In this document: positions 1 through 64,000 of the stretch, one piece after another
Numbering within the stretch: position 1 is the first letter of the stretch
Layout: every line of letters begins with the position of its first letter
Assembly (NCBI GenBank): GCA_951804945.1
Contig: OX638153.1
Coordinates: forward strand, 27,280,001-27,344,000
Length of the DNA stretch: 64,000 nucleotides
Reading direction: 5' to 3'
Source: Podarcis cretensis
Taxonomy: Eukaryota
Position numbers and translations under genes: made by a program
The notes under the pieces: generated by a model
What the model was told of the DNA's origin: nothing
Seen by the model: the letters and a program-made list of their open reading frames with translations, nothing else
The model's database searches: none

Positions 1-437
1 GAAAGAAAGAAAAGTTTTTTTTCCCCTCCCCCATCCAGTCCTTTTGCCATACCGAGTCTTGGTGTATCTTCATCCGGTTAATTCTTGTTCTTCCGACTCG
101 TCTTGTTTATCAGAGATCTCTTCTGTTAGCAGTCTTTACTCCCCCTCCTTCCTTGAAATATGTGCATTCGCTTCATCCTAATCGTTTCTTTTGAAGTTCT
201 TGCAGCTAGAGGCACGGATCAGAGGCAGCGTCCAGGAGCACTGATATCCACAGAAGGGCATTCTGCCTAGTGCCCCCATCCCCACAAATTCGGGGGTGGT
301 ATAGGGCACAGCAGGCAAGGGCAGCACCCCCCCCCAATCCTGGGGGGGTAGGGAGGCTATTTACTCCCATCACAGCCTCCAAATTACCTCGTGTGGGTCA
401 GAGAGATGTTATTGTCAGCCATCTTCTGATGCGCCCC
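1..437 (-). mobile_element. Possible 5' end (5'UTR) of an L1-type LINE running off the window start
   Basis: Minus strand starts GGGGCGCATCAGAAGATGGCTG (AAGATGGC motif typical of vertebrate L1 5' ends), followed by GC-rich then purine-rich sequence; no diagnostic ORF inside the window. Confidence 0.3.
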
Positions 438-955
438 TAGTGGCCCCTGGACCAGTCACTGACTCTCAGCCTGATGTACTTCACAGGGCTGAGAACAGAA
501 TCCACCCTTATTCGCATAGCACTATAGTTAAGACCCTGGGTTCTTTATCATAGACATGGTAGTGTAGGACAAAGAAACAAACCCTGGCATTCACTAGTTA
601 CATTTATGTTACACCCTTTCTCAAAAGTGTTTAGAATTGTGCTTTTAGCCTCATAAGAACCCTGCGAACTAGGTCAGGCTAATATAGAGTGACTGGCTCA
701 GGATAATCCACAAGCTTCATAGAGTGAATATGGGTTGTAACTTGGGCTTCTTACACCTCCAGACACCCTACTACATTAGTTGTGGTCTGTTACAATTTAT
801 GGTCTGTCAGCAAGCAAATAATCATGCCTCCCAAACCAACAAAAATCAATAAAAATACATAGCTAACTGTGGTTCTGCTCCCCCCCAACAAAAATCTACA
901 TCCATAGTAAATAAAGATACAATGAATGGCAGGTCAACAGTGCAATCATATATAT

Positions 956-1081
956 TAAGATTACCAGATTTTTTTTTTCAATGAATCCGGGGACACTTTT
1001 CAACTTCAATGGATTTTGTATGGGGACTGATTTGTAAATCCGGGGACTGTCCCCAGGAAACGGGGGCGTCTGGTAACCTTA
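956..1081. mobile_element. hAT-type MITE (126 bp)
   Basis: TIRs TAAGATTACCAGA / TCTGGTAACCTTA; 8-bp TSD ATATATAT at 948-955 and 1082-1089. Confidence 0.85.
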
Positions 1082-2056
1082 ATATATATGTCTACCCAGA
1101 GGTAAGTCCCACTGAGTTTAGTTGGTCATGTTCCCAGGTAACTAGTTAATTGCTGTCTGAATTTCAGTATGGCAAAGTCTGTATGAAAAGGCATACTTGA
1201 GCACTTTGCAAACATTTACCTAAGTAGTCCTATTAACTTGATTGTGATCCCAGTAATATATTTGCGCAACTGATGACACTAAGTTGAAAGTCTCATGTGT
1301 TTGCTAAAAACATGTCCCTAATTATCATAATACATTGGGCAATTCCAGGCAGACAAGTAACAATGCAGGGTTATCTTTGTGTCAACTTAGATGGCAAAAA
1401 CAAGACCTTGTCATGGTCCTAGATTTTTTAAGATTGCTGGATTTCATTGTAAACAGCAAGAGATAACAACCAGCTAATTAGCTTGCACTCTGCACTTTAA
1501 ACCACAGGCCTATATTAATGTTTAATGAGTCTCCACATCTACCATTGGTTTAAAAAATCCCCAACAACAGTGTACTTTATGTGACATACATGACTGACAT
1601 AATTAAGAGCTATATTCTCATTTCCTTTTATCCCAGTGAACGCAGGGCAGCAGGGTCTTAGAAATAGCATTCCATTATGTTCACAATATTGTGTGTTAGA
1701 CTGAGAAGCACTGATTGTTATAAGGCCTCCCAAATTGCTTCATGGGATTTGAACCCAGATTTCTGTTCAGCACTGTATCTTCAACACCACAATTATTGTT
1801 TCCTCCAAGAGGGAGGAAGCTGTCCTAGGGTAACTATCTCTTATCTCCTGAAGTTGTTTGATTACCATACCCTCTGAGTTTTGGCCACACAGACTGGGGC
1901 TGATGGGAATGGAGCCCAGCAACATCTGAAGGAACACTGATTCTACATGCCTGTCCTACCTACTGCACCTGGATAGGCCACAACAGGAAGATAAGCAGCT
2001 GTCTGAAGGAATAAGCCATGGAAGGGATTAGTTTTACTTTGTACCAGGCACTAAAG

Positions 2057-2190
2057 TAGGGTTTCCCAAATTTGGGTCTCCAGCTGTTTTTGGACTATAG
2101 TTCCCTTCATCCCTGACCAGTGGTCCTGCTGGATAGGGACGATGGGAGCTGTAGTCCAAAAACAGCTGGGCCCAAGTTTGGAAAACCCTT
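2057..2190. mobile_element. hAT (Charlie-like) palindromic MITE
   Basis: Near-palindrome TAGGGTTTCCCAAA...TTTGGAAAACCCTT; degenerate 8-bp TSD CACTAAAG/CTCTAGAG; same family as 34357-34492. Confidence 0.75.
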
Positions 2191-3390
2191 CTCTAGAGGC
2201 ACTGAGGAGCAGCAGAAATCCCTCACTCTTCTTCTATATGTCAAAGTGACACAGTTCCACCCCTAAATTCTCTACATATGCCAGAAGACTTGTAGGTGAG
2301 GAGGGATTGGTGGTGACCAGATATAATTGCTAACTCCAAAGGCCAGACAATATTTATTGGTCTTGGAGAACAGTGCAAAGTCAGCATGATGTAGTGGTTG
2401 GAGTGTCAGATTATGGGTCTCCTCCCACCATTCACCTCCAGCAACTGGTGTTTCTGTCTCTGATTGTATACAGCCATTGTGACTAGTAGCCATTGCTAGC
2501 TTTACCTTCTGTAAATATGAGTAATCCCCTTTTAAAGTTGAAGCAGTTTCATTTTCTATAAATGTTGCATTAAGGTTTCTTTTTTATAAACATGCCACCG
2601 AATATTCCAACTGACCGAGAAGAGAAAAGAAGATTAAACAGTGAGCAGCAAATGCTGACTATAAAGTAGGACTGCCACTGAAAATGATTTATTTACTTGA
2701 CTGGCCAAGGGCTGAAGCTTTCCCCCTTAATTTGATGCCTGCTTCTATATTAGTTCATACTTTCTATCTCCCCAGAGAACCAGAGGCACACTTTGTTTCA
2801 GCCACAAGAATGTATTGTTGTTTTAAAACACTAGCTGTAGATGGCCCTTCAGCATAACAAGCGCCAAATATTTGAGCCAGAACCCCTCCAAGATGGTAGC
2901 CCAGATGCAATGAACTATGCAGAAAGGAAGCTTTCAGATGTTCAGGATACCTATTCTACATGAGCTTGTTTGTCAAGGAACACCTGACATTCTGCTAAGG
3001 GCTCTTGTGTGTTGCAGAGGATTCAGGATAGTGTTTAAGCCTGCACACTCAGTTCACATAGACTGCTGTGGCCAGGCCTGTTCAATAAGCAAATTGTTCA
3101 GCTGTGACCTTGACAAGAACTCCACAGAAAACAGTGTGGCAAAGCAGCACCATGGAGAGCTCCAAGTGAGCCACCTGCTTCAACAGAGTCTCTAAGGTCA
3201 CATCCACACAACACATTTAAAGCACACACAAATCCTAGGCATGGTAGTGTGTTAAGGGTGCTGGAAATTCTAGCTCTGTAAGGGGTAGACTCAGGTTTCT
3301 TTGGGAGAAACCAAGTTCTTTAAATATGTGGAGTGAATGTGACAGGCTCTGCCCCATCCTATGGATACTCAGCTTTCTGCGTATCATCTA

Positions 3391-3619
3391 CAGTGGTGCC
3401 TGTACTTATGAACACGATCTGTTTCGGGCTGCTGTTCGCACCCTGAAAAGCCCGTAAGTAGAGCGCCGCTATTGCGCATATGCAATAGAGCACTTCTGCA
3501 CATGCGCAAAGTGCGCAGATCGCTTCTGCGTGTGCAGCGAACCCAGAAGCAAACCTGAAAACCGCGTTCGTAACCTGAAAAGCTGCAACGTGAAGCAAAT
3601 GTAACACGAGATATGACTG
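3391..3619. mobile_element. Tc1/mariner (pogo/Tigger-like) MITE
   Basis: TA-CAGTGG...GACTG-TA termini; CpG-rich interior with TGCGCA motifs. Confidence 0.7.
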
Positions 3620-5825
3620 TATTTAAAAAGCAGCCTAGGACTGGAAAAAGTCCTGCATCAGCTACAGTACTAGTATTGGACATAGATGGGAGCCTGTCAG
3701 TCCAGATGTTGTAGGACTCCAGCTTACATCAGCCCCAGCCAGCATAGCCAACTGTCAAGGATGATGGGAGTTGTAGCATCGGCAGGGCTGCAAGTTCCCC
3801 ATCCCCCCATCCCATTTATGTTTCCCCTCTCCAGCTGTTTGTAATCATTCCATTCCCACTGAGCATTCTCAGTTTTTATTGGCTGTTTAGGGGTCTTCAC
3901 GGCTTAGGGGCTGGTGTCTGCCTCTTGTGCATGAGTTGTACCATTATAGGTGTGGAAGGATCAGAGAACTGAGTTTGCTATATGCGGAAGAGAAGTGTGG
4001 GAGGAAACGAGGGAGAAGTGGCTTCAGTATCACTCTGCTAATATATTGTAATAAGAATGCTACTTTGCAGTGTCAACTGAGGAAGTAACCTGTTCAGTAG
4101 TCTTTTGTTTAGCTCACAGCTTGAGCATGTTTCTCAATAGGCCCTGATGTTTTGGCAGGTACTGTCAGCCAAGACCCACCTACCTGCAGTGTGGGAGCTT
4201 AAATGAGTGGTGTATCAGTGTTTATGTGTGTCTTTGAGTGTGGGAGAAAAAGAAAGCAGTATAGCAACATGGAATGTATCTAGAGAGACAGGTCTGATTT
4301 TTGCAGTTGACATGCAGGCAGCCATGAAATTTGGGGCATGTTGCTAGCTGTGAGAAAACTGACACTGCTTCCCAGATTAATGTTGTCTGCATGAGTGCTG
4401 TCTCCTGCAACAGGATTGTGAATTGTGTTTTCGTAAATAAATGGATATTGGAAAAGGTACTCCAATGAAGACCAAAAAGGAAAATTCACAGTGCAATCCT
4501 ATGCATGTTTATTCAGAAGTAAATCCCACTATGCTCTGCATGAGTTACTCTCGGGGAGGTATTGAGCCATAGCACTATAACAATGTCCCTGAAGTAGGGA
4601 GCACTATATATATATATATATAGGATTTAAAATGAGTGTGTCTCCATTACAAAGAAATGAAAATGCTCAAACCCTTTTACGTTCTCTTATTTCAAGCACG
4701 CACTATATGCTGCTGCAAACTTCTTTAAATTGCTTCAGCCCTGTTGTATATCTAGGCACTCAGCCCATTCATGACTTAGAACAAATAGTAAAGGATATTG
4801 AATGTGACACTGTTCTTAGCCTGGCAAGCTGAGCTCACCATGCCTAAGGCAGCTGGCCAGAACAAGCCAGTCTGTGTAATTATGGATGAAACAAGTCTTT
4901 TGCCATCTCTTCTTTCTTCTCACACACCATGCTTAACCACTATTAAGGCATCTGTCTTTCTTACCACCCTCGCTCAGAAATGGGGAAATGTTATTCAGTT
5001 GGTAGAGACTGCTTTCATGTCTTCTGCCATGTCTTGTGAACATACCTTCCCAGATTTGATAATAGGTAAGTCTCCTTGAAGGAAACTGACTATAAATAGG
5101 ATTCCTTGATGCTGTCTAATCTTCTTACAGGCGGTTTTCACTTGTTCATTCATTCTGTCTTTGTTCACTGGGTGGAGTAAAATTAGATTTTCAAGGAAAC
5201 TAGCTAAGAAGGAAATAAACATTTGTTGGCGGATTGGTGCTGTCTGGGAATCATGATCATGAAGTATGCAGATGCCCCTGAACTGGACACTGCTTAAGTA
5301 GTTGTAGTAGCTGACTGGATGAGCTATGAGCCCGTAAGACCCAAGTTCAAATGCAGTTTCATCCTTGACCTTAGAAGTCTGCCTTAGCGGGAAGACAGAT
5401 GCTAACTTATTTAGAAAAGTGGCACACGCAGAGAGCCACTTGTGAGGGGTTAAGCTCATATATATATATATGGAGCAGAAGCTGGGTAACTTAATGATGG
5501 CCCTACCATTAGGCAGAGTGGGCAGCTGCTTCAAGCAGCAAATATTGGGGGGTGGGCAGAGTAAAGAGTAACAGTGAAGTGTTAGAGGGGTGACGTTTGA
5601 CCTCCATCCCTTAAGCTAGCCTGCTGCGTTCAGGTGCAGTGGAGGGCATTGTGAATTGCTAGTGTTAAAAGAGCCAACTGCCAGCTTGGTTAGCTTCTGC
5701 ACATAGAATTGGTGGTGGGGGTGGGGAAGAGCCTGTCCTTCAACTTAGGCATCTTGCCTTGGTTAGGGATAGATGCATCAGCCACCAATTTCACTTTCAG
5801 ATTCTCAGTGATCCAGTCTTAAGTA

Positions 5826-6051
5826 CAGTGGTACCTCGGGTTAAGTACTTAATTCGTTCCAGAGATCCGTTCTTAACCTGAAACTGTTCTTAACCTGAAG
5901 CACCACTTTAGCTAATGGGGCCTCCTGCTGCCGCCGCGCCACCGGAGCATGATTTCTGTTCTCATCCTGAAGCAAAGTTCTTAACCAGAGGTATTATTTC
6001 TGGGTTAGCGGAGTCTGCAACCTGAAGCGTATGTAACCTGAGGTACCACTG
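5826..6051 (+). mobile_element. Tc1/mariner (Tigger-like) MITE, family A copy 1
   Basis: TIR CAGTGGTACCTC...GAGGTACCACTG with TA TSD; five copies in the window. Confidence 0.9.
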
Positions 6052-7947
6052 TACAGTTCACCATCTTTCCACATCAATTTTTGGATTCCCCCCCAACTGT
6101 TAAAAGGGGCTTGCAACTATTTGTCAACATTATCAACTTGCATTTCACCGAATATATACAGTTTTGCAAGCTATTTTCCCCAGTATAATGCACTTCTGCG
6201 TGCTAAATTTCATTAGTATATGCATTTTTATGCAAACTACCATCTAATATACACACTTCTTTACACATTTTTTTTTGTTAGGAGAACCACATCACAAAAT
6301 TGGGATAAGTGTGACTATCAAGGATAGCTGTGTTTTACTTTGAGTCTTGTTTCAGGTGGTGTGAATTTCTTCCCCAGTTTTGAGTCATCTGGTATTGACT
6401 GGCATTGGAAATGTTACCAAGAAGTCTCTCTCCACCCTCAGAGTACTTCTGCAATTTTTTTTTTTAAAAAACCTTCCTTTTTTTTCTTAGTAAGGTGAAG
6501 GGTGAAGCAGTTCTTTTAAAAAAAATGTATGGAAACACAGAGGGCAAGACTGATTGCTGAACTAGAAATCAATTCACTGACATATGTATACCTGGCATTG
6601 AGGTTGTGAGCCTGGGAAGAAACTGGGTTCACATCATGACTGTGGGGCCTATTCTGAGTTTGCTTCTGCCTTCCACTATTTAGGCATGCCACAGTTTCCC
6701 ACTGTTCTGTTCTAATAATGGTCACAACACTGAGAGGGTTCTGAGCAGGGAGAATTTCATGGCCAGATTTCAGGGTCCAGCAGAGCAGAGTTAGGTGAGA
6801 AAAGAAGAAGGAAATACAGGTTTCCACAGAGAGTCAAGGTCCAGATCCTGGTAAAGCAGTGCAAGGCTGAAATTCAGGATGTAGCTATCATCTGTAGGGA
6901 GCTCAAGCTAGAAATTTAGGGGAGCAAGGTTTAATTGTTGTTTCAGCAACAGTCAACTGCAAACAGAGCCTTAAATGAAGTTGCAGTATCAGTGAAAGAA
7001 TCCTCTTCAGTTAAAGGAGTCTAGTTTGCTTATACAACTATCAATTCCAAGGGGACAAGGAAGACCTTAGCTCCAACAGGCCTTCTGGGCTGGAGTTGTC
7101 AGCGAGAAGAGGGCACCATGAGTGCTTAGGCAAAGAACTGCTGGCAAAATGATCTACTTTGGGAGCGGAGCTTCTAGGGCAGTGGGGGTGTCTAGGGTCA
7201 ACACTGAGAGTAATTTCCTCTCCCAGTCTCACGCTGCTTCTGTATCGAAATCGGGTCATTTTAAGAGAGATTTTCTGAAAGTTGTTTATGGGTAGAGAAT
7301 ATAATAATGTTGCTGACACCCATTGCAAGAGTTCTGCTTGCGGACATTTTCTTTTTGAAGTTATGTGCCTGCACTATCAAGCGCTCTGCTGAAAGTTATT
7401 CTGTTAATTGATTCAGCTGGGAATTAGGTGGGGGTGGTAATAGTATGTAATAGTATTTCATATTGGCATCTTCTTATTCTTTCAATGCTCAAAAATGAAG
7501 AAATGAAGGAAGAAATAACCACATGGTGTGACACATCATATGTGCAACTCTGGAACTTATTTGGCATGGTCTGACTGCCAGAGCACACTCACATAAGAGT
7601 TTCAATGTAGAAATATAGGAAGCTGCCTTATTCTTAGTCAGACCACTGGTCCAACTACCTCAGTGCAGCCATACCTCATTTTATTGTGCTTCGCAGATAT
7701 TGCTCCTTATGAGGATGCGGGTGCAGCTACAAACAGCTCAGCCTCTTCCAGGGGAAAAGAAAACCCTCTGCCACTGCCGTCCCTCTTCTGGCCAGGAGTG
7801 GAGCTGGCTACGGCTGGATCTAAGTATTTCCCCTCCTGCGCCTACAGCTGGGGGGTGGTGGTGCTGCCTTAATAGACCGCAGCAGTGGTTTCCAATCAGC
7901 AAAGTACACCAGACACCCTGTTTTTCAAAAGCCAGGCCATGGACTAA

Positions 7948-8180
7948 TATGCACAATGTTAGAAGATGAGCAATTAAATAGGCCTGAGATGGTATGTTTG
8001 ATGTTGTTGAGTCTAGTGATGGTGTTGTCTGGGTGCAGCAAAGTTAGCATCTGGGTTTACTGCAGGCTCTTGTACCAGTGTCCATGTTAAGTCTGGTTGC
8101 TGTATTATTGTGGGCAAGGAGTTGTTTAAGGTTAGGTGGCTGTCTGTAGGCAATGAAAGGTCTTCCTCCCAGAGTTTGGG
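7948..8180 (-). pseudogene. Penelope-like element ORF fragment (Cys-rich linker into GIY-YIG endonuclease)
   Basis: Manual minus-strand translation: FIAYRQPPNLKQLL...GTRACSKPRC*LCC / PDNTITRLNNIKHTISGLFNCSSSNIV; contains a stop and a frameshift. Confidence 0.8.
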
Positions 8181-8196
8181 AAAGAGAACTGTAGTT

Positions 8197-8748
8197 GCTA
8201 TAGTGTCCCGATTAAGGGAAGTAACACTCTGTTCTGCCTTGGTAAGACCACATCTGGAATACTGTGTCCAGTTCTGGGTGCCACAGTTAAAGAAGGCATG
8301 AATGTGTGCAGAGGAGGGCAACCAAAATGACCAAGGGTCTGGAAACCAAGCCTTATGAGGAGCAGTTGAGGGAGTTAGGTATGTTTATCCAGGATAAGAG
8401 GAGACTGAGAGGAGTTATGAGAGCCATCTCCAAATATCCAAAGGGCTGTCACAGGGAAGATGGAGCAGGCTTGTTTTCTCCTACTCCAGAGGGAAGGACT
8501 TGAACCAATGGCTTCAAGTTACAAGAAAGGAGATTCCGACTAAACATTCAAGGGAAACTTTCTGACAATAAGAGCTGTTTAACAGTGGAATAGACTCCCT
8601 CGGAAGGTGGTAGACTCTCCTTCCTTGGAGGTTTTTAAGCAGAGGTTGGATGTTCAATCTGTTATGGATGCTTTAGTTGAGATTCCTGCCTTGCAGGGGG
8701 TTGGACTAGATGTCTCTTGGTGTCCCTTCCAACTCTACAATTTTATGA
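8197..8748 (+). mobile_element. CR1 LINE 3' fragment (ORF2 C-terminus and 3'UTR)
   Basis: SALVRPHLEYCVQFW and QRRATKM..GLE..PYEE.LRELG motifs; tail GTCCCTTCCAACTCTACAATTTTATGA. Confidence 0.92.
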
Positions 8749-8819
8749 CTTCTGGGTCCAGGAAGGTCTTTTTATGAGTACCACAAGCACCTTTTGTTAT
8801 AACCTAATATACATGGGTG

Positions 8820-9196
8820 GGGACGCGGGTGGCGCTGTGGGTAAAAGCCTCAGCGCCTAGGGCTTGCCGATCGAAAGGTCGGCGGTTCGAATCCCCGCGG
8901 CGGGGTGCGCTCCCGTTGCTTGGTCCCAGCGCCTGCCAACCTAGCAGTTCGAAAGCACCCCCGGGTGCAAGTAGATAAATAGGGACCGCTTACCAGCGGG
9001 AAGGTAAACGGCGTTTCCGTGTGCGGCTCTGGCTCTGGCTCTGGCTCTGGCCAGAGCAGCGATGTCACGCTGGCCACGTGACCCGGAAGTGTCTCCGGAC
9101 AGCGCTGGCCCCCGGCCTCTTGAGTGAGATGGGCGCACAACCCCAGAGTCTGTCAAGACTGGCCCGTACGGGCAGGGGTACCTTTACCTTTACCTT
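8820..9196 (+). mobile_element. Sauria SINE, full length and young
   Basis: GGGACGCGGGTGGCGCTGTGG head, B-box GGTTCGAATCC, (ACCTTT)n tail, CpGs intact; ~16-bp TSD TAATATACATGGGTGG at 8805-8820 and 9197-9212. Confidence 0.93.
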
Positions 9197-9206
9197 TAAT
9201 ATACAT

Positions 9207-9543
9207 GGGTGGTGCTGTGGGTTAAACCACAGAGCCTAGGACTTGCCGATTAAAAGGTCGGCGGTTTGAATCCCCGCAATGGGATGAGCTCCTGTTGCTC
9301 GGTCCCAGCTCCTGCCAACCTAGCAGTTCGAAAGCATGAAGTGCAAGTAGATAAATAGGTACTGCTCTGGCGGGAAGGTAAACGGTGTTTCCGTGCACTG
9401 CTCTGGTTCACCAGAAGCGGCTTAGTCATGCTGGCCACATGACCCGGAAGCTGTACACCGGCTCCCTTGGCCAATAAAGCGAGGTGAGCACCACAACCCT
9501 AGAGTCGTCCGCGACTGGACCTAATGGTCAGGGATCCCTTTAC
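9207..9543 (+). mobile_element. Sauria SINE, older copy of a different subfamily
   Basis: Collinear with the preceding SINE, more CpG decay, ends GGGATCCCTTTAC. Confidence 0.9.
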
Positions 9544-10942
9544 GTTATTAGTAATGAGTGATGTAACTCCCATTCCTGTATCATTTTGTAAACTTCAGTT
9601 TTTAATAATAAAAAACAGAGGGGGGATCACAGTCACTGTGGGGTACCTTCTCCAGCCGCAAGCATAGCACTGAAGTTGTCGTGCAATGCTAAGTTGTTTT
9701 CTAAGTTGGAAGAGTGGGGCAAAGCTACTTGCCTTGGCTCTTGTGCCTTTAAAAGCTACTTGATCTACAGCTATTAGCAGGGGATAATGCTTATCTGCAT
9801 GCTGTGAAAAGCTTCACCTGCTGATCAAACTGCTATTAAAGGAATAATAGCAGGGTCAAGCCAGGCACCCCCCTGCCCCGCCCAGTTCTTTGGCAATCTT
9901 ACTATTCGCTTCCCCATATTGTTTTCATATCACAAACAAACCATACTGCATTCAGTTTTTGTCTTCGCCTAGCGAAGAAAAGGAAGAAGCATGAGAAAGT
10001 AAATTGATGATAATCAAATTTATTTTTTTTACCTCTGTGCTCTCTTACTGGAGTTACCGCCTTTCACTGCTTTCTTTCCTGTGCCTTTTAACGGAGCAAA
10101 CATTAAGCTGGTGAAGTTCTTTCTGGCCTGGAGATGCAGTATCTCTGATTAACTTCTAAGGGGATAAGAATTGGTCCAAGGTGAGGGGGAAATGGCAATC
10201 TTATCCCCTGTGTACATTTCCCTATAGCTGGGAATAGACTTCTTATGACATTTGAGGGGGAAAGGGGCATCAACTCAGCTCAAATAGCATAGCACTATTG
10301 TTCAAGGTGATAAATCACTGCAGCTAAAAGCCAACAATCAATTTGTGCTTGTGACTTTTGCAAACCTGAGACAGCAAAGGCTTACTAGCAGAACAGACTG
10401 GTGCCAAGGAGATAACACTTGACACACCTGACCCATGTAAACAAAACTTATCGTAAAAACACATTAATAGGGCTTCTCACTCACTAGCCAGCCTCCCTTT
10501 CCCTGCCCTTCGTTCATTGTCACAGCCCTGATGTAGAAATAAGGGCGTGTCCTTAAATGCCATGTTATCAGCTGGGAGTCAGATTCTTGGAAAAGAGAAC
10601 TGGGATTGTGTGGCGGAGTCTAAAACCAAGGATCATGCTGCATCGTGGGAGATGAAGTAGATAAGTGGCATAGTATCACGTAGGACAATTCAGGTGTGGC
10701 TGAAGAAGAAAAGGACCTCCTTGGTAACAATGCTCATGATCTTTCTGTTTCGTGGTTATGAATCAGTGATATCACTAGGACTTTCAATTGTAGACAAAAG
10801 TTGTGCATGTGATGTGCCTGAGACACATACTCAGTAAGCCACCAACTATTCACTTGGCCGTTGTTTTCACGAGTATCTTCTCCAAATAACATTTTCCTCT
10901 TCGTCCTTCCTGTCCCCAGCCACATTTCCCCACACTGCTACT

Positions 10943-11088
10943 CAGCGCTACTTTTCTAGAAAAAGAGGTGCCAGAACTCACCAGGAACAGCTCCCTTGTT
11001 CTCTGAGAAGACAATGGTGCCCACCTGAGAGGTGCCAAAACCCATCTGAGAGGTGCCAGAACTGAGTTCCGGCTGAAAAAAAGCCCTG
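10943..11088. mobile_element. hAT MITE
   Basis: CAGCGCT...AAAAAAAGCCCTG termini; perfect 8-bp TSD CTGCTACT at 10935-10942 and 11089-11096. Confidence 0.85.
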
Positions 11089-11098
11089 CTGCTACTTA

Positions 11099-11543
11099 CC
11101 GTATTTTTCGCCCCATAGGGTGCACCGCCCCATAGGATGCACCTAGGTTTTTTTTGGGGGGGGGGAATAAAGAAAAAAAAATATTTCCCCCCTAGGCGCG
11201 GAGCTGGTGCGGGAGAAGCCCAAGCTTCCCCCAATCCCAGCCCCGAGAACAGCCTGCTATCCGCAAGCCTAGGGAGGCCAGCGGTAAGTCGCGCCGGTCA
11301 CCCCAGGCTTTGGAATGCAGGCAGCTCTGCGCAGCCATCGGGAGGCGGGCGCGAAGTGGCGCCGGTCTCCCGAGGGTTGCGCAGAGCTTCCTGAAGCCTG
11401 GAGAGTGAGAGGGGTTGGTGCGCACCGACCCCTCTCGCTCTCCAGGCTTCAGCGAAAGCCTGCATTTGCCCCATAGGACGCACACACATTTCCCCTTCAT
11501 TTTTGGAGGGGAAAAAGTGCATCCTATAGGGTGAAAAATACGG
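11099..11543. mobile_element. Tc1/mariner (Tc2/pogo-like) MITE
   Basis: TIR CCGTATTTTTCGCCCCATAGG / CCTATAGGGTGAAAAATACGG with TA TSD; GC/CpG-rich core. Confidence 0.88.
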
Positions 11544-11729
11544 TAATCTTATTGGCCATGGCAAATTGTGACTTAATTATGAGCATTTGTGATGGCACCA
11601 CATTGCATATAGTAGCATCAATAACCCTGAGAACAGTGAGGGCTACCCAGCATAGAGAACATGCTGTTTTTGCAGAATGAAAGAGAAGAGTAGACATGTA
11701 TTGAGGAGACTGTTCCTATGCCATGTACT

Positions 11730-12014
11730 TACATAGCCTTCTCAGTGGTGGTGCCTCAACCAAGAAGTGCTCTCCCTAAGGAGATTCATCTGGCATCTGC
11801 TTTGGGGTTATTTCAGCACCAGGTCCTTTGGCCTCCCCAGGCTTTTAAATCTGTTCTGCTTTATCTCTGCTCATTGATTTTCTGTTGCTTTCTTTCAGTT
11901 TTATTCATGATAACTTTTCCTTGTTTAGATTTAATTTGCTTTTATTATTGCAATTTTGATTATTTTTTTAATCCACTTTGGGAATGCATATACCACTCTA
12001 AAATGAATGAATAA
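11730..12014 (+). mobile_element. Decayed L2-type LINE 3' tail
   Basis: GCCTTCTCAGTGGTGG..CCT (AFSVV.P) motif, T-rich 3'UTR, (AATG)n-like end. Confidence 0.55.
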
Positions 12015-13530
12015 AATGATATTCATCTAGGCTGCAGATACCTCAGAGTTAAAGCCTTTGCAAACTGATCACTGCTTTAAGAGCTAAACCCACGATACCA
12101 CTGCTTGTGGTTTGGCCAGTTCTCTGTCCTTTCCCATTCATAAGTAGCTGGTGGTGACTCTCAGAGGCACAATTGCCATGTGTAGTAAATTATGTATGAA
12201 GATTGCCCAATCCACCTCTCCTGTGATATAGTTTACATTAAATTGTTAATCACGAACACAGTCCTTCTCAGCATGTAATTGAATACTGAGCCAAGAGAGA
12301 AGCATTTAAATGAAACCTCCCACAAAGCTTCTTGGGGAGTTCAAAAGAAAAGAAGTTGTGCTATTAAAACAGAAGTTTACAATTAAAAAAACCAAGTTAC
12401 AGCTAACATTAATTTGTTCTCCAGAATTATTATCTGCAAACCTGGACATCAAATGTTGTGATGATGTTCTTAAATATTTGCCAAATAGTCGTTGAATAAC
12501 ACACACACACATCAATGTTATTTGATTCCAACATTTCCAGTTTTGACAATTTATAGTTGACATGCAATGGCATTCTTTGTTTGACTGTAATAGCAGACAT
12601 GCAGTAGAATGTAGCATTTGAATGCTTTTGAGATTTAATATTTGACGCCTCCTAGACATTCAACACTTAACTCTAGTTTGTTTGTTTTTAAAGAATCTGT
12701 AACAATCCATTATCTACCTTTAATTGATGGGTAGCCCTAAATAAAAAGTTCTAGAAATGCACACACACCCTCAAAAGGGGGGAGATGTAACTATCAGGAT
12801 TCCCCCCCTTTTCTTTCAATTAATGTGCATGTTGCAGAGGGGATTGCAGAGACACGGTTAATTGTTTGTTCTCATGAATTTTCCAATCCTTCCTTTCCCT
12901 TTTATTAATTCTGTCTAAATTTTACATGGCTCTCCAGAGACTGGCACTCGGGCTTTGCCCTGCCTTCTCAATCAGCATCTTCTTTTTGCACAGAGAGTGC
13001 TGCCTGATACTCATCTCTACAGGATCAGTGAGCTGAGTTTTAAAACCATGAAGCCAGTCCTCTGGTTCATTGCACAGCACATGTTTCCCAGCACCACTGC
13101 CCTGCTTCTACTTTTGCTTTTTAATTATTTAAGGCCGTTGAACAACCTTGCTTGTTTCCTTTTGAGAGGCCTGTTTAGTATGCCATTCTTAATCTGCTTT
13201 GTTACAGTCACATGGATTTCTTGTTTTACTGCATTGAAGGCACCGGCTGCATTCATAACCATGCTGAACACTCTATGTTCTTATTGGGTGGGGGGTCACA
13301 ATATGCCAAGAATTCAAGACACCTCTCTAAACTGAATTTAATATCCTAGCTTCCTTTGGTCCACTAGTTCAGCTCCCCCCCCCTTTTTGGTTTAGCTTCA
13401 TGACCTCCATCCCTACATTACCCAGAATGCATTGCAATAGTCTAGCCTTACATTGCTTACAACCTAAACTACTTTTAATATCAAGCTGCTGCCCTTAGGC
13501 TTAATGTGTGATCCAGCTTCTGTGAGCGAT

Positions 13531-14125
13531 TGTCAAGAGCGAGCCAGCAGTAAATCACACTGTGCAAGTTGGAGTCAACTCTTTATTAGCAAAAACAAAA
13601 TCAACACAGGAGTGTCAGGCCTAATGAGCACAGCAACTCATCTCCCATAGGTCTTGCCCCCATGAAGCAGTTGCTGATACTGAATGTCCCCACCTCCACA
13701 TAACTGTCTAAATTCCCACTTTTCCAGGGTTTCCCCACCCCTCCAGGCAATTGGGAACTGTGTCTGTGTATCACCAATCTCTCCACCCTTTTCATGCCTC
13801 TTCTGGTTCCGGGAGACAAATGGGGAGAGGAGCTTGTAACAGTAGGAGGGGGAGACACCTGTGACTCTTCACCAGCCGGACTCATCTTGGTCTCTCTTCC
13901 CCCACCTTCCTGCTTCAGCTTCTGCCTCTCATTCTGGACTTCCCTCTGCCACAGGTTCCCCTAGCTCACTAAGCCCTTACCTCCTCAGCTTCTGACACCT
14001 CTTCATTCCAGTCTTTTCCCTCTGACCACTCATCGTTGTCCCACCACCACTCCCCGGGCTCTGAGCCTTCTTCTCTTGGTGGTTCCCCAGCTGGTTCTTC
14101 CCACTATTCCTCTGCATCCATGACA
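13531..14125 (-). mobile_element. Solo LTR, family copy 1
   Basis: TGTCA...TGACA termini, 5-bp TSD GCGAT at 13526-13530 and 14126-14130, AATAAA on the minus strand; homologous to 44124-44735 and 50912-51265. Confidence 0.88.
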
Positions 14126-15129
14126 GCGATGTATCCATGACAGCCCATCTATTTTGTGGTCTGAGTCAAAAAGGAATGGGCAGGCTTTAGATGTAAACAC
14201 AACACTATTCCGATGCTTCTCTCCCCTTCTCTCTCTCTCTCTCTGTCTTTGTCTCTGTCCCTCCTCCCCCCACCCCCCAGTCATGTGTAGAATCACTTAC
14301 CTACGTTATCAACCTAAGAAATGTTAATGTTTGAAGTATAGCCCAGCTGGTACCTCACACTCTCTTGGTACCAACACTTTCAAAAAGTCTTGCTGCATCT
14401 TTCAGATGCCAGTTCCTGCATCCAGATATTCCACCCTTGTTCCATGATGCCACCTGGATCAGGTAACTTCTGTCTTCCTTGCTTCTGCTGCTGGGCAGTG
14501 ACAGTGCTATTTTCCATCAACAGTTTCTCAGCCAACTAGAGGTAATGCATGGGGTGGGTGGTATCTTTTTATGTCATCATACCATCCAAGCTGCAAGGTG
14601 CTGAACATTATGATCTATACACCACCCATTTTCAGCTTCACAGAAACACCAACACTATGATAATTGTTTCAGGCCAGTTGCAGGTAGGAGGAGGAAGGCA
14701 AAGTATCTGTATCAGACTTGCGCAGGACTTTTTAAAGCAGCACCCAAAATAGAAATGCAGACATTGTCAGCAGCCTGAAAGAGCACGCTGTCCTCATTCA
14801 CTGAAGTTGTGGGTGTTCCATTCTGTTGTCGCAGATGCTACTGCTACACACAATACAAATGAGATGTGGAAGAATAACAAAGCCTCATAATGAAAGAAGA
14901 AAAGAAGCCCATCCTCTCACAGCCATGGCAAACAAAAACATAAAATGGCAACGAGAGCCTGCGAGTCATCAGTACCCACCCATCTGCTACCTTTTTTTTT
15001 TTTAGCTAATCCATGAATATGCAGTTTTAGAGAATAGTAAAGGTGCAACAAAACTGAACATTTAAGCTACAGTCCTACTCCCACTTACCTAGGAGGAAGC
15101 CCCGTTGTATTCAATACCAGTTGCTAGGA

Positions 15130-15268
15130 ATCACAGTCGAGGAGAGTGCTGTTACACTCAAGTTCCACTTTGGGGCTTCCCACAGGCATCTGGTTGGCCA
15201 CTGTGAAAACAGGATGCTGAACTGGATAAGATGTTGGCCTTGTCCAAAGGACTCTTCTTATGCTCTTA
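15130..15268 (+). mobile_element. CR1-type LINE 3'UTR fragment
   Basis: GGCATCTGGTTGGCCACTGTG..ACAGGATGCTG...TTCTTATGCTCTTA tail. Confidence 0.6.
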
Positions 15269-15300
15269 ATAGGAATTTTTTTCTGAATAGATGTGGTTAG

Positions 15301-15599
15301 CAAGGCCGGCACTTCCATGAGGTGAGGTGAAGCAATTTGCCTCAGGCAGCAGATCCCTTCCCCACCGTTGCACCACTGGCAGTCCCACCCTGGCTTTGCC
15401 TGTGCAACCACATTGCAGAGCCCTTGCCCTCACTGCTCACACTGCACCCTTTCTGTTGCATTGTGGGGATAGTGTGAGCGCAGCCACAGACAAGGTGGCA
15501 GCATGGGCAGAATAGCAAGGGAAGGGAGGGGCTTATAACTAGGGGGTGGAGTCTGGGGGCATTTTGCCTACAGTGGCAAAACATCCTGGGCCACCCTTG
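15301..15599. mobile_element. hAT MITE
   Basis: CAAGG...CCTTG termini; perfect 8-bp TSD GTGGTTAG at 15293-15300 and 15600-15607. Confidence 0.82.
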
Positions 15600-16029
15600 G
15601 TGGTTAGGCTGCACTGTTAGGCTGCAATCCTGTACTCGCTTCCTTGGGGGTAAGCCCCACTGAATGCCATGTATAGGACTAATCGCACCTGGCCCTGCTT
15701 AAATTCTGCTTTCACATAATGCCTGAATCATAGTTCCATCTCTGTAGTATATGCAGTGACTCATTTGAATAAATGCATTCTGGCAGCAGTGATTAGAATT
15801 CTGAAGAGCCAGCATAAATATTTTGCAAACATGTTGCTTTAAAATATTTATTTATAGGTCATCTTACCCTCTGGCAGAAATTTTTTTAAACAGGTTTATT
15901 TTTAAATCTGCCAGACCAAGAATCAAAAAGTATTTGATATACACATGTTCATTGGGTGGTGGCTGAGGGGGGGGGGTGTCCCCCACCCCAAAGCTTACTA
16001 TTACAATGCTTGCCAGCTATATCATATTA

Positions 16030-16237
16030 CAGTGGTACCTCTGGTTATGAACTTAATTTGTTCCAGAGGTCCATTCTTAATCTGAAACCGTTCTTAACCT
16101 GAGGTACCACTTTAGCTAATGGGGCCTCCTGCTGCTGCCACCGCACGATTTCTATTCTCATCCTGAGGTAAAGTTCTTAACCCGAGGTACTACTTCCAGG
16201 TTAGTGGAGTCTGTAACCCGAAGTGTTTGTACCACTG
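16030..16237 (+). mobile_element. Tc1/mariner MITE, family A copy 2
   Basis: TA-CAGTGGTACC...GTACCACTG-TA; collinear with 5826-6051. Confidence 0.88.
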
Positions 16238-16759
16238 TATATCTTTGATAAAAATGGAATAAGTGTGAACAATGGGTACAAATGGAGAATGTAGACGTAG
16301 AGGGTACCCCATTAAGCGTTCTTCCTTTTTGGAAGCACAAGTTCCATTCCTTGCATTGGTTGGAGAACACATTTTCCCTGAGAAAGTTTAGAATTTAGAT
16401 AAAGTAGGTGGTGCACTTAGCATCAGAGATGTCCTTTATACCACTGCAGTACAACCTGCTATTCAAAAATAAGTCCTACAAAATAGCCACATGGAGATCT
16501 TGCCAATAATATTCTTTGATGGACTATTTGAAAGTTGGTAAACCCTTGTGTATAGATGACATTGAGATATGTTTAGATACTGAACAACTTCCATGGTTTT
16601 TAGGATGCCAGTTGAGATTCCTTCTATTTGGAACACAGTAAAAAAAAAAAAAAAAAAAAGGCGGCTACTAGACAGCTGACTTTGTTGGAGGAAATAATCA
16701 AGGGACAATAACACATACAATGGGCTCAGTTTCTCTGCTACACAAAGTTTTAATCAATA

Positions 16760-17180
16760 TCTCATTTGGCTCCATCTAGAGAGACACTGGTGGGAATTCG
16801 CAGAAGAGGAATGGAAGGGGATATGGCCCCAGACACATTATAGATCACAGTCAGCCCAGAGAAAATAGCTCTCATTGAAAGTGGTCCATGGCTGAACACG
16901 ATGACAGCTTTCACTTATACAGCCATGCAGTTCACCCATGTGCTGGAGGGGCTGCCAGTGGTAGGCACCTAAAGGGACATGTGGTAGAACAGTGCTGAAG
17001 TCTCAGAATTGTGGACTAAGGTGTTTAGCACTGTGCTAACTCTGCTATGGAGAGTAGGAATCTCTCTCCCAAACCTTTCTCGCCGACAAAAATGGCACAC
17101 AATTTAGGAATTTTTGGCTTAATTAACTGGCAGCTGAAGAACACTAAAAGAAGATAAGGTTTCCCTTAAATTATAGCCAC
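16760..17180 (+). pseudogene. Heavily decayed L1/Tx1-type ORF2 C-terminus
   Basis: CWRGC followed by GT..HMW. and LW.KVF remnants of the CCHC region, with frameshifts and stops. Confidence 0.45.
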
Positions 17181-18023
17181 ATTACCTCTAATTGACTGAG
17201 TTTATGGTTAAACAAATCCTGTGGCAGTCTGTCAAGGGGGAGCCTTAATCTTGGAGCCCCTGAGGCAGATCTCCTCCTGCATTAACAATATTTCCATGGC
17301 TTCCCACTCTGAATGGTAGCTGAGCAAGGTAGCTTAATTTTATTGGTTTATGGAAATGCAGGATTTCTTAAGAACATTGCTGAGCACACTTGAGAGAGTT
17401 ATTCCCTCTGTGGGATTCAGCCTTATATTAACCCACAGTTTGAAATTGACTTTCAGGAATTGTAACATTAATTTTGCCCTGCTTCATTATTCTTAGAGTG
17501 AGTGGCTGGGAAAACTGTTTTTTTCCTTTAGTGCCTTCATAAATGTCTTTCCACAATGTTAGCAAAGAATCATGCCGGTCTCTTAATATGCATACCACAC
17601 TGTCAATGCTTACTGAGGTATTCCTTCTTGTGATATCCAGCTCCGTAAATTCATAGTTAATGCCTGAAAGCCTGGACTTCCTTGCAGCAGTAATGCCATT
17701 AAGTATATATGTTCTTTGTTAATCATCTAGAAATCCTCCTTGTATTTTGTATGCATGAATGGAGCATTACGATATAAACCCCAGCAGCATTTGAAATGCT
17801 AAAGTAGCCTTAAAGCATTTCAAATATTATACATGCTGTAAATAAAGCGCTTGGTGCTCTATTATGGGTGGGGAAAACAAAACTCCATTGGTATAGGAAT
17901 GGCACCAGATCCAGAGGTGAAAAATGAGCAATTTAAATAGTAGCAAAAATAAATGTGTTATTGTTGCCAGCATTGCATGGTGGTGGGACCCAAACATTTA
18001 GTTTGACCTTTTCATCTTCAGTA

Positions 18024-18249
18024 CAGTGGTATCTAGGGTTACAGATGCTTCAGTTTACAGACACTTCAGGTTACAGACTCCACTAACCCAGAAATAGTAC
18101 CTCGGGTTAAGAACTTTGCTTCAGGATGAGAAATCGTGTGGCGGCAGCGGGAGGCCCCATTAGCTAAAGTGGTACCTCAGGTTAAGAACAGTTTCAGGTT
18201 AAGAATAGACCTCCAGAACGAATTAAGTTCTTAACCTGAGGTACCACTG
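18024..18249 (-). mobile_element. Tc1/mariner MITE, family A copy 3
   Basis: Same TIRs and TA TSD, reverse orientation. Confidence 0.88.
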
Positions 18250-18643
18250 TATATTTAATCATTTTTTACTAGAGAATACTCCTCAGGCATGGTTTCAGCA
18301 TATAGCTGCTTTCTTGTTTTGGGGAAGTTTGGGGAGATTTAATACACAAGCTGCTTTCCGGCTAATAATCATGAACTATAAGCAATCTTCTATATGTCTG
18401 TGGTGACTCCTTTCATGGAATGCTCTCCCCAGGGAGGCTCGCCAGGCACCTTAGTTACATATCTTTAGGTATCAGGCAAAAGCTTTTCTCTATAAACAGG
18501 CCTTGGACTGATCAATTACCGGTAATCTATGGCCTTTCAAATGTGTTTGTGGGAAGGGTGTTGTTTGTTTCTGTTACGCATTTTGTGTTCTTTTTTTTTG
18601 TGAGCTGCCCTGTGGTCTTTCAATGAAGGGCAGTATACAAATT

Positions 18644-18644
<1 letters not shown>

Positions 18645-18686
<42 letters not shown>
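18645..18686. repeat. (AAT)n microsatellite ending an L2-type 3' fragment (~18400-18645)
   Basis: Seen directly. Confidence 0.9.
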
Positions 18687-18687
<1 letters not shown>

Positions 18688-19156
18688 CAACGGCTAAGGC
18701 TCAGTGGAAGAGCACATTTGGCATGTAGGAAGTCCCAAGGTTATCTCCTGGCATTGCCAGATAGGGCTTAGAAACCTTGGGGAGCTGCAACTGAGCTGCG
18801 TCTCTTTAAGTCTAATCTTTTTACACACGAGTTGGCAGTTTATAAATACCTAAATAAATAAATAAATAAGCAAGCAAGCGAAGGAAGTCTGGGTCTGGTC
18901 TGTACCAGTACGGGTAACCTGGGAACCACAACTGTGGGAAATATATATAACAATGTAAATAGATTTATGTATTGATTTCATCCTCTTGTTACTGATTTTG
19001 ATCTATTTTAGATTACATGTTTGTTTTATTTGCATGCCTTCATTTTATGGTTCTAGATCTTAATTTTGTAAACTGTCCAGAGAATTTTCAGAGGGTAGAA
19101 ATATGGCATGCAAACAAAACAAAACAAAACAAAAAGCTATTAGAGATTTTAGCAGA

Positions 19157-19325
19157 AGTGTGCATGCACACGAAAGAAGTGCATGTATCTGAAGAAGTGT
19201 GCATGCACACGAAAGCTCATACCTAGAACTAACTTAGTTGGTCTTTAAGGTGCTACTGGAAGGAATTTTTTTTCTTTTATTTTGTTTTGACTATGGCAGA
19301 CCAACACGGCTACCTACCTGTAACT
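19157..19325 (+). mobile_element. Short Penelope-type insertion (terminal-repeat fragment), copy 1
   Basis: 13-bp TSD AGATTTTAGCAGA at 19144-19156 and 19326-19338; homologous to 49115-49290 and 59101-59259; carries a hammerhead motif. Confidence 0.8.
19185..19222 (+). ncRNA. Minimal type I hammerhead ribozyme motif (PLE type), core intact
   Basis: GUAU-CUGAAGA-A-GUGUGC/AU/GCACAC-GAAA-GC-UC-AUAC: stem I GUAU/AUAC, CUGANGA and GAAA boxes, 6-bp stem II, palindromic AGCU stem III, UC cleavage site. Confidence 0.75.
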
Positions 19326-22300
19326 AGATTTTAGCAGAGTTATTGACCAGACCTGGAGAAGGGCTTCTTTCATGTGATGGTAGACACTCCGCATAAATAT
19401 ATTTATTTATTTACTCAGTTACTGACTAAATCTAAAGAACCCTTCATCAGAGCTCATCTCGGGGCAGGGTAAAATACTATTACAAATCCCCACAAAACCA
19501 TGATTAATGTTATAACAATTGCACAGCAGATATCCATTACCCATGAGAGCCAGTAAAAAATAACCGTAATTAAAACCACAAATCCTTAAAAGCTTCAAAG
19601 TGGGCTACATACTTTCAGCAATACCAGGTTAGGAAGGCTTGAGGAAACAAAGGAAGTTTTTGCTTGGTGCCAAAATGAAACAACAGTTTGTGCCAAACTT
19701 TCTGTACTTGTAAGAGGAGGGTGCTCACACAAGCAAGGTACATGCCACAAAGGCAAGGGTGACCTGGGCTGGTGCAGGGTTTAAAGAGCAAATTGGCAGT
19801 TGGGCAAAAAGTGGGAGCCAGGAGAACTGGAGCAATGCCAGAGCGGGAGGTGAGTGTCAGCATTCTGCAGCAGCTGAAATGCTGGATGCCTTCAGAAGCA
19901 TCTCCATGCAAGGTGAAGTAGCCAAAGCAATGTTTTATCACAGCATGGAAGCATGGTATTAACCTGAAGGGTTTCTGAGATGAACTGCAAAGGAAAGTAA
20001 CCCTGAAGCCCAGAGTCCTCATCAAAATAATTCAGGTTCATAGCCGTGCAACGGGTTCTCATTCACCTATGGTATGGATTAAAACACGAAGAAAGATTTC
20101 ACAGCACATAGTTGTCTTGAGGCTCTTGCCAGTCTTGGTAACCCCCGTTTGGATCCAGAAGATCATTTGCAGAGGTAGCCAATGTGGTGCTTTCTAGGGG
20201 CTGTTGAACTAGGGCTCCCAACATCCCCAGAAGCCACCATGCTATCTGGGGCTGATGGGGGGTTGGCCACATTTGGAGGAACCCACATTGGCTTCCATTG
20301 CAGTAAGGGGATCTTTCACAATGACAACAGAAGCTGGGATTCACTTGCTGATCTTAGGTTTGCAAGTCCCACATCACTGACTTGGTGTCACTCCTGAAGC
20401 TTTTATCGAGATAACGCGAGTGATTCAATGCCTTTTCTGAAGATGAAGAAAACTAAGCCCTTCGGCATCTAATTTCTTTTATACTGGCTTAAGCCTCTCT
20501 TCCTATTGAACTATCAATCTGTCTCTTCAACCCAAAAGGCAGGGAGCATTTGACATCTCAGTAGGACTGCAAAGTTCCTGGGTGGAAATGAGCATAGATG
20601 GCAGGGTGGAGGATAAAGTCCTTTGAAATAGATGAGTATGTGGACATGCATGCAATGGCATTCACCTTTTGGCAACAATGAGAAAAATAACAGGAATTCA
20701 CACTCAGTGTACAAGGGAAAAGATCTCTATACAAATCTAACAATATATTCTCAGTGCCAAATTAAATAACATTGCTGCCAGTTTTTCTTCTTTTAATAGC
20801 ATGATCAACCCTAGTGCACATTAAACCATAGACATACTATTCTATGTTCTCCTCTGATAACAGTATAACTGGCAAATGCTGAGGCAATTCTTGCTGGTTT
20901 CACCCTCTAATTTTTGTTTCTTTTGAAGACTAATCATCTTTCCACTTTAAGATAAAAGCACTATTTTTTTTTTTAGTTTAAAAGCTAACCAACTTAATAA
21001 AACAACTATAGTTATACAATGCAAACATCTGAAAAGAATCACAACAAATACGAAGAGCCATCCTTCTGAAGGAGCAGAAGGTGAGCAGGCAAAAAATAAG
21101 GCCTGATTTGGTGCAAATGTTTTCCAATAACAGGAAGCAAGGGAGGCCTTACCACCTCTTGATCTGAAGAACAGTAGAGCAGATAATGAGAAGGAAATGA
21201 AGCAGTAATTAGTAATTCATTCAGACTGCACAAGCTACTCCAGCATGTAACAGAACAGAAAATGAGCTGTTGCAAACCTATCAGAATGCTGTTTCCCAAC
21301 ATTCCATGGCACTCTGTGACCAAAAAAGGGAACCCAGGATGGGTCTTTGCAGGTAAGTGGAGGCTTGATTTTCAGTGATGGGGGTCACCAGGGAATGATG
21401 TCTAATGATGTCACAGAATTCCAATGAAAACAAAAGCAGAAGTTGCCAATCCCGAGTCTGAAACAAATCAATCCAGCTCTTCCCCACCACCGCTAATCTA
21501 TGAATGATATGTAACTGATTACTCCAAAGGCCAATTAAAAATGCATTTCCTTTTTACTGAAATGGATGGTCTTTGCATTGAAATGAATGGTGGTGTGGAA
21601 ATAATTATGCCATTAATCATGTTAAATTCATAATTTATGCAACCTAGGTAAATAATTATGTAAATGATGTTAGATAGCGAACAGCAAGATGAATAATGTT
21701 GTATTTGGTGGAAACCAAACTACAGCAGAATGGGAACAGCACTGATTGTTGCGAAGACAGGCTAGAAAGGAAATTGCTGCCTTTTTATATCCCCGTCAGG
21801 CATAGATGAAGTTTTCCCTCAGATGGTTTTCCCCCATATTTACTCCTTTACTTTCTTCCATGGGACACTGTTGCAGTAAAGGTAAAACCTGCCCTGAAAC
21901 TGATTTGCACTATCCTTGCACTATCCAAGGGTAAGCTGTAGGTGACAGTGGGGAGATCTGGTTCTCGCAACATCTCTGGCAATGGAGAGCATCTTGCTGG
22001 CATATCCTTTGCAAGCCATCTTTTACATCTTTCACTGATAGCAGTGTTTTAACCTCTGCTGTCGTTGCTTAATACAACATAGGTCCTGATTGATCCGCCC
22101 TACAATCAATTGATCAATTATGAAATCTATATGTAGAGGCTCTCTTTGTAACAAAATGCCTTTGCGGAGCTACAGATGGGCGATTTAAGAACGGCTTACG
22201 TGCATTTATAAATCTCATAAACTTTGTGCCAAGAAGTTAGAGCAGAACAGGATGTTACCCAACCCACAGGAATGGAGTGGATGCTTACAGCAGCAGGCCC

Positions 22301-23064
22301 CTAATCCGCCCTTGTACTAATAAACCATCTGACATGACATCATCACATGGTGTGTTTCCAGACTACCCTCACTCCACGCCATTGGCTGCTGCAAGATGGG
22401 GTGGGGGAACACATGGTAGGACAATATCGTGGGGGACAGGAGAGGGAACAAGATCATGAGATGCTCTTTTCAATGGCAACTTGTACTGGCCGATAAACCT
22501 TCTTTTCTAGAAATATGATGCTTTGATAGAATTTCAGCACTTAGGTATGCTAAAAGCACATACCGCATCAATGGACTTTTATCAGGTGATAAGGAAAGCA
22601 AGATAAAGGGGTTAACCATAGATCACAAGCAAGACAAACAGTACTGTTTGGACATAAGGCACCAGGTTTTTTTAAAAACACACACACACAAAAATGCAGA
22701 GAAAAAGCACAGCCTTGAAAAGGGATTTGCTGCTAAGGTACATGAAAGCCTGCATGTCTTCATGCAATTATTGAGGGCAGGAAGTTAAGCATCTCCCGGG
22801 GCACAAACTCACAAAAGCATTTCTCCCAGGATTTCTGTGCAAAGACATAAACCATTTCTCCACTGTGTTGATTGTTTTGTTGGTGTGCTAAAATCTGCAA
22901 GAACCTCCCTCCCCTTGTGGTGTTGTGTCCTCAGACATGTGTGTGACCCCTTTTATGGTAGTAACCTCCTAATATTGAATGAGTAGACCACATCTATCTT
23001 CCTATTAATATGTAGAGTGGGTTTGTGAGACAGAGACACAGAGACAGACGGAGGGAGGGGGGGG

Positions 23065-23098
<34 letters not shown>

Positions 23099-23311
23099 GA
23101 TGGGTTGGGTTGCATAAGAAACCAGAACAAATCTGAGGGGGAGCAAGTACTTGGATCTCCCAAGAGTGTCCTCCATATGCTGTTGGACTAAAAAAAATCC
23201 AATTATGGCATATAAACGGCATGGGCTATTAATAACTATTATAATCCCTTACCATTGCCGATACCGATGTGAGTTAAACAAAGTTGATTCTATTCTATGA
23301 TTCTATTCTAT

Positions 23312-23447
23312 TCCTTCTTTGGAGGTCTTTAAGCAGAGGCTTGACAGCCATATGTCAGGAGTGCTCTGATGGTGTTTCCTGCTTGGCAGGGGGTTGGACT
23401 CGATGGCCCTTGTGGTCTCTTCCAACTCTATGATTCTATGATTCTAA
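23312..23447 (+). mobile_element. CR1 3' end fragment
   Basis: TTGGAGGTCTTTAAGCAGAGG...CCAACTCTATGATTCTATGATTCT tail. Confidence 0.8.
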
Positions 23448-23721
23448 GTTTGGAAGGCACCCCATTGGCTACATCTCTTAAGGACTCGTATACAGTACAT
23501 AAACCTAGCAGAAGTGCATGCTGTGTTATCAGAGCAGTGTTAGATATGATTGATGTACAACTGATAAGCAAGTGCCACTGCTGCTCCACCAGCAGTGATA
23601 ACTGAAGGCATTCATTGGGTTCATGGATTAACAATGTAGTATAGCCCATTGATAATCATCTGGGTTTTTCTCTTTCTCTAGCTCTCTCCCCCTAGTATAT
23701 ATGAACCCTTGTAGTTATAGG

Positions 23722-24040
23722 CAGTGCCGGATTTATGTATAAGCTAAACAAGCTATAGCTTAGGGTCCTACTCTCTTGGGCCCCTCAAAAAAAAATTAAA
23801 GGGAAAAAACCTGGATGCACATTTCCAAAATATAAGATAAAAAACAAATAAAATAAAACCTACCTACAGCAACAGTGTTTTGTGTTGTGTATGGCCCTAT
23901 TAAGTCCATAAATTACCATATAGTATATATTCAACACAAAAAACAGTGACAATTTGTTGTTGACAAAGGACAGCTGGGCATATAAAGGGCCCCATTACCT
24001 TCAGTAGCTTAGGGCCTCATCAAACCTAAATCCGGCCCTG
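23722..24040. mobile_element. hAT MITE
   Basis: TIR CAGTGCCGGATTTA / TAAATCCGGCCCTG; perfect 8-bp TSD GTTATAGG at 23714-23721 and 24041-24048. Confidence 0.9.
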
Positions 24041-24551
24041 GTTATAGGTACAATCCCCTACACATGCAGTGGTAGTTATGATAACTGAGCAGGTTATGAT
24101 GAGCAGGGGAAGTTGGAGAAAAGGGATATTTCTGAACTCTCTCTTCAGGAGGGTTTGGCACTTCATGTCTGAGGCTGAAGATGTAGGTCCTACATCCAAA
24201 TTCAAACAAGTGCTGCCTTTTAGCTGCACAGGAGGAACCTTTTTTTCCTTTAGGCATGAATGTACCCATGCCCATCATCCTATATGATACCAGGTCCAGG
24301 AAAGGTGCATTTGGTTAGCTCAAAAATGACCTGGTGGGCCAATTCAGCCCATAGGCCAGAAATATCCCACCACTGATGTAGAATAGCCCTGGGGATGAGT
24401 CTGCTCAGAAGAGCAGAGGAAGTAGCCCAAATATAAAGAGGCTAGAGACCCAGCTATATGCTGAAGGAACAAACAGATGTGAATTCTAGTGGGAGAGGGG
24501 TAGCCCCCTTCATACATGTCACCTTGAATTCCTTGGAGGAAAGATGGATTA

Positions 24552-26486
24552 CACTGGGCAACAATTTTTTTACTTTTTGAATGTTGTCTAGATTTCTACA
24601 ACTGATTTAGGGTATTTTTGCACTGCTGAATCAGGAAATGGCATCCGTTTCTCTCCATCAGGTCAGGTTTACTGTAAACTGAATGGTGGGCATTGATAAA
24701 GGTAAGTACACGTAAATTGCATGTTGCTTCACCATTTTTCAAACTTCAGGGCTTGAACTTCCATTTCTTCCTGGAATGCTCAGCGGCAGGGAGGTCTCTC
24801 TTCAGAGTCCAGCAGTAGTCAGCCATCATGACTGCGTCCCAGCGACCCTGATACCTGGTCTCCATCTCTTTCATGTCCTGATGGAATCTCTCCCCCTGCT
24901 CGTCACTCATTGAACCCAGGTTCTCAGGAAACTGGTCCATATGTGAAAATAGGTAGTGCATCTTGACACTCATGTTGCAGCCCAGGTTTCTGAAAGCAGT
25001 CAGCATGTTGTTGACAAGTTCTGCGTAGTTTCTGGCCTTATTGCTGCCAAGAAAGTTCTTCACTACCAGAACAAATGCCTTCCAGGCTTCCGGTTCCACT
25101 TCGTTCATTGCGTTTCCGAACTCTGGATCTCTGATGAGCTGACGGATCTGAGGACCGTCAAAGATGCCAGCTTTCAACTTCTCCATGGTCAATCCTGGAA
25201 AAGCCTGGCACAAGTAAGTGAAGCAGTCACCATCCTTGTCCAGAGCCTTGATGAATTGCTTGATTAAGCCGAGCTTGATGTGCAGCGGTGGGAAGAGTAT
25301 TCTGTCTCTGTCCAGAATACAGCGGTGGGAAGAGTATTCTGTCTCTGTCCACCAGAGGGTCGTTGATGACGTTCCTTTTTTTTCAAGGCACCAATTCCTC
25401 CCACACAGGCCAGTCCTTCTTCGTGTAATGCTGAGCACGGTCCCTACTATCCCACATGCACAGAAAACATGGGTACTTGGTGAAGCCAGACTGTTGTCCC
25501 AACAAAAAGTTCACCATCTTCAGGTCAACACAAATAAACCACTTATGCTGATCATAACTAATTTTCCCCAGCACATACTTCACCGCTTCATAGTTCTCCT
25601 TCAGTGTAGTCGAGTGAGCCAGGGGTATAGAGGCAAACTGGTTGCCGTTGTGTAGCAGAACACATTTCAGTGATCGCTTGCTGCTGTCAATGAACAGTCT
25701 CCAATCTTTGGGTTCGTACTGTGGTACTCCAAGCTTGAGCAGAAGCTGCGCAATATCTGCACAGTACACCAAATCCTTCTCTTCCGAGAAAAAACGGAGG
25801 TACTCTTGATGCCTGTTGTGGAAGAAGCTGATGCGAGCACTGTCAGAGAGGAGGTTTTTTTCCTTCAATCTGGATGCCAACAGTTCGGCAGAGTCCTTTG
25901 ACAAGCTGAGGTCGCGAACTAGATCATTCAACTCCTTTTGGGAAAATGGATGTGGAGCATCATCTTCAAGAACCACTTCTTCTTCTTCATGTCCTTCAAC
26001 ACTGGAGGCATCTTCGTCACTAATGTCAGGAAGTTCTCCGAAGATAGGCACTGGAATTTCATCACAATGAGCTACAGGATGACGTGCTTTTTGAAGATCA
26101 GGATACTTGAGGCTGCTCCGGTTCTATTTGTTGATCCCAGTCACATCAACAGCGCACCAATTTATGGAAGATTTCGAGGTTTTATGACTTCAAACTGATC
26201 CCTTTTTGACATAATCACCCAGAACTATCAGACCTGAATACTTCTTGTCATTAAAATAATCATTTAATCAAAACAATTATTCAACATGGCATTTTACCCC
26301 CACCAACTTCTTCTAAAATGCTCCACACAAGCGTACATGTGAACAAAAACATAAAAAAGACATGTGGCCATAGCTCAAAAACTTGACCTGATTGAGCAAA
26401 ACCAATGTGATTTTTGGATTCAGCGCATCAGATTCGTCCTTAATCAACTGAAAAAACACAGACAACAAATTTGTTGTTGACCAGTG
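24552..26486 (-). mobile_element. Chapaev3-type (CMC superfamily) DNA transposon, internally deleted
   Basis: TIR CACTGGGCAACAA / TTGTTGACCAGTG; 3-bp TSD TTA at 24549-24551 and 26487-26489; contains a transposase pseudogene. Confidence 0.88.
24746..26156 (-). pseudogene. Chapaev3 transposase pseudogene
   Basis: Motifs FSQ.ELNDLVRDL.LSK..AELL.SRL, WRLFIDSSKRSLK.VLLHNGN, DLKM..LLG.Q.G.TKYPCFLC.WDSR, PPLHIKLGL, K.G.FDGPQIR, SDEQGERFHQD; stops at 26124-26126 and 25383-25385, a 37-bp-period duplication frameshift, N-terminus missing. Confidence 0.88.
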
Positions 26487-26495
26487 TTATAATTG

Positions 26496-26628
26496 TTGGT
26501 TGGTTGGCATCCATCTGTCTCAAGAGACAATGGAGCATGGCTCCGGGGGTGAAGTAGCAGCACCCAAGTGGCCTCCCTGGGGTGCAAGCCTGGGCAGTGT
26601 GTATGGAGGTCCTGGGCTGCCCAGACGA
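26496..26628 (+). mobile_element. Probable RTE-clade LINE 5' fragment
   Basis: GTTGGCATCCATCTGTCTC.AGAGACAATGG...GCAAGCCTGGGCAG..TATGGAGG resembles RTE 5' leaders, from memory only. Confidence 0.35.
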
Positions 26629-28675
26629 GATAAAATAAATAGGTTAGGAGTCTATGTGATATCATGGAAATTCTGCATTATAAGTGCAGGGGACCAGTCT
26701 GTGTAATTGATTTATCTTGCTATATTTAGATATATATTTTTTGCCTCTTTCACAGACAGTCCTCTCACAGTGACTGCTTTATTTTTGGTTGGCAAATGCA
26801 TTGCTTTGACTGGAATAGAGGACTACTACATGGCGCTCTGTTGTGGGGAGACATTAGCAGTGTTAGAAAGAGGATAATTAAGAGTTGTATTTTAAAGAGA
26901 AGGCTATCAAGTACCATCTCCTTGTGGTGTTTCAGGACAAGGGAGGAGGAGACTCATTAGGACTGATATAGCTAGTCACCTTATGCACATGGAGAAAGGT
27001 GGAAAGATGTATCTCAGCGAAACAGGTTGACAAGAGAATGAAATATTACGGCAATCAATAGAACTATGTACACTGCTTTATGTCATAATCCAAGAGGGAT
27101 GTGTGGAATCAAGTTTCTGTTATTAATTTTTGTTTGTTGCTTAGTTTCTTAATGAGGGTTTACTTTTCCAAACAACAACAACAACATAAAATAAAAAATA
27201 TACTCCCCACTGCCAAAAAGGTATAGCTTTATAATTGTTCTTCTAAGGAATTTTCCCACCTTGTACAAATGGGTTCTTAAAAAAATATATCTCTCCAACC
27301 ATTTCCAACGTTACCTCATCAGCATATCATACCGCATACAACATTTAAACTCACTAAGCAGCTGTTCCTTCTTCCCTGGAAGCTCCTGTAATTGTAGGTC
27401 AGTGAGGAAGAAAAAGGATGTAAATGACCGTCGCAGTCCCTTGCAACTCTGCAGTTCTATAATTCTACAGTAATTCTCAGTTCCTCACCAGACTACAGCT
27501 CCCAGAATTCTTTGAATGTAGCTGCAGCAGTTAAAATGACATCAACCACAAAGTTTGACATAAACAGGGCTTTAATGTCCCTAGATTCTTCATCTGTGCT
27601 TTTTTATTATTTCTGTAAGTTTGCCAGCTTCAACCGCTGTACATTCCTCCCCCTTCCAAGAAGAAAGATACACACATGCAATTAATGTAATTGATCTGGT
27701 CGGAAGGCAAGAGATTCAGTATGGTTTAAAGTCCCAACTCTCACCCCCTGGATATAGTCAAGATTAAACTGTAAACAGCCACAAAACCTGACAGCATTTA
27801 TTGTAGCTACTTTTTATGTCCTGGCATTTGTTATTCTAGTATAATGAATTGTTATAATTCATTGTCAGGAACTGAGTATTATCATAATACTGTTTAATAG
27901 GTGACATAATTTGGAATATTGCATTTATATCTGCTGTGGATCCATATTGGATACCGTAATTGCTGAAAAGAGGTACGTGAATCTCATCTGACTTGACATA
28001 TCTCTCAATAACTACAATGTTGGGTTGTATTCAACTATAAGCCATTGTAGGCCCATTGATTTTAGTGGGTCTTCTCCTAGTGTGGCTTAGATGGATACAA
28101 CCAAATGACATCAGCACAAGATGAAACGTCCGCCTCCCACCATGACTAAAGCAAAGGAATTTGTGCTTTTGGCAGTTATTGCACACCTAGTATATAAGGC
28201 CATTTGTTTATAACAACAGACTGATGCAGAACAAATGCATATGTGCAAAAAGCAGGTGCTCCTGAAGAATAAGCACATGTAATATGAAACCACATAGAAA
28301 CCCCAGATATACAAACAGAAAATCCCCTCATCCTTAAAAAAAGAGAGAGAGAAAAGAAACATGAATCCATTTACCAGGCCCTCCAACTTTCCCTATTCCC
28401 AATTTTCCAGGGTCAGTCCCTGATTTACAGTTTCTGATTCCCGGTTTCTGATTTGATCCCAGAATGTCCTGCTTTTCCTTAGGATGTCCTTATTTTTATC
28501 AGAGAAATGTTGGAGGGGATGGAGTTATGCGACCCCCAAGCCAAGGAGATAAGTAACTATACAACCTTTAAAACACATCTGAAGGCAGCCCTGTATAGAG
28601 AAGTTTTAAAATGTTTTATTATGTCGTTATATATGTTGGAAGCCACCCAGGGTGGCTGGGATTATTTATTTATTT

Positions 28676-28706
<31 letters not shown>

Positions 28707-30662
28707 TTATTATTGAATAGGACCTCCCTATTTCCATTGGAGAAATGTTGGACTGTATGCTTTTTCTCAGTGGAGATATGAGAATAGTACCAAGTTTAGG
28801 ACAGCCCTGTATACTAATTTCTATCATTTGTAGATAAAGCATGTGTTTCAAAACAAGGTTGCTGTGATTAAAGAAATAAATAAAAATAATTAATTAATTA
28901 ATTAATTAATTAACTGCAGAAGTTTATGCTACTGTATCCTCCCCACCCCCCAGCTCCAGAAATGCTGAGTTACAATTTCAAAGAGGATTTCACATCGTTG
29001 ACATAATCTATTACCTCTTGGGTTTCATTGATCAAGGGAGATGTAGGGTTGGGTTATCCATTATGCTAAATCCACTGCTGAGAGTTGGCCGTAGACCTGT
29101 TTCAGCAAGGGTCTGTCGGGAAGAGACTCACCTTCAGCAGGAGCAATCCATCATAGGATGGGACAATACAAAAGCACATTGCCCTAAATAAAGACAGGAT
29201 TTTCAATGTGACAGATAAATCAATACATTAAGCTCTTGGGAGTCTCAAAGTCCCGAGAATAGGGCTGGTGGTAGCACAGCCACAGTGTTATGAGTACTGG
29301 AACCCCAATCATTTTACAGCATGAAACATTCAGGTAGGGGAGGCTCAGGTTGGCATTTTCCTCTTAGATTCAGCCACCCACAAAGAGCATCATTTAGCTG
29401 AAGAATAAACTTCAAAGAAAAAAGAGCTATGATACTGCTCCAACACAATTAACTGCCTGCTTCACTACTTCAGAAGGAGAAAGGCTGCTTTCATGTTTTA
29501 TTTCCTACACTTGAAACCACCAAACTGGGAACAAGTCCCAATTTAGCTTTGTAAAGTGAAAATAAAACTTCAGAGGACCATTTGCCTCCGAAACACTGCC
29601 TAACTCAGTGGGGGGCTAGAAGGAAGCCTACAATGAGGGGAGAAACATACCCAGCAGAGACTTCAAGCTCCTTTTGTTGCTAAATTCTACAGCGCGCATT
29701 TATAGGTGGTTAGATTCACTTCCTTTTTTACTGACGAAGCAATACATTATTTCAATCTGAAGCAAGAGAATGGTCAAAGAATATAGGCTAAAATTTGAAA
29801 GGTTTAGCGCTTTAATCCTAAAGTTAATCAGAAGACCTCAAAGAACTTCCATGTGGAGAGAATGCCATGGATTTCAGTGGGGCTAACATAGAATATAGGT
29901 GGTTTGTTGACATTCTAGTCACTTGACCAGGTGGGGGCAGAAGGCAGAACAGGATCTATAGGGAGATCTCTGGCTGATTTACATTCAACGGGCAACTGTT
30001 TCTAATTTAACCATTTAAAAAACAGCAAGAGGAACGCTTTTCCCAATTAAATTAGGCAGCTGGAATGAGGGAAACATGAGACAGGGATCATATGTTTGTG
30101 ACAGGACTGTGAGATCCGTAATGGTACTGAAAACAAAATCCTGGGCGAGCATATGCTCAGAGGCAACTTTCTGTTTAATTCTGTGCCCATCCCCTAGGGG
30201 CATACTATTGCATTTGGTGGATCCTAGGTTCTAGTAAAGTAGATCCCACAAGCAAGAGAGAGGGCAGCAAGAACTTGTAACATATTCTTATCCCTGAAAC
30301 GTGGATAGGAGATTGGCAATGTTATGTCTGTACCAAGCCTTTACAGCTGCATACTTAGTGGGAAGGAGTCTACTGAATGGGATTGGCTTTGGAGTAAACA
30401 TGCTTAGGGTTGTATCCAATGTAGTGCCATGTAAATGTTCCATCAACGAAAGGGGCACTGCTTGTACAATGGAAATTTGGGGAGGGGAAGGAGAGGAGAG
30501 GAGAGGGGAAAGCCCTTTTGTGCAAGCAGAAATCCTTGCACTGATGGGACGTGTTTGTTGAATACCATCCTTAGGAACAGGCTGCATACAACCACATATT
30601 AGTAAATTCTCCGGGCATCAAAATGGTCTCTTTTGAGGCTTCAACTTTGCTTTTACATAGTT

Positions 30663-30671
30663 ACACACACA

Positions 30672-30729
<58 letters not shown>
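30663..30729. repeat. (AC)n(AG)n compound microsatellite
   Basis: Seen directly. Confidence 0.95.
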
Positions 30730-30732
<3 letters not shown>

Positions 30733-31425
30733 TAGCTACTGAATAATTTTGTCTAGTTTTTGAGAAGGTAAAATTGGTCTGAAAGGAGTAGTCAATGAGG
30801 AAATAGGTTATTCCGAAATATTAAAAGACTATGAATGGCAAAACAGGTTTAAAAACCAGTCCCAATGTAGTTTTGTTAAATCTGAAAAGGAGTAGCCCTA
30901 GTAACGTGGATTGATTCTTGTTCAATGGCGAGCCTAATTATTAGGCGGAAGAAACCTCTTATATCAAATTATTCTTTCTTTTGTAACTGACTCTTCAACA
31001 TTCCTCTAGGTAAATATTCCCTCCCCTCATGTTATATGCGTAATGTATTTATTTAATTTTTTTTTGGCTAGCACCAGAAACATGTTTGCAACTTATTTCC
31101 AGTTGGTTGCTTTTGAAGAAACTGTGCATTCTAAACAGGCATTCCTTCTTCCCACTAACCCTAGAAGCTTGTTGTATGATAGCATCTTGTGGGGGACAAA
31201 ACTGCTGCATCCAGCGTAAGCCCTCTGTCCACCATGTAGCTATTAATGCAGGGGATTCAGGGATGGGGAAAGGAGCAGGAAAGAGTACCAATAATATTCC
31301 TAGTGCATGAACAGCCTTTTCACTACTGAGGGAGCTGCTTGCATTTTGGTTCCTTTCCAGGAGGGAAGTTAAGTAATGAACTTGTTATAAGTGACAGTCA
31401 CTTGGAAAGAGATGAGGCAGCAACA

Positions 31426-31427
<2 letters not shown>

Positions 31428-31472
<45 letters not shown>

Positions 31473-31487
31473 TGTGTGTGTGTGTGT
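31428..31487. repeat. (CT)n then (GT)n microsatellite
   Basis: Seen directly. Confidence 0.9.
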
Positions 31488-32194
31488 AGGGGGCAAGACA
31501 ATTCTCTGCGAAAAATGCTTCTCATCAGCAGTAGTCTAATGGAGGGGGGCATTTGGAGGAGTGCATCTCTGGGACTTTTTTTCCAGAGCGGAAGCTACAA
31601 TGTCATTGGCTGGAGCACTGGAATAATGGGCAGATCATCCTGGCAAAGGAAAGAGGTGATAATGAGGCTTTCAAGTTTTGCTATGGTTTGTGACATATAT
31701 GCACCCTGGAAGTCAAGAATGCAGCCATCTTACTCTGCTATGACTGTCATCTGATCCTGATATATTGAGCATAGCCAGTGCTTTTTCCTGGTGATACACA
31801 GTACCAACACCTTTCTCCCCCAAATCTTGTGATGCCAGCAACAAAGCAAGGCTTCGGAGGTGTCCACGGTGCAGGTGCCTGGGTGTTGCGCATGTCCACT
31901 GCCTTCCCACCCTTTAGTCAGTGGGCAGGGAAGGAGGAGGAAAGAAGGAGCCTGGGGTGCAGGGAGGGGTGGGTGTGACCTCCACGAGTCTGCGTGTGTG
32001 TGGCCGAGTGGCAATGCAGGCACAGTGTGGCCAGGCAGCTGTGAGAGGACAGGACAGGGTGGGTGGCTGTCTGCCTGGCTTGTTGGATGGCAGACATTTT
32101 GAGTAGTCCCACGATGCACATCCTGTGAAAAGGGCGGCAGATTGTCATGAACCTGGTGTGTACAGGCACATTGTTTTCCTAGAAAAAAAGACAC

Positions 32195-32336
32195 NNNNNN
32201 NNNNNNNNNNNNNNNNNNNNNNNNNNNNNNNNNNNNNNNNNNNNNNNNNNNNNNNNNNNNNNNNNNNNNNNNNNNNNNNNNNNNNNNNNNNNNNNNNNNN
32301 NNNNNNNNNNNNNNNNNNNNNNNNNNNNNNNNNNNN
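32195..32336. other. Assembly gap (142 N)
   Basis: Run of N. Confidence 1.
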
Positions 32337-33212
32337 TCATTATCTTCCATATGTAGGGAAATGCCTGGAACACAGTCTTTGTTGTTAACCACCAATGGAC
32401 CAGAAGCGGTTGTCATACTTATCAGTCTCCCTTTTACAATTGTACTATTATAATCATACCTTTAACTGTAAGCTGCTTTAGCTGAAAGGTGAATAAGATA
32501 TTTTTAATGTAATAAATAAATAGAAACAATTCTTTTAAAAATTAAATGCCCCCATTTTCAAATTGCCGAACTATTTGCTAGAAGCCAGCATCCGCACCAA
32601 AGCAATAAGATCACGCTCATATGAAATAAGCACAGCCTTGGAATAGAAAGGGAAAAAGAATGTGACACATTAAATTAAATGCCTCACTGACGAATCAGGT
32701 GTGGGGTTTTTTGGTTTTTTTTTTTAGCAAAGCAACAATATTTTCATCATCTTCTTATAGCTCTGATATCATTTTATTTCCTCCTTGAGGGCACTTTATG
32801 ATCACTTACTTAGCTATTGTGTACAAAAGAATTCAATGTATGCAGGTTTTGGTTGCATGCATTTTCACATTTATTCCAGGAAATAGATACATATTTGCTG
32901 GCCAGGAGGGGGGCAGTGGTGATGGGGGAAGCACCTCTCTTCATCCAAGGAAAAATAAACCGCTTAAATACTCATTTTAACATTCATGTCAACAATCAAA
33001 AGAGGGAACGGCATGAAGCAGAGGACCTGGAGAATTGTGTGGAAAACAGAAGCATTCAGTAGGAGCAAAGCTCTTGTGTTTATTTTATTGATCATTTATT
33101 GCTTGATTTAAAAAAGATGCATAAACCACTCACCTTATAAGAGAGCCGTGTACACAAACTAAAAAATAAGTATAATATCTACACCAAGAAAAAAACAGTT
33201 GAAATAGGAGTA

Positions 33213-33878
33213 CAGTGGTACCTCGGGTTACAGCCGCTTCAGGTTACAGACTCCACTAACCCAGAAATAGTACCTCGGGTTGTAGCATGTATGCTACAGC
33301 TGCCGCGAGAACCCTTCTGGCCCAAAGATGGAAAGTACAAGATATACCAACTATTCAGGAGTGGCAGGCGAAGTTGACAGAATATGCAGAACTTGCCAAA
33401 CTGTCAGGGAGGATCTGGGACCAGGGAGATCAAAGATACCAAAATAACTGGAGTAAATTTATTGAATATTTAAAGAAGAATTGTAAAGAGGTCAAGACAC
33501 TAGCAGGATTGACATAATACCTCCAATGTGTAATAGTACTAAAATGAGAATGATGTGCGTGATGGAAAGAGGATAAATATACCAGTTGTGGGGAGGGAGG
33601 GGGGTCGCGACTCGGCAGAGTCAAAGGGAATGTATGGTGCTATTACAATTTGTTGGAAAAGAATATGTAAGGAAAACAATAAAAATTCACTTGGGGAAAA
33701 AAAGAAATAGTACCTAGGGTTAAGAACTTTGCTTCAGGATGAGAACAGAAAAAGCACCACGGCGGTGCAGTGGCAGCAAGAGGCCCCATTAGCTAAAGTG
33801 GTACCTCAGGTTAAGAACAGTTTCAGGCTAAGAATGGACCTCCAGAACGAATTAAGTTCTTAACCCGAGGTACCACTG
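33213..33878 (-). mobile_element. Tc1/mariner MITE, family A copy 4, interrupted by an L1
   Basis: TIRs and TA TSD intact; the two halves rejoin into the family consensus once 33282-33721 is removed. Confidence 0.9.
33282..33702 (+). mobile_element. 5'-truncated L1-clade LINE (ORF2 C-terminus, 3'UTR, A-tail)
   Basis: ORF 33287-33517 (MYATAAARTLLAQRWK..IPT..EW..KL.EYAELAKL), AATAAA at 33678-33683, A-rich tail, 19-bp TSD AGAAATAGTACCT(C/A)GGGTT at 33263-33281 and 33703-33721. Confidence 0.88.
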
Positions 33879-34356
33879 TACATTAGAAGTCGATCAATAG
33901 ACGGTAGTTTAAAAATGCCAGTCAGAAAACCTTGGGTGAATACAAAGGTCTTAAGCATGCACCTGAAAGAATAAGGTGGTTGGAGCATGCTTTATCTCAA
34001 ATGGTAATAAATTCTGCATTAAAGGGCAGAATTATCAAATGCATTGTGTCCTTTGAATTTCTATTAGACCATAATATATGTACATTTGGTGGATTTTTAA
34101 GTCTTAAGTATATTAAGTATATATTAAGTATATATTTACTAATAAGAGGTGTTTTGGTCAATGTTTGAATGTCCATTTACATTTTGTCAAGTCTTCATTG
34201 GTGCATTTATGATGAAATGTTACGTTTTGTACATTTTTCGGATGCCATGAGCTGCTGTGAGCAGGGTGTACCGTGGAAAAGTGGCATCCGAAAAACCTGA
34301 TGATGCTAATGGTAATGGGATCACCTTTTACAGATCCTTGAAACTCTACTCTAAAT

Positions 34357-34492
34357 CAGGCACCCCCAAACTCGGTCTTCCAGATGGTTTGGGACTACAG
34401 TTCCTATCATCCCTGACCACTGATCCTGTTAGCTAGGGATGATGGGAGTTGTAGTCCCAACACATCTGGAGGACCGAGTTTGGGGATGCTTG
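34357..34492. mobile_element. hAT (Charlie-like) palindromic MITE
   Basis: CAGGCACCCCCAAACTCGG / CCGAGTTTGGGGATGCTTG; perfect 8-bp TSD CTCTAAAT. Confidence 0.88.
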
Positions 34493-36631
34493 CTCTAAAT
34501 AATCGTTGTGTGTGTGTTTGTGTGTAATCAGGGTCAGGACCACGGCATGCAAGGAGTGGGTGCTAAACCCTTTCTTCCTATGACACACTCCTGGTAAAAA
34601 ATTCCCCCTCTTCAGAGCTGCTATTTGGTTCTGGGGGGAAGTTGTGATGGCAAGAATGAGAGCAGCCCCTCTGAGCCAAATAGTAGCTTTAGGGAGGGCT
34701 TTGTTGTTGTTGTTGGGACCATATTGTGGGAGCAAAAGGCTTTAAAATGAATCTCTTCACAAGTGTGCTATGATGGTCCTGATCCTGCTTCTCTAAAAGC
34801 TAAAAGTTAAAAGCTACACATAAAATGCAACATCAAGTAATGTGCTTAGTAATGCATGCGTTTCAGCCCTTTTGCAAGCAGCTATGGACCTCTCCCAGAA
34901 ATCCCCAAATTCCCAGATTTTTGTGTGTTTGTGAGAGAGAGCGCTAGACAGATAAAGAAGTGATGGGATGGAACAGAGAAAGAAGGAACTATTTAATCCT
35001 GCAGTGCCAGGAACTCTGCACACTTTTGGCTCTAGACCCATCAATCCTTGCTCAACTAGGAATGTGAAAAGGTATTGTTTTCTGTTCTGCTCTGTTTTTC
35101 TCACATGCAGCGCTGTCTCCATTCTGCTACAGTACACCTTCTTCCAAACGCTACATTGCTTGCCTTATCATCCACTGGGGTGAAATCGCATAACCTATGT
35201 AACTTATGTAATTATGTTGTCATTATTGCACTCTGTTCATTTCTAAGCAATGTCGATGTGGGCGGGGGTGTGTGTGTGTGGCACAGGTAAACACAATCAA
35301 TTACATATCATTTGCGGACTGAAAGCAACAGAAGGAGCCAATATTGATTGCATCCGCTGGATTGATTTCCGTTCTGGGCATGGGATGGATAAGCAAGCAC
35401 GGACAATTTCCATTCCTGTTTCCGTTTTCATCAGGATTCCCCCCCCCATGCTCCACCCACCATCAGTGGTGCCCCCCATGACTTTCCCCATGGCTCAACA
35501 GCCCTTCCTAGGAAAAAGATTCCCTAACCCCTTCTTTTTGCAGAACAAGTTGCCCACCAGAATGATGCCCATACGCAAGCGTCCCGACGTACACACCCAG
35601 ACATTATTACTAATCCTGATTAATCCCGCTGTTGAACTCTTTGCTCTCTTAACTATCACCCTTTATACTTTCAGTGGCTATATTGTATTAGTCTGGAGGC
35701 TTTGGGTGTTAATGAATCAGCTGGTAATCGTACCCCAAAGGAAGGATGAGAAAGCACCAGCTCATTCAAACAGGGTTCAGTGCAGTTTACGTAGTGAATG
35801 GCTTTCTGCCAGCCAGCATAATACAGCAGCACTGCAGTTATTAACCTAGAAATCTTTCCTTCAGAGTCTAAAATATCACCCAATCAGGGGCCGCAGGGGA
35901 ATGCCATGCGGTGTTATAAATGGCAAAGCTGCTTTCCAACTTAAAGGATAGTGTGGAAGCATTGCTTTAGCTTTGATATTTACCAATGTGGAAGGGAACA
36001 TGTTTCTGAACACGTAGCTGGCCCTTAAGCAAGCATTTTCTCTCTCTCCCCCCCCCCCCCAGATTAGATGCTGCTTAGCTTGTGCTAGTGTAGTTAGAGA
36101 AAATCCTGGCATTGTTTGCATTTTGCTTCCAAACGATGTGAGTCTCCCCACCCCACCCGGCTCTCAGTTTTAGATATAATACGATGCTTTTAAAGATTAT
36201 CAAGTAAACGTGGGTTTTCCTTTTCCTGCCACAGATCATAATCTGCCGGGTAAATGTGCACAAATGAATTGCTGGCTTTGGAAGCAGTAGCTGGTCGCTT
36301 TAAAGAACTGGTAGTTTGTAAGTAGGCCATGGAAAGGGAAGAATATATTTTTGGATAGATTTTTCTTTTTTTAAAAAATGATCATATAGCATTTTCAGAT
36401 TGAGACAGACAAGCACAGTGCCAAAAGGTGCTGTGTATCAGAGCTACACTCACTTAGCTTCAGCAATACCAAATTGTCTGTCGTCCCCAGACTATTCATT
36501 GGGTTCTCTCATATTCTATGCTAGATGTGTCTCTCCCTTCCTATTCATTCCTCTGTTGCCTTCCCTACCACCAACATTTAGATTGTAAATTCTGCAAAGG
36601 AGGGGGTCCAGGTTTGCCATCAGAGGACCAT

Positions 36632-36768
36632 TCCTTCCTTGGAGGTTTTTAAGCAGAGGTTGAAGGGCCATGCATTGTGTATGATCTAACTGAGATTCAT
36701 TGCATTGCAGGGGGTTGGACTAGATGACCCTCGGGGTCCCTTACAACATTATGATTCTGTGATTCTAA
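36632..36768 (+). mobile_element. CR1 3' end fragment
   Basis: TCCTTCCTTGGAGGTTTTTAAGCAGAGG...ATGATTCTGTGATTCT. Confidence 0.8.
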
Positions 36769-36953
36769 GAGGGAGGTTGCTGTAAGATAGGCATGGAGGA
36801 ATCTGTCAGTTTCAGTTACCCTGATTTTCTCATTTTTCCAATCTTAAGTTTCGTTCTCTGCATTTCCACTTCAGTTTGCATTTTAAAAAAAAGTGTGTCC
36901 TTGTGAAAAATCCACCTGTGTTTCAGTGCAAATTTCACCACGATGTCCCTTCT

Positions 36954-37672
36954 TTTCTTTTTTTTCTTTTTTTAATTCAAAGTTATAACAAAACCTATTA
37001 TCCAAAAACATATCCTTATTCCCCCCCCCATTTTTCCTTCCTCCTCCCTCCCCCCCACAGAACCCATCCCCCACCCCCCGACTTCCCTCAGTTCCAGTCT
37101 TTGGTTTCTCCAATAATGCTATTTTCTGCATGTTACAAAATTGTATAGATCCTCAAACTGTTTAGCTGATTATTATCAGTAAAAAAATTGTGAATGTTTA
37201 TTCAAAACCTGCCAAGGAGTCCAGTTCGCTTTACTGTGTCTTCAGATACTTTGTAAAAGGTTCCCATTCATCCTTAAAGTTACAGTTATCCTTATCCCGT
37301 AGCTTATATGTCAATTTTGCCAGTTCTGCATAGTCCATCAATTTTTCTTGCCATGATTCTTTAGTTGGGATTTCTTCAGTCTTCCATCCTTGTGCTACCA
37401 GAACTCTCACGGCCGTTGTCGCATACATGAAAATGTTTTTCAACTTTTTTGGCAGGTCTTTCCCTACAAACCCCAACAAAAATGCCTCGGGTTTTTTAAC
37501 AAATGATAAATGGAACATTTTCTTCAATTCATTGTATATCATTTCCCAAAATTTTTTAATTACCTTACAATCCCACCACATATGATAAAATGTTCCCTCC
37601 TTTTCCTTACACTTCCAACATATATTTGAATTAGTTTTGTACATTTTCCCTAACTGCACTGGTGTTGTGTAC
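36954..37672 (-). mobile_element. 5'-truncated L1-clade LINE with an open ORF2 C-terminus
   Basis: ORF 37231-37680 has the CWKC..EGTFYHMWWDC zinc knuckle; poly(A)-like tail; 18-bp TSD CACCAC(G/A)AT(G/T)TCCCTTCT at 36936-36953 and 37673-37690. Confidence 0.9.
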
Positions 37673-37696
37673 CACCACAATTTCCCTTCTAACTCT

Positions 37697-37769
37697 ACAA
37701 TGCAGGAATCTTTTGCCCAATGTGGGGTTCGAACCCAGAAACCTGAGATTTAAGAGTCTCATGCTTTAC
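37697..37769 (-). mobile_element. tRNA-Lys-derived SINE fragment
   Basis: Reverse complement matches tRNA-Lys(CTT) GAGCATGAGACTCTTAATCTCAGG..GGGTTCGA.CCCCAC.TTGGGC, then a CR1-like ATTCCTGCATTG. Confidence 0.75.
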
Positions 37770-38759
37770 ACACACACACACACACAAACGACATTTTTGC
37801 TTAATATACACATTTTTTACAATGCATACTTTCCCTAATATGATACATTTCTGTATGTTATTTTCACTAATATATGCATTTTTTTTCACATTTCATCCAT
37901 GTGGGGTAAAGCAGGCCTCTGAAGAGAGTAGGATTGAACTCTCCTCTTGTCAGCTGGTGAGCAGAGAGTTCAGTCCTGCAGGGTGCTGCTTTGCCAGTGC
38001 ATTCCCTGTAGGGAATACTGATTCTCCCTCCCCCCGCCCCAATCCCACAGGGCAGCTTTGACAGGTTGGCAAGACTGCCCACCTATCAGCCACATGGCGC
38101 CATCATGATGCAGGGCCTAGAAAGTAGACAACAGCAAACACAATGGAACTTACCTCTGAGTAAATGTGAGCATTGGTTCATGCTACATGGTGCATGCATT
38201 TATCATGCACCACGAGGAAGTACTTTTGAAAATGTTCCCTTGTCTTTCCCACTGAAATGCTCCCCAATATTATATTACTATATCTGGACCGACACAGGTC
38301 AACATCTGAAAAATAAGGAGCTATGGAATTTGGATGCTTGAAATAAGGAACATCTATTACACTCCACAGAAGTGAGACACTGAGAAATAAAGTGCAGCCA
38401 CTTTATCTTATATAAAGGACAACCAGTTGCAAGGTGCCATTCTATGAAATAAGTCCTTTCTCATAACTTTAGGTCGATAAATATCAAGCCAGATGGGAGA
38501 GTGCCACCTACTGACTCGCTTGCTCATCTTCCTTTCAAAATCCTGAGTTGCCAGTTCTGACATTGCTGTCCTTATTCTGAATGCTGCTTACTTCTGAGTA
38601 GGTATGCATAGGGTTGTACTGTAAGGGAAGGGTAAACTGTGCACCAGGAGATCAAAGATCAAAGATAGATCCCAGTTTTCATACTTCCCCTGCCACAGGT
38701 GGAAAAGAAGTGGATATTAGCGGCGGGGGGGGGGGGTCATAAAAACAACTTGCAGGGGA

Positions 38760-38804
<45 letters not shown>
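38760..38804. repeat. (AAT)n microsatellite
   Basis: Seen directly. Confidence 0.95.
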
Positions 38805-38805
<1 letters not shown>

Positions 38806-39855
38806 CAAAGCACTCCCAAGGTGCCATTGCTGTGATCAGATCTGCAGCCTCAATTTCCCTTTAAAACAAAACATCAGCACTGAAAGATTGATCACAGACC
38901 TCCACAGGCACATGTAGCTTAGCTCTGAATTAAGTAATGTTTGCTCATTATTTTAGTAGCTCTGCTCTAGTGCCTTAAACACTGGCCTGGCAGACAGAAA
39001 TCAAACAGGCTAAGTTGTTTTTCAGCACTGTGATTAATGAATTGGGGAAAGTTTCAGTCACTATTTTTTTTCTTCCAAGACAGACGGGTTGATATTAGAA
39101 GCACTGAGGCAGAGGCAGTGATAGCTGTCAGCCCTGAATATATCATTTTTAAAGAAGCTCAGCAGAGATACTGTAGTCCTTTGCATTGTCCTGGTCTCTC
39201 CTCCCCGCCCCAACCCCATCAAGCATTTTTCTTTTTTTAAAAAACTTTTTTTGAAAGAAAATACGTTGCCCCGTAAAAAGAATCTAAATGGCCACAAAAA
39301 TATTTCCTATGGACTGGATGCCTCTGGTAGTATATGATACTTAAGCAAAAAGAAAAAAAGTATTGAATAATTTATTTGGTGAAATTGAATTGTCATATAT
39401 GCAGATAGCATAGTAATATTAATGCCTGCCTTTAATGTACTGTTGTCATTTTATGTTCTAGGAGCTCTAGGCAAATTTTGCATTTTAAATCCATCCTAAC
39501 GCCTCATTTATCAACAGGGAGGGTTCCTAAAGATATCAGATTTCTGTGCCCTCAATCTGCACTGAGGTTCCCTTGCTGGACCAGGAGACATACACACAGG
39601 CTAAATATGTTTGCATATCTGCATGCAGTTCTCATTCAGAAGTGAAACATTGCAGCCCTCATTTGTGGCCCCTCATTTACACTACAAATGGCTGTGCTCA
39701 TTTCCATCCCTGTCTTGGACTATATGTATGTCGTGGTGGTTCTCTAATGGGCCCCCTCTGGCTTCTCTAGCAGTGGCAGCCAGCTTCCAAGGTGGCAGTG
39801 GCTGTCAGCTAGGCTCAGGAGTGGCCATATTAATTTCAAATAACACCTCTAATGC

Positions 39856-39856
<1 letters not shown>

Positions 39857-39905
<49 letters not shown>

Positions 39906-40222
39906 TTATTTATACCCCACCCATCTGACTGGGTTTCCCCAGCCACTCTGGGCAGCTTCCAACATAATATTAAAATACAATAGTCTACTAAACATTTAAA
40001 GCTTCCCTAAACAGGGCTGCCTTCAGATGTCTTCTTAAAAGTCTGGTAGTTGTTGTTCTCTTTGACATCTGGTGGGAGGGCGTTCCACAGGGCGGGTGCC
40101 ACTACCGAGAAGGCCCTCTGCCTGGTTCCCTGTAACTTGGCTTCTTGCAGTGAGGGAACCGCCAGAAGGCCCTTGGCGCTGGACCTCAGTGTCCGGGCAG
40201 AACGATGGGGGTGGAGACGCAT
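39857..40222 (-). mobile_element. L2-type LINE 3' fragment with an adjoining (AAT)n tract (39857-39904)
   Basis: ORF 40007-40300 includes RTLRSS..GLL.VP....GTRQRAFSVVAPALWNALP. Confidence 0.82.
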
Positions 40223-41737
40223 ACCTTCCATCATACTGGGGACCAAAATCGGGACAATCCTTTGTTGGTCCTGAGCTCTCACACCTATGTGTGAGAACAC
40301 AAGACAAAAAACGAGTGGCTTTCATGCGCTCTGGCATGACCTGACTGACTCGCACCAGACCAAAAAACAGGACATTCTGGGATCCAATCAGAAGCCGAGA
40401 TTTGCTTTTATAATTCCAGGATGTCTTCTTAACATAGGGTGGTTGAGTGGTATGCTGATGTAGCATTTCCCCCAGAGGATTGTGGGAAATCTAAGCAGTT
40501 GCTTCCTGAACATGACCACTTTTTAAAAAAGGGGATTATGACAGGCATCAGCAGTGTGTCTTTCTGGAGTACTGTGCTAAAGCCCTGGCAGTTGCTCAAG
40601 GACGCTGCATGCTGACACCAGGTTTGGTTATTGTGTGCTGTGATACTTGTATGGGAACCTAAATTGCACTCCCCAAGCTACAGAATCCTGAGCAGTTTCC
40701 CTGAAATGCTACACACACAAACATCCAAGTGACTAAGTTAAGAGCACTTGCAGTAAAAGGGTTGCCAGGTTGCCAGTTAAAAATTCCTGGCACCAGCCAG
40801 TGTCATTTAATCTTTGCAAAGATTAATATATTTCTGGCTGCTGCTTTGTGTCTTCCGCAAGCAACGCTCTCCTTATTGCTTTCAAAGTAGCTTGGAGTTT
40901 CTTGCATGTTTTCTTTTGCTACTAAGGTCAATTTCCACTGTAATTGATGTGCGTGTTTACTTAGCTCCCTTGGGTGACTTGAACAGCAAAAAGAGCCAGC
41001 AAAATGCTGTAGTTTCAGATGCTGCCATACAGGTTCCTGCAAAGAACACTGTAGATCAGAGTGGGGTGGGGGAATCATTTTGTAAAGTGCTGAATAAGGA
41101 GAAAGTCACAGCATCAGCCACAGCCTTCATTTCCACTACTGTTCTTATCCTGTTTCTTGAATTGATTCCTTGAGGGGCTGAAGCCCAATCAACAAGACTT
41201 AATCTGAGCCTATTAATGTTCAGACAGCTATTGCTTCCATGCATTACCTGCATTAAGGATTCTCCGGGGCTTAGCACGTTTTTAGTAGTTGGAAAAATGT
41301 GAAAAAAATAAAGGAAGGCCTGCGTTTGAGTACACGCAGAATGTTTGCCTCCTCAGTACTGTGTCACCACACACACACACATGCAGATTTAGCAGCAGGG
41401 CTGGTTCAAGACCTTTTGCTGCCCAAGGCAGAACATCAAATTGTGCCGCTCCCATCCCTGCTAGTCAACGTGGAATGTACCCAAGGCTGGTCAGTCTGTT
41501 TTGGCTCCCCAGGCTGAAAATCCCTCAACTATTTCTCTCTGGAAGCAAAGATACAGCGACGGTGCATTTAAGAACTAACCATTTGCTACCCTTTCATGAT
41601 ATCCTTGGAACAGTTGCCCAAGTCACATGCCCCCATTCTGCCTAACAGTAGGGCCGGCACTCTTTTAGTGGAAAGGAACTGAGCAAACTGGTATGTTGTG
41701 GGGAATATGGGTTGAGTGAATCAGTCAAGGTTTGGAT

Positions 41738-41933
41738 GTCGTAAACTCAGTGGTTAAAGCATCTTCTTAGTAGGCAGAAGGTCCTGGGTTCACTTCTCAG
41801 CATCCCCAGGTAAGATTGAGAGAGACCTGTGTCTGAAACTCTGCAGAGCTACTCTGCCAGTCAGTGTAGACAATACTGAGCTATAATAGATGGACCAATG
41901 GTCTGGCTCTGTAAAAGGCACCTTCCTATGTCC
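41738..41933 (+). mobile_element. tRNA-derived squamate SINE, decayed
   Basis: A-box-like CTCAGTGGTTAAAGCA, B-box-like GGGTTCA, body GCCAGTCAGTGTAGACAATACTGAGCTA, tail TTCCTATGTCC; related pieces near 18695 and 59720. Confidence 0.65.
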
Positions 41934-41944
41934 ACTATACATAT

Positions 41945-42095
41945 TTATTTTAACTTTTTTGCATGCATATCCTGCCTTTCTTCCATGCATGTGGGTCTCG
42001 AGTGGTATATCATCCAAGCACACCCCAGGCCCAGTCTGCTTAGCTTTAGCAAGGTGGGGGCGCTGGCCTTGAATGCCTTCAGACCCTGGAACCCA
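41945..42095 (-). mobile_element. 5S rRNA-derived SINE-like fragment
   Basis: Minus strand AAGCTAAGCAGACTGGGCCTGGGGTGTGCTTGGATG versus 5S AAGCTAAGCAGGGTCGGGCCTGGTTAGTACTTGGATG; A-rich 3' end. Confidence 0.6.
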
Positions 42096-43283
42096 GCTTG
42101 CCATTTAACCAACATTTAGCACATTACGGCTCAGCTTAAATTCAGATGAAAATGTGGGAACCCAGTGTAGAGCACAGGTTCAGCTGGAAACAGCACACGT
42201 GGAAAAGCAGTCATATGACCACTTCTGCATGCCAACCTCCCAGAAAACCATGAAAACTGGTAGATCAGCTGACATATTGCAGACCTACTGACCCCCAATG
42301 GTAAAGGTGGTATAACTCAGGGAATATCCTGCAGGTCCAACAGTGGATGCTGGAAAGGTGACTGAGTAGTCAGCTGTGGGAACATCATATTATCTCCTCT
42401 AGCCTCTGTCACCCCTTAACAGAAAGGCCATGATAGAATTTCAACTGCCCTGATCAATTACTAGAACAGGAGGGTAAGGAAATTTGGCATCCTACTTTTC
42501 TATTTTCTGTAAGGTTTTTTAAAAGGAGAGAGAGAGAAGTCCTTTATCTGAGTACATTGCTTAAAGGCAATTCGTCCTTTCTTAAAATTCAGGCTCCTGT
42601 AAGAAGAGAATCATGCTCTGTGCATGCTCAGGTGCCCATGTCTGGTTACTGAGCCACATTTTAAGAACTCCCACGTTAGGCCTTTGCATTCAGTGGGGCT
42701 TAGAGCCACTTCTGTCTTTTTAAAAATTAACAAGTCGTCACTTTCCTCCCTCCTAGAAAAGGCCAAAGTACTGTAGATATAACAGCAACAGATCCATACG
42801 CTTAAACCTAGTATCTGCTGCAGTCACACTGAAAGCAGTGGATGAGAGTCCAGTTTGAAGAGCAAAATGGGCACATGAATGAAGAGTCCAATACTCTTCT
42901 TACCACCTAACTTCCTTCAGCTCCTCCCCCAAAGCCTTTTCTCCCAGCTGGGCACATGGTATCAGAACATGGTTGAAGGGAAATCAGCCTTGCGGATGGA
43001 ATGAGGAGCTAATCTGGGGGCAGGTATGTGAGAGAGAGTTCTGGATTCCTCACCTTCCTGTTCTTTTTCACTCTCAAACCTCAGTGCCACACCTGCATTC
43101 AGTGTGACTGCCCCTAATCAAGAGTTTTAATTAATTAAGCGTCTACCCAATCTTGGCTCCTGTCCTGTTCAATATATACAAAAGTGGCATTGTTGCCTCC
43201 TTTTTTTTCCATTGCCAAATTATGCCTCCAAGCCGGCCGCAAAAAAGTACTACTGTTTCCTCGTGTTCCAAACGATGCTGTAA

Positions 43284-43428
43284 TTCTATCCCAGGTGAGG
43301 TAGGCCAGGTTGAGAGACTCTGACTGGCTCAAGGGCATCCAGTGACCTTCATGGCTAAAGAGGGATTCGAACCCTTGTCTCCAAGGGACTGCTAGCCCAA
43401 CACTCTAACCACTGCACTGCACTGGCTC
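43284..43428 (-). mobile_element. tRNA-derived MIR/CORE-like SINE, decayed
   Basis: Minus strand GTGGTTAGAGTGTTGG...GGGTTCGAATCC..GCCATGAAG..CACTGG..CCTTG.GCCAGTCA; similar remnants near 600-780. Confidence 0.65.
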
Positions 43429-44123
43429 TTACATACTGATTGGCTGCCGCATCTAGTGTGGCCCCAGGAGCAGGTGGCAAATCTTCTGATTTGAGGAAGC
43501 ATCCCACGCCATCCACAAATATTTGTGTGCAAGGAAAAGGAAATAACCATCCTTGTCTTTGTTAAGTTCTTTGAAAATATCTTTCGCTAGAGCAGCCCTA
43601 ATGAATTATTTATCCGTTTTTGGTGTGTGTTCACAGCCGTTTTAATTTGAAGAGATCAGCAGTTTTATTCAAGTTATTTATTCAAGATGTTAAATGTAAA
43701 TACGACATCTTTGCATCCGGAGCGAACCATTTGCATTAGAGTTCTAAATAGCAGTTAATAAATTTCAAGGATTTTGCTTGGGGGGTGGGGAACGCGTACA
43801 TTTCCCTTTTTTAAAAAAGAGAGAGAGAAAGAAAGAACACACTGAGATGATGAGTTAAATAAATCAAGGTTGCCACCATGTTTATGAATAGAAGCACTGT
43901 GAACTGCTGCATTACAGGCAGAAATCAGCAGGTGAAGTGTTTCCCTTTAAAATACCCTTGCTCAGGCACTATTCCCAAACAGGATACATCCCACACCATG
44001 CACAAGGCCACACACGTCAACCTGACCCCCAAAGTCTCTGCATGCACGGTCCCTGCCAGTTACACCCCCAAACTTTCCATATTGAGCAGGAGTGTGCAAA
44101 AGAGGGCTATACGTGTGTTTGGC

Positions 44124-44735
44124 TGTCACAGGAGCCAGCCAGTAATCACACAGTTCAAAGTTGGAGTTAACACTTTCTTAGCAAAAACACAATCGCTACA
44201 GATTAGATTGAGTGTCAGGCTTAATGAGCACAACAGCTCATACCTGGTAGGTCTTGCTCCATGAATCTGTTGCTGGGACTGAAAGTCCCTGTCTCCCCAC
44301 AGCCGTCTACATCCCCAGGGCTTTTTCCAAGCAATTGGAGACTACACCTGCAAACAGCCAACCTCTCCTCTGCCCTTTTCATGCCTCTTCTATTTCTGGG
44401 AGACGGGGAGGGGAGAGGGGAGCTTATTACAGCAGGTGGGGGAGACCCACGACTCTTCACCAGCCTGACCCATCTCTGCCTCTTGGCTCCCCCTGCTCCC
44501 ACTCGCCTGCTTCAGCTTCTGCCTCTGATTCCGGACTTCTCTCTGCCACAGGCTCTCCCAGCTCACTACGCCCTGTTCCCTCTTCAGCTTCCGACACCTC
44601 CTCTTCCCATTCTTCTTCTTTCTGACCACTGAATGTTGTCTTACCACCAATCCCCGGGCTCTGAGCCTTCTTCCCTCAGTGGTTCCCAAAGCTGCTTCCT
44701 CCTACCCTTCCACTGTGTCCATCCAGGCCATGACA
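44124..44735 (-). mobile_element. Solo LTR, family copy 2
   Basis: TGTCA...TGACA termini, collinear with 13531-14125; flanks TTGGC/GATGT do not form a TSD. Confidence 0.85.
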
Positions 44736-46659
44736 GATGTGGTGGCGAGTTAAAACAAAAAGCGAAACACAATTAGCAAGCAATTATGATAATGTTTGGC
44801 TCCCCAAGTCCTGAAAAGCTGTGCATTTGTGCAGACTTCTTTGTACCTTGGACTTGAACCAGGTTCCTCATCCCCCACACCCCCATTTCTTTTCTGGACA
44901 GTAGGTAGCCTGCCATCGTTAAGCCCATCAAAAACCTGCCTTTTCTCTGTGACATTTAGACTTTTATTGGGAGAAATGTTCAAAAGGAGACCGTCAAACC
45001 TTTCAAGATAAAAAGAAAGGCCAGATTAAAAATGGACAAAGCACTGCCACGAACCAGCTGAGAGAATTGGTGTGTGAGCATCTTTACTCCCCCGCTTTTC
45101 ATCATTCTCCAGAATGAGATGAACTGATGATGGGCATGTGAAAGTACACGGCTACTGCAAGGATCCAAACCCATGATTCTGACAGCCGTTTCAAATATGA
45201 GCACTTTCCCTAGAGGAAAAAGTGCAGTGCCAGTGTGTATGTCACAAAGGCATGGATTTCCCCATATGAACCACCTCTCCCCATATGAACCAACCAGGAC
45301 CCCGTGGTCATCACCTATTAACAGATGTGAAGCAAACAGCAATGGCTTTTTGGTGGTGGCTCCTCAGCCTTGGAGGAATAGCCTTCCCATAGAGGTTTGC
45401 CGGGCACCTTCTCTATTGTTTTCCCCACCACCACCAGATGAGAACCTTTTCAATTGTGTTTTGAGTCCCAGTCATAAATTCACCTTTACCTTCCCCCATG
45501 ACAGAGCATTTTATGTGCCTTCTCACATACAACACCTCACCTGCAGCATGAAGAGATATAGGGCAGAAAAAGTTTTAGCAGTTCTGTTGTATGTACAAAA
45601 TGGCGTGGTGCTACCTCTGCATTGCCTAACACTTCCTTGCTGCAAATAAGCTTTGGCCCCCTCCTCTGCTTGCTATTTTGCCTGAAGCTGCTGCCCCCCC
45701 CCCCCCAAAAAAATACTCCAGTTCTATGTTTGTGAAAGCCATATAAATTACCACCTGGGTACTCACCCAGGCCCAATTGTAGCTCCAAATTTTGTGTGTG
45801 TGCATGCATGTGTGTGTGCATTTTCCAATGAACTCCAGCAGCCTTATCAGTACTGCCAATTCACACCTCTGTATAGGTGTCAGGTTCTCCTGAGTATAAA
45901 AGCTATATTTGCCACAGTCCCGTGGGTAAGGCATATTCATAGAGCAGCATTTTAATGGAAAATCTTCCTATTATCTTTGGCGCAATAGAATGGGGGGAAG
46001 CGGGAGGAATACATCACAATTGCTAACTTCCCCCAGAGAATTCAGACCAATATTTACATTGATTTTGTATTTCATTTGACACAAAATATTTTCACCCCCG
46101 GGGAAATCACGGCCATTTGTGGCTTCTCCATAAACTGTCTTCTAAGGACTAATTTGTTCCATACAGTTGCTTGGCAGTGGACATGAAAGAGCAACACAAT
46201 AAGCAAAAGCACTCAGTGTAAACTCTGGAAATGGGTTTTAGAAAAACTAGAATCCTTATGGAGTCCCTGGAGTTTGAAAGTTGCTCTGCTTTTTAATGGA
46301 TCATAGGTAGACAAACAACAGCTATTAAATCTGATGGCCCCATTTATTTTGGCGAGTGGCTGATTTTCTAAACATCCATAAAAGCCCTCTGTGAGAGAAT
46401 ACAAGCTGGGCTGAGTTTTACACTTGCTCAACGCCTGCTATATTTTCCCCAGTTTAAGAAGAATGCCCATTGATTTAACACCTTTGTAAAGATGAGCCTG
46501 TGAAATGGTCAAGAAAATGGTTATTTCAGCCGGGAAGGGGGGGGGGGAACCCATCTAAATATCATGCAGGATAATATGTGGAAACTTGTCTGAATTTTGT
46601 TAGGTGTACATGCTTCCTTGCAAATGCACCTCTTGCATACATGCATCCCCCAAAAATTG

Positions 46660-47111
46660 TTTGTTTATTTTATTCAAGTTCTGGACCACCCTTCATCTGA
46701 GAATCACAGGGCAGTGTACAATATAAAAACACCAAAATGCATACCATAATAACAAACAAAAACAATGCACACCCCCCCCCCAGTTTAAAAGGCCATAGAT
46801 TGTTTAATTAGCCAAAGGCTTAGGAGAAAAGGAATGTTCTTGCCTGGCACCTAAAGATATGTAACAAAGGTGCCAGGGGAGCCTCCCTGGGGAGCGCATT
46901 CCACAAACTGGGGAGCCACCACAGAAAAGGCCTGCTCTCATGTTACCGCCCTACGGACCTCTCACAGAGGAGGCACACGAAGAAGGGCCTCAGGTGATGA
47001 TTGCAGGGGCCAGGCTGGTTCATATGGGGAGAGGCAGTTCAGATGGGGAAATCCAGGCCTTTGGAATTGTCACATGCAATGCCCTACACACTGGCACTGC
47101 ACTTTTTCCTC
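46660..47111 (-). mobile_element. L2-type 3' fragment with a head shared with 45213-45440
   Basis: AFSVVAP.LWNALP-coding region on the minus strand; inverted similarity to 45213-45316. Confidence 0.65.
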
Positions 47112-48587
47112 CATGGAATCCTAAAATAGGGTTTGGATCCTAAAATAGATTAACAAGGCGGTTCGCTGAAGGGGAGTTTTCCCTACTTTCCTAGTCCCTA
47201 CACCTTCAGCCCTTGAAAAACATCTTATAGAACAGTTGGGTAGCCTCCTGCACAATGTGGGATGGGGTGCAGAGATGGGAAACTCGCCTTTTTTAACTTC
47301 CTTAAGTTAACTTCTCAGGATCCAAGTCAAATTTTGTGGCAGGAATTGGATTGGACTCAATGAGCTTTTAATGCATACTGCTCAACCATCCTGATTTGAG
47401 TAGGACATTAGAGGAAGCCATTTTTGCCCAGCGCTCTGGTGCAAGTCAGCTGGCTCATGCCAAAGTGCCAGACCAAAACACACTTGCTTTTTTTCTGGTC
47501 TTGTGCTATCATGCGAATCCGCTGGCTTCCTCAAGAGCTCAGGACCAAAAAAATGACCACCCCAGTTTTGATCAGTGGGATGTTGTAGAGTACATTAACA
47601 GCTTCTGGCTGAATGGTTTCATCATTGTACCAGAGGGTAGGATCCGAACCAACCGATTCAAATTACAAGAAGCAAGGTTTAGATTGAACCACAGTGTATG
47701 GATTGCAATCCAACGTTTAGCAATCTATTTAGGAAAATCATAAAGCCACAGCAGCACGGTTCACCGTGCCACTGCTGTGGATAATAAGATGGAGAACATT
47801 TTCCACATATTCGCTCGTCAGTGTCACACAACAAACCTATGAGGTGGGTTAGTATATTCAGTTTCACCATTGCAAAATACTTTAAAATAATTTCGGTCAT
47901 CTTGATGCTCCAGACAGACAATAGCCCTGGAGGCAGATGGCTACTTGACAGGCAGTTAGCTGGCTCATTAATTTGTGAATGGAAACGATCAGGAAACATA
48001 TGGAGATAACATCAGCAATAGTTAGATAGATACTGTCCATATACGTTTATATGTGAGAAACCATTAAACTATTGATAGGCTAGACAGCAGCAGCAAGGTT
48101 AAATTACGCCATATTACATCGAAACTTCTTCCTCACCCCAGTTATGAGCCGATTTTCCCTGGATGGGGGCATCCTTCCCAAATTCAGTTGAAGTCAGACA
48201 GGTCTCTGCTGCCTGTTGAGCTTCTGGCACCTACTCAATAGCTTTTTAAAAATTCATCAGGTATTTTAACTGAATTCTGATTTTATGGCTTTAGACAAAT
48301 TTCATCTTCATTGCCTTTAGTTCCTTGTACTTCTTAGAAACTACTGCAATTAAGTGGCATGCAAATTGTAGAAAACCAATCAACCAATAAGACAGGTATG
48401 TACCCATTCGAAACCCACTAAATCAAAGGCAGCATGTGTCGCGGCCTGCTGAGTGAATTGATAATCCCTTATTCCTGCAATTCCAGGAAGTACACACAGG
48501 AAATTTATCAAGTTCTTGTGTGTGGCAATACATAGCCATTGGCTGATATTAGTCTTGGTGGGTCATGTTGTGCAGGAAGGGAGGAGA

Positions 48588-48937
48588 GTGCTGGAGGAGA
48601 CTCTTGAGAGTCCCATGGACTGCAAGAAGATCAAACCTCTCCATTCTTAAGGAAATCAGCCCTGAGTGCTCACTGGAAGGACAGATCCTGAAGCTGAGGC
48701 TCCAATACTTTGGCCACATCATGAGAAGAGAAGACTCCCTGGAAAAGACCCTGATGTTGGGAAAGATTGAGGGCACAAGGAGAAGGGGATGACAGAGGAT
48801 GAGATGGTTGGACAGTGTTCTCGAAGCTACGAACATGAGTTTGACCAAGCTGCGGGAGGCAGTGGAAGATAGGAGTGCCTGGCGTGCTCTGGTCCATGGG
48901 GTCACAAAGAGTCGGACATGACTAAACAGCAACAACA
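48588..48937 (+). mobile_element. BovB / RTE LINE 3' fragment
   Basis: CWRRLLRVPWTARRSN.SILKEISPECSLEG..LKL.LQYFGH.MRR.DSLEKTLMLGKIEG; (CAA)n tail. Confidence 0.95.
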
Positions 48938-49114
48938 AAGGCAAGATAACTCATCTGTACACCCACAAACCAAGAGATAGAGTGGGACCCAACTAGGTAG
49001 TAGTAGTTAGTCTAGCTAGTTCTTGCTATTCCATTCAATGAGGATAGTTCCAGGTGTATTGATGGCTGGCCTTCCTCTATATTCGGTCTGAAAGGACTTA
49101 GATGCTGGATATGA

Positions 49115-49290
49115 AACAAAGTAAAAAAATTCCTCCCAGTAGCACCTTAGAGACCAACTAAGTTTGTTCTTGGTATGTGCTTTCGTGTGCATGCACACTT
49201 CTTCAGATATCTGGTCTCTAAGGTGCTACTAGAAGGATTTTTTTTTACTTTGTTTCGACTATGGCAGACCAACACGTCTACCTAACTGTA
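49115..49290. mobile_element. Short Penelope-type insertion, copy 2, with inverted 5' arm
   Basis: 11-bp TSD GCTGGATATGA at 49104-49114 and 49291-49301; inverted arms ~49113-49156 and 49212-49256; hammerhead motif on the minus strand at 49173-49210. Confidence 0.8.
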
Positions 49291-49730
49291 GCTGGATATG
49301 ATTGAGAGCAAACTACATATTAAATTAAATGCATGGTTTGCACTTGCATCTTTAATTTCAAACAAACTAACAAACAATGGATTGAGAGGGGGCAATCCAG
49401 TCAGGACTGTGCTGGGAGTGGATGGGAGATTAGCCCTTTTCCTTATACCATACTCTAGATGAAATCCCCCTCCTCCCGAGAGCTGCTATTTGCCCAGGTG
49501 GGGAGCTCTTATTGGTGTCACTAGTTGCATTTCTCCCTGTGCAAATAGCAGCTTGAGGGCAGAGGATTTCCATCAGGACTTGGCCTGGCAAGGAGAGGAT
49601 TAAGCCCAAAAGGAGAGGATCAATGGCAGCTGTCAGAAAACCACAAGAACTAAAAAGACAGTTGCACAAATAGAGATGATTCCCAATGCATTTTGGGAAA
49701 AAAAATCTTGACAAAAGAAATTGTTTTTTA

Positions 49731-49731
<1 letters not shown>

Positions 49732-49772
<41 letters not shown>
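49732..49772. repeat. (AAT)n microsatellite
   Basis: Seen directly. Confidence 0.95.
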
Positions 49773-49773
<1 letters not shown>

Positions 49774-50533
49774 CTTCTGCTTAGGTGAGCTGTAGTAGAA
49801 AACTCATCCTAAGCAGTTTAAAAAATAAAGGAGCTTGAAACATTTCCTTTGATAGTTTCCTGAAATGCATTAGGACACTTGTCTTTTAGAAAAGGATTAT
49901 TAACCTTTTCTCCACCCCAAACACACCTCAATCTGGACCACCCCCTCAGCCCTCCTCCTTTTAAAAAACACAAGCCATGCACTTAACATAAAGTGCTGCT
50001 GGATCTAAGTCTTGAGTTGAATGGGGGTTATTCCCAGGTAAGTGGGTATAGGATTGCAGTCCAATACATCAAAACAGAGGTGTTATCAGCCTCTGTCTGA
50101 AAACCACTTAGGTTCTTTGTTTCCAAACTAGGAAAAATATGGAATTGCAAACCTCTAATTAAAACCCTAATGTATTAATAGTTACTGTCATATTTAATCT
50201 GAGCAATCATTTCTTTTCCCCTGCAAACAAAATTGGCATGAAATGGATTGCTCTGATCTCTACTGAAGTCACAGAGAGGGGAAAAAATGAGTTTGATTTC
50301 CCTTGCAGTGCTCTTTCACATGAGCTTATGAACCCTGTAAGTAACAAGAGGTACAACAACACTGTGTGAATATGTGCTTCATTTTATGAGGTCTACATTT
50401 GCATCTGCTAAATTCCAAATGACCTCGCTGGCAGAAAAATTACAACCTTGCAGCAAGGAAATGATAATGCAGGCTACAATGCAGACGCTATTTCCCCCTT
50501 TTGTCAATGAAAGCAAACAGACACAGCTGAATA

Positions 50534-50738
50534 CTTGGTTTTGCAGATCCCACTGCAACTTGAATCCAATATCACATTGACTGTGCTCAGGTCTGATGCC
50601 ATCATACACACTCCATGATCTACATGTAGGGTCTGTACTATTCTTAAGCGGGTCCCCCATGCAGTTGCACACCTTCCTCTTAATTAGGCACCACAGCAGA
50701 TGCCCAGTGAACAGCAGAATGGTTGCACAACCAGCTCC
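50534..50738 (-). mobile_element. Ancient amniote SINE, AmnSINE2-like
   Basis: Ordered minus-strand blocks GGAGCTGGT, CTGCTGTGGTGCCTAAT, CAACTGCATGGGGGA, TAGATCATGG, GCAGTGGGATC..AAAACCAAG match my recollection of the AmnSINE2 consensus. Confidence 0.5.
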
Positions 50739-50911
50739 GAGGACAGCTTACACAGAACTGAACTGATAGAAGGCTATAGCACACTCAACACAAATCCCAC
50801 TGACCGAGTCATAAGAGGAGCAGTGGCTGCATTCAATCTACTTTTATTCTTTTACATTCCCTGAGGGAAGACTGTGAGCTCAAGACACCCCCACACACAC
50901 ACACACACACC

Positions 50912-51265
50912 TGCCATGGGCTGGTTAGACACAGAGGAACCAGCTGGGGAACCACTAGGGGAAGAAAGCTCAGAGCCCGGGATGTGGTGGTGGGACAACA
51001 ATGAGAGGAAAGCCCTGGAGCTTGGCTAAGCCTGGAAAACCAGTAGAATGGCCAATCTTCTGGAGAGGGGGGAACTTATACAGCTGTGGGGAGGTGGAGA
51101 CTTTCAGTATCAGCAACTGATCCATGGGGCAAGACCTACCAGGGATGAGTTGCTGTGCCCATTAGGCCTGACACTCAGCCAAGTCTATGGAGACCATGTT
51201 TTTGCTAATAAAGCATTAACTCCAACTTTGGACGGTGTGATTTAATGCCAGCTCACTTTTTGACA
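50912..51265 (+). mobile_element. Solo LTR, family copy 3, internally deleted
   Basis: TGCCA...TGACA termini, AATAAA, TSD ACACC/ACACT; lacks roughly 280 bp relative to copies 1 and 2. Confidence 0.82.
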
Positions 51266-53798
51266 ACACTCTACTGGGCACATGTGTCCGGAACCAGGAT
51301 AGGGGGTGTATATTTGAATCTGGGTTGGGGTGTCCCAAGCCAGGGCCCCTGCCTGATACTTGAATGCAAGGCTTGAGAGAGAAACCAAAGTGCAAGTAGG
51401 CAGATGTCAGAGCAGAAAGAACAGAAGATCAGCCATTCTACTGGTTTTCCAGGCTTAGCCAAGCTGCTTGCCAATCACAGGGATTGATGCTTCACATCCC
51501 TCTCGCCTTCCAGGCCTGTTGAGCACAGCTCCAAATGCCTCACTAGATGATTTTTGAGCCTTGGCCCATAAGGTTGCTCATTCAAGCCTCAGAGAACCCC
51601 AATAGCACTCCAAGCCATTGTGTGAACCTGCTGTGGGATGTATCTGCATTTCAGTGTGCAAATACACTTCACATTACATATAGAAGGAAAGCAAAAATAG
51701 AAGTGATGAGAATCCCCAAGAGTTATGCTTTCCTTCCATCTGTACCTTGTTTATTCCTGGCAGCTATTGTTTATTTTTTTTTCTCCTCCCCTCTCAACCA
51801 ATCCTTTAATGATATGGGTCTTTGTTTCCTTTGGGCTGTAATCAGACGTTTTCTGTAAACATCTGTTCCTGCTTTGAATGGTTTTAAGAGCATCTCATAT
51901 ACAGGCTATTAAGGGATATTACGAAAAGGGTTCGTTTTTTCTCCAAATGTAAGCAAAGAATACCTTCAACATTATCTCAGGACTGGAAGGCAGGGCTAGT
52001 AAAATGAAAATGAAATCCGACAAGGGCGAACATATATACAAGGCCCACAATTACAAAATGGGGCCAAGGCCGTAGTATTTCCAAAATAGATTAAGTGGTT
52101 ATAGTCTGACACTAATGGCCTCATCACACTGGCTCTCTATATAATGTGTATGGCTAATGGAGTGTCGTAGTCTCCCATTGACTCCACGATTTTGCACTTG
52201 ACTCTGAGCAGCGGACCTTGAGATTGTAGTAAAAGACAAAGTAGGCATCACGTCCAAAGTCTGCCAACTTCTGTATGAAAGGAGCCTTGGCCAGACAGGG
52301 GTACCAGCCACCCATCAGATCTGTGTTAGGTGATGCAGAAGCTGCAGCTCCACACTTAATGGAATAGCTTGAAGTCTGATTTGTACCTTGTTTCCAGAAG
52401 ATCAGGCAACACTCTCTCTCCTAGAATATGCTCTTTCTATCAAAGGCGAGCATCCAGAGATAATTACAGGTAAAGGTGTTTCCAGAGATATTTAAGTGCC
52501 AAAGCATATTTTGTCACAGTGAGGAAATGTAGGCAGAGAAAGAGGAGTGTGGTATTGATTTGCTGTTTGCTTGCTTATTTGTTTGTGGGGAGGGAGGGAG
52601 GGAGGTAAATAAAAGAAAGGATTTCTTTTTTTAAAAAAAGTTGAAACCTTTTACAGGTGACTTAATGATCCCATTCAATAGGATTCATGACTGGCTTATT
52701 AAAAATTAGCTGATAATGTTAATCTATTAAATCTGAATAAATTTGCATATTACCGTAACCTCAGTATTGCTGCTTTCTCCCCTCCCACATTCTCTATTGC
52801 AGTAGCCCTGCAGGGAGCCTCAACACATATGCTGCTATCACACAGCCCCATGCCATGAGTCAAAATTTGCCTTTAATGATTAGAATTGGTCTCTGCTTAT
52901 TAATCAGCTCAAGCATAAGCTGGTTAACAATTAAAGCTCGTAGCTCTATTCAGAAGTTCAGGAAGGGTGTATTCAACATGTTCCTATGATGTTTATGAAC
53001 AGGACAACACCATTGCCTGAAAGCAAAACATAATATATGATTTCCTCAGTGGATGCTTACAGGTTGTTGCAAAGTACTTGAGGGGTTTTTAAAGAGTAAT
53101 CACATTTAACTATTGAAGAAGAATGAGCACCATTGTTATAAAGGTGAATTTGCAACAAGGAGTGGCTTCGGAACATGGCGTTCTTAGGCAGCTGCCAGGG
53201 CCCCAGCAGATGTATGGCTGATTCCTGTTCTGAACCCCACTTATGTTTCCCCCCCCCCCCCGCCTCCTCTTTGTTTTTCTGTATTTAAAAACTTGCTGCT
53301 GCTTTAGCTATTGTTTTATTGAGATGGGGGGGGGGTTGCTATTCTATGTGTAGGTATGTTGTTTTAAAAAATAATTATAATAATTTGGGAGCAGTATTAA
53401 GTGCTTTTTGCTAAGGTGAAAAAGGCAGGGTAATTTTTTAAAAATGCTTTAAAAGTGCTTTCCACTTCCTGACACTGTTTTGATCTTTCTCAAACAGGCA
53501 GAGAGCTACTCGTTGCTAAGCCCTTCATAAACTTCATAACAAGCCTGCAAATATTTCTTTGGCTTCTTGGCTGTGCATAGGATGCTGTCCCCAGATACGC
53601 TCACCTGGCGCCTTCATTACACGTCTTTAGGTGCCTGGCAAAAACATTCCTCTTTTCCCAGGCCTTTGGCTATTATTATGCTGCCTGTCAGTATGCTTTT
53701 TACTATATTTTTGTTATATTTCTTAATCATTGATAAAATGTAATGTGTTTTTAATGCTGCACACTGCCCTCGGATCTTTTGATAAAGGGCAGCACATA

Positions 53799-54058
53799 CC
53801 GTATTTTTCGCTCTATAAGACGCACCAGACCACAAGACGCACCTAGTTTTTGGAGGAGGAAAACAAGAAAAAAAATATTCTGAATCTCAGAAGCCAGAAC
53901 AGCAAGAGGGATCGCTGCGCAGTGAAAGCAGCAATCCCTCTTACTGTTCTGACTTCTGGGATAGCTGCGCAGCCTGCATTCGCTCCATAAGATGCACACA
54001 CATTTCACCTTACTTTTTAGGAGGGAAAAAGTGAGTCTTATAGAGCAAAAAAATACGG
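53799..54058. mobile_element. Tc1/mariner (Tc2/pogo-like) MITE nested in an L2 3' tail (~53580-54080)
   Basis: TIR CCGTATTTTTCGCTCTATAAGAC / GTCTTATAGAGCAAAAAAATACGG with TA TSD. Confidence 0.88.
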
Positions 54059-55297
54059 TAAATTGAACAAATAAATAAATAGCTCCGAACATGAAAAAGG
54101 ATCCTAGGTTAGTGTTCTCCAGAATGTGCCAACTTTTCAATGTGCAGGGAGGTTGTTGAGTATTCAAACACATGATCTCCCACATATAGCCTGATATCAT
54201 ATGATCCAGGAACAGCTGTTACCTCACCATTCTCCTGCCTATGCGTAGGGGCGGACTTTGGTCTTTAACATTTCAGTGGTGCTCTGTGCGAGGCCACAAA
54301 TCCCCCCACACCTCTCGCCCGCTGTTCTGCTAAATTCACTACATCATAGTTGTGGCGCCCTGCAGCGCCCCCTAGGCTCGGCACCCAGTGTGGGGGAACC
54401 GGTTTGTGCTTCCCTAAACCTGCCTCTGGTGTGTGGACTGGCTGTGATTCAAAGGGCAAGGCGTCACATTTTCCATTTGACACATCTGTGACTTGTTTCT
54501 TACCGGTTTAAATACAGAGTGATATATATTGCAAGATGGTATCTAAGAAACCACCTTTTATTACCACTGTCTGCCAGAAACAAAGGAAGGAGACAGTGAT
54601 GCCCTTTGAAATCTTAACCCAAAAGCTATTCATAGGAAAGAGGAGTCTAATTGGAAATTAGTTTTTTCCCCCCTCCCTGCTGCCGATTTTAAGTGTATAA
54701 TGACAGAAGAAACTGGCTGCAGAATGCAGGTGAAACAATGATGTCATTCATTCATTTTCATAACACCACACTGCCAAAAATAACTGCCTGAACTCTGAAG
54801 AACACCACGGCCTTCCTGCTGGGACAAAAATAACAGAACAGGGGCCATCTGTACTGTTGCTCTTTGCAGAGTGGGTGGGAATGCAATCTCTCCCAACCCA
54901 CAACCCAATTTTGCATTACGGAACAATGAATTTGTCTTTCTCAACAGCAGCAAAAACCACTCTTTGGAGTTTTAGGTTTCACTGCAAAAGTGAACTAACT
55001 CTTTGCAAATCATCAAATGGTGTACTTAACTGCATTTTGCTTCCAAAAAACATTGAAGAGCACAATGCATATGCATAGCTTGACCTTTATTCACAGGGTT
55101 TTGAAGCACTTCCAAGGAAGGGTGGGAAATATGTGGGAGGAAACCACTGATGTGGTGAACATGATTTCTGATGAGCTCCTATGTTCTGAATGTTCCTTTA
55201 TGTAGGGTGATTTTCCAGGTGTGTCCTGGAGATTGCAGTGCCCCCTTGCCCAATGCAGAGTGACTGCTCTTTAAAGTGCAATATCATATCCCAACAC

Positions 55298-55440
55298 AGA
55301 ATCATAGAGTTATAGAGTTATAAGGGATCAGGGGAATCATCTGGTCCAACCCCCTGCAATGCAGAAATCTTTTGCTCAAAATGGGGCTCAAACCTATAAC
55401 CCTGAGATTAAGAGTTTCATGCTCTACCAACTGAGCTATC
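55298..55440 (-). mobile_element. tRNA-Lys-derived SINE with CR1-like tail
   Basis: Minus strand GATAGCTCAGTTGGTAGAGCATGAAACTCTTAATCTCAGGG head, then TGCATTGCAGGGGGTTGGAC..GATG and (CTCTATGATTCT) tail. Confidence 0.85.
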
Positions 55441-56086
55441 CTCTGTCATAATATCTGCAGTTCTTCTTTTTCTGGTATGGTGCAATCACATCTTATATGA
55501 GAGTTCAGTTCCAAGGGTTCCAAGTCCACCACCACCGCTCCTCAGAGGCCACCCTACCACCTCTCCTTCCCAAAGCAGATGTAATGATTGCAGCAGCAGC
55601 ATTATGGGAGAAAGGGGAGACTCTCTTCCCTTTGTCCCCCGCCTCCATCAGCAGGGGAAGGGCAGCTGCTGATTTGCTGAGGAACTGTCCCAGTCTGTCC
55701 TTTGCAGGTCTCTCACTGCACCTACTCACTCTTGGTCCTGCTTACCAACCCTGTCAGCTCGCTCTGCCCCCTCGCCTACCTGCCCGCACTGCCAACCTGC
55801 CTACTTCTCTGCCTGCCTACTTGCCTGGGCTAGCCGCTTGCTCTTTTGTCATCACAAACTGCAGCATGATGACAGCATTGCAATTTTATTATATGCAAAG
55901 AAATTGCTTTGCAACAATGTGTTTATTAAGAGAAATTTGCACTGAAACACTGAAGAGTTTTCATCAGGACTTTTTATAATAATAATAAAAAAATCACAAT
56001 CTGATGTGGAGAAGTGGAGAACCAAACATAACATTGGGAAAATGAGAAACCAAAATCAATACATTGTATAGTATAATGGCCATATA

Positions 56087-56317
56087 CAGTGGTTCCTCGG
56101 GTTAAGAACTTAATTCGTTCTGGAGGTCCGTTCTTAACCTGAAACTGTTCTTAACCTGAGGTACCACTTTAGCTAATGGGGCCTCCCGCTGCTGCCACGT
56201 GATTTCTGTTCTCAACCTGAAGCAAAGTTCTTAACCCGAGTTACTGTTTCTGGGTTAGCGGAGTCTGTAACCTGAAGCATCTGTAACCTGAAGCATCTGT
56301 AACCTGAGGTACCACTG
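56087..56317 (+). mobile_element. Tc1/mariner MITE, family A copy 5
   Basis: Same TIRs and TA TSD. Confidence 0.9.
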
Positions 56318-59100
56318 TACTACCTCCATGCCCCAGGTGCTGGGGAACAACAGCAGGAGAAGGCTATTTATTATAAGCGGACTTCCCACGGGCTTCTAGT
56401 TGTCCACTGTGGGAAACAAGATGTTGGATTTGATAGACCTTTGCTATGAACTTTTTTCTTTGTTATTTGTCGAAAACCCTAACTTTTGGTTCATTAAGCC
56501 AGTGCGTTCCAATCTGGGTAGATTCTGACTCAGCGTATCTCAACGCACAACTATGACAAAAGTGTATGGTTAACTCTCTTGGGGAGATGGGTGGGCAAAG
56601 ATTGGAGGCTTTTACAGTTATTACCCAGCACCCCGGTTCTCTCTCTCTCATCCTGCTGATCTATGTAGGTGGCAGTAGGTGGCAGCAGCTATTAATTCTT
56701 TGAGATATTTTAGGGTATATTTAGTACCAGCAGTTATCCTGGAGCCATTAGTCAGACATCCACTTTGGCCTACCTGCTAATCCTCTGGGGTAAGGAGACG
56801 GGTAATGACTCTTTAAAAGGCTTCACAGACATCAGACTTTCTATGCACAAACAGGCCCTGGATCTTCTTTTCCCCTTTTGCCAGGATTTTTGCTCTGTTG
56901 CCTGGACTTTGCTTGCCTCGCTTAAGCATCCAGTTCTCCATCTAACCGTTACCCTCTCCTGTTCTTGACAATGTGCCAAAGTGGTGCTGGGAGGCAATTA
57001 GTTTGTTACTGAAACAAAAGTGCTGCCCTCATAAAAAAAAAAAAAGTTCTGTTTTAATCTGTCACCAGGTTTTGGGTTATCTGAATCACTTCTTTCTGTG
57101 CTTCATAGCTTGGAATTCAGCTGACTATTACTGAAATTACCTTAGCGAACGGAACATCCAGAATTGCACTGACAACCCCATATAGCTAAATCATTTACTA
57201 AGCATCTGACTTTTATAACTTCCTTCAGTAGGGACAAAACAAATCAAAGGCAAAGGGGGAACACAGGAGTTGCGCTCAACCCAGATAGGCTATTGTATGC
57301 CCCTACTATCTTTGACTCTTATTTTTTACTTTCTCCCATCCCACACATTAAAAATAATAATAACTGAAAATCCTAGGTTTGGGTTCAGCAGAAAGCCTAA
57401 CCCTGGGGGAATTATTTGCCAGCAGTAGATCAGAACCTAGATTGGACATAGGGAGAAAGTGCAGAGATTTCAGAGTGCAGTGTGGGCTGTTTGAAGGCCC
57501 ATTTGCAAACAAGCCCATGCTGCTCTTTAAACCCCTAAAACCTGAAGGCTCAAAGGGCAGCATGGGAGATCTTGCAAAAGGGCTTTGAAATAGCCTCACA
57601 CTGCACTGGGAGAGAGGAACACTTCCCCCTCCTAGAGCTAGCTGTGCTCCCACTGCTCAGCAGCTGATGGGGCATAGGGGAGTGCTTTGCACTAGCAAAG
57701 GAACAATTGGGAGCTCACGTTGAGCTCCCAGTTGTTCTTTTGAGGCCCTGCCCTTACCTGCTGCACACATGATGTCATGTTTATTGTCAGGTGTAGGGCA
57801 GGCGGCTGTGGCTTGCCCTATACTCCAAGCCCAAATGGGGAGGCCTGCTGGGCTACGTTTGGCCCATGGGTTGGAAGTTCTCCACCCCTGTCCAGGGTCC
57901 TTTCCCCACAGTGGCTAACCAGATACCACTGGGAAACCCACAAATAGGGCACGGGGCATCAGCCCTCTCCTGCTGCAGTTATCATGATTTGTAGATCGTG
58001 AAGACAGCAGACGACTTGCAGCCATCACAGCCAGAGTTTGCCACTGGGTTGTAATTGTTTATTATGTATTGTAAGTATTTTTATAGTGCCCTTCCATCAT
58101 ATTCCCAGGGAGGCCAGAAAAAGAACAAAACATTTATGTAAATACCCGTATATTTATATATGCTGCAAAATTATAAGTCATCCAGACAATTTCTAAAGAG
58201 CCTGGGAAACTGGTCTCACCGCTTGGCATGGTCAGAGCCTCTTGGCCAGAGCTTATAAGATGTTTAAAAATATGTAAAGCTTCAGAACTAGCTTAAATTG
58301 CTTAAAGCTATTATTACAGTAATTGAAACATCATTCCATTCTGGGAGCAACATCAAACATTTCCTTTTATCAGGCTGCCTATAGATATTAAGGCTAAACC
58401 AAGCTAGTGTCGTCTCTGGGGTAAGATACAGTAGAAGTCTATTGGCTTCAACCAAGTACAAGCATTTGCGGGATTTTTTTCCTACCCCTTTTGATACAGG
58501 TCAATGATCCCATTAATGTCACCTGATAAGAAAGTCAGGACCTTTATAAATTAAAGATCACATGTCCTGGGAAAACTAGTTCTTGTTTTAATTTAAAACA
58601 GGCTGTTGGTGGGTTGTTGTGTGTGGGGGGGTGTTAGGGGATAGAGTTTACTCTTCATTTCAAAACAGTTCACAGTATATTGTCAGTTTAGTTCCTGACT
58701 TTATTTGAGAAAAGATCAAAGATTCCTGAAAATTGATGTGTAGAATGCATTTAATCATTTCATTGCAATGTGCTGAATAAGTTAATAGTTGAGAAGACTC
58801 TGTCAAGCATGATACTAAGTAACACAATTGGGCGAGAGTCAACAAAGTCCTTTATCCACATACCTGGGAGTGAATTCAGTGGGACTTCCTTCCAAGCTGG
58901 CAGGTATAGGGTGACAATGTGAGTCTTCTTGATTTCAAAAGGAGTTGCAAACATGTGCTTAGATCTCTCCCACTATCCTTAATGGGACAGTGTATAGGGA
59001 AGTTTTTTATGATTGGTGTTTTTACTGTGTTTGATGTTTTAATTTGTTGGAAGCCACCCAGACTGTCTGGGGCAACCCAGTCAGATGAGTGACATATAAA

Positions 59101-59259
59101 CAGTCTGGTGACTTCTGTTTCAGTGTATCTGAAGAAGTGTGAATGCACACAAAAGCTTATATCAAGAACAAATAGTTGGTCTCTAAGGTGCTACTGGACA
59201 TTTATTTTTATTTTTATATATATTTCAACTGTGTCAGACCAACACGGCTACCTACCTGA
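59101..59259 (+). mobile_element. Short Penelope-type insertion, copy 3
   Basis: 7-bp TSD ATATAAA at 59094-59100 and 59260-59266; degenerate hammerhead at 59125-59162; inserted at the end of an L2-type tail. Confidence 0.75.
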
Positions 59260-60032
59260 ATATAAATCATTAGTGTAACTTTGACTTAATTGCATCCATA
59301 TCCTGGACTGAAAAGCATGAATCTCACATTGCGTCTTTCCCTTTATGGTCTTATAATGATTTCCCATAAACATGCGTTATCATAATATTGAGTATATATT
59401 ACAATGAATTTCAAAAAGTCAGTGAATGTGAACACTCCTTGGTGAACTACATAAATGTCCTGAAACATAAACATTCGCACTTGGGATCCCAGTGAATGGT
59501 GAGAATTGCAGTCAGTAGACCGCCATAGCTATCTGCACATGAAACACACCCCATCCATGAACCATCATTTACTGAATATGTGAGGGACAGTGGATCATAC
59601 CTGGTGCTTACAATCTCAATGCTGATTTGCCCCCAGGCCAAGCCTGGTAGCTGCACATTCTGCATTAGTGGGGGGGGGGGCTATACATTTACAGCCCAGG
59701 GTTCCCAATGATATGGGGAAGATGGTACATGGGCAGGGCCTTTGCATACAGAAGGTCCCATGTCAAATCACCAGCATTTCCAGACAGAGCTGGGAGAAAC
59801 CCTTGTCTGAAAATCTGAAGAGTTTCTGCCAGTGGGTGTAGATTCAGCCACATAGAACTGGGGGTAGAGATAGACTTTCATGTTAATTTTCTGGGATGGT
59901 CCTCAGTGACACATGAATATCAACATTTGCCAAATTTTGGACATTCACTGATATAGGGTAATGTCCAACTCAGTCATACTCAGGAGCAGTGCTGGATTTA
60001 TGTATAGGCTAAGTAGGCTGAAGCCTAGGGCC

Positions 60033-60248
60033 TCTAAATCTAGGGGGCCTCGCCAGCCCTCCCGCTCCCCAGAGCCGCAGTCTCCCCTCTTCCAAAACTG
60101 CAAACCCAAGACTTCATGTGAGGGTAGGGCAACTCAGGCTTCTAGATCTAGGGGGCCTCACCAGCCTGCCTGCTCGCCAGTGCCACAGTCTCCCCTCTCC
60201 CAAAATTGTAAACCCAAGACTTGATGCAAGGGCAGGGAAACTCAGGCT
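60033..60248. repeat. Diverged 108-bp tandem duplication (2 copies)
   Basis: 60033-60140 versus 60141-60248. Confidence 0.85.
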
Positions 60249-60264
60249 CAGCAATTATGAGACT

Positions 60265-60483
60265 CAGGGCTAGCCAGTGGGGCCCAATTTGAAGCAGTGG
60301 GGCGCAACTTGATTTTTTTTTTTTTTTTTTTTTGGTAGGGCCCCAGTTCACAGCCAAAGTCTGCAATATCTTATAGATATAAATAAAATCCATCTAGATT
60401 GCCCTGGTGCAGGGGCCCCCTTAGGAGTGGCCCACAGGGCCTACTTTGGCCCAGTTGCTCCAGTTGCCCTAAGGTCATCCCTG
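60265..60483. mobile_element. hAT MITE nested in the larger hAT element
   Basis: CAGGG...CCCTG termini; perfect 8-bp TSD ATGAGACT at 60257-60264 and 60484-60491. Confidence 0.82.
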
Positions 60484-61439
60484 ATGAGACTATGCAGGGA
60501 TTGGACTGACAAGTTCTGCACCTTCTAGGTCCCTGGTGTCACCATTCAGAGTACAAACTCAAGGACATGTTATGGAAATAAAGGGGGCACTTATTGGAAA
60601 TTAGTTTTGCCACCTCTTCCCCCCCAAACCCCAAATCAGTGAGCCCAGCCACCTTTTATTCACAGTCGCATAAGCACTACACTACAGCATGGCCATAAAC
60701 TTGTACATTCAACCGCTGAAATATACACCCAATATGTAGCAATGGAGATTTATGTTACTGCTTTATGAATGAACAATGTGTTTTATGAATGGATTCTGTA
60801 TTTTGTGAATTACTTAAGAGCCACCAATAGGGAGCTCTAGAATCTGACAGCTAACCAATCAGGCACTACCAAACAGCTACCCCTATTGCCGAAAGCAGGT
60901 AACCAGCAGGGAATGCTTCAGCTCAGCCTTTGCACTGTTGACTGAACACCCCCTGCTGTGCAGATAATGGAAAAAGCTCCTAAATTGTATCCCTTCTGGC
61001 ATCCTGGCCAACTCTATTACGCTGGTGTAAATCCTGCTGCATCAGAAACACAGAATAGCAGTAAATAAAATCCACTCATACGTCAGCAACTGATAAGACT
61101 TGTCAACCAGTTCTTCCAAAGTCTTCCTAAATTATAAAGCTCCAAAATACAGGCCAAAAGAGGGCAGGTCTGGGGAAAGCGAGGCATACAATTGGCAACA
61201 CCAGTAAAAAGGTCCTGCTCCATGTAACTCCTGCCCTGTCATTTGACAGAGTGCCCACTTGTCCTCCTTCTTGACATGGAATGCTCTCTATTGGAGTCTC
61301 CAGGTCCAGTACAAAGACCACAAGAAGAGAGAGCAGGGACCTTGAAGTTCCCAACAGCTGTTAATCAAGCAAGCAAGCACGCAGGTCACCTTTGCCACAG
61401 TCAGGATGCTTATGTCCTGGCCAGGTCTGCACCCAAACT

Positions 61440-61537
61440 TGTTTCTGTACAATCTTGTTTGTCCTCAGTAACCAAAATTATATTATCAACATATACAAAC
61501 AGAAAAGTTTGTATATTCCTTCATTTGCAAGGAATCG
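61440..61537 (-). pseudogene. Ty1/copia reverse transcriptase catalytic-motif fragment
   Basis: Manual translation PC...QTFLFVYVDNIILV, matching copia DPC...LLVYVDDII with D to N. Confidence 0.6.
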
Positions 61538-61879
61538 TAAAAAAGGGGGGCACTAACAAAAAAAAGTTCCAGGGTAGCACAGAAAGCAAACTAAAAATAC
61601 TTTTGCAGCTCATCAGAACTATCCAGCAATATCAAGTTATAGGAAAACTGGTGCTATTAACAGTAATCCTTCTAGTTGCTTAATTGGTTCAGCAACTTCC
61701 ATGCACATGACGTGTGTTGCTAATTATTTCCCCCAAGAGTTAAATGATAACTAATAATAACTAATCAGAGGCAGCTACAGGAGAGCTATGAGATTCAGGT
61801 GAGGGTCAGATGCCTTGTCAATCCCAGCAGGTATATAAGAGGACAACCCGGCCTGCCCACCATTCTCCTAAAGAGGAGA

Positions 61880-62140
61880 AGTCTAGCATGGAAGACTTGT
61901 GTATAGTACGCAGATCTGAAAGGGCCACAAAGGGTAAACCACCCAAAAGGTATGCTGAAGAGTTTGCTAAAACAGTCATAGCAGATACAGCTGCTGTTAG
62001 TAACTCAGAGAAGGTTTGGGAACCTTCAAGCTTCCAAGAGGTCCAAAGTTTAACCTCAGAGGATGCTGAGCCATGGTTAAATGCCATGAAGGTTGAACTT
62101 GATTCCTTAGAGAGGAACAAGACATGTGAACTAGTTCCAG
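61880..62140 (+). pseudogene. Ty1/copia polyprotein fragment (integrase-RT linker and RT start)
   Basis: RRSERATKGKPPKRY...EPSSFQEV...W..AM..EL.SL..NKT.ELVP in ORF 61810-62217. Confidence 0.85.
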
Positions 62141-62558
62141 GCATGCCCAGGCCACAAAAGGTTTACAAAGTTCAGTTATTGCAAAGGTTTTCCAGTGTTA
62201 ATTTTATGCATTTTTAAAAATCAGCATGGTATTTAACAATAATATCTTATGTCCTTTAGAGAAGAAATTGTGAATTGTAGAATTTTAAATACCCGTCATC
62301 ATCCTTGGCTTCACTCAGTTTTGTTTATAAAATGGGGATGGGAAGGGGCCTCACAAGTGGAGTAGCCTAGGGCCTCTCTTCATCTAAATCTGGCCCTGCT
62401 CAATAGTAGATCCATTGAAGTAAAGTCCATTGTTTCGAGAGGGTCGGCTCTGAGTATGACCAGTGATGAATATCACCCATGAACTGTATATGTAGCATCT
62501 GAAAAGAGAGGGTTTTAATATAGAAATACAAATCTTCCCAGGAATTGATTTTTAAATA

Positions 62559-62961
62559 CAGTGGTGCCCCGCAAGATGAATGCTTCGCAAGACGGAAAAC
62601 CCGCTAGACGAAAGGGTTTTCCGTTTTGGAGGTGCTTCGCAAAACGAATTTCCTATGGGCTTGCTTCGCAAGACAAAAATGTCTTGCGAGTTCCTGCGGG
62701 TTCCCCCCCTTTTTCTAAGGCGCTAAGCCGCTTATCAGCTGATCCGCTAAGCCGCTTAACAGCTGATCCGCTAAGCCGCTTATCAGCTGATCCGCTAAGC
62801 CGCTTATCAGCTGATCCGCTAAGCCGCTTATCAGCTGATCCGCTAAGCCGCTAATAGCGCTAAGCCGCTAAGCCGCTAATGGGCTTGTTTCGCAATACGA
62901 AAAAACCGCAAGACAAAGAGACTCGCGGAACGGATTCTTTTCGTCTTGCGAGGCACCACTG
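62559..62961. mobile_element. Tc1/mariner MITE with internal minisatellite
   Basis: TIR CAGTGGTGCCCCGCAAGA / TCTTGCGAGGCACCACTG with TA TSD. Confidence 0.9.
62721..62880. repeat. 24-bp minisatellite x5 (CGCTAAGCCGCTTATCAGCTGATC) plus CGCTAAGC subrepeats
   Basis: Five units at 62721-62840 with one substitution in total. Confidence 0.95.
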
Positions 62962-63146
62962 TATGTTCAAAACAACTATACAATATTTTGAATTAAATCC
63001 AGGATTGGATTTGCCACGGGGCAATGAAAACTTTGATCAAAGTTCACATGTTACAAGGGGAGACATGCAGAGAAAACTAATGCATTATCAAGCAAACCCT
63101 CTCAAATGATACATTTGAAACACACATTTAAACTAATGCTATAAAA

Positions 63147-63413
63147 CGGGGTTGGCAAGGTTTATCTTGCCTGGGCCAGATCAGACCCATGGAGATCCCT
63201 CTGTGGGCTAGATTGCGAGCATGCCTGCAATTCACGGCATCTGTGTGTGTGCGCCTGTGATTTCCGGTGCCGCAGAAGTGAGTCCCCGTGCCGCACTGCG
63301 CCGGTTTAGTGCAGCGCGCGAGTGGGCAGCTCAGTTCGGGGGTGGCTTGTGGGCTGGTCAAACGACCTCTGTGGGCTGCTTCCGGCCCATGGGCCATAGG
63401 TTGGTGACCCCTG
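63147..63413. mobile_element. hAT MITE
   Basis: CGGGGTTGGCAA / TTGGTGACCCCTG; 8-bp TSD CTATAAAA/CTGTAAAA. Confidence 0.8.
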
Positions 63414-64000
63414 CTGTAAAATATGTAAAAAGCTGAATATTAAGGGGAATGAACGGGAAGTTATGGGAACCAAAAGGATTGCTAAATTCGCTTTATCTTT
63501 GAAGTGAAAATTCTGTGAGTGTGGACATAAATATTCAAGTTACTAGTAAATGCTTTAAAACATAAATAAATAAAATATACTAACCATAAGATGAATGGCA
63601 CTATAACAAAAAAAACCTTGAAAATCATTTTTAAAATGCTTGTTGATCGTTATTATCAATCTAAAAATCCAACAGAGGGGGAAACACAGGAATATCTCAG
63701 TGCCTTAGCTATTTCTAACTGATGAACAAAGAGTTTCTTAATCAGGAATCCCTGGAGATGAAATCAAGCAGGCAATCACTAAGCTGACTGGCAATAAAAT
63801 ACCAGGCCCATGTGGCTTCAGTGAGATGTGTGTGTGTGTGTGTGTGTTTTAAAGTTATTTCCTCATTTACTGGGAAAGTGAACTAATACATGCAATATGC
63901 TGGTCATTTCACATCACAGTACTTCTAGTTGTATCTAAGATACTCAGAGTAGACCCATTGAAGTTAATAGCTAATTATTAACTTAAGACCCTCTGAAGCT

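What the first reader, a model, noticed from the sequence alone, without database searches (positions are those of the whole stretch)
19144..19338. Intact minimal hammerhead ribozyme inside a 170-bp non-coding Penelope-type retroposon
Seen: GTAT CTGAAGA A GTGTGC AT GCACAC GAAA GC TC ATAC at 19185-19222 folds as a type I hammerhead with all core nucleotides, one extra A before stem II, and a self-complementary AGCU in place of stem III; predicted cleavage is after 19218. A partial second copy (stem II plus GAAAG) lies just upstream, and a 13-bp TSD bounds the unit. Known: Penelope-like elements carry minimal hammerheads thought to cleave as dimers. Inference: the three ORF-less copies here end at about the same 3' position, each with its own TSD, so they may be a non-autonomous ribozyme-bearing retroposon family mobilised by the PLE seen at 7948-8180.
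Basis: partly seen in the sequence, partly recalled or inferred. Interest (0 to 1): 0.75.

Follow-up and report, generated by a model that had tools for sequence, protein, structure and literature searches.

The report
Penelope retroelement end carrying hammerhead ribozyme
This is an insertion, absent at the same spot in two related organisms, of the short non-coding end of a very abundant, probably lizard, jumping gene that carries a textbook minimal hammerhead ribozyme motif; such copies likely form when a Penelope-type enzyme starts copying inside its own RNA and runs to the RNA's capped start, so the element is of a known kind but offers a testable clue to how these elements copy.

Summary
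The motif is real: a minimal type I hammerhead at 19185-19222, the only descriptor hit in the window (chance about 0.01 per 64 kb), built like the turtle motif published by Cervera and de la Pena in 2014. The 13-bp duplication is a true target-site duplication: contigs of two related organisms bridge the empty site, one short by exactly 182 bp. The family is very large (5,000-7,000 contigs per DNA run) and has Penelope pseudo-LTR anatomy: a 35-38-nt tail, an inverted tail-less arm, partial tandems. Corrections: the core unit is about 141 bp (19185-19325); the 'partial second copy' is junction debris that is predicted to block the ribozyme fold, not to partner it; no sequence link to the Neptune-type fragment at 7949-8199 was found; a separate non-autonomous family is not shown. 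Many copies begin at 19185-19186, often after an extra G, 31 nt downstream of a TATA box seen in longer copies, and not at the cleavage site. Best reading (0.6): cDNAs running from Penelope's internal start site to the capped 5' end of uncleaved RNA. Known kind, modest interest.

The parts
19144..19156 (+). Left target-site duplication (13 bp; last AGA also matches the element)
   Evidence: empty site in runs X14 and X6 (table 8)
19154..19184 (+). Junction-specific templated duplicate: copy of 19193-19215 (stem II + GAAAG) plus a second snippet copied from 19195-19205 with a 2-nt slip; inferred template jumps at the 5' junction; predicted to sequester stem II
   Evidence: held by run X1 record 1; similar jumps back to 19184/5 in other copies (table 5c)
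19185..19222 (+). Minimal type I hammerhead motif; predicted cleavage after C19218
   Evidence: architecture as in PMC4209133 and its supplement
19185..19325 (+). Core unit of the family (about 141 bp; family continues through AGA-ACT): inferred transcription-start-to-tail part of a PLE pseudo-LTR
   Evidence: tables 2, 5c, 7
19288..19325 (+). Tail (35-38 nt), present on one arm and absent from the inverted arm of the 49-kb copy; inferred to lie between two reverse-transcription start sites
   Evidence: PMC11167929, PMC3846280
19326..19338 (+). Right target-site duplication (first AGA also matches the element)
   Evidence: table 7, 65
49114..49209 (-). Second copy, inverted arm: starts at the 19186 equivalent, ends before the tail; hammerhead U16.1 changed to A; left TSD 49104-49113
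49212..49290 (+). Second copy, direct arm with tail (19239-19322 equivalent); right TSD 49291-49300
59103..59258 (+). Third, more decayed copy (83% identity) reaching about 22 nt upstream of the hammerhead; 7-bp TSD 59094-59100 / 59260-59266; core G12 changed to A
7949..8199 (-). Broken internal fragment of a Neptune-type PLE ORF (RT thumb end, Cys linker, start of GIY-YIG); no TSD found; not shown to belong to the hammerhead family

Best explanation
The unit is a target-site-duplicated retroposed copy of the hammerhead-and-tail end of a likely Neptune-type Penelope-like element, and it likely arose when the element's reverse transcriptase started at its internal tail site and copied only about 140 nt, up to the capped 5' end of an uncleaved RNA that began at the pseudo-LTR promoter. 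Steps: (shown) insertion into a site that is empty in two related organisms, with a 10-13-bp TSD; (shown) family-wide 3' ends at the tail and many 5' ends at 19185-19186; (inferred) a TATA box 31 nt upstream makes G19185 the transcription start and the extra G is the copied cap; (inferred from PMC11167929) the GIY-YIG nuclease nicks AT-rich DNA and the RT starts inside the RNA; (inferred) on reaching the RNA end the RT often jumps to another RNA position, giving the partial duplicate here, head-to-tail dimers and inverted arms elsewhere; (predicted) the copy lacks the TATA box and its ribozyme is misfolded by the duplicate, so it is a dead-end passenger. Whether the template is the autonomous element's own mRNA (cis) or a promoter-retaining solo pseudo-LTR (trans) is open.
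For: Empty sites: X14 record 9 is shorter by exactly 182 bp = insert plus one TSD; X6 record 25 by 191 across a neighbouring simple repeat; X1 holds both junctions (table 8, 65). Contigs starting at 19185/19186 with unrelated AT-rich flank (agreement 0.37-0.42): 52+22 (X1), 69+25 (X6), 50 (X14), 10 (X19); contigs continuing upstream at 19184: 55, 48, 40, 11 (table 7; 24 of 358 rows shown). The flank consensus before 19185 ends in G in 4 of 4 runs; 4 of 5 joints into 19185 end in G (table 5c, 12 of 13 rows shown; p about 0.03 if G has 0.3). The 30-letter upstream consensus in X19 begins TATATAAG, 31 nt before G19185; the antisense reading of P0013 (..TEVTRPLY..) fits the same upstream stretch; the -31/-30 TATA spacing is recalled knowledge; untemplated G as copied cap is from PMC3287187 (passages). 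TATA + Inr + tail + shorter inverted arm is the pLTR plan in PMC3846280 (passages). In the Anolis PLE, RT starts internally, products shorten with 5' truncation of the RNA, and uncleaved RNA is the main template (PMC11167929). None of the 24 loose-end rows shown is at 19219. Four head-to-tail joints from 19325/19328 to 19181/19185 and five jumps from 19203-19227 back to 19184/5 (table 5c). The closest published motif is the painted-turtle one, and the closest listed proteins to the lacertid-like Neptune ORF are turtle ORFs at 66-70%: circumstantial for Neptune.
Against: No RNA 5'-end data; the start site is inferred from spacing. Only 24 of 358 loose-end rows were shown, and small rows (6, 1) are among them, so the unseen rows cannot be bounded. 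Contig counts are not copy counts, and upstream-continuing copies collapse into fewer contigs, which inflates the share of junction contigs. A large class of copies continues upstream of 19184 (55, 48, 40, 11 contigs; the 59103 copy; P0013), so ordinary truncation from read-through RNA also happens. The G could be a master-copy variant. No ORF-bearing locus with this pseudo-LTR was retrieved. D. virilis Penelope uses a TATA-less internal promoter (PMC2377424), so TSS-starting copies might still be transcribed.
Confidence: 0.6

Rival explanations
1. Ordinary random 5' truncation of cDNAs made from long coding PLE RNA; the pile-up at 19185 is a stall or annealing hot spot at the hammerhead helices, or an alignment effect.
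For: PLE insertions are described as heavily 5'-truncated (PMC8557442, PMC8969392); most min-HHRs occur as single motifs 'probably related to truncated PLEs' (PMC4209133); upstream-continuing contigs are about as many as those starting at 19185 (table 7); the 59103 copy and arm B at 19239 have other 5' ends.
Against: A 2-nt-wide cluster in 4 of 4 runs, a G before it, and a TATA box at -31 would all be coincidences; 2 of the 3 window copies have an end at 19185/6.
Confidence: 0.2
2. An independent non-autonomous family (SINE-like or retrozyme-like) with its own masters, transcribed from an internal promoter or by read-through, possibly processed by dimeric hammerheads into circles, and mobilised in trans by a PLE.
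For: Defined 5' and 3' ends and very high abundance; head-to-tail dimers exist (table 5c); family variants at 19218, 19224, 19226 (table 3); non-LTR retrozymes are proposed to derive from pLTRs, with a mean reptile consensus of 176 bp (bioRxiv 10.64898/2026.07.22.740005).
Against: This locus and the two others are monomers or inverted arms, not arrays; a circle made by cleavage would be permuted at 19218/9, and no such end is among the rows shown; the unit is colinear with upstream pLTR sequence; 8 of 9 tested Xenopus dimers did not cleave; 2 of 3 window copies have broken cores.
Confidence: 0.15
3. A host-domesticated ribozyme that acts on a host transcript at this locus.
For: The core at 19185-19222 is intact.
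Against: The insertion is absent at the orthologous site in two related organisms; the fold is predicted to be blocked by the duplicate (pairing probability of stems I and II about 0.000 against 0.83-0.94 without it); no Pfam match above cut-off in 50 of the 169 ORFs that I scanned, though small exons would be missed.
Confidence: 0.03

Closest known systems
Minimal hammerheads of metazoan Penelope-like elements (Cervera and de la Pena 2014, PMC4209133; main text parts 1-2 of 4 read, supplement searched), especially the Chrysemys picta bellii motif
   Same: CUGAAGA plus extra A, G10.1-C11.1, GUG..CAC stem II, palindromic GC at 15.2/16.2 with no loop 3, 4-bp stem I, dispersed single copies by the thousand; the turtle motif has U17, which is a 9-15% variant here.
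   Different: Stem II here is a perfect 14-nt palindrome that can pair between two copies; this lizard-type sequence was not found in the searched supplement files (file 1 not searched) or in full text.
Poseidon element of Anolis carolinensis, PAc (Frangieh et al. 2024, PMC11167929; parts 1-3 of 4 read, three supplements opened)
   Same: Hammerhead just upstream of an AC-rich tail; two internal RT start sites bounding a 30-40-nt tail; AT-rich targets; both strands nicked (fits the inverted copy); an ATG inside the hammerhead with copy ends 118-126 nt downstream (111-118 in PAc); uncleaved RNA as template.
   Different: Different sequence by eye; the neighbouring ORF fragment has the Neptune Cys linker rather than the Poseidon plan; the parts of that paper I read do not describe genomic 5' ends at the transcription start or a copied cap.
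Neptune-clade EN+ PLEs (Craig et al. 2021, PMC8557442, passages; Arkhipova et al. 2013, PMC3846280, passages)
   Same: Partial tandems, inverted 5' arm lacking the tail, 7-13-bp TSDs, TATA about 20 nt before an Inr-like sequence in the pLTR; Cys linker in the 7949-8199 fragment.
   Different: No ORF was physically linked to this pseudo-LTR in my data.
Animal non-LTR retrozymes (Cervera and de la Pena 2020, PMC7229834, passages; Li et al. 2026 bioRxiv, parts 1-3 of 5 read)
   Same: Short, non-coding, type I hammerhead, long TSDs, proposed PLE origin; some head-to-tail dimers.
   Different: Minimal rather than canonical hammerhead; dispersed monomers; ends set by tail and predicted start site rather than by cleavage; circles not tested.

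Membership tests
PLE minimal hammerhead (min-HHR) | Catalytic core CUGANGA, GAAA, UH with stems I and II | tested here: met
PLE minimal hammerhead (min-HHR) | Extra nucleotide between A9 and 10.1; G10.1-C11.1; palindromic 15.2/16.2 without loop 3 | tested here: met
   A19196; G19197-C19210; GC 19215-19216
PLE minimal hammerhead (min-HHR) | Self-cleavage as a dimer or with protein help | not testable with these tools
   needs a cleavage assay; at this locus the fold is predicted to be blocked
EN+ Penelope-like element (Neptune clade) | Pseudo-LTR with hammerhead and optional 30-40-bp tail; inverted arms and partial tandems | tested here: met
   35-38-nt tail, tail-less inverted arm at 49114-49209, tandem joints
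EN+ Penelope-like element (Neptune clade) | Insertion with a variable-length TSD in AT-rich DNA | tested here: met
   13, 10 and 7 bp; empty sites in X14 and X6
EN+ Penelope-like element (Neptune clade) | Same element encodes RT + Cys linker + GIY-YIG next to this pseudo-LTR | tested here: inconclusive
   such an ORF family exists (P0005) but no locus or protein joins it to the unit; no genome held
Non-LTR retrozyme | At least two consecutive units, each with a complete hammerhead | tested here: not met
   one complete motif at this locus and in the window; four head-to-tail joints exist elsewhere in the family (table 5c)
Non-LTR retrozyme | Circular RNA with ends set by self-cleavage | tested here: inconclusive
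   no loose-end row at 19219 among 24 of 358 shown; contigs cannot show circles
SINE | tRNA/5S/7SL-derived Pol III head and a simple-repeat or poly(A) 3' end | tested here: not met
   no such Rfam match at 19144-19338; 3' end is the tail, not poly(A)

The most novel reading that the evidence does not exclude
In this reptile family a large share of the many thousands of short copies are complete cDNAs of the first 100-145 nt of the capped Penelope transcript: internal initiation at the tail plus run-off at the cap, followed by template jumps. The genome would then record in vivo the start site, the copied cap and the jumps that build pseudo-LTRs and retrozyme-like dimers, show that hammerhead cleavage does not set the ends of inserted copies, and imply that any solo pseudo-LTR keeping its TATA box can act as a non-autonomous master without needing a processed 3' end.
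Probability: 0.45. Interest if true: 0.55.

Novelty: new member of a known kind. Interest (0 to 1): 0.35.

Why it matters
The motif and its host element are known kinds, so the finding as written is ordinary. What adds value is the end map: PLE mobilisation is still poorly understood (PMC2377424 notes no obvious mechanism for regenerating pseudo-LTRs; PMC11167929 showed internal initiation only in vitro and in 3' ends). If copy 5' ends mark the capped start, one young, very high-copy family gives thousands of natural read-outs of initiation, run-off and template jumping, and a route from PLE ends to retrozymes. It can be tested with one assembled genome and CAGE.

Tried and rejected
No whole genome is held, so copy number, length distribution and covariation could not be measured directly. 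Rfam does not detect the motif. Exact-pattern scans found 0 loci in viral, metagenome (19) and prokaryote-genome contigs (74); protein-based scans found none in metagenome and viral contigs (40, 41). Protein searches with the unit's reading frame returned only chimeric gene calls over inserted copies (3; 5, of which P0137 is a weak, probably unrelated hit), none running into an RT; no N-terminus among the 55 relatives printed (of 120 listed, 648 found) or any blastx hit among the stored proteins matched the unit. No RNA holder listed; run X19 is only guessed to be RNA, so I used it for sequence only and draw nothing on expression. Summed depth (1.9 million against 16.6 in flanks, X1) is not a copy number; I use only the number of contigs laid. 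The loose ends 'behind 19223' reflect family variants at 19224-19230, not cleavage. 'Core more conserved than flanks': no core position other than C17U reached 5%, but neutral decay per site would also stay below 5%, so this is no test; 2 of 3 window copies have broken cores. The partial duplicate as dimer partner: rejected. The TTTCAG before 19184 as an intron end (as in D. virilis Penelope) was considered; it would give copies starting with T19184 and does not explain the G. The bacterial promoter scan is irrelevant to this organism. Earlier scan findings: none for this sequence or genome; the 8 shown concern other systems. Lunse et al. 2017 (dimer cleavage) is not held; I know it only through the review PMC6765202 (passages). 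Literature searches for a description of start-site-defined PLE copies: searches found none. Unseen material that may bear on novelty: bioRxiv supplements of Li et al. 2026 (reptile retrozyme families), the PAc consensus file and picture-only figures of PMC11167929, file 1 of PMC4209133, and Repbase/Dfam, where this family is probably already catalogued (my expectation, untested).
Full report
Observation. The sequence at 19185-19222 and the 13-bp direct repeat at 19144-19156 / 19326-19338 are as described. All hammerhead core positions are present, with the extra A before stem II, G10.1-C11.1 and a palindromic GC in place of loop 3, which are the features listed for PLE minimal hammerheads in PMC4209133. 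A descriptor I wrote gave 1 hit in the window, 2 loose and 0 strict hits in 200 shuffles totalling 12.8 Mb. Rfam did not report it and its folding energy is not unusual (z -0.44); the isolated 38-mer does fold with stems I and II as its best structure. The supplement of PMC4209133 lists a painted-turtle motif of the same build.

Host and neighbour. The fragment at 7949-8199 (minus strand) matches the RT thumb end, Cys linker and start of the GIY-YIG domain of P0005 at 83-85% with one stop and one frameshift; P0005 has RVT_1 and GIY-YIG domains. All 9 named hits of the 10 are Podarcis or Zootoca proteins (77-88%), so the window is probably from a lacertid lizard (inference). The Cys linker marks Neptune and Nematis (PMC8557442). 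The nearest listed relatives of P0005 are turtle ORFs at 66-70%. No TSD was found around the fragment.

The insertion is real and lineage-restricted. I laid 4 of the 24 runs listed on 18700-19900. Run X1 (organism A) holds the 5' junction with the partial duplicate and the 3' junction. One contig each of X14 (organism H) and X6 (organism C) covers both flanks with only 44 and 33 letters between; the window has 226 and 224, so the differences are 182 (exactly insert plus one TSD) and 191 (across a simple repeat). The family is large: 6,042, 7,076 and 5,076 contigs were laid in the three larger runs, nearly all on 19151-19355; summed depth is not a copy number.

Anatomy of the family. The two other window copies end at the equivalents of 19322 and 19320 with TSDs of 10 and 7 bp. 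The 49-kb copy has an inverted arm that stops before a 35-nt tail and a direct arm that carries it: the arrangement described for PLE pseudo-LTRs (PMC3846280, PMC8557442). In the runs, 3' loose ends lie at 19326-19328 and the consensus continues ACT in 4 of 4 runs, so the AGA of the right TSD is also element sequence. An ATG in loop II (19203) lies 118-126 nt before these ends, close to the 111-118 nt of the internal RT start in the Anolis element (PMC11167929). Shared 3' ends are therefore what any PLE copy shows and do not by themselves define a non-autonomous family.

The 5' ends. Of 358 loose-end rows, 24 are shown (table 7). Contigs that continue upstream at 19184 with family sequence number 55, 48, 40 and 11 (X1, X6, X14, X19). 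Contigs that begin at 19185 or 19186 with unrelated AT-rich flank number 52+22, 69+25, 50 and 10. The flank consensus before 19185 ends in G in 4 of 4 runs, and 4 of 5 joints into 19185 end in G (table 5c, 12 of 13 rows shown). The upstream consensus in X19 (11 contigs, agreement 0.67) starts with TATATAAG 31 nt before G19185; the antisense reading at the start of P0013 fits the same stretch. A TATA box at -31/-30 is the usual spacing (recalled), and an untemplated G at full-length 5' junctions is attributed to the copied cap for L1 and SVA (PMC3287187). No row shown lies at the cleavage site 19219. Caveats: unseen rows cannot be bounded, contigs are not copies, shared upstream sequence collapses into few contigs, and the start site has no RNA support.

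The partial second copy. 19154-19176 repeats 19193-19215 and 19177-19185 repeats 19195-19205 with a 2-nt slip. Five joints from 19203-19227 back to 19184/5 and four from 19325/19328 to 19181/19185 occur in other copies (table 5c), so this is a recurrent junction type, best read as template jumps after run-off (inference). It lacks CUGANGA and the AGCU needed for a dimeric stem III. Because stem II is a perfect 14-nt palindrome, the duplicate pairs with it (-26.6 kcal/mol), and the probabilities of stems I and II fall from 0.83-0.94 to about 0.000. In read-through RNA this ribozyme is predicted to be off. The other two window copies have broken cores.

Mechanism. Most likely (0.6): a PLE protein binds RNA started at the pseudo-LTR promoter, nicks AT-rich DNA, starts reverse transcription at the nearby tail and runs off the capped end after 100-145 nt, inserting a start-to-tail copy with a TSD; jumps at run-off give duplicates, dimers and inverted arms. 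Longer copies come from read-through or tandem RNA. The hammerhead is a passenger in such copies; its job would be in the two-pLTR transcript, as a dimer or with protein help (PMC4209133; PMC11167929; PMC6765202). Shown: insertion, TSD, end positions in the rows seen. Inferred: start site, cap, enzyme, jumps. Rivals: random truncation with a hot spot (0.2), an independent non-autonomous or retrozyme family (0.15), a domesticated ribozyme (0.03).

What could not be shown. No locus or protein joins the unit to a Neptune ORF; the link to 7949-8199 rests on clade, co-occurrence and the turtle parallel. Cleavage, expression and circles are untested.

Comparison and verdict. The motif is a member of the PLE min-HHR class, the unit meets the pseudo-LTR tests, fails the retrozyme array test at this locus and is not a SINE. 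Thousands of dispersed min-HHRs, including in reptiles, were reported in 2014, and a 2026 preprint derives retrozymes from pLTRs. Ten literature searches found no description of start-site-defined, cap-marked PLE copies, but repeat databases and several supplements were out of reach. New member of a known kind; interest 0.35; the bolder reading has probability 0.45 and would merit 0.55.

Noticed in passing
window 19197-19210: Stem II is a perfect 14-nt palindrome; two monomers are predicted to co-fold through a 14-bp duplex with swapped stems I (-30.6 kcal/mol), a possible extra dimerisation handle or an inhibitory fold.
   Followed up: partly
window 19203-19328: An ATG in the hammerhead loop opens a frame that in other copies is stop-free through the tail and in frame with a downstream ATG seen in the loose-end consensus; gene callers have made chimeric proteins of it, including a Zootoca RefSeq model (P0015). 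Whether it is the real ORF start is unknown.
   Followed up: partly
window 19218: C17 is U in about 9-15% of summed depth in the three larger runs (table 3), a change that keeps the NUH cleavage rule and matches the published turtle motif.
   Followed up: partly
window 59094-59100: The third copy inserted into an ATATAAA at the end of another repeat (59045-59100 resembles 39909-39964); the target resembles the family's own TATA box, suggesting annealing at the 5' junction.
   Followed up: no
window 2065-2181 and 34365-34483: Two related long hairpins (79% alike) that score below threshold against microRNA models; they look like a MITE-type inverted repeat family.
   Followed up: no
window 55380-55439 (-): tRNA-like match above the Rfam gathering score (35.7 bits), next to a repeat shared with 8680-8757 and 36701-36766; probably a tRNA-derived SINE head.
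   Followed up: no
window 8200-8600: The Neptune fragment directly abuts what reads like a CR1-type LINE fragment (recognised from recall of the translated motif).
   Followed up: no
window 19844: Run X6 has a 26-nt insertion relative to the window in the right flank (table 4).
   Followed up: no
P0004, P0006-P0011: Zootoca RefSeq models in which most carry a CARD domain (PF00619) joined to the Neptune linker and GIY-YIG region, in several isoforms and loci; possible exonisation of a PLE nuclease into a CARD gene, or an annotation artefact.
   Followed up: no
PAc template sequence in PMC11167929: By eye, a TATA-like run lies about 35 nt before the hammerhead core of the Anolis Poseidon element, so the start-just-before-the-hammerhead layout may be general.
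   Followed up: no
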